Origin: Vitrella brassicaformis CCMP3155
Lineage: Eukaryota; Protista; Chromerida
NCBI GenBank assembly: GCA_001179505.1
Contig: CDMY01000273.1
Span: 76,567 to 140,566 of the forward strand
DNA: 64,000 nt
Direction: 5' to 3'
A model generated the notes under the pieces. The model did no database searches. It was not told the DNA's origin and worked only from the letters and a program-made list of their open reading frames with translations. Positions within the stretch are counted from its first letter, which is position 1. Every line of letters starts with the position of its first letter. Position numbers and translations under genes: made by a program. Shown piece by piece: positions 1 through 64,000 of this stretch.

Positions 1-127
1 CAGACCAAACACCACCCACACCAAAGACAGACACCACAGCAACAGACGGACCAGACCTGCTGTCATGTACTGTGCTGTGCTGTGCGTGTGTGTTGGTGTG
101 TATTGGTTGGTGATGCGATCGATGCAG

Positions 128-1533
128 GAGCACGTGGGCAAGCCAAAGTCCAAGACGGCCGCTGCTGCAGCCGAAGAAATGAACAAAGTAACTTCAGGAC
201 ACACAAAGATGGAAACCATCACAGCTGTGACGGCACGCACTCTGTGTGCGTCTGCACCTTCCTGTACCACTCACTCATATGTGTGTTGTGTGTTGTGTGT
301 TGTGTGTTGTGCGTTGTGTGTTGGTTGCAGGAGCTGAAGGTGGAGTCCAGTGAGGTTCGTGTGGGTCCCGACACAGAGGACACCTTCAACGACGCCTTCT
401 GGGACTCACTCGACTGCACCGTCAACGCACTCGACAACATACAGGTCTGGTCTGGTTTGTGGCAGTGCAGTGCACAGCCCACTCCCTCCACAGCACAGCA
501 CATCCCGTTGTGTATGTGTGTGTCTGTGTGTGTGTGCGTGTGTGGCTGCATCACACCACGTCAGGCCCGTTTGTACGTTGACCAGCGCTGCGTGTGGTAC
601 CTGAAGCCTCTGCTCGAATCAGGCACACTGGGAACCAAAGCCAACGTCCAGGTCAGTTGAGTCAACCCTAGCTAGACACACAACACACAAAGCCCTCCCT
701 CCCTCCCCCCCACACACAAAGACACTTTCCCCAGTCAGTGCGCGTTCGTTGATGTGTTGTGTTGTGTTTGAACAGGTAGTGTTGCCGCACATGACCCAGT
801 CGTATGGCGACTCGCAGGACCCCCCGGAGGAGAGCATCCCGCTGTGCACCCTCAAGCACTTCCCGCACCAGATCGAGCACACCATCGAGTGGTCGCGTGA
901 CGCCTTCCAGGGGCTCTTCCAGGACGGCCCGCAGGAGGTGCTCACCTTCCTCAAGGACCCCCAGGCCTACCTCGCCAAACTCAGCACCGAGGGCAGCCCG
1001 GCGCTGCAGAGGGAGAGGCTCGTCAAAATCAAGACGCTGCTCACGTAAGCAGCCGAAATGAATGGGCAGATCAGAGACGTGGTGGTGTGTGATGTGATGA
1101 TGGGTGTGTTGTGTTGTGTTGTGGCTGGTGTGGTGTGTCAGAACGATCAAGACGGGTGCGACGATGCAGGCGTGTGTGGACCGGGCTGTCAAGGTGTTCC
1201 AGGTACATAGGCCCGCCAACCAGCCAGCCAGGCCGCCACAGAAAGAAGAATGGCACACCACACCTGTGTGTTTGTGTGTGTGCTCCTGTAGGATTTCTTC
1301 CACGACCAGATCGCCCAGCTGATCCACACATTCCCACTCGACCACACCACCTCCGAAGGTGAGTACGTCCCACCCACCCAAACACACCGCAGCAGGCCAT
1401 CCTTTGTCTGTGTCTGCCTGCCTCATACACCACACACAGGTCAGCCATTCTGGAGCGGGCCGAAGCGGCCCCCCACACCCATCAGCTTCGACGCATCTGA
1501 CGACACGCACCTCGTACGGCCCTACCGCACACA

Positions 1534-1569
<36 letters not shown>

Positions 1570-3508
1570 TAGAGAGAGAGGAGAAACCTGAGCCACACGC
1601 GCATTCTCTCCCTGTGTGTGTGTGTGTGTGTGTGTAGGATTTCGTGATGTCGTGTGCGAATCTGTTTGCGTTCAACATGGGAGTGCCCGAGTGCCGCGAC
1701 CGCAATGCCCTACGCGACATGGCCAGGAATGTCAAAGTCGAACCATTCCGACCCAAGGAAATGAAAATCAAGGTGCGGTGCGCACGGAGCGGACACACAG
1801 ACCGATAGATACACAGATAACACACACAGCACGCTTGAGCTCTGTGTGTGTGTGTGTGTGTGTTTGTGTGTGGATCAGACGAGTGACACGGACACGACTG
1901 TCGAGGGTTCGAGCGACGACGAGATGGTCATCCAGAAGCTCTCGGCCGAACTGTCCGCCATCGGTGAGAGAATGATGCCTACGGAGGGAGGGAGGGAGGG
2001 GGGATGCGGCCACGCACACAAGCGTCCACACACGTGCTGCGGGTTCACTTATGCATCGTTGCCCCCCTCTCTCTCTCTGTGTGTCTGGCCCTCTGTGTGT
2101 GTGTGTGTGTGTTCTCAGACGAGGCCTTCAAGAAGTCCATCAGCCTCAACCCATCGGAATTCGAAAAAGTCAGTCAGCGGTGCGGTTGGTTCGCGGACGC
2201 GGGAACCTCTCCATTGATGGGCGCGTGTGTGTGTGTGACCCCCCCACCCCCCACGACGTTTGTTTGTCAGGATGACGACACCAACTTCCACATTGACTTC
2301 ATCACGGCATGCGCCAACCTGCGGGCACGAAACTACAAGTACAGGCACACACACACACACACACACGCACCTCCCACCATCGATGCATCGCTCTCCCTCC
2401 CTGTGTGTGTGGTGGTAATCTAATCGTGTTGACTCACCACAGGATCACGGAGGCGGACCGCCACAAGTGCAAGATGATTGCCGGCAAGATCATCCCTGCC
2501 ATCGCCACCACTACCGCCATGGTCACCGGTAGGGACCTACCTCAACGAACCACACACACAGCACCTGAAGACGGCACAAAATCAATGCCTCATGCATGGT
2601 CGATGGATGGATGGCGCACTGTTTGTACGGCGCGGTGCAGGCATGGTGAGCCTGGAGTTGTTCAAGGTGGTCAACCGTGCTGAGCGCAAGATCGAGGACT
2701 TCAAGAACGCATTCGTCAACCTCGCCCTGCCCCTATTCCTCTTCTCTGAACCTCTCCCGCCCATCAAGACCGTCGACAAGGTCACACACACACACACGCA
2801 CACACACACCTCTGTGTGGATCTGGGCGTGGGTGTCCTGTGTCATGTCAGGACCACGATCCGATCATTATGGGTCCGGTGAAGGCCCGGCCCTACGGCTT
2901 CACGCCGTGGGACAAAGTGCACATCAGCATATGTAGGAAGGAAGCTCCACACCACACAAGACACAGCCCAGCCACACAGGACATTTCTTATGAGGGTATC
3001 TATCTGTCATGTGTCTGCGGTGTGTGGTATGGTGGGTGCAGCGAACGGGACGTTGCGTGACCTGATAGACTATTTGGCCAGGCACCACCAGGTGTCGGTC
3101 ATGATCCTGTCGGTGGGCAACGCCTGCCTCTACAACGCATACCTCCCCACGCACAGAAACCGACTCGACAAACAAATCGTGCGGGTACGTAGGCCGGTGC
3201 TGGTCGGACACACTGACACACACAGACACAGAGAGAGACCTGCGGATGGATGGATGGATCAGCTGTGGGAGGAGATTTCCAGGTCCACGCTGCCACCTGG
3301 CCGCACATACGTCGCCGTCGAGGTCAGCGAGTGACACACACATCACATCCACACACAAACCCAGCAACACAGACACACATTTCATTCATTCATTCATTCA
3401 TTCATGTGTGTGTGTGTGTGTGTGTGTGTATTGTAGGCGTCGTGTGCCGACTCGAACGACCAGACGGACGTCATCATCCCGACCATCAAGTTCCAATTCA
3501 CCGACTGA
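128..3508 (+). CDS. UBA1: Ubiquitin-activating enzyme E1, 3' portion (multi-exon, gene starts before the window)
   Basis: Spliced exons give [43 protein letters not shown], catalytic [66 protein letters not shown] and [11 protein letters not shown]; stop TGA at 3506-3508. Confidence 0.96.
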
Positions 3509-4198
3509 CCCACTCACCCACTCATTCACTCATTCACTGCTCCTCGCTGCCTGCCTGCCTACCTGCCTGCCTGCCTGCCTGCCTGCCTGCTTACGGGGCT
3601 GTCTGCGTCGGTCCGTCGGTGGCTGCATGTGCGTTGCGTGTGGATGGATGGAAGGGCGGTTGGCTTTACTTACAGCTGGAAGCATGCGTTTCTGTGATTC
3701 TCTCTCTGTCGCCGACGACCCACGTCATCTCGCTCCCTCTCACTATATCTCGTCCTTCTGTAGTGTGTTGACACGCCCGTTGCCCATCCTCCTTCGTCGA
3801 TCGCATGACCTGACCCATCGCACCGTGGGGGGAAGAAAGACAAACTGTGTGCTCCATCCATCCATCCATCCGTCGATCCCACCCACCCACACCAGACAGG
3901 GAGCCGCTTAGCGAGAGACACAAGAACGAACGCAACGAGAGAGAAACGGGGCGGGCGATCAGCGGTCTGTATAGTTAGATGCTCTCACATGACTGACGAT
4001 GGATGTCACATGCGCCCGACCCGACCGACCGTCATGTGAGGCAGACAGGACAGGTAGCTCAGCTCGGTGGGAGGAAGAAAGAACGAGTGCATAGCGGAGC
4101 AGAGAGAGCAGCCGAACGAACGAACGAATCAAGGCAGTAGCATGCAGTAGCAGCAGACACACTCACTGACGTAGAAGCGCAGCAAGGGGCGGGCGGGC

Positions 4199-4498
4199 NN
4201 NNNNNNNNNNNNNNNNNNNNNNNNNNNNNNNNNNNNNNNNNNNNNNNNNNNNNNNNNNNNNNNNNNNNNNNNNNNNNNNNNNNNNNNNNNNNNNNNNNNN
4301 NNNNNNNNNNNNNNNNNNNNNNNNNNNNNNNNNNNNNNNNNNNNNNNNNNNNNNNNNNNNNNNNNNNNNNNNNNNNNNNNNNNNNNNNNNNNNNNNNNNN
4401 NNNNNNNNNNNNNNNNNNNNNNNNNNNNNNNNNNNNNNNNNNNNNNNNNNNNNNNNNNNNNNNNNNNNNNNNNNNNNNNNNNNNNNNNNNNNNNNNNN
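4199..4498. other. Assembly gap (300 N placeholder)
   Basis: Run of exactly 300 N; all three gaps in the window are 300 long, so the true size is unknown. Confidence 0.99.
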
Positions 4499-5167
4499 GG
4501 GCGGGCATGCAGGTCCGGGGGGTGGGGGGTGGGTGAGCTCGAATTGGCTGTGTACTTTTGTGGGGCTGTTGGCGTGGTGGTCAGTGCCGTCAATGCCTCG
4601 GCCGAAACAAGCAGGTCGGCTGTTGAAAGACGACCTGCTTGCTTCGGCGGGTTTCTTGATGGCACGAGCCGTCCATGCGTGGCTCGATCCATGCTGTGTT
4701 TACTGAATGTACTGTCATGTGACTGTGACATGGCGGAAGAGACAGGCCTTTCTGGTCCAACCATGCCATGCGTGTGTGTGTGTGGATGGGTGTGCCGTGT
4801 CGGTCGGGCAAGAGTGTGATATCATCCAGCCCAAACAGACTAACATCCGGGAGGGGCCAAGCCAGCGGCATTCACAAAGGCAGTCGGGTGGTGGGTAGGT
4901 ACAATCCGAGTCAGTCAGTTTCCGCATGCACACACGAATCCGTCCGTCCGCCTGTCTGTCTGTCGCGTCGCCTCGCCTCTCACACGGGTGCACAGATACA
5001 TGAGACTACACACGATCACCCGGTGGTCAGCCGCGCATCGATTCATTGGTTTGATGATACAATCCTCTGTCTACCCATCTCAGTCACGTCACACAGACAA
5101 AAACAGACAGGACGCTGGCTTGCCTCGTAGCTTCATTCACAGACAGACACCACACGGCAAAAATCGC

Positions 5168-6051
5168 TCAGAAGCCCAGCGCGTGCAGGACCGGCACGGA
5201 CTGGTCGACCCCCCTCTCGGCCGCGAAGGCCGCCATCGCGATCATCGCCAGCCGGCCGTTCTTGAGCTCCTGCAGCTCAAGCTTCTTCTTCTCGGCGTCC
5301 GACTTGTTCTTGTACAACCTACAAACACACACGCATACAACACCACCAACATAACCCCAGCCGACCAAGACCGTGTGTGTGCCGTGCCCTTCGCCCCACC
5401 TGAGTGGGTCGAAGCCGAGGTTGCCAGCGGGTCTCTCGGGCGTGCCCTGGAAGAGTCCGTCGTTGTATGTCTGGCCCTCGATGAGGCCGATGGCGGCGAA
5501 GATCTGGGGGATGGCCAGGGGGTGCTGCTGCAGCACGGCCTTGTAGATGTCGATCCAGTCGTCGGGCTTGCTGTCGAGATAACCCGGGATCATCAGACCC
5601 AGCCGGTTGGCCGCGATGCCCAAGAAGGCAAGCATGCAGACGCGGCCGTGCTTCAGCTCAGACTCCCGAAGCCACTGCGCAACACACACACACACACATG
5701 CCAAAACGTTCCATGTGTGTCCACCCATCCATCTTGGATCCATCTTGTCCTCACCTCAACAGACGGCCAGACCATGCTGCCGTATTCGCGAAAGAGGATG
5801 TTGCCGAGCTCGAACTTGCCGGTGAGCTTCCAGGGGTCCCATGGGCCCTTCATCATGGACTGTGTTTCCACGTCAGCTCCCACCATCTCCTCCAGCTTGG
5901 GCGACACGTCACGCTGAGACGTCACCTGCATCGTGACGTCACGCCGACCGCCCCGCACGCCGCCTACTCGAGATGGCAGCGGCTGGAACGCATTGGCGCC
6001 CACAGCCAGGCAGAGAGCGACGACGATGGACGAGATGGTGAGATGGGCCAT
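5168..6051 (-). CDS. Light-harvesting chlorophyll-binding (LHC) protein, plastid-targeted, 3 exons
   Basis: LHC helix motifs WLRESELKHGRVCMLAFLG, GNLGFDPL and LQELKNGRLAMIA; N-terminal signal peptide ending GANA-F followed by a basic transit peptide (bipartite complex-plastid targeting). Confidence 0.95.
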
Positions 6052-6429
6052 GATGCTGTGCCGTTTGGCCTTGGAAAATCTGCCTTGCTTCTGCTTGCTT
6101 ATTCAGCGAGCTAACCAATCATCGGTGGATGTAAACAGTGAAGCGACGGGTTTCTCCCCGCCCTAACACGGTACCAAGGGCGCAGGGCCATTCCGCCCTT
6201 CATCGGCTCGTTGGCAGCGTTCCTGACGGCTCACTGCCCGAGATCTGCTGTCCTCGCCCCTCTCTCCCTCTACCTTGTGTGTGCTTCGCTGACACACATC
6301 GCAACGTGACACACACGCAGGGGGGCAGGTGCGCGAGGCGGACCTCATCCGCATGGTGGGTGCGTGACACGCCGAATTGATGTCGCTGTCTCGACGGCTG
6401 TGTGTGTGTGGGGTGTTTCTCTCTGCAGA

Positions 6430-7595
6430 TGTCGTGTGGTGTGCGCGGTGCGATGCGGCGGTGCTCGGCGACGCACTCACTGCACTCGAAGAACAACTGG
6501 TACGCAGAGACGTTAGGACACCTGCAGGATTTTTCTCACAGGCGTCTGTCGATGTATGTGGTTTGTGTCGTCTGAATGGGTGCAGGTGTGACTGGCTGAT
6601 GGCTTCGACGCGCTGATGCCGACGGTGTGATGTGATGTGTGTTGAAGGAAGAAGATCGGCCGATGAACCGACAGACGTGCTGACTGAACTGAATCTCTCA
6701 CTATGTCACATTTTGGTCGTGTGAGCCGATTGTTTTGCATTGTGTGGTTCTGCGTGTCGGTCGGTCTGGCTGCCATTGTCATACATTCTCGGCCGTCCAC
6801 TCCTCAGCCGTCAGCTGCCATGCCGTCTGTCTGTGAGACAGAAGAGTGTGACGTATGTTCGCGAGAGTGTCTTGATCTCTCGTCGATGCATCCGTCACAC
6901 AAGGGCGCCTCACAGACAGACGGGCCGACAGCACACACACACACACGCACAGGCGTCGTGTGGTGTGCGGTGCGGTGTTGCTCGGCGACACTCACTGCAC
7001 TCGAACAACTGGTACGCACAGACGTTAGGATCACACGTACAGTAGGACAGGCAGGATTCACACACAGATATGTCTCTCTGTCGGTCGGTCGGTCGGTGTG
7101 TGTCGTCTGATTGGGTGCAGGTGTGACTGGCTGATGGCTTCGACGCCCTGATGCCGACGGTGTGATGTGATATGTGCTGAAGGAAGAAGATCGGTCGATG
7201 AGCCGACAGACGTGCTGACCGAACTGAACTGAATCTCTCACTATGTCACATTTTGGTCGTGTGAGCCGATCGTATGGCATTGTGTGGTTCTGCGTGTCGG
7301 TCGGTCTGGCTGCCATTGTCATCTGGTCCCGGCCCTCCACCCATCAGCCGTCTGCCGCCATGAGTGTGTCGGCTGATGAGTGAGGGGCGGGGGAGAGATG
7401 ACAGACAGACAAGACAGACAGAGCAGGATGATTGGCTGGCTGGCTGCACAAAACAATCGCTGTGTGGTGTGGCGGTTGCCGTCTCTCTGTGGTTGGGTGG
7501 GCTGTGACGGTTGTTCGCGAGAGTGTCTTGATCTCTCGTCGATGCATCCGTCACACACCGCCGGCTCACAGACAGACGGGCCGACAGCACTCACT
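6430..7595. repeat. Degenerate direct repeat, two copies (~6430-6950 and ~6955-7595)
   Basis: Shared blocks in both copies, e.g. cactcactgcactcgaa..caactggtacgca, ctgaatctctcactatgtcacattttggtcgtgtgagccgat, tcgcgagagtgtcttgatctctcgtcgatgcatccgtcacac; the second copy has an extra insert of roughly 130 bp. Confidence 0.85.
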
Positions 7596-8804
7596 GTCTA
7601 TCTTTCGCCTATCTGGATGCATCCCCACAATGTTTCGTGTCTTGCCCTCTCCCTTTGTGCCCCTCTGTCTGCCTGTGCTTACGCGTGTGATACCCTGTGT
7701 GGTTGTCGTACCGTGTGTCCTCCCCCATCCCTCTGTGGGCATCTGTCCTCCAGTCCGGTAACGCCAGAGCATCAGCCCATGAAGGGTGTCGGTGCTTTTG
7801 GGTTGCCGGGCAGTGACAGAGATGCGCACAGGGCGGGTGGGGGAGGGAATGGACACACACGACTGCTGACCCATCCCACCAAACAAGACAGTGGATGTGT
7901 TCTTTTGTGTATTGTCATGCCTGTGTACCAACACGAGAGAGAGAGAGAGAGATCGATCTGTTTATCTGTGCCGTGTGTCGTGATGAACACGTGTGAGAGT
8001 CGATACGCACACACACCCATGAAGTGCGAGGCACGGATGCAACCATCTGTGCCTCGCACGGACGTACGTCGGCTTTTGTGTGCCTTTCTTTCTACGATGT
8101 GGCCACGACGCACGGCCGGTGAGTCTCTGGACGGTGGATGGGAAGAGAGAAAGAGAGAGAGAGAGATGGGACGGAGGTGTCTGTTTGGTGCTGCATGCGT
8201 GTGTTGGTGTGCTAGCTGTAGAGACGTGTCAGGTCATGCAACACAGTGAGTGTTGATCATCGCTGTGGTGGCCATCGAGCGTCAGACAGACACACACCAC
8301 ATACACACACAAAGGAAAGAAAGAAAGAGTGAACTACCTGCTTTTGGTGTAGTCATACATACATGGCCAGCCGGCCGCTGCTGCTGCTGCTGCTGCTGTG
8401 AGTGACTTGTTTGCGTGGATGGATTGTGTGTGACACTGACCCACTTCGTCTCCCCAGCGCAGCGGTCATGTGTGTCGCTTTTGACTTGAGTGGCTGACAT
8501 GTCCGCTTCATGAGGGGAGCTGATGTGGGCAGTGAGCACACAAACAATGAGATAATACTCACACGCACGCACACACACACACACACGGATGTGTGAGTGG
8601 TGTGTTGTGTAGTTGAGTGAATGAGTTGAGCGAACGAGTGCTTCGCGCATCGGCCGCGGCGGACCGATCGCAGCGGGTGAGTTTGATGTGATCGGTGGCG
8701 TCATCAACGGATAATATAAACACATTACAGAGCTCGACTAACACAGGCGCGGAGACCACCGGGCCAGGGTCACGGGGGTAAAGGGTTTTGCACCCTACCC
8801 TACA

Positions 8805-11156
8805 GTGCAGATGAGTGGTGGACACACGCTGACCCAGGCGCTGGCCAAGCACGTGGCGCATCGCAAGCTGGGCATCCCCGTGAACAAGGTCAAGTCAGAC
8901 GAGCCTGCCGCCCTGCGGAAGGTGCTCGTTGGTGTGGCGACTGGGCTGGAGAACCTGCTGGAGCGGGAGCTGAAGAGCCTGGGCATCGAGGGGACCTTCC
9001 AGAAGGTGGCGGGAGGCGTGCAGGTCGAAGGGACCGATGATCTGCTGTGGCGCATCTGCCTCAAGAGGTGAGTCAGTCGGATGCATGAACATGCGACGAA
9101 TGAATCATTCATCGCGTGATGCCGGTTGATTTGTCTGTGTTTGTTTGTTTGTGTGTGCAGCCGCATTGCCGAGAGCGTGAAGCTTTGCCTGTGCGACCCT
9201 TTCCATGCCAAGGACGAGAAGCACCTCGTCAACAACCTGCACGCCATCCCATGGTGAGTGGGTGGGAGGGCGGATCCATCCATCCGCGTAAGATGCATTC
9301 GATTCACGTGCCCTCATCAGGGGTCACTACTTCCCATTCTTCGCCACGATGCAAGACCCCCCGATCAAGGTGAGGTCACGACACCCACCGCCCTCTCACC
9401 TCTCACCTCACACCGACCACAAGTCAGTCACGTTGTGCACTGCAGGTTGAGTCGTCCCGTTCGCGTCTGTTCCACACCAAGATGATAGAGCGGGCGGTGG
9501 TGGACGCCATCCGCGCTGAGCTGAGGACACACGTGGAGGAAAAGGGCGACCCCATACGATCCATGCACGCCAGAAGGGGAGGTAGGCATGGCATGGCATG
9601 GCATGCACTGACCGACCGACCGATGAATGAGGGCTTCTTCAACCAATCCCTGTGTGGTGCCATCCTGGCTGGCTGGTTGGGTTGCTGAATGCATTCAGTG
9701 CAGCGCGCTGCGAAAGTGGAAGTGCAGCTCCATCACAATGAGTGCCAGGTGAGGGGCAGCAGGGCCCAAATTGCAACGGCATCCATATTAACCAAAGATA
9801 GATCTATGTGACGGCTGATTTCCTGCCTGCCTGCGTGCCTGATTGACAGATCTATCTTGACGGCTCTGGTGACCTGGGAAGGCGACTGTGGCGAGAAACC
9901 GTCGGCACACTCCCACTCAGGCACGCGAAGCCACGCCACCATCACGCCAACACATTCATATCACCAAATGGTGTTTGCTGGTGTCTGCAGGGAGAATCTG
10001 GCGGCGGCGATAGTGCTTAAGACGCCATTCCTGAAGCTTCTATGCGAGGACAGGGGTGTGGCTCTGTGGGACCCCTTCTGCGGGGCGGGCACCATCCTGC
10101 TGGAAGCGCTCGGGATCGCCATGGGCCATCCCGCAGGCTCGCCGCGGATCCGCTATCCCTTCTATGACGTGAGCAATCCGGCGGGCGTCAAGCTAGCTGA
10201 ATGTGCCTCCCTCCCTTACCTTGCGGCTTTTCTGTCTGTGTATGTCGATGTCGTCAGTTCCCCTGTCACAGCGCTCGGCGCTTCTCTGAGGTGCTTTCAG
10301 ATCTCGCACTCACGTACGCAGCGTCCGTGCCTCCGTCTGTGATACTGACTGACGTCATCTTCTCCGTCTGTTTGTTCTACCTACCTGCATCCATTTAGCC
10401 CTCACCCCAACTTGGCGAATCTGACGCTGCTGGGCACCGACATGCGGGAGCAGGAAGTGAATGGCGCCCGGAAGAACCTGACCACCTTCTGCGAGCGGAT
10501 GCCGCGGCAAGCGTCGCCCGACTATGAGCCCCCCCTGGCCGCCCAGCCGAGACTCAGTGGTAGAGGGAGGAGTCAGGCTGAATGTGGTGGTACAAAACCT
10601 TTGTGTTGGCTGATGGGATGCAGGTGATGACGGCACTGCCGCTGCATCGTCCCCGTCGTCCTCCGAGAGTCAGCTGCCGGCCAAGATCAAGTTCGTGCAC
10701 ACCGAACCATGGAAGGTACAAACAACAGAAGAAACACACGCTGACCGAGTCAGACCAAGAAAAAGCTCCACTCCCCAAACGTTTGCGTGTCTGGCAGGTT
10801 GGCTCCTACGTGGACAACTGCATGATCGTGACGAAGGTGCCCTACGGCCGGCAGCTGGGCAGCGAGGCGCTTCGCCGCATCTACCAGAAGTTCGCCAGGC
10901 TGCTGCTGAGCCGGCACGACTGGCGGGGCGTGTACTGTCTGGCTTCTCGGAGAGACTTCAAGATCGTCACAGGACTCGACTGGCGGACGGAGCTGCGGTT
11001 CAAGAACAAAGACACGGTCGTCGAGCTGCTCAGCTGGTATGTGTTTGCATCATTCACTAGACGAGTGCATCCGCGTATGGATGTGTGTGTGTCTATGTGT
11101 CGATGTTCAGGAGTGGCGGAAAGAAGAGCTGGGATTCCTACTACACGGACGACTGA
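8805..11156 (+). CDS. THUMP-domain RNA methyltransferase, RlmL-like (multi-exon; 5' end uncertain)
   Basis: VATGLENLLERELKSLG..VAGGVQVEG resembles the RlmL N-terminus; ENLAAAIV..LWDPFCGAGTILLEA is the SAM motif; also LLGTD..EVNGARKN and IVTKVPYGRQLG at the NPPY position. Confidence 0.8.
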
Positions 11157-11515
11157 TTGATGCGGTAACGATTTGGCGTCTTGGTGTTCGTGTGTGGGGC
11201 GCGCCGCGGCGTGGCGTGGCTGGTGCAGTGCAGGTGGTTTGTAGATGCGTTGGTTTGTAGATACCGCAGGTTCGTGTGCAGAAACAGATATCTATAGCTA
11301 GTCGGGGTGCGAACATACGTACATGATGGAGTTGTGGCCACACTTTATATCCGATGTGTCCCGTGCTTCGACAGACAAAGTGTCTCAGCCAACTTATTGA
11401 ACACATGTGACATGTCTCTTGCAAGTCATCATACCACCAATGAATGCCTTACTACCCGACACACACAAACCCTTTCACACACACACGGCTTCAACCACTC
11501 AGCCACCACGTCTCT

Positions 11516-12805
11516 CTACATGGCCCAACCGACAATCTCGACATCCGTCGCGTCCTTGCCGTGCTGCCCCTCGCCCTTGGACTTCACACCAGCCGCAGGG
11601 CCTTTCCTCGCCTTCTTCGTCTCCCGCAGGTGATGCTGATACAACTTAACCGCAGCATGGGCATCCTCTGTCGATGACACACCACACCAGACCACACCAG
11701 ACCGCACCACAAGACACACAGAGATCGGCATCTCATCTCTTTCCTGAATGCAGGATGCCGGGTGTTCGGGCAGGCCCACCGACCGATGCTGTCATGCACG
11801 CCGTTTCGGCGCAGCGTGATACCCAGTTCCTTCTTGGCGAGGCTCTGGAGGGACGGGAGCTGCTTCCGGCTGTGCGGGTAAAGCCGCTGCGTGTCCGCCC
11901 ATTGGATGCCCTCGTCATCAGCATCGATCTCAAGTGCCTGATGGAGGGAGAGAGGGAGGGAGGGAGGGATACGACAACACACCATGTCCGTGTGGATGCG
12001 CGGGTCGGATACTACCTGCCTGGAAGTCATGGTGGATGGCGTGCCCAACAACCAGCGCGCCCTTCATCGCGAGCAGAGCTCTCGTGCGGGCCTCATCGAA
12101 GCTGATCCCTGCAGCCAGCCAAGGCGTACCGACAGAGAGGAACACGAAGGATGGATGGATGGGCCATCGCTCCCTCCCTCCCTCCCTCCCTTGTTCCTTG
12201 CCTTGTTTGAGCCGGCCGAGTGTTAGTCCAGTGATGGATGACCGCAGGTCGGACACGTACGACCGAGGCCGCACCACCTGCATGCCAACACGCATCCTTG
12301 ATTCACTCATGCACATATCTGCCCCCCGGTTTGTTTGTGACTGCAACCCTCACCTCGTCCATGACGATGCGGCCCGCGTCGTCACAGATGGATATCCTCG
12401 CGAGCTCACTAGTCGCCCCATTTGGACCAACACCCACCTGTACACACAACACGACACACACCGAGAACCATCAACCACAAACCTCTCGCCTTGTGTGCCT
12501 CAGTAAGTGACCGACCATACCATCTCACAGTCGAGCCCCAGAACGCTCTTGCCGCCCATCTTTCCCTTCTTGTCCGGCCGTCTGGCGCCGGACGATGATG
12601 CACGCTGCTGGTGCTGGTGCTTGGGTCGGGCTCCATCGTGAGAATGCTTGGCCGCGTCCTTCCTCTTGAGGGACTGCATGGCGGCCTTGAGCTTCGAGAT
12701 CACGTCATCCTTCTTGACGACAGAGGCTGGATCTCTGTGGGGACGATCACGATCCTGCTTGTCTGTGGCGTCGTGACGTCGCTTCTTCTTGCTCTTCTTG
12801 CCCAT
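11516..12805 (-). CDS. REXO4: RNA exonuclease 4-like DEDDh 3'-5' exonuclease
   Basis: Basic N-terminus, then VLGLDCEMVG, LARISI, DLRSSITG, LVVGHAIHHDF, DTQ, SLQSLAKKELG and HDSIEDAHAAVKLY after splicing. Confidence 0.85.
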
Positions 12806-13020
12806 GGATGACGTGAGAAGTGCGACAGATGCCCGTGCCTGCAAACAACTCATCAAAGTGATTGATTGCATTCATTGGCCGATGCGCACCCATCCTATCC
12901 TCTCTTACCTGCCAAGCGCCTCAGCTCCTGAGCTCGCCCACTCTAAGCTCGCAGATGGGGTTCCTCTCTCAATTTTGCATTTCCCCGGGCTTTAGGCGTC
13001 GGAGTCGTGACGTGAGGCAA

Positions 13021-16000
13021 ATGTATCGCAAAGAGAGCTTTCGGGGCCTTCAGGGCCGGCTGCTCGCGTGCGGCATCAACTTTCTGCATCGGCACATCAA
13101 GGACGATGCCGATGTGCACGAGAAGATGGCAGGGAATGCCGTCTTTCGCCTATTCTGCGAGCGCTCCGTTGACATGACCCTGCACAGCAGCCCTGGAGGT
13201 GCGCACAGGCGCCTGGCCCACCATAAAGAGCTCCGGTGTATGTCATCATTTCTTTGCAGACACAGCTTCCTTCATCGTTGATATCGTGCACCGCGGGCTG
13301 TTTGGGGTACCAATCAAGTCATTTCTGTCCTTGATGCCATCTGCCGCGTGTGCCTCGTCTCGTCAATCAGGTGGCTCCGTTCATCATAAGCATCATCCTG
13401 CTCAGCCGCTTCAAGCAGAAGACGCACATCTCGCTGCACTGTGCGACGTGGCGGCCGCTGTTTCTCTCTTCGCTGCTCATCGCTGACAAGATGTGGGAGG
13501 ACAAGCCTGTCCGGAACTCGTCCATACCGATGCTCTTCCCGGCCCTCACCAACCAGGAGATTAATGCTCTCGAGAACACCATCCTGATGGAAATCGGGTG
13601 AGGGAGGTCTCCTGCAAGGGAGGAAGGCAGCTGAGACACCTCAGCACATTGCGTGGTTACTTGCAGCTTCAACTTGTTGATAACACCGACCCTCTTCAAC
13701 TCCTTCTGCGAGAAGCTGCTGTAAGCACGATGGATGACACACTGCCGCATACCTCCTGAGCATCGTGTGGGCTACCTATGTCGCGTGTCTCTGCAGGGCT
13801 GAAGCCATTCACCCCGAGATTGAGTTGGTACGGTCGCCACTTCTGAAGCAATGTCCCAGGGTGAGCATCCGCCCTTCTTGACGTTTTCCCTTCCATCAGG
13901 CCCTTCACCAGAGTCAGCTCATGGCTGACCTGACGTCGACCACGCAGTACACAGGTGCTCATCAAAAGGAGAGATACTCGATGCATAGCTTAGGCATCGG
14001 TCGTGTTGTACAACGCAGATTTGGCTCCATCGCAGCTGCTAACGATCCCTGCCCCTGATGCCCCGACGCCCTCCAAACAGCCCAACAACGCGAAGCAATC
14101 GCACACACCCAAACAGAAACAGGTTGGTTGCCAGGTAGTCACCGGCGTCAATCGTGTCTCATGTCTCTTGGTTGGCAGGCTCGAGCTCGGTCAGCTGATG
14201 GCAGGGCTTTGTCTGTTCCAAGGCGCACGGCGCCGCGTGTGCAGGCACACGGCGCGGGAAAGGGCCAGGTGGATGGGGTGCGGCGTTTTGATCCTGCCTC
14301 AGCAAAACAACTATGCAAGACAGCTCCGATGCATGCAGCAGGTCAGAATGGGATGCGATAGACCAGATCATTACGTTGGAGGTTGGACCTCGATGGCTCT
14401 TGTCTGTCTCCTTCTGCACAGGTGCTGCCTTTGCGGCTCCTTCACGCAAGACCGTGGGGGGCACTCAGCGGAGGACTGTGGCCAATGTTACACGGCCAGA
14501 CGGCCACACCAAGGTGAGTACATGAGCGGGTGGCGTCGGCCATGTAGGCAGGCATGATTCTATCTGCGGCCTGTGTGGCAGGGCGGCGCTCTGTTCGTGC
14601 CCAGCACCTCTATTCCTCATCTGCCTGTCGTCGTGGCGAGTGGTGGTCGACGACCACTTGCGCACGGCAAGGATCTGCCCAATGGTCCTCTCATCCAACA
14701 ACTGAAGAAAGGCGAGGAGGAGCGGGAAAAGAAGGCTTTGGTGCAGGACGGAGAGGCCAGTCCGAAGCACAACGGGGGAACTGGGGGAGATGGGGTCAAT
14801 GCCGTGTATCAGCAGGGAAATGTGGAGGAGGGCACCAAAGCAGACGGCATTGCAGGTCCAAGAAGAGAAAGAGGAGAAGACACAACACACATACACCTAT
14901 TTGCACCAGCTCTGCTTTGCCCATTGCTGCTGCAGTGTCTGGCCCAGCTGTCGGCGCCGGCGATCGCCACTCGCGTGATCCTTCGCGAGTTCCCTCCGCC
15001 GCTCGCGCTTCCAAGCTCAAACGTGACGCAAGCAATCCGTCTCGTCCACGGCACAAGTATTCCACCCCGTTCCCCAACCAGACGAAGAGGGCTCCCCGGG
15101 GCACCGCAACGAGCCCAGGTTCGAATGCGATGATACAGCCCAAACAGCCCAAAGCCAAGGCAAAGCAGGCCAAGGCAAAGCAGCCTACCACTCGAGTGGA
15201 ACCCAAGTAAGCACAGATAAGAGGCAGATAAGAGGGGAGGGGAAACGTCGTATTGCCGCTCAATGAACAGGGTGAAGAGGGTGCCGAGGGCGGAAACTCA
15301 AAGATTCGCACCAGCTGTTGGTAACCATAATCATCAGGCATTCCATTCCGCCACACCAAGACACACCAAGATACCCACGTATCTGTACTTGTCGCGAGTC
15401 AGGCAACCCTAAGGTCGTGTCACATGGTCGGCTCCACGTCCAGCATCCTCGCGACGAGTGCGTGTCAGATGGGCCCACAACAGAGCGGCCGGGGGTCAGT
15501 GATGCGGCCGGAGCGGTCCAAGCCGATCAGAGCCAGGTCCTTAGATAATGAACAGACACCCAGACATACCTAGCATCCCTTATGGTTTGTGCCACAGAAG
15601 CCCGTTTTTGAGAGCCACCCGATTGATGGTCGCTCACCGTCTGCCCCACCCCATCCATCGGCCCCCCGCATGCCCGCGTTCTCATCTGGCTTGCATTTCG
15701 CCGTCCCGCCGCCCTCCCGCGGCACTGTGGCCGTGCCATACCCGGGGGTCGTCGGCGGCTGTCATCCGGTACCCCAAATGAGCAGGTCAGCCGGGAAAGG
15801 GACATAGGACATCTGTTTTATATCACATTATTCTCCGTTTCCGTCGTTTACAGGTTGGTGTATCCCCCTGCAGTCGATCGCCGGACCCTGCACCCAATCC
15901 CACGCCACACACTTGGTGCAAAGGTAAGTTTCTGATGCGCTGACAGACAATCGCCTTCCCTCTCTTGTGTCTTCCTCTTTTCACAGCTGCTGCCCAGCCA

Positions 16001-17000
16001 GACCAACCAGTTCCATGTCGTCCGACCTCCTCTCGTGCCCTTGGGTCCGCTGCATCCACCTCACCCCCTTCTTGTCGCGAAGGCACCTCCCCCTCCACCG
16101 GTCTACTACCCCGCGCCGCCGCCGCCGCCGCACTCACGATCCCATCACTCCCTCCTCGGTCAACCCCAGCGGCCTCCCATAGCAAGCAATGTGGCGTACC
16201 TGAGGCCCTCTCAGAATGTTCGGGGAGAGCATGCAGCGGTGAAGACACAGCTGGCGACGCATGTGAGGTCGGGACCATCCTTTGGCTCGGCGATTGGCCT
16301 TCCCCTGCCACACGGCGTCCCTGCTCCTGCTCCTGCTGCTGCTGCTGCTCTTGGTACACAAATAAATAATCACGAGACCTTGGTCGGCATGGTTGCATGT
16401 TTGTGTCAGGTCGGTCGATTTCTCCTCCCCACCACATGTGGGGGGGTCCTCGGACTGTCACCCCGCAGCAGGAGGCGTACATGGCAGCGGAGGCGCGTCG
16501 TTTGGCAGCGATAGAGGAGGAGAGGCAGCGGACGGAGAAGCAGCTGAGAGACAGACACGCCGAAGAGCTCTTCAGACAAATGGTCAGCGCAGGCACTCAC
16601 ACACATCCCTTGACCACTCCTTTTCTGCGCCTGTCTGTGTGTCTGCCTGTCTCTCTCTGTGTGTGTAGGATTTCCACCAGGTGCAGCGTGCCCGCGACAT
16701 GCAGATGAGAGGGCTCGAGAAGAGACAGGTCGGTGGGGCCAACCACACATAGAGAGGGAGGGAGGTGGTCGCATTGCTGTGTGCTGTGGTCATGGTTGTG
16801 TCTTTATCATCAGAGTGAGTTGGCCGAGCGAGAGTTGTCTCGGGCGCTGCAGACGGAGCGCATCAAGCAGGAGGAAATCAAACGAGTCCTCAAGGTGCGT
16901 ATGTGTATGTGTGTGTCTGTCGAGTAGGGCAATGGATAGAGCTGCCATTGGTGTGGTGTGGGTGCAGGCCAACAGGGAGCAGCGACAGGCCGACCAGTGA
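13021..17000 (+). CDS. Cyclin-Y/PHO80-like cyclin with a long low-complexity extension ending in a CFAP53-derived tail (chimeric model)
   Basis: Cyclin box WRPLFLSSLLIADKMWEDKPVRN...EINALENTILMEIG-FNL at 13370-13680 is well supported. In-frame GT-AG exons can be threaded through 14040-16382 (Pro-rich) into QEAYMAAEARRLAAIEEERQ... with stop at 16998-17000. The path through 14270-14600 is ambiguous. Confidence 0.7.
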
Positions 17001-17104
17001 GGGAGCGACTGGATGAGGGCTGCGGGGGTGGCTCTTAGTCGGTCTGTCGTGGCTGTCGTGTGGCAAGGCACACATGAGAGAGATTGGACCTCACTTGCTG
17101 CATG
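16481..17104 (+). repeat. Inverted duplicate of 22116-22751 (last CFAP53 exons, introns and 3' UTR)
   Basis: Reverse complement matches almost base for base (gaggcgcgtcgtttggcagcgatagaggagg ... gagagagattggacctcacttgc) with scattered substitutions. Confidence 0.95.
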
Positions 17105-17728
17105 ATTCATCCATGAGCATTCCTTCATTCATTCATGAGTCGACAATTATGTTTGTACGCACAAGGGCGGCCGATCGGTATACACACGGATGCAACACAA
17201 CGCACCCACATGCACGCATAGCCCCCCCGCCCCGCCGCACCACACAACATCCTCAATCAGAACAAGGCCGCCAATCAACACACAAAAGACCCATGCCGCC
17301 ACGTGCAGTGAGTTAAGACGACTGAAGATGTAGTGTGGCTGTGCTGTGCTGTGCTGTGTGTTGTCTGTCTGTCAGCGAGCATGTGTCTCATCCGTCCATT
17401 TGTTAGACAGACCTGCTGTCGGTAGTAGAGGTTTCGGGTGTGATGTGCGCGCACGTCGATCGAGGCCACATATGTATCCACCCAATGGCATGCAGACAGC
17501 AGGGTGGTACTTTCGGACCTATACAGTGGCACTGAGGGAGGAGGCAGGAAGCAGGCAGAAAGCAACGAAACAACAGTGCACGCTGCCGCCCGAGAAAGGA
17601 GCGAGACATAAGCAGAACTGCCCGAGCGGTTTGCTTAGACGAGGCCTTCTTGCCACTAGCGCCCAGCCTACCCACTACGGTGGCAGAACAGCTGTGTGCT
17701 GTCCTTGGGCTGCTCTCTGTGTAGTCGA

Positions 17729-19692
17729 TCAACCTACATACATCACATCCATGACGCACACAATGAGTGCGTGTATGTCACGCTGATCTAGCTCCTCCCC
17801 TGCCCCCATCTCACCCTCTTCATCAGGCTGATGCTGATGCTGCTGCTGGCCATCGCCCTCGCCCTCGCCATTGCCGTCGATGTCGCCATCCACATCTGTA
17901 CACTCAAGACACGCAAACATACAAGTGGGCCCAACCACACACACACATGTATTCCACTCACCCTCATCGCTGTCGCCGTCATCCGCACTATCGTCATTAT
18001 CCTCTGCACACACACACACACATACATATGAGCAAGACACCTAGCCAGGCGGGCTGGGCACTACACAGACCACTTACCCTCACGACCATCGCCATCGCCG
18101 TCATCCGCACCCTCCTCTGCACACCACCACACACACACCGATTCATCCGACCGACAGACCGAGGTGGAGGCGGCCGGCTGCACACTCACACACTCACCTT
18201 CAATGACTTCCTCCTGCGGGTTGACCATCATGTCTGCGTAGGTGCTGCCCAGCGCGCCGCCCACCAGAGGGGCGGTGGTGGGCCGGCGGTCCTTGAAGGC
18301 AGCCGATGCACCACCCACTGGCGGCTCGTTGGTGAGGGCACGAACGCACACTGCATTCAGCGAACAGCACACGTCAAAGGACGGCTCCATCACTAGAGGA
18401 TCTCTGACCCCTTTCTTACCCATGGTCAGGCCGGCCCAGATGATAAGGGCGATCGATGCGACGAATGGGCCGTCGAACGGCGTCAGCAGCAGCTGCCGAA
18501 TATCTATAGGGGGATGGCTACTGTCCATCCTGCTCGCCACGACGGCGGTGCATCCGTTAGGGGGCTGGTGGGGCGAGTGGTTGAGGAAGCCGTCCAGCAC
18601 ACCGCCGTGAGCATGCCTGAACAGACCAGCACATAACAGAGGGAAGAGGCCATGATGGATGGATCGATGTGTGTCTGCCTGAGTGTCGTGTTTCCTGCGT
18701 ACCGGTCCACGTAAACCCATGGAGTGGCGCCCCAATTCGCCAGTGGAGGGGCCATGATGACCCTCATGATGGTCCTCATGACGAAGGCCGACGCCGAGGC
18801 ATCAGTGTTATCCTCACCACCACTTGCCGTCCAGCCGCCCCCGTGCCAGCGGATTCGGGATCTGACGGGCGGGTTGTCGTTGATGGTGTGTGGGTGGTAT
18901 GGGTGGGCGGGGGGAAGGGGCGGATTGATGTCCAGCTCGAAGCCCGGCGCGTCGCGGAGGGCACGCACACCGCCGCCCGGCTGGTCGAACAGCTCAAAAC
19001 GGCCGTAGTTGCCACCGAAGTCGATGTGTCGGCCGACTATCTTCCACAACGCAATCACGCGCACATCCGCCAAATAAGCCTACACAGACACCACACAGAC
19101 AGACAGACAGACAGACACAGACAGACACACACATACAGACAGACCGATGAGTGCCAGCCACCCCACGCCACGCTCATCTGCCCACCTGTTTGCTATCGTG
19201 ACGCTGCATGTCGGCCACAGCGAGTGTGATCGGCAGCTGACAGTAGCCCCGCTGCGCCGCCAACTTCAGCGCATTGGCCACCTCAGTCCACTGCTGCGTG
19301 TCCACCAGCCAGATGGCCTTCAGCAGCAGAGGGCGGTCCAGCTGAGCGTCGAATGCGATGATGGTCTGCAGCCCCCGGGCCACCAGGCAGCGATTGAGTC
19401 GGTTGCTCAGGACGGCGGCCGAGAAGTCGACTTCATAGAGGAAATGGGCCGTGACTCTGAGGCTGCCGACCTCCGACCGGCTGCACACATACACAGATGG
19501 CACATCACACCCACCCACACACACACGCACACACACACGCCTGTCAACTGCCGCTCCACCTCCCTCATTGATTGAATTTCGGGTGTGGTTTGCATACGTG
19601 TGGAGGGCATCTCTGTCGTCTTTGTGGAGGAATTCCAGTGTGTGGTCGTCGATAACGGCACCATGGCGGTCCGCAGTGTGGTTGTTGCCCAT
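17729..19692 (-). CDS. Hypothetical protein, probable lineage-expanded family, with an acidic low-complexity C-terminus
   Basis: Consecutive spliceable ORFs MGNNHTADRHG..., LWKIVGRHIDFGG..FELDINPPLPPAHPYHPH..DNPPVRSRI, then short D/G/E-rich exons; family membership is from recollection only and the 3' end is approximate. Confidence 0.55.
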
Positions 19693-19739
19693 CTCGCCCT
19701 CTACGCTCCTGCCGGACGGATCAGCTTCACACTCATGCC

Positions 19740-21838
19740 AATGATGCTATGGATGAAATCGATGGTTTCCATTGTCGAACACTGCAGGAGGTCAGGATTC
19801 AGGCTGCCGACTGCGCACTAGTGGGCGTGGCGAGGGCGGTGGTATGGTAAAACACATTTCGTTCGGTCTCAGGGTTGGGGTGTGGGGTTCGAAACCCTGC
19901 AGAGATCTTGGAGGAGAACTTTGTTTATGTACGCTCGTTCGTCAAAGGCGCTGTCGAAGGGTCGTGCGGCTCAAACGTCACCATTCGCACAGCAGGTGAT
20001 GAGTCAGAGACCAGATCTTCCGCGCAACGAGCGCCGATTGTTGTATGTGCTGTGGTGTGCTGTGGTGTGTTGTGTTGTGTTGTGTTGTGTTGTGTCGTGC
20101 GGTTGCAGGTGAGGACGGCCAAGCTGCTGCGATGGGACAGCGACACACGGATGTCCCGCCAGATGGAGGACCTCATCGAGGCCCGAGACTTCCTCGCCTT
20201 CTGCCTCGAAAACCAGGGTAGATCAGTCGACAGATGCATGGATCCATCCCACCCACCCACTACTCATCAGATGCACTGACCTATCTTCTCTTCTCTCGCT
20301 GACTGACCCAGACTCATTCACAAGGCGTGACTGGCTGGCTTCCTTGACGCTGCTCACCACCAGACGGCATCTCGACATCGGCCCACACCTGCGCAGCCCT
20401 CCAACAGCAGCGAGTGGGGGCAGTGCGGGTGGGATTGACAGGCTGCCCCCTCAGTCGACGTGTGCCGCCAGCTTCGCCGCTTACAATGAGGCCGTGCTCA
20501 AGAGGGTGTCGCTGTTCGAGGACTCACTGCACCTACTCATACACAGGTGAATGGGCAGCAGCAGACACTGACAGAGGATGGACACACACACTCGAGATGT
20601 GTGTGTGTGTGTGTGTGTTGGCTGTGTAGGTATGGTGTGTTGTCGTATTCGCCAGCTTTGTGGCGATTGAGCGGTTATGTGGAGTCTCGCGTGGCGGGCA
20701 TGGCCATGGCCAAGGTGGCCCTCACAGCCTGGGGCCTCGCAAAGGCGCTCGTCAGCCACGAAGATGTGTGGCGACAGATCGGCCGGCAGGTGACGGTGCG
20801 GACGGATGAGCTGGGCGGCATCGATGCTGCCATGCTGGCCTGGAGCTTCGCACGGATTGAAGTGAGTCAGATGTCCGCCACAGAGCACACCAACCAACCA
20901 AACGTGCTTCCATGTTTCCGTTGAGCAGCGCCGGAAGCCCGCCGAGATCCTTGCTCTCAAGACGCGAATCACGGCGCTGCTCAACAACGGTTCGGCTGAG
21001 TCATCATCGCAGCTGACAGCTCAGGATCTGTGCATGGCGTTCCGTGCCTTCGCATCACTGACCCCCCGCGACACGGCCTTTCTGTCGGCCCTCCTGGCGG
21101 CCACACGACGGCTGGCGGACGAAGAGCGAGTGGCACTGCCCTCACAAGTGAGAGAGTGATGGGTAGAGGGGCCTTCGTGTGTGCGGCAGATAGGGATGAT
21201 TCGTGTGTTGTGCAGGGTTTGACGAGCCTGTGGAGTGCGCTGGCTGACTTGGGTCAGGCGGGGTGGCGCGACGATAACGCCATCGAGTGGCTGTGTGAGG
21301 AGTCCCGGAGGCTCAGGTGACCGAACAACCAGCACACTCGGCCTTCCACACATGTGCTGTTTCGTTGTGTGTGCGTTGCGTTGTGTCGTGTGTCAGGTTG
21401 GATCACACGTTCAACCAGAACATGGTCGCAGAGATCGCTTTGGCCGTCCGGCAGCTGCAGGTCCGCGACCCGCGCATCGTCTACCAGCTCGTGCACTGGG
21501 TCGACAAGAAGGGCGAGTGTCTGCGAGCGGAGCAGCTGCTGACGGTGGTGGATGTCTTCTCGAGCATGGACATCAACCACGAGGGCGCGTGGAAGCGGCT
21601 GGGCACTCGTGTGCAGAGGGCGGCCATCGAGCTGGACATGGCCGATATACAACGGATCCTCCAGGCATTCGAACACGTTGGTAAGAAAGCCCGTGGGAGG
21701 ATATTGTACAGACGCGCCTCACCATCTGTGTGTGTGTGTGTGTGTGTGATATTAGGTCAGCTGAACGATCGCGTGAGGGGCGTGTTGTCGCTGTTCATCA
21801 GCACCAAGGGCGACGAGATGGCCTATGGCACCACATGA
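19740..21838 (+). CDS. Helical-repeat (HPR/OPR/FASTK-like) putative organellar RNA-binding protein (start approximate)
   Basis: Spliced exons with repeated ~37-40 aa helical units: VALTAWGLAKA, AAMLAWSFARI, LCMAFRAFASL, LTSLWSALADL, VAEIALAVRQL, LLTVVDVFSSM; stop at 21836-21838. Confidence 0.5.
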
Positions 21839-22228
21839 CGCGACGTGACGTGACGTCACGCGACGGACCGATCAGATGACCGACGGCCGGCCTGGCTGCG
21901 TGGAGTACTTGATGGATGGATGGATGTGCATATTACGTCAGTCAATGGAGAGATGGATACTATCGGCGGGCGGAGACCTTTGTGTGTACAGACAGGGTAG
22001 ATCGAGGTGACAGGCAGACAGACAGACAGACCAACACACTTGGCCTACAGCTGCATGTCTCATCGAGTGAGGGAGCAAACCATTGTGTTGATCTGATCCA
22101 GGGCATACATACACCATGCAAGCAAGTGAGGTCCAATCTCTCTCATGTGCGCCATGCCACACGACAGCCACACAACAGGCCGGCCGACTAGGAGCCAGCC
22201 ACGCAGCCCCGATCATCCAGTCGCTCCC

Positions 22229-24498
22229 TCACTGGTCGGCCTGTCGCTGCTCCCTGTTGGCCTGCACCCACACACCACACCAATGGCAGCTCTATCAATT
22301 GCCCTCCTCAACACACACACATGCATACCCCCCGCACCTTGAGGACTCGTTTGATTTCCTCCTGCTTGATGCGCTCCGTCTGCAGCGCCCGAGACAACTC
22401 TCGCTCGGCCAACTCACTCTGATGATAAACGCAGAACCATGACCACAGCACACAGCAATGCGACCACCTCCCTCCCTCTCTATGTGTGGTTGGCCCCACC
22501 GACCTGTCTCTTCTCGAGCCCTCTCATCTGCATGTCGCGGGCACGCTGCACCTGGTGGAAATCCTACACACACAGAGAGAGACAGGCAGACACACAGACA
22601 GGCGCAGAAAAGGAGTGGTCAAGGGATGCGTGTGAGTGCCTGCGCTGACCATTTGTCTGAAGAGCTCTTCGGCGTGTCTGTCTCTCAGCTGCTTCTCCGT
22701 CCGCTGCCTCTCCTCCTCTATCGCTGCCAAACGACGCGCCTCAGCCTCCATGAAACCGCGCTCTACGTGTACGAAAAAGAGTATGTTTACACGAGCTCGT
22801 GGGCCCCATGGTTGGTCGTAGATACCATTGTGAATGTCTTGTTTGATTTGGTCTCTAGCGGCGGTCTTGTCGCAGACCTGCTGTGCGCGCCCCTCGAAGA
22901 CCTGCCGCAGCAGCTCGTTGCGCCGGGCCTTGTCGAGGTCCCACTGCTGCTGACGCTTCTCCCACTGGATAGATACATCATGAGATAAACGCACACACAG
23001 GGGACATAGAGCGATGTGTGTGATGAAGGGGCATGTTTCTTATGTGTGTAGGTAGGTACCTGTCTTTCCGATTCTTCCTCCTGCATACGGATGAGCACCT
23101 CCTCGCTCTCGGCTTTCTGGCCACATACATTCACCACCCACAGGCGGCAGATAGATCAGAGAGCTGGAATGCTGTGTGACGCTCAGCCCACCCTCTGCAT
23201 GTCTTCGACGAGCGCTCTCCTGAACTCATCGTTTTGCTGCTGTCTCAGCCGCCTCTCCTCCTTCTCACGATCAGCCATCTCACGCTCCTTCGCTAAGGCC
23301 AGCTCCAAATACTCCCTGAGACACAGACAGACACAACAGCAGGGCAGAGGAACATCCCTTCTGTGTGTCCTTGGTTGTGTCAGGTTATCTTGTGGCGGTT
23401 ACTTACTTGTCTAGTCGTCTCTCCTCGGCGTCCCTCCTCTGTGCATTGCCCTGCTGCTGCAGGATGAACTCGTCGAGCTCCTTCCTCTTTTGGAAGTTGC
23501 GCTTGGCCTCCTCGACCACCCGGCGCTCGGCCTCCTCCTTCTCCTGCACCAACTGCTCCTTGAGCCTCCTGCCCTCCTCCTGCTGCTCCTTTGCCGCATC
23601 CTGCTTGCGGAGCTCGGTGAGCTGCAGCTGCTGGCTCAGCACTGCCTTGGTCTCCTCGTTGCGCTTCACCGTCTCCTGGAAGTCGCGGTCCTCTCTGTCC
23701 ACCTTCTTGTGGTACTCCTGCTGCCTGTTGGGTGGTCGCATCACAGAAAGGACGGGTACAATTGAAATGCGACAAGAGAGGGAAAGAGAGAAACAACATG
23801 TCTGTACCAGAGCGCGTCATAGACTTTGTCGTCCTCCTTCTCCTTGAGTCTCGCCCGGTTCTTGTGATTGATCTGCTCGTCCCTCGTGGCCAGCACGTTG
23901 AGCTCGAACAGCTTGCTGTCCTCGGTGCGGAGCTCGTCCTGCGCCTCGCGGAACTGCTGGTACAGCTTGGCGTTGACGATGCCCTGACGCTCCTGCTCGC
24001 GCTTGGCCTTCAAGGCCAGGGCACGATTGGCCATCGCCTGGCGACGCTGATCGGGCGTCTCCTCGCGATTGCGTAACTCGGCCTCATACGCCAAACGCTC
24101 TGATTCCTGTAGTGCAACAGACAGGGGTGGGGAATGGGGTACTAAGGGGTGAAGGGTTATTTACCAGCAGGTTGATGAGCCTTTGTTGTCGGTCAACGAG
24201 GTTTTGTCTGTGTGTGGCCTGCTTGGCTTTGCTGAGTGACTCTATGCGCTTGGTTGCGATGACCCCGTCGCTCTTCTGCTCCCACTCGGCCTTCTGCTGG
24301 GCCGTGTTGAGCGAATGCACATCCTTGCACAGAGAGAGATGCCGGTCCTCCTGCTGCCTGCATGGCATGGCAATACATGTGGGTCAAATGCGTTATAATA
24401 GAGAAAGGTGAGCCAGTGTATGGGGCCTCTCTTTATGATCGTTTCTCGTACCTTCTTCTCGAGATGAGGTAGTCGCTGCGACACTTGGCTGTGAGCAT
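22229..24498 (-). CDS. CFAP53: Cilia- and flagella-associated protein 53-like (trichoplein/TPH coiled coil)
   Basis: Spliced MLTAKCRSDYLISRRRQQED..KAEWEQKSD, EETPDQRRQAMANRALALKAKREQERQ..KLYQQFREAQDELR, then long E/Q/R/K coiled coil; ends ANREQRQADQ*. Confidence 0.8.
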
Positions 24499-24642
24499 GA
24501 CTTACGCTTGCAACAAACCAGCGATTTGAGCCACCTTGCAATGTACTACGTGGCGTGTAGTGTCGAAAAACGGAACGAACCGAGGACGATCCTCGAGTGG
24601 CGAGCTTAAAGGCCCCCAACAAACTCATTGCTGACTTGTGTC

Positions 24643-26601
24643 ATGAACATGGGGACTCCGAGTCCCAGGAGCCCTGGTAGCGGGCGTAAGGCTGCCAAGG
24701 AGCAGCCGCCAACGCCCCTCATGCACTTGCTGCCCCACATAACGATGTCATGTCTGGAGCGACATGCCGCCGGCAGACCAGCCAAGCTCTCTGACATGTG
24801 CGTCCCTGTGGGCTGCGTGGACACATGCTTGCACGCCCGCATCACAACACATCCTGTCTGTGTGTGTGCAGGTGCCGAAGAAAGCTGTCCCAGTCATTTC
24901 TCAAGTTCGGGGTGGAAATGGGGGAGCAGAGAAGGGACGGAGGGGCTGCATTGTGGTGCTTTGTGGCGTGTGTGTTGTGTGTTCAGGACATAGAGAAGCG
25001 CCTGCCTTTGCAGGACCTGCAGCAGATCTTCTCGGCAGTGCCACACGATGTGCCCGCAACCATGGCCATATCGAGGTGTGTGGGCCGCACTGCCGCATAC
25101 ATACATGCGTCAGACAGCAGAAGCATTGCAATGATGTTTTTCTGCCATCTCCAGAATCTGCAACGAAGACTACTTCAGGGAGAGGTGGGAAAGAATATGA
25201 TATGCCAAACTCACACACAACAGAACAGGGGCAGTCAGCTCTCCATTCCTTGATGCTGATCCAGATCCAAGGCGACTTTCCCTCTGCGCTCCCTCTCAGT
25301 CGTCGACCACGGCAAGTAAGAAAGCAGCCCTTCACTCAACACACCGCTTCAGAGTCTCTTCCCTCATCTAGCCGTCTGTCTGTCTGTCTGTCTGTCTATC
25401 TCTGTGTCTCCCTGTAGCTCGTGGAAGCAACTGTTCCTGGAGCTGACCCTCCAGCAGGAGCTGGAGAACATGGGCAAGCCCGACTGGCCCAGCAACGTGG
25501 ACATCAAAGAGCTCACCACCCTCTGCCGCGCATTCGTCTTCTCCCTCTCCCTGAACCTCCAAAGAGGCGCCAAGGAGACCCACGCAAAAGTGGTCGAGGT
25601 CATCGACTCCCTGCCAAACCTCTGCAGGATCACCCTGAGGTGTGCGGACGACAACATGAGTGCGACGCCCAGCAGGGAGCTAGGGGTGGGCGGGCTGACC
25701 CTGCCCTTTGCGCGGAGCCTGGCGGTGTCGATGCGGCGGCTGCAGATGCTGACGTCGGTAAATCTGTCGTCGAACCTTATCAATGATCGGATTGTGAGGG
25801 TCCTCTGCAAAGGTGGGTGGGCGCGTTGTGGGGGGGTGGGTGCGGTGGGTCCGCCATCCGCGTGTGTGCGTTATGCGTGTGTTGGTTCAGGTTTTGAGGG
25901 CATCTGCACGCTGAGGGACCTTGACCTAGCACACAACAAGATCTCTGACCGGGTAGGCGGGCGCGATGATTTCCAGGCCATTCCTCTCTGAACCACATCT
26001 CTCTCTGTCTCTGCCTCTCTCTCTGGCAATGCAGGGCGCCCACTATGTGGCCCAGATGCTAGACGAGTCCACCACCCTCAGCACCCTCTCTCTCCGCGAC
26101 AACCTCCTCCACGACAACGGCCTTCTCAAACTAGGCGCCACCCTCGAGCACAACAACTCCCTCCAGCGGCTCGACGTCTCCCTCAACAGAGTCGGCGACA
26201 CCGGCGCGTCGGCCATGTTCAAAGACCTGAGGAAGAACACATCGCTCACACACCTTTCCCTCTCGTCCAATGCCATCACGGAGGCATCGGAAGCCGCGCT
26301 GGAGCTGTTGCTGAGGGAGAACAGGACACTGGAGCACCTGGACCTGAGCGGCAACGGCGTGGCTGTGCCGGAGGGCGTCCCGACGCAGTGCAAGATCGAT
26401 GTCAGGCGGTGTCTCGTGGTGCCTAGCGAGGAGGAGGGAGGGGAGATGCAACAAGAGGGGAATGGGATGATTGTGGCCGCTGAAGACGCTGATGCCCCTG
26501 ATGCCGAATCTGCTGGTGGTGGTACTGGTGCTGTTGAGGATGCAGCGGTTGACACTGAGACAGTGGTTGCAGGTGGGGCCGCTGGCGGTGGGAGTGCGTG
26601 A
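24643..26601 (+). CDS. DRC5: Dynein regulatory complex subunit 5 / TCTE1-like leucine-rich repeat protein
   Basis: SWKQLFLELTLQQELE motif followed by RNI-type LRRs (LTSVNLSSNLINDR, LRDLDLAHNKISDRGA, LSTLSLRDNLL, LQRLDVSLNRVGDTG, LEHLDLSGN). Confidence 0.75.
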
Positions 26602-27062
26602 TGTGTGTGCGTGGAGTGGACGGGGGGAGGGAGGGAGGGAGGGCTGTGGGGGGGATGCGGGCGAGCGCTTGGTTGGTTCTTCCATCTGTTTCGCCATCCA
26701 TCTGTTGCATTTGCATTTGTCTCTCCATCGACCGGTGGGTAGATAGGGGAACGATAAAAAGGCCGCTCCATTGGCACTCAGTCTGAGCTGACTGACTTGA
26801 CTGCATGCATGTCGTCCACATCCATCCATCTATCCATCCATGCCTTGACTAACAAACAGACGTGTGCTCTTCTCTTCTATCTCTGTCCAGCAAATGCCTG
26901 CCACTCAGCCAGCCGTTGGATCTATCTATCCATCTATCTAGCAGCCACCGAGCCCGCCGCCATGAGCATACACACATCAAATACCCATGTGATATCCCAT
27001 TCTGCAGCACAGCCGTGATCCCATCTTTGCAGACAGCCTCAGAGCGCCAAGACAGCACAGCC

Positions 27063-29464
27063 TCAGAGGGCGAACGCAACGTCCTGAAAGAAAGAAGGAA
27101 AGACACACAGATGTGCTGTCCAGCATGACATGACATCGCCTGTGTCTCGTGGTGCGTGTGTTCTCTTGCTGACCAGCTCGGCACTCTCCGCTAGTTCGAT
27201 GATCTCGGCCATCTTGACGGCCTTGCTGGCGCTCTCGCTCAGGTCCGTCGAAAACAACATCTTCAGACCTGACTCGTCGATCAGCTGCATAGACACACAC
27301 ACACACACATCCCACATCACACATGAGGAAAGACAGACAGGCAGGAAGCAAGGGGCGGCACGTCTCGTACCTTCTTGGCTTGTTCCTGGTTGGTGCCTTC
27401 GAGTCTGACGACCAGCGGTTTGGACAGACCGATCTCCTGTGACGCGTGGATCACGCCCAGCGCGATCGTGTCACATCTGATGCAGTCATTATATCATTAT
27501 ATCCACAGACATCCATCACGCGATTACAGACAGACACGTGTGGGTGAACGGATAATCGTGTACACCTCATGATGCCGCCAAATATGTTGACGAGTATGGC
27601 CTTGACTTTGGGGTCGTTTTGGAGGATGCGGAAGGCCTCCACCACCTGGGTCTTGGACGCACCCCCACCAACGTCCAGGAAATTCGCCGGCGAGCCGCCG
27701 TTCTGATCAACACACACATCGACACGCACACACACGGAGGCGTGGACACAGGCGCGCGAGCCTACCAGTTTGATGATGTCCATTGTGGCCATCGCGAGAC
27801 CCGCGCCGTTGACCATGCAGCCTACGACACACCACAGCCAGGAAGGCCATGGGTGCACCAGACTTGTATGCATTTGACTGACGACTGAACTGACCGATGT
27901 TGCCATCCAGGCCGACATAGTTGAGGTCAAACCGGGCCGCCTGCACCTCACGGGGGTCCTCCTGCACACCAACACCAACACCAACACACCAACAATGAGG
28001 CAGGCGCATTTTCCTTTCACCCACACATGGATGGGCGCGACAGGCAGGCCTACACACAGGTGTGGTGGGTAGGTACCTGAGTGGTGTCCCTCATTTCGAA
28101 GATGTCTTCGTGTCTGAACTCGGCGTTGTCGTCGAAGTTGACTTTGGCGTCGCACACCATGACCCGGCCGTCGTGCGTTTCCGCGAACGGGTTGATCTCC
28201 ACCAGCGTGCAGTCCTTGTCGATGAACATCTTGTACAGACCCATGATGCACTGACGGCATCATGACGTGACGTACACACCCACACGTAGGGATGGACGGA
28301 TGGATTGATGGGTGCGTCCGTCCGTCCGTTCGCCCGTACCTGTGCGGCCTGGTCGACCCTGTCACCTTCGAAGGCCAGCTTCTCGGCGAACTCCCGTGCC
28401 TGCGCCTCGCTCAGACCAACAGTAATGTCAATCGGCATCTTGACAATCGCTGTAGGATCCTGGCAACACACACAGACACACCACATCACATCACATCACA
28501 CGGATGCTTCTATCTATCCATCTGTTTGTCCGTGTGAGTGCGCGTGGTGACCTTGGCGGCGATGTCTTCGATGCTGGTGCCGCCGACAGCGCTGCCGATC
28601 ATCAGGGGGCCGCCAGATGACCGATCCATCAATATCGCAAAATACTTCTCCCGACGCAAATCTGAACCATTAATGACGCACGCAGGCAGGAAGGGAGGCA
28701 GGCAGGCAGGAAGGGAGGGACGGAGGCAGGAATACACACAACACACCCAACCACTCTGCTTCCCTTCGCTTCCTTTCGTTGTGGCTCACAGAGTCGTTCG
28801 CAGACGAAGATGGCGTTGCAGGGCTTGCCGGCCTCGCCCGTCTGCTTGGTCACCAGCGTGTTACCCAGCATCTTCTTGGCGATCTCCTTCACCTGCAACA
28901 CCCCCACCCACAAACACGCCCACCAGTCATTAAATCAATCAGCCTTTCTGTCTGTCTGTCTGTCTGTTCTGTTCTTGCCTTTGAGGGTGACTGGCATTGG
29001 TGGACGCCCCCCTGGAACCCATTCTCCTTAAAATACCCCAACCCACGGCCGCCTGCCAACACCTGTGCAACGCAGCAGCCAGGCAGACAGGCAGGCAGTC
29101 ACTCACACGATGGATGGAAACTCTTTCGTCGTGTGAGTGACCTGTGCTTTGACGACGAAATCAATGTCGCCCTGCTCGGCCTGCAATGCCGACGCGGCCG
29201 CCTCGGCCTCGCGACCCGTGAAAGCAGGCAGACCCTGGCAGAACACACACACACACACAAACACGCTCGCCAAATACCTCTGACTGCTGCCATGAGTGAT
29301 GTGTTGTGTAGTGTTTCCTTTCATACCTTTGGTGTGTGTACGTGGTAGGACTGCATGACCTGTACGCTCTGGTACTCGTGCAGGTTGAGCCATCTCTTCT
29401 GGAGGGCGGGGAAGCCCCGAGCACACAGAGCCCCGATCGCACGGCGCGGAGTGAACGCAAGCAT
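27063..29464 (-). CDS. sucC: Succinyl-CoA ligase beta subunit, mitochondrial
   Basis: Presequence [11 protein letters not shown].., then [79 protein letters not shown] and [24 protein letters not shown]. Confidence 0.97.
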
Positions 29465-29613
29465 ACTCGATGACTCGCAGCCTGCTCGGAGCGTCCTCCT
29501 CTCTTCCCAGAGCCTCAAGTGAGCGCTGAACTTCCGACGTCTGCGAGCTTAGCTTGCGGGAGGGAAGGGAAAAGGAGGCACATCTCGTGTGTGTGACTCC
29601 CCTACTGCCGGAG

Positions 29614-30328
29614 ATGCCTCCTCCGTTGCAAGGGCCGTTCAAGTTCAAAGCGCCGTTGCCCGTCAGGTATGCTTTCAAGAGGACAATGCAGGTCTTATCT
29701 GTTCCCTCCACACGGTGGCCCTCCCTGTGTTATGCTGTGTGTGTCAGGTTCAAGGTCGGCAGAACCAAGATCAACCCACAAAAGGCAAGCAAAGTACCCA
29801 GCACACCGTGCAGCCAGAGAGGAGAGACACCCACTCTCTCTGTGCTGCGTATGTGTGCAGGAGCCCGACATTCGTATGGGCAAGAGTTTCGTGCTGGCGA
29901 TGCCGACACGGGTGCGTGCTGTCCAGCTGGAGAAGGCGCAACTGCTGCTGCGGCAGAAGCTCGGCAAGGGCAAGGAGTTCCACATGGACGTGCACGCCAC
30001 GTACGCCACCACCAAGAAGCCCGACGGCTGCAAGATGGGCAACGGCAAGGGCAACATCAACGACTTCGTCGCGCGTGTCCCCGCCGGCAAGGTCGTGATG
30101 CACATCCCCACCATCAGCCCGTTCGCAGAGTTCATGCCGCAGCAGCCCATCTACAGGGGATTCCGCGTGATAGCGGGCAAGCTGCCTGTGCCGGTGCGGT
30201 TTCGGTCGCAGAACAACATCTTCCCGATGGACAGGATTGACCTGCAGATGAGCCCCGCTGAGGTGGCGCGGCAGGGGCAGGCGGAGAAGCCGCCGAGGCT
30301 GTCACATGCACGAAGGGCTGCGGCGTAG
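29614..30328 (+). CDS. rpl16: Ribosomal protein uL16, probably mitochondrial (3 exons)
   Basis: uL16 signature ATYATTKKPDGCKMGNGKGNINDFVARVPAGKVVMHI and AGKLPVPVRF; no signal peptide seen. Confidence 0.85.
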
Positions 30329-30678
30329 TGCTGTTTGGTGTGTTTGACGGATGAGTCCTTTGGCCACTGTACAGTAGTGCCTGAGTGGGTCGTGGACTAT
30401 TATTGATCGATCCATCAATCGACTTGTGTATTTCAAGTGTTGGTGTTGCAATGCATCCATCACGTATTAATGACGAAAGGTCTGTGTATCGTATGTGTGT
30501 CATTGACACACTCACTCATTGAAAAGTTTGCACGCCTGCCTGCCTGCCTGCCTCAGTCAGTTCCAGCAGCTAGCAACGCAATACATCCACGCCCCGACAC
30601 GCCCAACAAAGATCCATCCTTCACACCACGTATTGCAATCAAGCAAAGCACGTAGCGCAGCCGTCTGCGTCTGTCTCG

Positions 30679-31426
30679 CTAGACCTCCAGGACGACCTTG
30701 ATGTGTGTCGTCGGCCGCCTGTACACCGACGCCCGCCCGCGGGACTGAAAGTGTACCCGCTTCCTGTAAGGCCCTCGGTTGGCAAGCACCGTGAAGATCC
30801 TGGGCTTGACGCTGTTGGCACCGTACTTCTGCCTGGCGTTGGCGAGCGCAGACTTGATGCACTTGTACACCTGCTTGGCGGGTTTCCGCGGCGACCACTC
30901 CAGGATGGCCAGCGCCTCAAGCAGAGGCTTCCCCTTGATCTCCGACAGCGTCCTTAGCGTCTTGATGGTGGACAGCCGCAGAAACCTCGCCTCGGCGGTC
31001 ACCAGGCGCTTGCCGGCGATCTTCTGCGGGTCGGGCCGGTTCGCCCAGACGGACTTCTGCTTGCCGACATGTGTGACGGTCAGGGGATGCTGCGAAAGGG
31101 ACGACTGGGTTGGGGAGTGGGAAGGGGAGAGGGGAGATCTGTCGAGGGCATTGCTGTTGAGCCGCTGCCTCAGTAGGGGGACGGGCGAAACGAAGCCTGC
31201 ATCAACACAAAGAGTGAGGGACAGGTTACATGTATGGCTTGTAGTGCTGCATGGGGGTTGGCCATAGCACCACTCACTCGTGTGATCAGGCGTGATGGCA
31301 AAGCATCGAAAGGCATCTGCACCAGGCAGGCATAAACCAGCGCAAACGTCTGAGCAGTGCACGTGTTGCGTGCCTTGCTGTCAGCGTACCTGCAGCGAAC
31401 ACAGCCACAAGCGCCAGCACCTTCAT
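30679..31426 (-). CDS. rpl22: Ribosomal protein uL22, probably plastid-targeted
   Basis: AEARFLRLSTIK..IKGKPLLEALAIL..SALANA..RGPYRKRVHFQSRGRASVYRRPTTHIKVVL; spliced N-terminus MKVLALVAVFAADAF.. plus an S/P-rich transit-like peptide. Confidence 0.88.
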
Positions 31427-31608
31427 CTCGCCCTGAGCGCGACAAACACACAGATCACGATTGGTTCTGCGTCAGGCTCGTCCATCCATCTCTTGCCAAA
31501 GCCCTACCGTCATCGCCTTTTCTTCATCCAGACCACCTGCGAGCCTAACAACATCGTTTCACACCGCCTGTGCCCTAAGCTCCCTTTACCTTGTAAACAT
31601 CGGCGGAA

Positions 31609-34600
31609 ATGGTGCTGGTTATCTCATTCCTCTTTGCCTTGGCGTGTGGATTGGTGGCCGCTGATCCATCCCCGAGGGAAAGGGTGGTCAATCTCGTCAC
31701 CGAGCTGAAAGAACGCATCGTGGAGGACCGCAGCAACGAACAAAAGGTACGACCTATACAGATGGAGAAGATGTGCAGCCATGGCGGCCACAGGTGTATG
31801 ACAAGTACGCCTGCTGGTGCGAGAAGACGCTCAAGAGGAAGGCCGACACCATCCATGCTGCAAAGTATAGTCAGCACATAGATCACCCGCGCGGGAATTC
31901 GTCGGTATCTCTTTTTCCTTGTCAGGGAGGAGATCGCCGCATTGCAGCACCAGGTGCTGGAGACCAAGAGCCGGCTGGCAGTCCTTGCCGCGGAGATCCA
32001 AACTACCAAACAGGTAATAGGAAGGGCAATGAATCTGTGTGATCTGCGTTACCGGGATGTCAGGAGATGACAGAGATTGCCAATTCTCGGGAGGACGCGA
32101 CAGCCCTACGCAAGAGGGAGAGCGAGGAATATATGCAGGAGCAGGCTGGTACTGCAACAAATGTCACAGCAGATTGGCCGTCATCTTTTTCATTGGTTCT
32201 CCGTTTCCCCCACGTCAGAGCTCAACGAGGCCATCGCAGCGCTGGGCAAGGCAATAGAGGTGCTGGGAGGAGTACAAAGAAAACCCCAGCAAGCAGAGCA
32301 GGAGACGGCGTTCCTCGCCACCCTACCAGGTGCGCAATAGCTCACAGACGCTCACCCATGTATCATCAACAGCATCATTTCATGTTGTTGTGGTCGTCAT
32401 TTATCAGCCATCCGTCACGCGCTGCAGCTGCCCGCCGCAAAAGAGATGTCCAGCGCCAAGCTGCAGCTACTCAGCTCCTTCCTCGCCTCAACTATAACAG
32501 GAGTAAGACTGCCTCCTTTTGTCTATCTGCACTCATTGTCATGTGCATGTGTATTGGCGTTTCCGCGCCACATGATCAGCCAATCGCCAACATTTGGGGA
32601 TTCTGGCCCGCAGTCATCGACCATCTTGGGCATCCTCAAAAGCATGGACGACACTTTCAAGGGAAACCTCGTTAGGCTAGAAAAGGTGAGTAAAAGGCAT
32701 TTACTGAAGCCATGGGCCTCGGAAAATCCCTCCCTGCGTGTCTGTCGGCCTGTGCAGCAAGAAAAAGCCAAGCAGGAGCAGTACAAGGTCTTCCTGCAGG
32801 ACACATCTAACCAGCTTAAAAGCCTTGAAGAGGCCCTGGCCGCAAAGGAGGGAGAACAAGCCGACAAGATGAAAGCAGAGGTGAGGAAGACCTCGATAAC
32901 AAACACCCAAGTAGACCCATGGATTGCCCTGTTGCTACAGGCCGAGAGCAAATCTCAGCTCGCCGATACAGTGGAGCAGCGAGACAGCGGTAAAATCCAA
33001 CACACACCTACACACACACACACACACACACACATACACATTTGATGAAGCTACGTGTGTCTCCCTCTTCAGATGAGGCGTTCTTCGCAGACGCTGCTGC
33101 CGGCTGCAAAAACAAAGCGGACGAATGGCACGGTAAGCGGCGGGATGTGCGGCTCGGTTGACGTTGACGTTGGCTCTCGCCTGTGGGTGTCAGCTCGGGA
33201 GCAGATGCGTGACGATGAGCTAAGTGGCATCCAAAAAGCCCTGGACTTCCTCGCCTCAGATGAGGCACAGCAGCTCTTCCTCAGGTAAGACGGCCGCTTA
33301 CGCGTCACCGGTGAGACAGGATTGCATGTAACGCCTTCTGGTCAGGATCGGCAAGCGACAAGCGCCGGAGCTGCTGCAGGTGTCGGCGCACATCCGTCGT
33401 CACCACACCGCTACCAAGGCGCAGCACATGTGGGCCCTCAACCAGCTCCGCAACGTGGCAAGGAAGGCGCACAGCCCCCAGCTGGCGCTTCTAGCCCTCC
33501 AGTTGTTGTGCGTTGCCCTCCTTCTTCAGCAAGGTCGTTTCGAGAAGGTGCTCAAGGCCATCAACAAGACACTCAAACATCTGAAGGTCAGAGGATTGGA
33601 CAAATGCGACTTTTACCGCTATTCATGTGTGTCTCTGATCGATATTCAGGACGAGGCGCAGCAGGACATCAAACAGCGAGACTGGTGAGGCACCAAGGAA
33701 GGAAGGATGGACACCCCGATCGTTTGGGCATTGTGATGCAGGTGTATAGAGGAGCTGCACCAGACGAAACTGAGCCTTGAAGAGCTGTCACACGCATACA
33801 CCATCCAGTCGTCGAAGATTGACAAGCTGTCCGCCAAGTCCAACAAGCTGGCGCACGACATGCAGAAGACACACGAGGTCGCAAAAAGAAACGAAATGAG
33901 GTCCTTGCAGACATGCCTTTTCCCTTTTCCCCTTTGCAGGAGCTTGAGCAGGTGAATGCGACGATCAGTACTGCACATGACGATCGCAATTCTGCCGCAG
34001 CGGCATACAACCAGAGCAGAACTGGTATGGAAGAAGAAGACCGCATGATGCATGTCTCTCATTTCATCGACTCATCCGTCGCGGTTTGCTCTTTCAGCCA
34101 ACTTGGCTGCCGTGGAGCTGCTCGGCCACACCATTTCAGAACTGCAGGCCTTCTTCAAGAGCGGCGAGGGCGATGTGCCCAGCCCGTCGACAGCGCTGAT
34201 ACAGGTGGCATCGTGCCCCCTTCTGTCTAGTATCCATTCTCATCCCTCCCCCGCCTCTCTCTGTCTGTGTATGCGCGCGCGTGTGTGTGTCGCAGACCCA
34301 AAGCGTGGTCCCCAGACACAGATACTCCCCCCTTCGTCTTCTGCACCGCCACCGTCGGTCGAGTGCACTCCTCCGCCGCACACACAGCCACCGCTACGGT
34401 CACCGCAGGATCCTCGCGTCGAAAGACTACAAGTCTTCCCACAGCAGCAGCATCAGCAGCAGCCAGGAGCCCACATTCGATGTGGATCCTGACCAGGCAC
34501 CGGAGACGAAGTTCTCAGACACGAAATCCACAAAGGTACACATGCGGACAGATGGAGACACGGCAAACGAGAGAATGCATGAGGCCTTTGCACGCGTGTG

Positions 34601-35410
34601 GATGGATGTGTGGATTTGTTGATCCAGGGTCAGACGGACAGTGTGTTGGGCATGATTTCCTACGTCAAGGACAAGATTGAGAGCGACATCGAGGCGGAGG
34701 AGAAAGATGAGCAGGAGGCCATCGAGCAGTTTGGCAAGGTCATGGCCGACCTCAAGACCACCCAGCAGTCACTGCAAGCCAAATATGTGGAGCTCGAAGG
34801 CGCCAAAGGCAAGCCAACACAACCCAATCCACACTCACCACATTCACCTCCTCCCAGGTCTGTGTGTTTGTGTGTGTGGTTGTGCCGGTATGTATTGTCT
34901 GTGTTTGTGTCGTTGCAGCTGATGTCGACATGGATCTGGGGGAGACGCTTTCAGGCCGCAATACAACCAGCACCACACAAAGCGACACGGAGACACACAA
35001 GAACCAGATCAAACCTGGATGCGGTGAGTGCAGTGGACGAGGATGCGTGAATGCCCATCATTTCCTTCTGTGTCACATGTTGAATGAATGTCAGATTGGT
35101 TGATGGCCAGTTTCGACGCCCGAGCTCAGCATCGTGCCGAAGAAAGGGACGCGCTCACAAACGTAAGCACGCTGAATGATGTCCACAGCCGGCCCCCGCA
35201 AACGGAACGGGTGCATTTCTCTGTGGCTCACGCTAGGCAAAGTCGGTGTTGAAAGGCGCGTCGATGGGCAAGGCCCTCCTGCAGAACGACAGAGTGAGGA
35301 GCCAGGAAGGCCATCAAATGGATGCGGAGGACGGGGCGGACGACTCCCCGGTCGTAGTGGTGGAGGAGGTGATTGAAGAGGGGCCACTTCTCATCAGGGC
35401 TCAGCAATGA
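31609..35410 (+). CDS. Secreted long coiled-coil protein with two homologous halves (alveolate-type; possible extrusome matrix precursor)
   Basis: Signal peptide MVLVISFLFALACGLVAA; half 1 VYDKYACWC..SSTILGILKSM..GCKNKADEWHAREQMRDDELSGIQKAL; half 2 KQRDWC..DSVLGMISYV..GCDWLMASFDARAQHRAEERDALTNAKSVL; many in-frame exons. Confidence 0.75.
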
Positions 35411-35704
35411 CGGCCAGTGGTTGTGCGTGTATTCGACGGACTACTAGGGCAATGGCATTGGTCGATCACTGCCAGAGTGCTGTCTGTCAGCAGTCAGTGC
35501 CTGGTGGGTTGGCTGTGTTGCGTACCGTGAACCTGTGCATGTTCCGATCCAATGTCTCTATCGCACGAAGGTAAGCTGCGTCGAGACATCAATATTGATT
35601 CACGTCTCATATCGACACACACCAAGGCACACGTAGCCCAGCCAGCCGCACATAAACCACGCAGCATCTCCCTCTCCCTCTCCCTCTGTCCGCCCTACGT
35701 CACG

Positions 35705-36412
35705 TCAGCTTTCCACACTCTGATATATCCACCAGCACACCACTCTCAACGACGAGTACTGATTCGCCGACCCCATGTGCTGTGTCCTCGCATCAATCAC
35801 ACACGGCACGCCTTCTCGATAGCAGTACCACACCTCCTCCCTCTCCTCTTTCTCCTTTCGCCCCGCCGCCTCGTCCGCCCGGTGGTCCGTCACGTAGTCG
35901 AGGTGCGAGCCAAGCCTGATGCCCAATGGGCCCGTCGATCTGTCGAACGTGTCAAGCGACATCAACACGGTGAACTCTCCCGCGTCGCCGTCTGCGTGCC
36001 ACTCAATCTCTGAGCCACCAGGCAGAGTAAGTGAGAGGCCGGTCTCGGAGAGGACGAGCGTCCGTTCGCTGCCGAGAGCTGCCTGGAGGATGTCTGGGAT
36101 GCCTGCCGTCTGCATGAACTCCGCCATAGCCTCGTGCTGGGGCGACTCATCCGACAAGTGGACATTTTTCCTCAGCCGGCCGCACTCAGGCATCCGCACA
36201 ACGCCCAGGTCGTCGAGATCCAAATAGACATCGTCCTCAGCAGGCCGCCAGTGGCCCTCAATAGCAGTAATCAGACCACCAAGAGAGCGGCGCAGATCTA
36301 TCAGAGCGTCGTGTCCGACGACACTGGGCAGAATGACGACGCCGTGTTGCCGAAGCTTGTCCACACATTCTTCAACCTGAGGATGGAGTCCAGCCACCTC
36401 AAGCTGATCCAT
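35705..36412 (-). CDS. PhyH-family Fe(II)/2-oxoglutarate-dependent dioxygenase (single exon)
   Basis: LRQHGVVILPSVV N-terminal motif, WHAD (HxD), GPLGIRLGSH and distal His in DARTQHMGSAN..R. Confidence 0.8.
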   Translation of the reverse strand: MDQLEVAGLHPQVEECVDKLRQHGVVILPSVVGHDALIDLRRSLGGLITAIEGHWRPAEDDVYLDLDDLGVVRMPECGRLRKNVHLSDESPQHEAMAEFMQTAGIPDILQAALGSERTLVLSETGLSLTLPGGSEIEWHADGDAGEFTVLMSLDTFDRSTGPLGIRLGSHLDYVTDHRADEAAGRKEKEEREEVWYCYREGVPCVIDARTQHMGSANQYSSLRVVCWWIYQSVES

Positions 36413-36628
36413 CTCCCGAGATGTCGTGGCTTCTCGCCGCTGGCAACTCAGAGAAAGATCAATCCCGCTGGCGGTTTCTGGAGAGATCTGGAGCTCCTGG
36501 GAGACAGAACCACCCCTTCCTCTCTCCTTTCGTTGCTTGGCGCCTGGGCTGGCGCCAGCCGTCCTCTTTTCCCTCTCCAGTTCTGCGAGCTTGACATCTG
36601 CAAGCTTGATCTTTATGGTCACGTAAGG

Positions 36629-38662
36629 ATGAAGCAGATTGACGCAACCGCGGTGCTGCTGGGCCTGGCCTCTGCCCTGTCTGTGAGTTACAGCATCATA
36701 TCTGACTGCGATGAGGTCTTCAACTACTGGGAGCCGACGCACTTCATCGCCTTCCATAAGGGCATGCAGACATGGGAATACAGCCCGCAGTACGCACTGC
36801 GCTCCTATGCATACCTCCTGCCACTCGCCGGGCTCGCCAAGCTGCTGGCCCTCATCGGCTTTGCCCGGCCTCTCATCTGGTTCATCTTACGGGGCGTGCT
36901 GGCCATCTCTTGTGCCATCATTCAGGGCTCTCTTATCAGCGCATTGGGTTCGGCTGTCAGCCCATTAGTCGCCCGCTATGCTTTGCTGGCCTTCATCTGC
37001 AGCCCCGGTCACGTGCTGGCGTCGTCGCCCTTGCTTCCCTCCTCGACCTTCATGCAGCTGTCGATGCTCGTGTGGACGCTGTGGCTACGCAACAGGTGTG
37101 CCTTGGCTGTGGGCGTGGCCGTGTTCGCCACAGTGGCCACCAACTGGCCGTTCGCCGCTTTGCTGTTCGTCCCCTTCATGCTGGACGTCTTCCTTGCCAA
37201 AGGCATCGTGTGGTCGGTGGTTTGGGGGCTGCTGTGGGGCGCTCATGTCACTGCACCGGTCGTGCTTGTCGACTATGTCTTTTATGGACGGTGGCTGGCC
37301 AGTCCGCTCAACATAGCCATGTACAACACGGGCATCGGGGCTGGCGAGAGTGCGGCTGGCCGGTCGGTGTTGTATGGGGTGGAGTCATGGCACTACTACG
37401 CCACCAACCTGCTGCTCAACTTCCACGTCTGGGTGCCCCTGGCTGCTCTGGGTGCGGTCGTCATGGCTGTGAGGTGCTGCTCACGCCAGAAGAAAGAGAA
37501 AGGAATGACAGGTGTTGCAGCACCATCCGCCAGGCGCTTCACGTTTGTGGTGCTGTCGCCCCTGTTGATCTGGCTGGCCGTCATGTTCCGGCTGCCCCAC
37601 AAAGAGGAGAGATTTCTGTTCGTTATCTACCCACTGATCAGCATCGCGGCTGCGTGTGGCTGCGAGGCCATCCACAACGCTGAGGGCTTCTTCTGCGGCG
37701 GTGCGGCCAAAGTGCCGGGCAAGGCCGACCAGGACATAGCCGCCAGCAGCAGCAAGCCAGTGGCCATGTCGTTACTGCGGCTGGTGTTGCGAGGGCTGCG
37801 TGTGGGGATGTGGTGTGGGCTGTTGCTGGGGGCGTCGCTGACTGTCAGCCGTGTGGCTGGTTTGTACGTTTACTACGGCCGGCCGGTGTTCCGTGTGTGG
37901 GAGAGGACCATGGCTGCCGTGGAGAAAGAGGAGAGCAAGTCTGTCAGTGCGTGCACAGGTAGATGAAATGGGTTGGTCTGGGACGTGTTGAGTGATCGCC
38001 CGATGCCATGTGTGTGCGTGTGTGTGTGTGTGATTCAGGTGCGGATTGGCATCGGTATCCCAGCAGTTTCTTCCTGCATGAAAGGGCAGAGCTGCGGTTC
38101 GTCAGGGCGGGCTTCAAAGGTGGGTGATAACTAACTAACATGACGGACACATACATCAACAGACAGACCGAGGCGAGGGGGGCTGTGCTGTGCTGTGCCG
38201 TTGGTGTGTCAGGCTTGCTGCCTGGTGTGTTCAACTCCACATCCAGTATCCCACCAGGCATGAACGACGACAATCGAGAAGACCCTCACAAGTGTGTCAG
38301 ACAGGCGGCCAGAGAGAGGCACTCACCCATACATACGCACACTGTCTCTGTCGGTTGTGCATACACACAGGTACGTGTCGATAAGTGAGTGCGACTACTT
38401 AGTCGACTCGACGGACCAGCCATTGGCGGCCAACGCACCACGGCCACGCGAGAAGCTCATGCAGTTGAATGGCGATGCGATTGCCGCCGACCAGCTGGCC
38501 TTCGAGTCGGTGTCATGCTATCCCATCCTGGAGGCGGCCATGAGCCGTGCACCATACAGGAGCTTCCTCATCCCGCCGTGGAGCATAGAGACGCATGAGG
38601 GCCGCAACACGTTCGTGCAGATGTGTGTGTGGAAAGTGGTGGCCGGGCGGACGACAGATTGA
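36629..38662 (+). CDS. ALG9: Alpha-1,2-mannosyltransferase (GT22)
   Basis: ISDCDEVFNYWEPTHF, QTWEYSPQYALRSYAY, NWPFAALL, LPHKEERFLFVIYP, then GADWHRYPSSFFL, FKGGLLP and CDYLVD in later exons. Confidence 0.95.
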
Positions 38663-38760
38663 ATTCATTCGTTCATGTCATGTATCGATACATGCAATTG
38701 ATGTGACTGACATTTATGTGCCATGCCATCATGAGGGCGTGGCGTTCATGGACAGACAGT

Positions 38761-41050
38761 TCACATTTGCTCGTGTAGGTGCATTGCCTTGGCAGCCAGC
38801 GCCTTGATCACCCCACACATTTCCCCACTGCACTTGCCGAACGTCATGCGCAGCAGCAGCAGGGAGGCAGTCACCCACTTGACGGACGCATCATCCTTCG
38901 AAACACCAACACACACACACGCGTAGACACACATGAGTCCAGTCCGTGCTTGGCTTCCACGCCCTTGGAGCTGACGCGCACGCACCGCACCTTGGTGAGC
39001 TGCGATTTCCAGAGCCAGGCAGATGCCACACAGTAGCTTGACAATGGTCGCACGCGAATCGATGTCGGGGTCACTGGTGAGGCCGCGCATCGTCATGCCC
39101 ATCACGTACGCCTTGAGCGCGTAAAGGGTCTTGTCGAGCAGCACCCTGTCCATGTCCACGGCTGCTGCTGCTGAGTCCTCTTCAAGACTGAGACACTGCA
39201 GCAACAGCTGCAAAACAGGGAGACACACAGCACCCACAGATTCGTGCGTGCACACGCTTGTCCGTGCCTCGTGCACGCAGCCTCAACTTGGGACATACCA
39301 TCATCAGCGCCGCCATCGGCCCTGGTCTGCGAAAGACAAATACACACACGCCACACACATGCCGAATGAACGAACAGCTCTCTCCTGTGCATACAAGTAT
39401 GCTATGAGGCAGTCGACATCACTTAGGTTGGTCACATCCATCGAGTCAGAGATCACCACATCCACGGCCTGCAGAGTGGACAACAAACAAGGGGCCGTAC
39501 ATCGATTGCACGATGGGTGGTGCGTGTGTATGTGTGCTGACTTGGCGCAACAAACCTGGTCAAAGCACACCACAATAGAGCCATCAACACAATTCCTTCT
39601 CAATAAAGCTGGGGGCCTACTTTCGACAGAATGTCTCAGCCCTCCAATAAGCTCCTCCTTCCTCTCTGGCCGTGACAGCACGATGGCAGCAGCCGCCTCG
39701 AGCGCCGCACACGTGCAATGCTGCCCCACACGGACCCTCCTCGCGGAGAAGGAGCTCACCTTGACCGGACTCGCCCCAGCTGCCTTTCCCTCAGCTCTTT
39801 TGTCGCCCCTTGTTGCCGACCTCACTGCCGAGAAGAAGCCCCTGGTACTACTTGTGGTGGTGGCCTGTAGCTGCCTCTTGGCGGTCGACCTTTTCTTCTC
39901 TTTGTTGAGTCGTTCCGTCCTGACATTGGCCGCCTTGAGCATGGCGTCGATCAGCGGAGCCAGCTGGGTGTCGGAATTGGTGTTGTCGTCCATGTGTGCG
40001 GTCATGAGAAAGGCGGCAGCGGCGCCATAGGTGACAGTGTCGCATGACGGCCGAACGCACTCGAGGCAGTCGTGCAGGAGGGGAAGAACGCCCTTATCGA
40101 GCAGGCACTTCGTCAGATGTCGCTTCTTGGCTGCATAGAAGCAGATAGAGACATGAAGAGTGTGCACCAACAGGACAACAGAGCATCTACGTGTGAGCCC
40201 ACCGGCCGCCTCCTCACTCAAGTAGCTCCGGTCAGCGACGGTGTCTCGCAACTCCCGGCACTCCTTCCACCACAGACACGCGTCCTCCTCCTCCTCACCG
40301 CCCGCCCCCTCGTCCAGAAGGTGCTCCACCATGGCCACCATGAGGCAGTGGCCGGCAGCATACAGAGCCATCCGCCAACTCAGCCCCAGCTGAGCCAGCG
40401 CAAACACCAGGTGGATGCTGTCCTCGGCTGTCTCCTCCTCCTTGCTGCAGTGCTGCATGTATGTCAGCAGCACATCCACACGGTCAGGCGTGAAGACCCC
40501 CAACACGTCGGCGGCCATAGCGTCTCTGCCAGTAGGGAAGTGGTAGAGCCCCTCCATCATATTGGTGATAACGTCGATAAGGGTGGCAGGGGGCATGTCG
40601 GGCAGCGACAAGAGGCCGAGATGCGCATCGAGGAAAGCTGCCAGCCTGCCGTTGTCGATGAGATAGCTGATCAGCCACGGCAGATGGCCGAGCGTGTCGG
40701 TCGTCACGTAAGGGCTCATCAGCTCACACCAGCAGTCGAAGAGGACCTCCACTTCCGACGCATCGCGGGGCGACAGGCTCATCAGCACATCTACACCTCC
40801 ACTTTTGGCAAACAACTCACATGTTCTGCTGCTTGGTTCCTCCATTCCGCTGTCCGTCATCGTGTCCATGAGGTCTTGCAGCCCTGTCGTCCACAGGCGG
40901 TCCAGCTGCCCTGTTCTCAACATGGAAGCCAACCGCTTGACTGTCTTCTTGTAGCTGCGGTCCCTGCCCTCGTCACTCCCGTGATTCAGGGGGCGGGCTT
41001 CAGCGTCATGGCCTTCCGGCCGCTTACACATGCTGAATGCGAGACCCATG
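38761..41050 (-). CDS. Hypothetical alpha-helical (ARM-like) protein, possibly a divergent CTNNBL1 relative
   Basis: First exon of ~1.5 kb with helical amphipathic pattern, followed by spliceable exons; begins MGLAFSMCK; similarity to CTNNBL1 judged only by eye. Confidence 0.55.
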
Positions 41051-41195
41051 GCGGATGTGTGTGCGCCTCTTTGCCTGTGGCTGAGTGCACTACAGGGCCA
41101 CCAGAGGGCCACAGTGGAGGGCCTGAACACTCAGTTTCAACAACGTTGCCCGGGAGACGGGGGGCTGCGAGACGGCCCCCAAGACGGTGCCCAAA

Positions 41196-42152
41196 ATGGC
41201 GAGTACAGCTCCTGTCGAGGACAAGAAGGCATTTCACCCCATCGACGTTCCCTTCCCACCCTTCTTCGACAAGGAGCTGCGGGAGGCCTGGCTCAAGTGG
41301 GGTCTCAGCGAGGACATGGGGGCCGTCAAATTCTCATTCGACAACGCCCTGCCGACCGCCGCAGCCACCACACAGATCAGCAAAGATGTCCTTCGGCCGT
41401 TTGTCGAGGACTTCTTCTCGGACCCGACGGTGCGTTCGGCGCTGCGAGGGGCGTTTCCCATGGTGTTTGGGAGTGGGCGCACGGTGTGCGAGTTTGATGT
41501 GATGCGGACGAGCAAGACGCGGATGAGCTTCCTGAGCGAGCCTTTGGTGAATGGGGGCATCGTGAGTGAGAGCGGACACATCAAGGGGCGCCTGGAAGAG
41601 GACTATGAAGGTGCCCATGCACACACATGGAGACGATGTGTATGCATGGATAGGATGGTCGTGTTTGTTGTTGTTGTCGTGCCTGTGTGTGTGGTGCAGG
41701 CATTCCGATAGTCAATATGCTGCGTGAGTGTCTCCTTATGGAGGAGAGCGAGCACTGGGAGGTTTTCTCTGAGCAGGACCGGTGCGAGTTCCTCTTGATG
41801 ATCTTCCAGCACCTGGTGGTCGGGGGGGCCATGAACCAGTACGACGACAGCGCCACCCCCTACTATGACACCACACGACGCCTCTACAAGGAGTTCTGCA
41901 GTGTGAGACGCAACGAAGACGGAGACATTCAGGTAAGAACACATCAACGGTGCAGAAAGCCGTGTGCATCCAGCGTCTTCTCTTGTGTTGGTGGTTCAGG
42001 TGATATCAAAGGTAGTGCGGGTGCGTTCGTTCTCTGATGAGGGGTCCTCGCTGTTTCCCCGCGAGCATCCCTCCAACTTTTGCTATTTGATCATCGACCC
42101 GCTCAGTCGGCAGCTGTGGGTGTGGTACTATGGCTATCGACCCTGGTTCTGA
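41196..42152 (+). CDS. CFAP300: Cilia- and flagella-associated protein 300 (C11orf70, dynein arm assembly)
   Basis: WLKWGL, FVEDFFSDPTV, LRECLLMEESEHWEVFSEQDRCEFLLMIFQHLVVGGAMNQYDD..YYDTTRRLYK and NFCYLIIDPLSRQLWVWY. Confidence 0.9.
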
Positions 42153-42426
42153 CTGATGCATGGATGGATGATTGGGTGCACGTGTGTGTTGTGGATGGAC
42201 ACGTTGACGGACAGGGCTGATCGAAGGGCACTGGTGTCTCACAAGTGTTTGTATGGCAATGCACACACAAGACAACTCGCAGGGTCTGTACTCGAGGGCA
42301 CAAAAAATCCAACATGACGCACAGAAAAAACACCTCACTCGCTCATCATACATTTGAGCCTCATCGGCTCAATCGATCGATCGACACGCCAGTTCTTCCA
42401 TCCTAACCCGCCCTAATGTCATATGG

Positions 42427-44938
42427 CTAGTAGAGTGCCGTCTTCTCCTTGACGAATGTCCGCCTCGCCTCGACATCAGACGGATCGTACGGATACATGC
42501 TCCGAGGGTAGTACCTGCCAGCCAGCCAGCCGCCCTCGGGTGTGGTGTGAAGGGTATTATTCGTGCTCACCTCTCTGATTTTGTGTCCCCGTGAGCATAG
42601 TCAAATCGCCCCTCCTCCAGCTGGTACGCCACATACGAGTTCCTGTGGCCGAACTTGACAACCGCACCGAGAATCCGAAAGGGATTCCCTTTCTGTGCAT
42701 CGACAGGCACACACACAGGGGGAGGCAGGCTCTCTGTAATGTTGGTGTGGTCTCCTGGATGAGTGTCGGTATACCTCGGGCGTGATCGTTCTGAAGACAA
42801 AGATGTCGTCGAATGACTTGGCAAAGTCCAAACGCTCCTGCCTGCCGGTGGTCCCCATCATGCCATCGGGGCTAGGGACGTCCTGATCGATACACACAAA
42901 CGGACGGACGATGCGCTGCCCTTTTCCTTGCCGCATCCCCGCTCGCAGGCAATGGCGTACCCGCAGCCTTGGATTCAGCATTATAAAGGGGCGTGCACCC
43001 ACTGCCTCCTGCATCTCATCCAGCACCTCAACGATCGGGGTGCTCTTCTGCAATGCATTACACGCAGACACCCATGTGGACGCACAAGAGGGCATGGAAG
43101 CTTGTTGTGCTCACGGCGGTTTGCGGGCAGAAGACGATGAAGATGTCGTCGTCATCCTCCACAAACTGAGGTCCCACGCCGCCGAATCGCACCTTCCCAT
43201 CTAACCTGAACACACACGAGGCCACTGAGCTGGGGTCATGTGTTTGGCCTCCATCCCTCACCTTGGTGGGAGGCTCTCTGCTGCGACGACCTCACTGAGC
43301 GACTTGAGGCCTCGTGCGGGGATGGGCTCCTCACGCTGCAGCCGCATCAACAGTGCACACACCACATGTAGGCCAATCCGGGCATACAAAGATCGTGTGT
43401 GTCGTGGTGTGTGCGTGCCTACAGGTTGGTATGGCTCTGAACCATCACCCCTGTAAGAGGAAATGGAGAGAATGGATGGGTGTACACTAGCTGGACGCTT
43501 ATTTGGTCTGAAGAACATCTTCCGCACCAGTCCATCATACCGAACATCTTCCGCACCCCGGCCAACGGCAGAGGGGTGCCCTGACGAAAGCCTATCTCCA
43601 CCGCACCCTGAAACAGCCAAAGCGGCGGACGCAGACACACACAAAGGATTCAATGCATTCATCTGCCTCGCCAGCTGTATACCTACCTGTATGCAAATCT
43701 TGACATTTCGTCCGGTCTCCTTGACGACGTACAGGGCGACCTCCCTGACCAGCTCCATCAGTGTGGCCACGCGGTACGTGTCAATAGTTGGATTGGTCTC
43801 GGGCACATTGATCCGCAGTCGCATCTTCGACGACGCGTAGTCGCGATCGATCACGGCCTGGTGAACAGCAAAGGCGGCGCTGCGATAGAACCACTCACTG
43901 CGACACATACAGACAGACACCAATGCAGGGAAGACAGGCGTAGCTCGTATCTCGTTTGCACACCGGACGGCTTGACTCATTGGTACGCTGTTCACCTGCA
44001 CACACACAGACGTGTACGCAGCGATGCCCCATTTCTCCGTCTGAGTGTGTCTGTTTGTCTGACATTGAGGCCCATTGGCAGCTCCTGAGATGACCCGATG
44101 GGGATGGCCATCAAACTGCCATCAAGAACAGGCACAAGACAACGAATGAATACGACACAATGATCACCTCACTCGCAGCTGCGTGCATGGATGTACCTCG
44201 CGATGCTCTTGGCGCGATCGGCCCTCCTGCTGAGCGCCATCAACGCCTGCTTCAACCCATCAACTGCACACCAAATCCACGCAATCAGCCACAAGAGCAT
44301 CCAAAGGCTTCGGCGTGAGCTCACCAGTGGTCACTCGTCCATCGAAAGGGATGGCGACCGTCTCTAGAGTGGTCTTCTTGTCGCTGCCGAACAGCTTCCT
44401 CTCAGTGATGGTCAGGTTGACAATGGCCTCGTCCTCAGTCATATCCACCAGGAGCGCATCGTCGATGACAAACAGACCAGCTTGCCAGAAATTCGCCTTG
44501 GTCATCCGCTCCTTGATGTCCGCGTCAAGACGAGAAGCATACGCAACCAAATCATCCTAAGAAACAAGCAAAGCAAGCAGAACGACCAATGAGGGAAGCA
44601 AACACAGCCAATCAACAAACAAGCATCATGCAGCTTCTTTCACAGTGACTGCGCACCTTGTGTTTGGTGTTCATGTACTCAAGTAGAGTGGATCTGTCCT
44701 TCTCGTTGAGCTGCAGCGATTGCCTGAACGTCCCCGCATAGAACGGCGAGGATGAAGCTGCACCGATCTTTGTCCTGGCGCCACGCCGCCGCAAGATCAG
44801 CCCTGAGGCATGAGTAAGTCTCCATTGCGGCACAGAGAAGCAACCAGCCAGCGCAGCACAGCTGCAGAGGGTGCTGAGCCACACAAGACTAACTCTGCAG
44901 CTCTGTTGGCCCTTCGCAATGAGTCCGCTTCGTCGCAT
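42427..44938 (-). CDS. Probably plastid-targeted DUF2470-like + DUF1995 protein (C-terminal domain like that of plant chloroplast adenylate kinase 5)
   Basis: RINVPETNPTIDTYRVATLMELVREVAL, VKICIQ, PLPLAGVRKMFGMMDW, DDDDIFIVFCPQ, RPFIMLNPRL, DVPSPDGMMGTTGRQERLDFAKSF; N-domain LEYMNTKHK-DDLVAYA; signal-like N-terminus CAALAGC-F. Confidence 0.8.
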
Positions 44939-45325
44939 TGCGTTGCGAGCCTCAGGAAAAACAGGTCAGCGTTCATCAGTAGGGTTCGGGTTTTAGGGTT
45001 GTCCAGTGATGGGGTTATAGGATTTGCTGACTTGGTCACGGTCTTTGGCAGAGTCCAAGCATTCACTGACACCAGCCTCCCCCCTGCGTGGAGCTCCTCT
45101 GCCTCAGCCAGAACCTCTTGTCTCGCATCCCTCGCAGTTTTGTCCTTGTGTTCATAACTAGGTCCTCTCTCTGCGGCTGTCTTTCATCTGCACTAGCTGA
45201 CCACGGGGCGCGAACAGTCGGCATTGACGGAGGCCGGGAGTGACCCACTCGCAGAGCCCTCCCGCTCCCCTCGCCTCGTCCCCCCCGCCTGTCTACTCTC
45301 TCCTGTGTGAATTTCGTGTGTGAGG

Positions 45326-48300
45326 ATGGCGTGCGAGGTGCTGTCGATGATCGGCAGCTTCGACGAGCTCTCAGATGTACAGCCGGTGGTGAGCAAACAC
45401 ACAGCCCTGCTCGGGTTACAAAGATGGCTGCATGCGTGTGGGTGCGCATCTGCTGCGCTGTGTGTTGTGTGGGTGTCGATATTATGTCAGGGCGGCTGTC
45501 ACTGTGGAGGCGTGCATCTGCCTATCGGTGCTGTGTCTTGCCATCATGACCACCATCCATCGGAGGAGCAGCGCAAGGAATGGGTACCGCGCCCAGACGC
45601 ACACACACACACAAGGCACCCACACACACTCGATAGATGCCCTTATCTGTGTGGCAGGGTCGTTTAAACGACGAGGGTCGCGTAGATTGGTGTTCGCGTG
45701 AGGGCAAGTGGAATGTGCACGCCGCCGCATCGATGAACTACCAGGTCGCCATGAGCCCTACGCTGTTCGATGTCGACGACGGCACGTTCGCGAGCCACTA
45801 CAGCAAAACAAAGAGGTGCGTATGAGCGGATGGGATGGCTGGCGTGTCCTGTGTGAATGCGCTGGGTTGGGTGCGTGTTTATGGTCGCCTGTGCAGGTGT
45901 TTGGCGTTTGTGGATTCGTTTGTGTGGAGCGAGTACGGCGACCGGCTGCGGACCTACTTCAACACGTACGAGATCAACGCCCACTTCGTGCCCATCAACA
46001 TACCAGAGGAACAGAAAACTCTCGCGGTGAGTCCGCAGACCCACTCACACAAGTGGATAGATACACCACACACGGACGAATGGCTGCCCTNNNNNNNNNN
46101 NNNNNNNNNNNNNNNNNNNNNNNNNNNNNNNNNNNNNNNNNNNNNNNNNNNNNNNNNNNNNNNNNNNNNNNNNNNNNNNNNNNNNNNNNNNNNNNNNNNN
46201 NNNNNNNNNNNNNNNNNNNNNNNNNNNNNNNNNNNNNNNNNNNNNNNNNNNNNNNNNNNNNNNNNNNNNNNNNNNNNNNNNNNNNNNNNNNNNNNNNNNN
46301 NNNNNNNNNNNNNNNNNNNNNNNNNNNNNNNNNNNNNNNNNNNNNNNNNNNNNNNNNNNNNNNNNNNNNNNNNNNNNNNNNNNNNNNNNNCCGCACCGCA
46401 TCGGGGGCTACCGCTTCCGCACCGACATCACCTTCGACGAGCTGGTCGACGTCTGCGGCGAGTACGCACGGGTGATGACTGTGCGGGTCGAGAAGCTCAT
46501 CTGCGACGCGCCCGCGACGCTGCGGCTCCTGCCGCCCGTCACCGATAGCGATAGAAAGGAATGGGTGAGTGAGCTAACACAGACAGGCACAGAGAGAGTC
46601 GTGGGTCGTGTCTGGTGGCTCATTTATGTGGTGTTGTGTGTGTGTGTGTGTGGATGGGTGTGCAGAGGTTGAAGAACGACGACGGTCGTGTGGAATGGGA
46701 GGCGTGTTACGGCACCTGGTCGGTGGTGGCGAGCCAGCGCATGGACTACGAGGTCACCATGCGCCCGGGGCTGTTCGACCCGGCAGACGACGCACTCGCA
46801 CAGTTCTACGCCAAAACCAAGAGGTGAATGACCGCCTCCACAGGCATCCACGGACGAGTGTGTGTGTGTGAGTGGATGTGTGTGTGTCTGGATGTGCAGG
46901 TGTCTAGCGTACGTTGACCCGTTGGTGTGGCAGGAGTATGGCCATCACATCAAGGCCTACTTCGAGGCGCACAACATCGCAGCTCGGTTCGTACCGTGCG
47001 CTGCACCGGAGGAGAACAAAAACCTTGAGGTACGCCTGAGATACAAACACACACAGAAGGCCCTTTGACACATTGTCCCATGTGTGTGCGCGTGTGTGTG
47101 TGTGTGTGTGTCAGTTGCTGGCTGCCGGTGCGCAAGCCATAGTCGATTTCGGTTTGGATCGTCGGCACGAGCCTGTCTTGGCCATCGGCGGCGGTGTGCT
47201 GATGGACGTGGTGAGTTTGCTGTCGTCTCTGTACAAGCGCAGGGTGCCCTTCATCCGCATCCCCACCACTTTCCTCGGCATCGTCGACGCGTCCATCGGC
47301 GTCAAGACGGGCGTCAACTTCGGCAAAAACAAAAACATGCTCGGCACCTACACGCCGCCCAAGGCCGTCTACATCGACACGGCCTTCCTCCGCACAGTTC
47401 CCGCACTCCACATCAGAAACGGACTCTGCGAGATCATGAAAATGGCCCTCATGCGTGACAACGAGCTCTTCGCACTGCTGGAGGTACACGGGCGGCACAT
47501 CCACGCACGGCTTGCCTGTGTTGACACATCCTTCTATCTGTGTGTATGTCCCGATATCTGTGTGTATGTCCCGCGTGCCTGTCTGGTTTAGGATTTTGGT
47601 GAGCGTTTGATCGAGACGCGTTTCGGGCACTACACGGGCGGCGTGGGGGCGACGATGCCGGCTGCCGAGCTGTCGCAGGTGTGGGAGGCCGGCCAGGAGG
47701 TGATCCGCAGAGCCATCCACACGATGCTCGAGGAACTCTCCTGCAACCTCACCGAACAAAACCTATACCGGTAAGCCAAACACAGACATTCGCAGAGCCA
47801 GCACACACAGCTGTACATAAAGCCTTCCGTTTGTCTGTGTGTGTGAATGTCAGTTGCGTTGATTTCGGTCACATCTGGGGCCCCGCTGTGGAGCTGGCGG
47901 CCTCCCCGCCCATCCCCCATGGGTTTGCGGTCAACCAGGACATGGCCTACTGCGTGTACCTGAGCTACCGGGGCGGGTCGCTCACATGGGAGGAGGCGTG
48001 CCGCGTATGGCACTGCATGGACCGCCTGGGCCTGCCGCGCAGCCACACCTACTACCTCGACCCCTCCCTGATGCACCCCACGCTCATGAAGATGCAGAAG
48101 ACCCAGGCCGGCATGCACAGGGTGCCCATCCCGCACCGCATCGGGGGCTACCGCTTCCGCACCGACATCACCTTCGACGAGCTGGTCGACGTCTGCGGCG
48201 AGTACGCACGGGTGATGACTGTGCGGGTCGAGAAGCTCATCTGCGACGCGCCCGCGACGCTGCGGCTCCTGCCGCCCGTCACCGATAGCGATAGAAAGGA

Positions 48301-51043
48301 ATGGGTGAGTGAGCTAACACAGACAGGCACAGAGAGAGTCGTGGGTCGTGTCTGGTGGCTCATTTATGTGGTGTTGTGTGTGTGTGTGTGTGGATGGGTG
48401 TGCAGAGGTTGAAGAACGACGACGGTCGTGTGGAATGGGAGGCGTGTTACGGCACCTGGTCGGTGGTGGCGAGCCAGCGCATGGACTACGAGGTCACCAT
48501 GCGCCCGGGGCTGTTCGACCCGGCAGACGACGCACTCGCACAGTTCTACGCCAAAACCAAGAGGTGAATGACCGCCTCCACAGGCATCCACGGACGAGTG
48601 TGTGTGTGTGAGTGGATGTGTGTGTGTCTGGATGTGCAGGTGTCTAGCGTACGTTGACCCGTTGGTGTGGCAGGAGTATGGCCATCACATCAAGGCCTAC
48701 TTCGAGGCGCACAACATCGCAGCTCGGTTCGTACCGTGCGCTGCACCGGAGGAGAACAAAAACCTTGAGGTACGCCTGAGATACAAACACACACAGAAGG
48801 CCCTTTGACACATTGTCCCATGTGTGTGCGCGTGTGTGTGTGTGTGTGTGTCAGTTGCTGGCTGCCGGTGCGCAAGCCATAGTCGATTTCGGTTTGGATC
48901 GTCGGCACGAGCCCGTGTTGGCCATCGGCGGCGGTGTGCTGATGGACGTGGTGAGTTTGCTGTCGTCTCTGTACAAGCGCAGGGTGCCCTTCATCCGCAT
49001 CCCCACCACTCTCCTCGGCATCGTCGACGCGTCCATCGGCGTCAAGACGGGCGTCAACTTCGGCAAAAACAAAAACATGCTCGGCACCTACACGCCGCCC
49101 AAGGCCGTTTACATCGACACGGCCTTCCTCCGCACAGTTCCCGCACTCCACATCAGAAACGGACTCTGCGAGATCATGAAAATGGCGCTGGTGAAGGACT
49201 ACAAGCTCTTCACACTCCTCGAGGTCAGTCGAGCGACCTTAGCACCCCACAGCCCCCCATGTCCGCGCCGTTGTCAATTGTGCTGGTTGTGTTCTCTCAG
49301 GAGTTCGGTGAGTCGCTGATTGAGACGCGTTTCGGCCATCTGAGTCACGGCGACTACCGCTCGTCGGAGCTCAAGGATCTCCGCGAGGTGGGCCAGGAGG
49401 TGATCCGCAGAGCCATCCACACGATGCTCGAGGAACTCTCGTACAACCTCACCGAACAAAACCTGTACCGGTAAGCAAAACAGACAGAGAGAGCGAGAGA
49501 GAGAGAGAGGGGCACCTGCACCATCTGCTTATCTGTTTTTGTATTGGCCAGGTGCGTCGATTTCGGTCACATCTGGGGCCCGACCGTCGAGTTGTCGTCA
49601 TCGCCGCCGCTCCCCCACGGGTTCGCCGTCAACATGGACATGGCCTACTGTGCATACCTCTCCTACACCAAAGGCACCATGAGCTGGGAGGAGGCCCAGC
49701 GCGTGTGGGACTGCATGGACCGCCTGGGCCTCCCCCGCAAGCACCCCTACTTTATCGACCCGGCCCGCATGCACCCCACGCTCATGAAGATGCAGAAGAC
49801 CCAGGCCGGCATGCACAGGGTGCCGGTGCCTCTGGGTATTGGGCAGTACACCTTCCGCACCGACATCACGGCCGACGAGCTGAGAGAGGTGTGCCAGCAG
49901 TACGGTCAGGTGCTCATCATGGCCCCCGACGCGCCCACGCGGTCGCCCACGGCATCCCTGCGGTCGGGCAGCACACTCGCCGAGTCGGGCAGCGCTGGAT
50001 CGTCCCCCAGCAGCCGGCTGGCGACCCCTGCTGCTGGCGGGCTGGGGGCCACTCACCTGGTCAAGATGGGCGCCCGCGTGCATGCGACAGGGACAGGCGC
50101 TGAGGAGAGTGCGCAGCAGCCCGACACACTCATGGTGAGGAGGGGAGAGGCAGAGAGAGGGTGGGAGATGGTGGGTGAGATGGTGGGTGAGATGGTGGGT
50201 GAGATTGTGTGTGTGTGTGTGTGTGTGCGCAGGAGGTGATAGCTGATTACATGCGCAAGATAGTCAAGGCGACCAACATTGACGACGTCAAGACGTGGGC
50301 CAAGCAGGCACTGGAGCTGGTAGCAGGCATGGAGCCCCACATCGAGGCATCTTCCACTCAGGTACGCAACGAACGTCCCTCTCACCCACAGTACAACCAA
50401 CATACCAAAACGGCTGTCTGATCTGTGGGGGCTTCCTTGTGTGGATGTGATGTGTGCAGGTGTCTGATGTAGCTCGGAAGTGTCACGACGCCGCCTTTGC
50501 TGAGAACTGGGCGGAGTTGTATGCCAAGGGGGTCACCAAGAAGCGCCTCAAGAAGGAGATGGTCACCAACATACTCGAGGGCAAGGTGTGTGGGTGGGTG
50601 GGTGCGACACATGTGATTGCACGCTTTCCCGGGCTGCTGATTTTGTTGGTGGTGTTGTGCTCTCATCATCTCAGGTGTTGAATCTCTTTTGCCGCATGGT
50701 TGGCGCTCGTCGCGTGTTGGAGATCGGCATGTTCACCGGCTTCGCCACCATCTCCATGGCCGAGGCACTCCCAAATGACGGCACAGGTATGCCCTGCACA
50801 CACACACACACAGCATCTGTCCATCCATCCATCCATCCATACCTCATACTTGTCTGTGGACTGACTGTGCAGTGATCACGTTGGAGGACGAGCCGTACCT
50901 TATGGGCCTGACCAAGAAGCACTTCCAGGAGTCTCCGCACGGACAGAGAATCAGAATTGAACTGGGAGACGCTGAAACCAACCTCAAGTGAGTGTCAGCA
51001 ACGACCACCAGCGAACACACACACACATGACCCTACTGTCGCC

Positions 51044-51080
<37 letters not shown>

Positions 51081-52126
51081 TGTGTTCGTGTCTGTGTTGG
51101 TTCAGACGGCTGAAGGCCAACGGCCCGGAGGACCAATTCGACTTCGTCTTCATAGGTAGAACGAGCCACACCACAGCCCTCTTTGTCGCACATGCATCAA
51201 AAAGTGTGTGTGTGTGTGTGTGTGTTGGCCCGTGCCATCAGACGCGGACATTCAGAAGTACGGCGTGTATTTCGACACCATCATGAAGCGCGGCCTGCTC
51301 AAACCGGGGGGCGTCATCGCACTCGACAACTCGCTGCTCAAGGGACACGTTTACACCAACCTCAAACAGGCCAAGGAGGTAACCCTCACCCTACCCCTCC
51401 CACCCTACACACTCACACACACACACACACACAGCCGTGTTGCGTACACGTCCTTTCCTCTACTGGTCTTTCTGTTATCTCACTTAGGGACTGGCACGCA
51501 CCAAGGCGAGTGACCTGGCCGATGCGGCAGCCATCCGTCGGTTCAACGTCCGGGTGTCGAGCGACCCGCGATTCGAGTGCGTCCTCCTGCCCATCCGCAA
51601 CGGCCTCACCCTCCTCCGCCACAAGCCCCAGGCATTCTCACCCAACCTCAGGGCATCCCTCGACGTCCCACTCGCCATGTTCACCACCATGCCCGTCCCC
51701 GCCGCCCCTCAGACACAGCCACAGATACAGCAGGTGCCCACGGCCACCCTGGCCAACAATAACAGCAGCACCGACGCGGGGGCGACGCACGACGCCATCA
51801 AGCGGCTGTACTACCAGCTGCTGCTGCAGCACGCCCAGTGCAGCTACAAGCTCTACCCTCACCCTGAGAACCCCGCACCGGGCGAGTCGCCGCTGGTCTG
51901 CGGCCCCGGCGCGATGCCGCTGCTGGTGGCCGGCATGGGGATGGGCGTGACCGCACTGGCGGGGGCGGGCGCTGGCGTTTCCCGCACCGACTCGCCCTTC
52001 ACCAAGAAGTCGGTCGACTACGCCAGCCTGGACCTCATGGCGGGGGGCGGGGGGTGCGGGGAGAAGCTGGCCTCGGGGCTCCTCACGCCACCTGTCGTGG
52101 AGCTGGCGCGACACAGAACAGGATAG
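45326..52126 (+). CDS. Tandem sedoheptulose-7-phosphate cyclase (DHQS-like: EEVS/DDGS) domains fused to a MysB-type O-methyltransferase; interrupted by a gap
   Basis: Cyclase motifs IGGGVLMDVV..YKRR.PFIRIPTT.LGIVDASIGVKTGVNF, GLCEIMKMAL, MLEEL..NL.E, DFGHIWGP and PHGFAVN.DMA occur twice; a third, divergent N-half lies at 45660-46030. OMT: LVAGMEPHIEASST..ENWAELY..KEMVTNILEG..RVLEIGMFTGF, FDFVFIDAD, GGVIALDN, LLPIRNGLTLLR. Confidence 0.9.
46091..46390. other. Assembly gap (300 N placeholder) inside the cyclase gene
   Basis: Run of 300 N. Confidence 0.99.
46391..49186 (+). repeat. Near-identical direct duplication, 46391-47446 = 48131-49186 (offset 1740 bp)
   Basis: Exons and introns identical apart from a few substitutions (e.g. 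cctgtcttg/cccgtgttg, actttcctc/actctcctc); copies diverge after aaaatggc. Confidence 0.95.
50165..50200. repeat. 12-bp tandem repeat (gagatggtgggt)x3 in an intron
   Basis: Directly visible. Confidence 0.9.
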
Positions 52127-55100
52127 ACACAGATAGGCCGACGATCGAACCGGTTGGCGTGGCGTGGCGTGGCGTGTGTAGCGTAATGGTATGCACTTTC
52201 TTGGTGATTGAGCGAGCGAGAAAAGGATATCGGATCGAGAGAGGGACAGTGAGGGGAGCGGCGCGACTGTGAGGAAAGAGAGATAGAGGGTCTGTGTGCT
52301 GTTTGCGGTGATGTATATTGATTCGTTCATTCGTCGCGCGAAGCGCTCCTCTGTAGTCAGTCGATCGATGCTCGCTCACAGAGAGAGAAAGAGATGAGAA
52401 AGATAACCCAGGGGAGGGACGTCCTGACTAGACTGCATGGATGCTTGCCTGTGCGTGGTGTGCGTCGTGTGTTGTGTGCGTGCAGATCACCTGCACGGCA
52501 TAAGCCCTGCACGGCATAAGCCTTCTATCGCTGCTGCCATGCCGCCTCGTGTCGCTGGCCGTCTGTCAAGTGACTTGTATGAGGCGCAATTTTCCCTTCG
52601 TGGCCTGACTGACTGACTGGTGCCTCGATGACGCGGTGCGTGTGTGTGTGTGTGTGTGTGTGTTGGGGCGAAACAAGGCGAATTTGAGCAAGAACTGATG
52701 CATTCGGTGGGGGGGTGCTGCTACTCTCCTCTCTCTCTCTCTCTCTCTCTCTCCCGGGTGGCTCCTCTCTCTCCCACTGCTGTAAATACCTTTGCTGTCG
52801 GTCTGGCCTGTCCAGTTCTTGCTCATTCGGCCTCCTCTGTCTGTGTTGTGTGAAATGGCGTTCTGCCTACTATCGCGCCACCGATGCGTGATAGCTGGGT
52901 CGGCGGGATGGATGGATGGATGGACACACCGTTCGTACGTCGAGGCGTTTTTGTGCTGTTTTCTCACCTGTGTGTATGCGCGTCGATGCGTCTGTTGGGG
53001 GGTCTGTCTATCTGTGTGTCTGTGTGTCTGAGTGTGTGTATGGTAGAGGTCACAGGCGGGCGGGCAGGCAGGCAGGCAGGCAGATAGGCAGGCGTTCATG
53101 TGGCGCTACGCCGCATCTACCGACAGACGAGACGAGACGAGACAAGAACGAAGCGAGTCCAAGAAAGAAATGAACGACCACGGAAACAGCGCAATGGCTG
53201 GTATTTCTGACAAGGCAGGCGCTGGCGCACGGAGTGAGCCTCCCCCCTCCCTCCCTCCCTCATGTGTAGATATGTACGCTATGTAACCCTTGCTGCCTAT
53301 GCACACCACCCCGTGCGCCTGCCTCTGTCTGCCCGCGTTGCCTCCGGCAGCTCGTCTGTCCCACCCATTTTGAGGCCTGCCCATGTACCTATCTGCATGT
53401 CTGTCTGCATTGATTCACATCACAGGCCGCACGTGCGTACAAAACGGCTCGTTTGTGTGGCCTGCCGTCGGTCCTTTATTCTGTCCACATGATGGATGGA
53501 TGGATTCATATGATGCAGCTTTTCTACTCGCAATGCGAAGGGGAGCAACACTACCGTGGCTGTGTGTGTGTGTGTGTGTGTGTGTCGAGAACGCATTTAA
53601 TCGCCGAGCCAACAAGGGGGCTCCAGGCCGCCCGGCTCGCTTACACCACAGAGAAGGAGTCATTTTCTTATATCGCTCGCCACAGACAGCGGGCAAGCTG
53701 CTTTAGAGATTCATCGAAGGGGGAGATTGGGAGCCTATGGTGTCTGTGTGCGTGTGTGCGTGCCTTTCTGGTATGTGTTGATGGAGAGACGGATCAACAC
53801 CGTGTGCTGGTTTTGCCGTCCCCCCCAAGTGTATCGTTTTGTCACCGTCCTCACCCCGTCGTCTCTCGACCCGTTTTGTCGCCAGTTTTGGTTTCTGATG
53901 GGATGACGTTTGGAACAAACGGACAACACAGCTACGCTGTCACACATGGATGGTGTGTTGGATGGATGGTGTCATGCCCGTGTACCGTACGCGAGAGTGA
54001 TATGTTGGTTTTGAGCGACTCAATGCGTCCGTCCGTCTGTCTGTCTGTCGGTGCGTCTGTGTGAGGGTGTGGGCGTCTGTGTGAGGGTGTGGGCGTAGAG
54101 GAGGGGACATGACACTGACACACCGTCGGTCGACTCGCCATACTGAAGCGTCTGTGTTGAGCTTGGCCAGTTGGGGAGGACACAGGCACACACCCAACAC
54201 ACACTGCTGCTGCATACCGGTGATGGAGGACACATATGATCTGATCGTGCGGTGACCTGACCTGGTGTTTGTGAGAGTGGTGCCTGTGTGTGGGGGCGAT
54301 ACACACACGGATGCACACATACTGCGTGAGTGAGTGAGTGCGTGTGCGTACAAGAGAGCGCAGCGCGATGAGCTGAGAGAGCACTGACTGGTCGAGAGCT
54401 GCATACCATACAGACGGGAAACTTACACACCGACCCTGCTCATGCGATGTGAGAGGGAGGCGTCTCATTCATTGAGAGAGGAGGGGAGAGGCGAGGGAAC
54501 TGCTCCCAACTCACTGGCTGCTCTAGACCTGTTCGCTCACTTATCGCTCACTTGCATACCATATACCCCCACACACTTACTCTCGTACTCACTGGCTGGC
54601 TGCATGAGTTCATGTGATGTGTGACAGACATGTCCGGGGCGTGTGTGGTGTGGTGTGTGTCGCATGTGGCCATGACTCTCTCTGTGTGTGTGAGTGCGTC
54701 TGCGTACGTCTGTCTGTGTGTCTCCTGCCCGGTATTGCGTAAGATGAGGATGGATCTGGCTAACACCACACCACACACGATGACAGTGACACAAAGCGAG
54801 ATATATACGCGAGCACGAGGACAGCTGAATAGCTCTGCATGCGTGGCGTACGTGTCGGGTCTGTATGGTATGGTCTATCTCTTTCCACTATATATGGTCT
54901 ATCTAGTCTGTCGGTCTTCTGTCTATCTGTCTTTCTGTCTGTCTGTCTGTCTGTCTGGGTCGTCGCGTGACGCGTTGCGGGGTGACTCACAAAGCATGGA
55001 GAGAAGGAAGGGCAGCAGAAAGAGTTGAACTGAGTTTGGGGAGCGATTAGTTCTCAGAGAGCACAACGATGGGTGCCAATGGAATATCTCCATATCGTCC

Positions 55101-55309
55101 GTTCTACAGCCACACGCAGCTAGTGGACAGATCTGCATGGATGGACTCTCTCACTCTCTTCGTACGAATCAACACCCTCAACACAAACCGAGGCAAACAT
55201 CCCCCACGTATTTACGCGCATGGCCACTGAATGCGCGCATTCGATGCGCGTGCTTTCAGTGGTGACTTCCGATGAGTGGTTTGTTCTGGTGATGGTGGTC
55301 TGGTCCGTT

Positions 55310-58300
55310 CAGTTGGGTGAGCGTCGGTGGTGAGCGTTGCCGAGCCCCACCGACCTACCGCGGACCGTGCATCAGAGAGGCCGACTTCACTGGTCAGTCA
55401 GTGGCCACACAAACACGACACAGACAAGCGACACGATGGCTGCATCCAATTGTCTGTGGATGTGTCAGGGCACGACGAGCGGCTGAAGGCCGTGTGGGCG
55501 CCTGAGTGCGGTGTGTCCTGGCCGTGCCGCGTCGCGTGTGAGCCAGACTTGTCGATCATGTGTCCGCTGGGGTGGGCCGAGGTCAACGACACCCACTGCA
55601 CCGCACCGGCCTACTACCGCGGCCGGTGCGGCGCCACACAGCCGGTCGGCCTGCTGAGCGATGAGAAGAAGCGCATCTTCATGCACGCGTGTGAGGTGGA
55701 GTGGCGATGCGACGACAGACAACACATGGACCTCACACACAAATGGTAAACCATCCTCGGATGCACCGAAAGGGACACACACAGTGAGTGATTGTGTGTG
55801 TCTACCTGATGCAGTCCTCTCGGCTGGCCGTCTGCCAGTGACAGTACGGCCGCATGCACAGCCCCGCCTCACTACCAAGGCCCCTGTCCATCCACACTCA
55901 TCACCGCCGACGTCGACCAAGTGGGCCACCGCACCACTGGCTCATTCGTATGCGTCGAGCCCCTAATTTGTGTGACAATTTCTTGCAGGAGGGCAAGTAT
56001 CGTCTGGCTGTCCGCTGTCACCTCATGTGGCCCCCGAGGGCAGCGTGCGACTACGACTTCACTGCCGAGTGTCCGCTGGGAATGGCGAAAGCCCCGCGGC
56101 GGGTCCCTCCTCTCCTCGCCCACAGACACCGACTACAGCGGCCCGTGCGCCACACGCGTCGACTTCTCGTCCTTCACCGCTCACATGAAGGCGGCGTGGG
56201 CGGCCGCGTGCAACGCCCCGTTCCCTTGTCGCGCCTTCATCCCTCCCAAGCCATCCAAGCGGCCGGCCCGCCCTGTCACCACCCGCGTGGGCCTTCCAGA
56301 CATCGACGGACCCATCCGTGCATCCGACGGCGCCATCATACCACCAAATGTGAGCAGCGTGCCACCTCAGCTGCCGAGCGAGGGCGACTACGATGCCGCG
56401 ACTTTGGCGGCCAGCGAAGAGCGGATCGAACAGCTGGCGAAGGCAGAGGCCGCCTACCGCCACACCGACCCCGCATTGGCCCGTGACATCAGGAATGTGA
56501 GAATGCTCATTCAGAATCGGGGGAGTGCGGCCGTGTTGCATCGCTTCAGAGAGGTCAGCGGCCTGCTGCCTGTCGGGCGAGAGGGCCCACTGACCAGAGA
56601 GAACTGGCGCGCCGACAGACTGCTGCCCGGCCTGCCGCACATCGGCTTCGATGCCTTCGTTGGACGCGTGTACCCATTCGTAAGCAAATGCAGCAGAGAG
56701 GCCACACACCCCCACTCATGTGTGTGTCTCTCTGTGCGTGTCGCTTGTGTGTGCAGCGCACAATGGTCGATGCGGCGTTGGTGTCTCAGCGCGACAGCCA
56801 GCGGAGCGTAATGGACCTGTATGATGGCCAGGGCAGCTCACCCATCTGCACACAGGACTTCACGCAGCTGTGCCCGATCGGTTGGGAGAAGATCAGCCCG
56901 TCGCTGTGCCGCGCGCCCGACACTTATTCGCTCGTCGGCCCGTGTCCGCGCGTCCACAGCTTCGCCGACCTGTCCTACAGGTACACACAGAGACACACAT
57001 GGATGAGGGGGACACCACGAGATGTCTTTCTGTGTGTGTGTGTGTGTTGTGCAGAGAGAAGGAGGAGTACGCCGTCAAGTGCGATGTCCGATGGCCTTGC
57101 AAGGTCAGACAACACATACACGAGACGGACGCCAACTAACTAATCCACACATTTGGCGTCGTGTGTGTGTGACTCCATCCATCAGTCCACAGAAGTGCTA
57201 CCGCTCCTACACGGAGCCTTGTCCAGCCGGCTGGCGCGACGTGGGCGGCGGCTACTGCAGAGCACCAAAGGCATACACCGACACGAACGGCAGATGCAAG
57301 ACCCTCATCAGCTTCGCATACGCCGACCAGACAACGAGACGTCTGTGGGCACAGGTGCGGATGTCTCTCCGTGCGCATGTGTGTGTGTGTATCTCTCTCT
57401 CTCTCTCTGTCTCTGTGTGTGAGTGAATCTGGTAGGACTGTGGCGCCGACTGGCCATGTCAGGAGCAGTGTGAGCCGGACCTCGCGGCAGCTTGTCCCCT
57501 CGGCTGGACNNNNNNNNNNNNNNNNNNNNNNNNNNNNNNNNNNNNNNNNNNNNNNNNNNNNNNNNNNNNNNNNNNNNNNNNNNNNNNNNNNNNNNNNNNN
57601 NNNNNNNNNNNNNNNNNNNNNNNNNNNNNNNNNNNNNNNNNNNNNNNNNNNNNNNNNNNNNNNNNNNNNNNNNNNNNNNNNNNNNNNNNNNNNNNNNNNN
57701 NNNNNNNNNNNNNNNNNNNNNNNNNNNNNNNNNNNNNNNNNNNNNNNNNNNNNNNNNNNNNNNNNNNNNNNNNNNNNNNNNNNNNNNNNNNNNNNNNNNN
57801 NNNNNNNNNCCACCTCAGCTGCCGAGCGAGGGCGACTACGATGCCGCGACTTTGGCGGCCAGCGAAGAGCGGATCGAACAGCTGGCGAAGGCAGAGGCCG
57901 CCTACCGCCACACCGACCCCGCATTGGCCCGAGATCTCAGGAACGTGAGAATGCTCATTCAGAATCGGGGGAGTGCGGCAGTGTTGCATCGCTTCAGAGA
58001 GGTCAGCGGCCTGCTGCCTGTCGGGCGAGAGGGCCCACTGACCAGAGAGAACTGGCGCGCCGACAGACTGCTGCCCGGCCTGCCGCACATCGGCTTCGAT
58101 GCCTTCGGGACGCGTGTACCCATTCGTAAGGCCGCCACACCCACACACCCCCACTCATGTGTGTGTCTCTCTGTGCGTGTCGCTTGTGTGTGCAGCGCAC
58201 AAAGGTCGATGCGGCGTTGGTGTCTCAGCGCGACAGCCAGCGGAGCGTAATGGACCTGTATGATGGCCAGGGCAGCTCACCCATCTGCACACAGGACTTC

Positions 58301-60129
58301 ACGCAGCTGTGCCCGCTCGGTTGGGAGAAGATCAGCCCGTCGCTGTGCCGCGCGCCCGACACTTGTTCGCTCGTCGGCCCGTGTCCGCGCGTCCACAGCT
58401 TCGCCGACCTGTCCTACAGGTACACACAGAGACACACACAGATGAGTGGGACACCACGAGATGTCTTTCTGTGTGTGTGTGTGTTGTGCAGAGAGAAGGA
58501 GGAGTACGCCGTCAAGTGCGATGTCCGATGGCCTTGCAAGGTCAGACAACACATACACGAGACGGACGCCAACTAACTAATCCACACATTTGGCGTCGTG
58601 TGTGTGTGTGACTCCATCCATCCGTCCACAGAAGTGCTACCGCTCCTACACGGAGCCTTGTCCAGCCGGCTGGCGCGACGTGGGCGGCGGCTACTGCAGA
58701 GCACCAAAGGCATACACCGACACGAACGGCAGATGCGAGACCCTCATCAGCTTCGCATACGCCGACCAGACAACGAGACGTCTGTGGGCACAGGTGCGGA
58801 TGTCTCTCCGTGCGCATGTGTGTGTGTGTATCTCTCTCTCTCTCTCTGTCTCTGTGTGTGAGTGAATCTGGTAGGACTGTGGCGCCGACTGGCCATGTCA
58901 GGAGCAGTGTGAGCCGGACCTCGCGGCAGCTTGTCCCCTCGGCTGGACGCACCGCCCGTCGGCCAGCGGCGAGGAGGGCGGCAATGTCTGCAGCGCCCCG
59001 GCCGAGTACGCTGGCCCGTGTGATCGCGAGTTGGTGATGCCCGAGCTGCCGCAAGAGAAGCTGCAGCTCATGGACGAATGCACCTTCAGTTTCCCATTCA
59101 TCAGTAAGTCTGCGCAGATGGGGTGGACACATGCACTTCATCCAAGAGGCCCTCTGTGTCTGTGTTTGTGTTTGCAGAGAAGTGCGAGGTATGTGTGGGT
59201 GGAGCGTATTGACATGTGTTGTGGCGGCTCACGTCTGTCTGTCTGCAGATGGACTTCTGGCAGAAGTGCCCCGTCGGATGGACACTCAAAGGCACACCAC
59301 ATCACACCACACACACGACATGATGTGACAACATGAGCATGTGTTCGGCTCATGCGCTCAGGCTTTGCCTTTGGCAAGTGCGTCGCCCCAAAAACATATA
59401 CAGGCGCCTGCCCACGCACCCAGAGGCAGGACCCACACGCAGATTGAAAGAACCATCTGTGCTGTGCACATTGGGGGGGTAATGTGAGGTGTGTGTGTCA
59501 GTTTCATTCTGTGGTCCAAGGAGGACAAGTATCGGTGGACTCAGCTGTGCCACGCCGAGTGGCCGTGCAAGGGAAAATGCATGCAGGACTGGACATACGT
59601 AAGAGCAGACACTCAGTTGCCATTCCATCCATCTCGATGTGTGTGTGCGTCTGGCTCGCAGAAGTGTCCCTTCGGGTGGCGCCGCGTCATCAAGCTGCCG
59701 ATCTTCAAGGCAAAACCAAAGCTGCGGTCCGCCCCACACACCGAAACATACAGACAGACCATCGCACATGGATGTGTCTCTGTCGACACACCACAGTGTG
59801 TTGGTGCCGGTCGTGTGCAAGCCGCCGCCTTCGTATGACGGCCCATGTGGCAGCATGAGACAAGACCTCACCAACTTCGACTTCGCCGCCAAGGTAATTA
59901 GCACAGCACACCACCCAGGCGGCATGTGATGTCCGTGTGTGTGTGTGTGCAGAGGGCGTTTGCGTTTAGGTGCCAGTTGCGTTGGCCGTGTCGAGGTTCC
60001 GCTGGCGGCTCTCTCTTTGCGTCGCGCGGCATCAACGTCCGCATCAACCCCCTCTTCCAGCGGTCGACACTTAAGGACGACGCGGCGGCCAGGAAGAAGA
60101 CAGAGAGAGCTTTCACACTCACTACATAA
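55310..60129 (+). CDS. Multi-domain CPW-WPC family protein (about 7-8 domains after removing the duplication; 5' end not found; frameshift present)
   Basis: Repeated C..D....CP.GW.....C.AP..Y.GPC....W...C...WPC units, e.g. CTQDFTQLCPIGWEKISPSLCRAPDTY..GPC..KCDVRWPC, CPAGW..CRAPKAY, CHAEWPC, CQLRWPC. Confidence 0.85.
56362..58948 (+). repeat. Near-identical duplication across a gap, 56362-57509 = 57810-58948
   Basis: The right contig restarts with sequence already present ~1.15 kb before the left contig end; SNPs and small indels differ. Typical of an uncollapsed overlap or haplotype. Confidence 0.95.
57510..57809. other. Assembly gap (300 N placeholder)
   Basis: Run of 300 N. Confidence 0.99.
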
Positions 60130-60214
60130 CATGAGACGAGATAAGATGAGATGAGATGAGATGAGATGAGCCCGTCGATGGATCAACTGAGAGGGACATC
60201 AATGCAAAGCAATT

Positions 60215-60810
60215 GACACGACTCTTTGCAAACTGATGACTGGAACGTGTAGTGCTTGTGCGCGTGTGGCTGGGTGCCTGTCTGCCATGAGATGGTTGAC
60301 GTACTGATGAGATGGTTGACGTCAAGCCACTCTCAGTTCCCTAGTGAACTGACTCTCAGCTGAGAGGGAAACGGACAGGGTGTTGAACGACAGCTGAACA
60401 CGACTCTTTGCAGATTGATCGATAATTAATTACTCTCACCCGGACTCTGATTGAATGAAGGCCATTTCACCATGGATAATTAAGGTCTCTGACTGACTCA
60501 GCCAACGACCGCTGCTGCTTCCGTAGAATTCGAACGGGAGACCGAGAAGCACTCACAGATACACACACATTAACATGACGTCAGTGTCCTATGCATTCAT
60601 TCGTGTTCTTTCCATCCATCCATCCATCCATCCATCCATCCGTCCGTCCGTCCGTCCGTCAGTCCGTCTGCCGTACACACACACGTGTGCCGTCCATCCA
60701 CCAACCAGCAACGCATCCTTGCCATGCCGTCCAAAGAGAAACACGACTCTTTGCAGATTGATGACTAGAACGTGTAGTGCGCGTGTGGCTGGATGTCTGT
60801 CTGCATGACG
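60215..60810. repeat. Dispersed short repeat: acacgactctttgca(g/a)a(t/c)tgat at ~60216, ~60400 and ~60742; two copies extend ~70 bp
   Basis: Copies 1 and 3 continue with gac(t)(g/a)gaacgtgtagtgc..gcgtgtggctgg. Confidence 0.8.
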
Positions 60811-61319
60811 GCAGTTATCACACCCATCAATGCCCTCGAAACACCACCCCCGAGCCGTCCTATTCAAGTTGTGTTTCGAGGGCTCTCGACTGATAGGCTT
60901 TAAGGTAACGGAAAGCGACCAGATCGTCTGATCTCGAGTTTATCGGGCATCAACTCGTACCCTAGGCTTTGCATCCCTGGGGAGGGGGAGGAGCCAGTTT
61001 CTTTGCTTTTGAGTCGATGGCTGCTGTAGCATATCCCCGCTGAAGCTTTCTTCGCCCAGACCTGCGCCTGTGGCCATGTCTGATATCGGCAGCGGAGGGC
61101 TGCACCACATGGACCAACGTGTTTCCGCGTTGCCCAGCAGCTCTCATTGGACCCACTAGTGTGCTCGGACACCAGCCAGCAGTGTCGCCAGTCGAGTCGC
61201 CGGACGACTGCAGGCGGCAGAAGGCATCTGTGTGTTTGGTCTCGCCAGCCTCTCCCGTCCCCTTTGTGTGTGTTGAGTGGCGGCCTTTGTGCTGACTGAG
61301 GGTGTTGTGGTGCGCCGGT

Positions 61320-63064
61320 GCGATGCCGATATCGCGTTTCAACGAAACGGGGCTCAAGCCCCTCCCGACCTCCGACGAGCCGCTCGACGTCGACATAGAG
61401 GTACGCCCGGTGCGTCGCTGGGTCCAGGGGCGCGTGCCGTCAGTCAGGATACCGTTGTGTGCGGTGTCTGTGTGTTTGTGGGCGTGCAGACGTTTCCCGA
61501 CTTCGACCACATGCTGTATTACTTTGAGTTTGCGTACATCGGCGAAGCTGGGCGAGGCGGGTACGTACCCACACGACGACACGGAGACAGACAGACAGAC
61601 AGACGCACTCACTCAGGGACCACCAAGTCATCCATCCATTCGTGTGTATGGGGGGGTGCCATATGTCTGCTGTCTCTGCCTCAGCAATGGGTTCCTGATC
61701 AAGGTGGAGCACAAGTTCAACACTGGCCAGCTGTGGGCCGTCAAGGCCATCCCGCGCAGCTCGTTCGGGTCTGTATGCTATGCCACACAACACGCCACAG
61801 GACGCCACACCATAACGTCCCTCTCCCTCCCTCCCTCATTCATTCAAGTGTGTTGTCTTGTGCACATTACATTGTGTGTGTGCAAGGAGGCGCCAGGCCT
61901 GTGCACCGAGGCCGAGTTTGCCTCGAAGTACGCCCACCTCGTCCGGCTGCCCCTCTGCAAAAACCTCTGTGCCATCACTGACGTCGTCCAGGACGACACC
62001 TGGTTCTATGTCGTGATGGATTTCGCTGAGGGCGGGGTTTGCCCAGACGGACCGCTTCCCGAGGACGACGCCAGGCGCATCGCAAGGGACATATTCAACG
62101 GCCTCGAGATGCTGCACTCACATGGCGTAAGCAGCCAGCCAGGGAGTGAGTGGGTGGATGTAGGAGGGAGCCACCAACTACTGTACTGTGCGTGTGTGTG
62201 CAGCTGACCCACGGTGACGTGTCGCTCAACAATATTATGAAGACGGGCAAGGACAAGCGCGAGAGATACATGTTGGTCGACTTCGACAACGTATTGACGC
62301 CCACCAGCCCCAAACCAATCTCTGTCATCGGCACACCCAAGTTCCTCGTAAGCCACTCATCCAACCCACAGACACGCACACACGCACACACACACACACA
62401 GACACAGACACTGCATCTGTTGATCTCTCTGTGAGTGTGGCGGGCACTGGCAGGCCCCTGAGGGCATCTCGCGTTTCGAGTATTCTCCCGCCAGCGACAT
62501 GTGGGCCATGGGCGTCGCCATGTACGCACACACACACACTGTCAACACACACATGACACCCATGTGTATGTGTGGTGTGTTGTGGTGTGCAGCTATCAGT
62601 TGCTGACGGGACGGTATCCGTTCAACATACGAGACGACGGCGCCATCGACGAAGGCCGACTGCTGTGGAAGATGCATCGGGTGGGTGGGGGGGTGAGCGA
62701 TCCATCCATCCATCCAGCCGTCCAGCCGACCAGCCGACCATTCATTCATTCATTCTGTCTGTCGTGTGTGTCCATTTGGGTGCGGTGCAGGGCGTTTACT
62801 TCTACCCGCACGACGCCGTGTCGCCGCTGGCTAAGGACCTGGTGCGGAAGCTCTTGACGGCGGACCCTGACAGCCGCATCCAATCAGGTGCGGTGGACAC
62901 GTGAGAGTCGTGATTCTCTGACACACACGAGTGTGTCTATGTGTGTCCGTCTGTCTGTTCGTGTGTGTACAGCGTCTAAGGCGTTAGAGCACCCCTGGCT
63001 GAGTGCGGCCGGCAACCCCGAGCCCACCCACTCTTCGCCATGCCCTCCCTGTAGCGACGAATGA
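61320..63064 (+). CDS. Ser/Thr protein kinase with atypical motifs (CAMK-like fold; 5' end uncertain)
   Basis: Spliced G-loop GRGGNG, WAVK, YVVMDFAEGG, catalytic loop HGDVSLNNI, DFD in place of DFG, GTPKFLAPE, SDMWAMGV, LLTGRYPF, SPLAKDLVRKLL..DP..RI, ALEHPWL. Confidence 0.88.
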
Positions 63065-63907
63065 GTTTGTTGTGATGGGCAAGGAGCCACACGCCAGGCC
63101 TTCCTTCGTGTGTGCGGCCGGCAAGTCAGTGCAGACAGAGAGGCAGTCGTGGTGCGTGGGAGAGAGGCCTTCGTGTGTGTGTTGGTTGACGCATGCCTTT
63201 GGGGGGTTGGGGTGTTGTGCTATGCGTGCTGACAGCGTCCATCGATGGATGTTTGTATGTGTACATATGGTGTCCTCATTCATGTGTGTGCGCTGAGATG
63301 CGTCCGTGTGTGTGTATAGCGATCGACCGACCGTGGGCGTGGGCAGACGTACTCGTCAATCTGTGTGCAGCTGGTCATCCCTGTAGCCATTTGGAGAGTC
63401 CACCACGGATGGGTCCTGTCCAGCCATGCAGGCACGACGAACGGAGGTCGGTCAGGCAAACGGGTCTATTAATGTATGTATGTTAGGAGAGCACAAGCAG
63501 GCACATTGACATCTAGAAAAGAGGCAGGACACATCACATAGCCACAGGGCATCGAGTGCATCCTCGCCGCCCCGCCTGTCAGTCTGTCAGCCCTATTGAA
63601 AAGCAAGCCAACACCACCGCCTGCCCTTCTGAACAGGTGAGCCACGCCAGCCATCCCCTCCCACGTAACCACATCATGCGCACCCGCCTGCAGCGCCAAC
63701 ACCCTCCCTCCGTCACTCATCCGACAGTGACGGTGATCTCAGTGCCATCGATGGCCACCCCCTCCATCATCTTGTTCATCGGGAGTTACACACGTAAAGG
63801 TCCATCGTCATCTTGCCTGACTGAACATACACACACACACACACACACAGAGACAGCAGCATGACAGTGGATCTGCGTGTGGGTGTGTGTCCTGGTGTGT
63901 GTCAGAT

Positions 63908-64000
63908 CATGGGAATGAGGAGGAAACCTTACATGATGATGTTCGCCTCGACACAGGTGCTTGCCTTCCTTGTGCTGGCCTTCCTGGTGCGCAATGTCGT
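63908..64000 (+). CDS. Possible BT1 folate/biopterin transporter exon (truncated by window end)
   Basis: After a cag acceptor: IMGMRRKPYMMMFASTQVLAFLVLAFLV, resembling the BT1 PI.G.RRKPY motif plus a TM helix; upstream exons not resolved. Confidence 0.35.

Follow-up and report, generated by a model that had tools for sequence, protein, structure and literature searches.

Among the sugar-phosphate cyclases that act on SH7P, the residues that decide whether catalysis stops at 2-epi-5-epi-valiolone, as in EEVS, or proceeds onward to desmethyl-4-deoxygadusol, as in DDGS, are still unsettled. An expressed locus of Vitrella brassicaformis CCMP3155, made up of tandem sugar-phosphate cyclase domains and a fused methyltransferase, raises the question in a direct form. 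It lies on contig CDMY01000273.1 in a window (the whole stretch of DNA analysed) of 64,000 nucleotides, and all of its features are on the + strand. A first-pass annotation, made from the sequence, had read in both cyclase domains a mosaic of EEVS, DDGS and 3-dehydroquinate synthase (DHQS) motifs and had suggested a new cyclase subtype with a different substrate or product. The two domains, here called units 2 and 3, constitute a natural expressed enzyme that falls between two families in the tree and carries mixed diagnostic residues, in an organism that has both kinds of downstream partner. They therefore offer a direct test of how well a three-residue rule predicts the product. Our leading but tentative reading is that they are a new SH7P cyclase variant whose EEVS-type chemistry supplies a gadusol/mycosporine pathway; a sunscreen pathway of the gadusol or mycosporine type would then exist among the photosynthetic relatives of apicomplexan parasites.

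Exon structure and copy number of the locus

Both cyclase domains are complete, spliced and transcribed. Unit 2 (46666-48304), which matches PF01761 and PF24621, comprises exons at 46666-46823, 46900-47029, 47115-47483, 47592-47770 and 47854-48304, designated a to e. Unit 3, which was aligned to solved structures, lies together with a Ser/Ala/Gly-rich linker at 48406-50134 (exons 48406-48563, 48640-48769, 48855-49223, 49301-49470 and 49552-50134). A Methyltransf_3 O-methyltransferase (OMT) domain, recognized by PF01596 matches, and a tail of ~170 amino acids, for which no Pfam match was found, occupy 50233-52126 (exons 50233-50361, 50460-50585, 50675-50786, 50873-50987, 51106-51155, 51242-51378 and 51488-52126). 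Splice joints were found in two RNA-type runs, with spliced contigs for both units: the unit 2 intron 47771-47853 was verified in runs X10 and X12 and the unit 3 intron 49224-49300 in run X10, and RNA contigs verified three introns in the OMT region. As read from the sequence, GT-AG introns provide in-frame joints from unit 2 to unit 3 (...RKEW / RLKNDD...) and from unit 3 to the OMT (...DTLM / EVIADY...). No contig bridging either junction was found among the RNA contigs, and we infer that the units and the OMT form a single polypeptide.

The 5' part of the locus is less regular. The putative gene start, an ATG at 45326, and two short leader exons with GT-AG borders (45326-45388 and 45491-45583) were deduced from sequence rather than from RNA; the leader exons (45326-45583) resemble the tail of a cyclase unit and its linker (FDEL...RKEW). 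Next come divergent N-terminal exons of a cyclase unit, a1 (45658-45815) and b1 (45897-46026), which are in frame with GT-AG borders and are ~55% identical to their a and b counterparts in the other units. Downstream of these is an assembly gap of 300 N (46091-46390), and immediately to its right a 724-bp repeat (46391-47114) that supplies the linker and the assembled exons a and b of unit 2. The assembly has this sequence twice, the other copy being 48131-48854 at 100% identity. The depth of the repeat is 19.6 in DNA run X1 and 15 in X2, which is single-copy, and exon c has about double that in X1 (41.9). The stretch 46391-47114 is thus probably an assembly duplication. A three-unit polyprotein was also considered and rejected, because the repeat is at single-copy depth and only two copies of exon c are present; the assembly probably over-counts the units, of which there are likely two rather than three.

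The probable assembly duplicate beside the N gap, and the ~11-12% protein divergence between the units, could be taken to mean that one or both domains are dead or decaying copies, or that the duplication itself is an artefact, with the odd residues having no functional meaning. We regard this as very improbable. Two DNA runs cover the unit-specific sequence at the depth normal for a single copy, both units have spliced RNA contigs, and the catalytic and ligand residues are all kept in both. Across exons c-e, 143 nucleotides distinguish the units, and dN/dS is ~0.37 overall and ~0.32 for each part, values that indicate evolution under purifying selection. Finally, an environmental contig that is 91-96% identical retains every motif.

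Residues of the active site

The cyclase domains match PF01761 and PF24621 strongly, and their top match among solved structures is the EEVS ValA (exon c, E 2.5e-43; 146.8 bits versus 104 in exon c and 69 versus 60 in exon e). A scan of NCBIfam gave only partial, sub-threshold matches of the aroB type and none to an EEVS- or DDGS-specific model, and a look-up in the ESM Atlas gave nothing beyond generic DHQS_C clusters. The motifs named in the first-pass annotation are all where it placed them in units 2 and 3, respectively: GGGVLMD (47187-47207 and 48927-48947), KNKNMLG (47325-47345 and 49065-49085), GLCEIMK (47421-47441 and 49161-49181), TMLEEL (47721-47738 and 49421-49438), DFGHIWGP (47861-47884 and 49559-49582), PHGFAV (47915-47932 and 49613-49630) and KTQAG (48098-48112 and 49796-49810). 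The strong Pfam and ValA matches, the splice joints and the motif-keeping environmental contig argue that this set did not arise by chance. A multiple alignment bore out the earlier statement that the NAD-binding GGG loop and the Glu/His/His metal ligands (in unit 3, Glu 49170-49172, His 49568-49570 and His 49616-49618) are conserved in both units. The PF01761 and PF24621 matches indicate the DHQS-like two-domain fold. The equivalents of DHQS Asp146, Lys152, Asn162 and Lys197 are likewise intact in both.

Are the units simply 3-dehydroquinate synthases acting on DAHP? The partial NCBIfam matches are all of the aroB type, and the Met of KNMLG is also present in E. coli AroB. That Met had been proposed as a DHQS-like signal; it carries none, because the residue at this position is variable across the homologues (R 34, K 15, L 13, F 4 and others). 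The DAHP-binding residues of DHQS, which we take to be Lys250, Arg264, Asn268 and His275 (A. nidulans numbering) and mapped via E. coli AroB, are lacking: where AroB has Lys, Arg, Asn and His, both units have Met, Tyr, Asp and Pro. Moreover, none of the aroB scores comes near its family cut-off, the other DHQS-type matches of the genome are on another contig (C297), and trees place the units deep within the SH7P cyclases. A DHQS identity is hardly credible and was rejected because of the pocket residues. The same residues speak against the different substrate suggested earlier: with Met at the Lys250 position, Pro at His275 and no Arg at Arg264, the SH7P-type pocket is intact, and another substrate is unlikely.

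Three residues are reported to separate the two families, Leu267, Asp281 and His360 in EEVS versus Glu254, Ala268 and Thr347 in DDGS, and according to a review the Asp281/Ala268 and Leu267/Glu254 pairs were shown by mutagenesis to be important (PMC10666671). Two of the key positions were mapped by aligning exon e with the solved structures in HMMER. The Asp of DFGH aligns with chain residue 287 of ValA (Asp281) and chain residue 302 of DDGS (Ala268), and the Thr of KTQAG with chain residues 366 (His360) and 381 (Thr347), respectively. As the short exon d gave no match to the solved structures, the Leu267 assignment is based on the multiple alignment and on a fixed spacing. The final Leu of MLEEL precedes the Asp of DFGH by exactly 14 residues, as Leu267 precedes Asp281 in ValA and Glu254 precedes Ala268 in DDGS, and it occupies the same alignment column as Leu267/Glu254.

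Both units therefore read Leu-Asp-Thr at the three discriminating sites (47736-47738, 47861-47863 and 48101-48103 in unit 2; 49436-49438, 49559-49561 and 49799-49801 in unit 3). The EEVS triad (ValA numbering) is matched at two of three sites, so not in full, and the triad of the units is not that of DDGS either (Ava_3858 numbering); among the aligned proteins of the DDGS clade, Ala268 is present in 13 of 13 and Glu254 in 12. In the His360/Thr347 segment, ValA has K-H-R-D-G, DDGS has L-T-R-D-G and both units have K-T-Q-A-G, in agreement with the earlier observation that Thr stands at the EEVS His position and that the following Arg-Asp is lost. Rare changes shared by the units are a Cys before the metal Glu, a Phe after the metal His-Gly and this Gln-Ala for Arg-Asp, and the combination of residues is absent from ~180 full-length homologous domains. 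The mosaic described in the first-pass annotation is thus real, with one further amendment: DFGHIWGP, which it took as EEVS-like, is itself mixed, its Asp being of the EEVS type and its Trp of the DDGS type.

The His360 site is the least constrained of the three in protist cyclases, where F, N, K, L, Q and T all occur, and a single DDGS-like residue there is consequently a weak sign of new chemistry. Across the homologues surveyed, the site is unreliable as a classifier for protist cyclases, which bears on annotation, since many marine sequences at present carry the label 3-dehydroquinate synthase.

Phylogeny, partner genes and the proposed reaction

In trees, the units form their own long branch (0.9-1.0 changes per site) at the base of the DDGS clade; owing to its length, the placement is uncertain. 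Canonical DDGS (cyanobacterial proteins, P0126 and protist class 3; support 99/92) excludes the units, which are sister or stem to it, and an AU test did not reject one clade or a sister relationship of units and DDGS (p = 0.32). The clade of P0149, the units and canonical DDGS has support of 100/97, and since P0149 reads Leu-Asp-His at the three sites, its base is EEVS-like. Judged by branch support, the units are also outside the clade of vertebrate, green-algal and protist EEVS (99/92). When 12 fingerprint columns were masked they stayed with the DDGS clade (89/52). With Asp and Leu instead of Ala268 and Glu254, and a branch of their own, they are outside canonical DDGS diversity, and the trees indicate a previously undescribed lineage of the EEVS/DDGS group, branching at the base of the DDGS (MysA) clade. 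A representative library of 1.8 billion proteins yielded nothing closer than 61-62% identity for exon c. JGI metagenome contigs scanned with an exon-e alignment contained no relative, and a word-based protein search with exon e, whose length window excludes full-length relatives, gave one match, a 98% identical environmental fragment.

The fused OMT is 38% identical to Nostoc MysB and scores 153.6 bits against it, compared with at most 113 for any protist OMT. In the OMT tree, its nearest relative is the methyltransferase domain of the MT-Ox encoded by the same genome, not MysB. That gene, on contig C364, has exons matching Methyltransf_3 and adh_short and is collinear with residues 28-521 of Pycnococcus MT-Ox at 36-72% identity per segment; the same order of Methyltransf_3 and short-chain dehydrogenase (SDR) was checked in green-algal MT-Ox, in neighbours of EEVS. 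A MysC-like ligase gene is on contig C908, unlinked to the cyclase locus, a Nostoc query found no MysD in the genome, and the locus holds the sole SH7P cyclase of the genome. The partner had been described as a MysB-type OMT in place of MT-Ox. It does lack the SDR, and so the MT-Ox architecture, but the clean contrast fails, as both share Methyltransf_3; nor is MT-Ox absent from the organism. We therefore dropped the distinction.

From the observed domains, residues, expression, splicing, tree position and partner genes we infer a substrate, a product and a role for the fused OMT. The cyclase domains would convert SH7P to 2-epi-5-epi-valiolone or a close isomer, which the MT-Ox orthologue would turn into gadusol, and the MysC-like ligase might use gadusol to form a gadusol-core mycosporine. 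The fused OMT, which is paralogous to the methyltransferase domain of MT-Ox, may add or share an O-methylation step. EEVS-type chemistry is favored because the units keep the Leu267 and Asp281 equivalents, the two positions at which mutagenesis had an effect, along with the fold, cofactor loop, metal ligands and SH7P-type pocket, and have ValA as top match. The EEVS-like base of the clade with P0149 and DDGS, the single cyclase accompanied by MT-Ox and MysC-like genes, and the green-algal EEVS that adjoins an MT-Ox-type gene point the same way, as do the purifying selection and spliced transcripts; in marine protists, fusions of EEVS-clade cyclases to Methyltransf_3 OMTs are common, their His360 site being occupied by Phe or Asn.

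Several observations weigh against this. In the tree, every proven EEVS is farther from the units than DDGS is, and they resemble DDGS in the Thr347 equivalent, the GHxW Trp and the missing Glu after the metal His-Gly. The direct fusion to a plain OMT follows the DDGS-MysB pattern, in which a functional DDGS (MysA-type) with alternative residues would make desmethyl-4-deoxygadusol, the fused OMT would act as MysB to give 4-deoxygadusol and the MysC-like enzyme would yield mycosporine-glycine, MT-Ox serving elsewhere. The MysB score and the sister or stem position accord with such a route, which we nevertheless consider somewhat unlikely, given the absence of Glu254 and of the Ala268 found in every sampled DDGS-clade protein, the grouping of the OMT with MT-Ox and an MT-Ox gene left with no known source of substrate. 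Co-function with the unlinked MT-Ox and MysC-like genes is, for its part, assumed by the EEVS-type reading.

The Cys, Phe and Gln-Ala could also shift the chemistry unpredictably. A new subtype, making another C7-cyclitol (dehydrated, or a different valiolone epimer) or both known products together for the fused OMT and MT-Ox, would suit the unique residue combination, the isolated branch, the distant nearest relative and the two partner types beside a single cyclase locus. It is unlikely: nothing points positively to a given new product, family members with other residues at the His360 site are simply uncharacterized, and the pocket is mostly the standard SH7P set. Of the subtype proposed at first, the mosaic fingerprint and the place outside canonical DDGS are supported, and the different substrate is not. 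Less likely again is a living evolutionary intermediate between EEVS and DDGS, from which 2-epi-5-epi-valiolone and desmethyl-4-deoxygadusol would both be released, or else a new cyclitol. A single didomain enzyme would in that case supply two sunscreen branches, through the fused OMT to 4-deoxygadusol-type products and through MT-Ox to gadusol.

Comparison with known systems

The units resemble EEVS (ValA) in fold, NAD loop, metal ligands, pocket, MLEEL with its Leu267 equivalent, Asp281 and an MT-Ox partner gene in the genome. They differ in having Thr for His360, Gln-Ala for Arg-Asp, Trp for the Phe of GHxF, Phe for Glu after the metal His-Gly and Cys before the metal Glu, in lying outside every EEVS clade, and in their tandem, OMT-fused arrangement. 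To DDGS/MysA (Ava_3858, PDB 5TPR), their nearest clade, they are linked by the Thr347 equivalent, the GHxW Trp, a physically coupled Methyltransf_3 OMT and a MysC-like ligase in the genome; Leu and Asp for Glu254 and Ala268, MLEEL for MLELE and exclusion from the canonical clade set them apart.

Fusions of this kind have precedents, a dinoflagellate fusion of 3-dehydroquinate synthase and OMT being cited in PMC6001144. The dinoflagellate-type OMT-cyclase fusions of marine protists (P0296, P0319 and P0377 among them) likewise join an alveolate SH7P-type cyclase covalently to a Methyltransf_3 OMT and have a residue other than His at the His360 site (Phe, Asn or Lys). Theirs, however, is an N-terminal OMT with one cyclase, whereas the Vitrella units are in tandem with a C-terminal OMT; in classes 1 and 2 their cyclases group with vertebrate-type EEVS and in class 3 they are inside canonical DDGS, and their OMTs form a separate clade (100/100). 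A further parallel is the "mosaic" sunscreen neighborhood proposed for green algae, which combines EEVS, MT-Ox, a MysC-like ATP-grasp enzyme and an extra OMT (Foflonker and Blaby-Haas 2020, PMC7826186). All four components, cyclase, MT-Ox, MysC-like ligase and additional OMT, are present in V. brassicaformis, but there the genes lie on three different contigs, and the cyclase carries the extra OMT as a fusion and is itself outside the vertebrate/green-algal EEVS clade.

A tandem cyclase gene with a predicted fusion to an O-methyltransferase

The genes of the window are eukaryotic in structure, their exons separated by canonical GT-AG introns that are (TG)n-rich and short, at about 80-110 nt. 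Exon models in which each border is AG/GT and each junction is in frame place cyclase unit 2 at 46666-46823, 46900-47029, 47115-47483, 47592-47770 and 47854-48304 (exons a to e), unit 3 at 48406-48563, 48640-48769, 48855-49223, 49301-49470 and 49552-50134, and a Methyltransf_3 O-methyltransferase (OMT) of seven exons at 50233-52126. Each unit encodes a full-length cyclase, about 400 aa long (PF01761 and PF24621), and the reading frame is predicted to run continuously from unit 2 through unit 3 into the OMT. Contigs of the RNA-type runs X10 and X12 lack five predicted introns, bounded by GT..AG, which those of the DNA runs X1 and X2 retain, so the locus is transcribed and its splicing follows the models. 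Contigs bridging the inter-domain junctions (unit 2 to unit 3 and unit 3 to OMT) were sought in the runs and none was found. At position 50164, in the intron that separates the OMT from unit 3, contigs from X1 and X2 are longer than the assembly by a 12-nt repeat unit (GAGATGGTGGGT), which is minisatellite length variation. Neighbouring open frames encode a CPW_WPC domain of apicomplexan type (55921-56811, plus strand) and a DUF1995 domain (42601-43095, minus strand), neither with an obvious link to the sunscreen pathway.

A gap of 300 N (46091-46390) separates the units from a divergent N-terminal exon pair (45658-46026) and a putative start at 45326. The predicted leader (45326-45583) is similar to a cyclase unit's C-terminal tail with its linker (FDEL...RKEW), and the 5' end of the gene seems to derive from the same tandem duplication as the units. 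The gap is followed on its right by 724 bp (46391-47114) that recur at 100% identity at 48131-48854. This repeat is at single-copy depth in two DNA runs (19.6 and 15), exon c is doubled in X1 (41.9), and the genome holds just two copies of exon c. The repeat probably arose as a duplication during scaffolding or gap filling, giving the gene a phantom half-unit. The simplest reading, based on repeat depth and the exon-c copies, is of two units, one being [a1 b1 c d2 e2] and the other [a b c d3 e3], the fill at the gap being duplicated, and the first-pass annotation was therefore apt in speaking of both domains.

Units 2 and 3 share 87.6% identity in DNA and about 88-89% in protein, with dN/dS of about 0.32. 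Their similarity is strongly uneven, dS rising from 0.086 in exon c to 0.66 in exons d and e together; this pattern suggests gene conversion on the 5' side, with both copies under purifying selection.

A mosaic active site

[quoted passage not shown] Exactly three active-site differences between the structures have been described, EEVS His360/Asp281/Leu267 versus MysA Thr347/Ala268/Glu254, and mutagenesis is reported to have confirmed that the Asp/Ala and Leu/Glu pairs are important (PMC10666671). When exon e was aligned to the solved structures by HMMER, the Asp of DFGHIWGP fell on ValA Asp281 and DDGS Ala268, and the Thr of KTQAG, as had been proposed, on ValA His360 and DDGS Thr347 (chain numbers 287/366 and 302/381, with tag offsets of 6 and 34, respectively). 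The remaining site is the final residue of MLEEL (EEVS) or MLELE (DDGS), 14 residues ahead of the Asp/Ala position, and is Leu in the window. The triad is thus Leu-Asp-Thr, a real mosaic in which the two sites probed functionally are EEVS-like and the third is DDGS-like.

Neither the combination of Asp with Thr, nor KTQAG, nor a Cys preceding the metal Glu occurs among 116 + 65 full-length cyclase domains drawn from the exon-c search and a search for OMT-cyclase fusions. The closest protein match to exon c among 1.84 billion representative proteins (HMMER) has 61-62% identity. The sole near relative is an environmental contig (L001, ENA ERZ893784 k147_1055246) of 91-96% DNA identity, in which every motif is conserved and the order, cyclase before OMT, is the same. 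This contig is an inverted chimera, with bases 56-701 the reverse of window positions 48839-49482 and bases 730-2472 running forward from 49463, and it demonstrates the presence of a close Vitrella relative in the ERZ893784 sample; a metagenome scan returned no relatives beyond it.

A table of 21 pocket and neighbouring columns, covering 73 homologues plus E. coli AroB, qualifies several elements of the fingerprint. The description of DFGHIWGP as EEVS-like stands for its Asp and not for the Trp of GHxW, which is as in DDGS where EEVS has Phe. The loss of Arg-Asp is borne out, since Gln-Ala occupies the place where most homologues have Arg-Asp or Arg-Gly, and KNMLG carries no signal because its Met position varies freely (R 34, K 15, L 13 and others). 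Where DHQS binds the carboxylate and phosphate of DAHP, the window has Met, Tyr, Asp and Pro and AroB has Lys, Arg, Asn and His; this pocket is of the sedoheptulose-7-phosphate (SH7P) type, which makes a change of substrate to DAHP very unlikely. Around the metal site, the residue after the metal His-Gly is Phe in the window, Glu in EEVS and His in DDGS, the Phe recurring only in homologues P0149 and P0128, and the Cys before the metal Glu is replaced elsewhere by Ala (59), Gly (8) or Ser (6). Because these flanking residues set the window apart, a new or dual cyclase product is conceivable, if quite unlikely.

The His360 column holds His 40, Thr 8 (all cyanobacterial DDGS), Asn 8, Phe 7, Lys 5, Leu 2, Gln 1 and Gly 1, and is highly variable outside bacteria and vertebrates. 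Marine protist cyclases, drawn from environmental or MMETSP sequences, fall into class 1 (Leu-Asp-Phe), class 2 (Leu-Asp-Asn) and class 3 (Glu-Ala-Lys). Many carry a fused Methyltransf_3 OMT, and some are additionally fused to SDR, GFO/IDH/MocA, GST, aldose-epimerase or xylose-isomerase-like domains. A large multidomain family of MMETSP dinoflagellate type (P0296, P0313, P0319-P0339, P0315, P0328, P0320, P0338, P0377-P0416) joins the OMT variously to SH7P cyclases, to these other domains and to D-Ala-D-Ala-ligase domains; mostly annotated as 3-dehydroquinate synthase or caffeoyl-CoA OMT, its members look like sunscreen-pathway polyproteins.

Phylogenetic position of the cyclase units

Spliced domain models (joined exons) were used for alignments and trees, and single exons for database searches. 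The main tree (IQ-TREE, LG+C20+F+G4 by PMSF, rooted on E. coli AroB) comprised 76 domains; its protist classes are environmental or MMETSP sequences, and DDGS known by name from cnidarians, dinoflagellates, red algae and fungi lie outside this sampling. In it the window units, on a branch of about 1.0, group with P0149 (Leu-Asp-His) and canonical DDGS (100/97). Canonical DDGS (cyanobacterial sequences, P0126 and class 3) form a clade without the units (99/92), and the vertebrate, green-algal and class 1 and 2 EEVS form a separate one (99/92). A quick tree of 121 rows agrees. With the 12 fingerprint columns masked, the units remain with the DDGS clade at weaker support (89/52 with canonical DDGS, 85/70 when P0149 is included and 90/95 when P0010 is), and an AU test did not reject units and DDGS as a single clade (p = 0.32). 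From these results the units are best described as a stem or sister lineage of DDGS that has kept the ancestral EEVS-type Leu and Asp, subject to the caveat of a long branch. Where the units sit in the family tree, together with the hypervariable third site, accounts for most of the mosaic. In Calothrix sp. NIES-4071 (L018, 4001-6249), the DDGS-clade cyclase P0245 adjoins a UbiA prenyltransferase rather than an OMT, so some cyanobacterial 'DDGS' lie outside mys clusters.

Putative partner enzymes and the proposed product

The partner had been taken for a MysB-type OMT and not MT-Ox, the Methyltransf_3 plus SDR partner of EEVS. The fused OMT is indeed 38% identical to Nostoc MysB, which scores above any protist OMT, and no SDR domain was found in it, its tail having no Pfam match. 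DDGS chemistry, with the fused OMT in the MysB role, is the main rival for what the cyclase makes, albeit a rather doubtful one. The opposition of the two partner types did not hold, however. In two green algae the gene adjacent to EEVS is Methyltransf_3 plus adh_short, so MT-Ox belongs to the MysB family and is set apart by its SDR domain. The OMT tree pairs the window OMT, outside the protist OMT clade, with the domain of an MT-Ox-type gene on another contig of the genome, C364 (51% identity, 94/84). In that gene (about 70242-72630, minus strand; L012, L024), exons matching adh_short come after those matching Methyltransf_3, and its segments are collinear with residues 28-521 of Pycnococcus MT-Ox, each at 36-72% identity; it is likely the gadusol-forming partner of the cyclase.

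The search of the genome for paralogues and partners (72,700,666 bases, 1064 contigs) also located, unlinked to the cyclase locus, a MysC-like ATP-grasp gene on C908 (176145-178253, plus strand; L008-L011, L016) that matches Nostoc MysC residues 76-465 in tblastn segments of 24-59% identity. A search with Nostoc MysD found no counterpart. There is no second EEVS/DDGS-like cyclase in the genome, the remaining DHQS-family matches lying only on contig C297. We tentatively favour EEVS-type chemistry for the window cyclase, because both experimentally supported sites are of EEVS type, the base of the clade is EEVS-like, the genome has an MT-Ox gene, and the cyclase locus is the only possible source of its substrate. 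The gene set of cyclase, MT-Ox, MysC-like ligase and extra OMT parallels that of the pathway proposed for green algae (PMC7826186).
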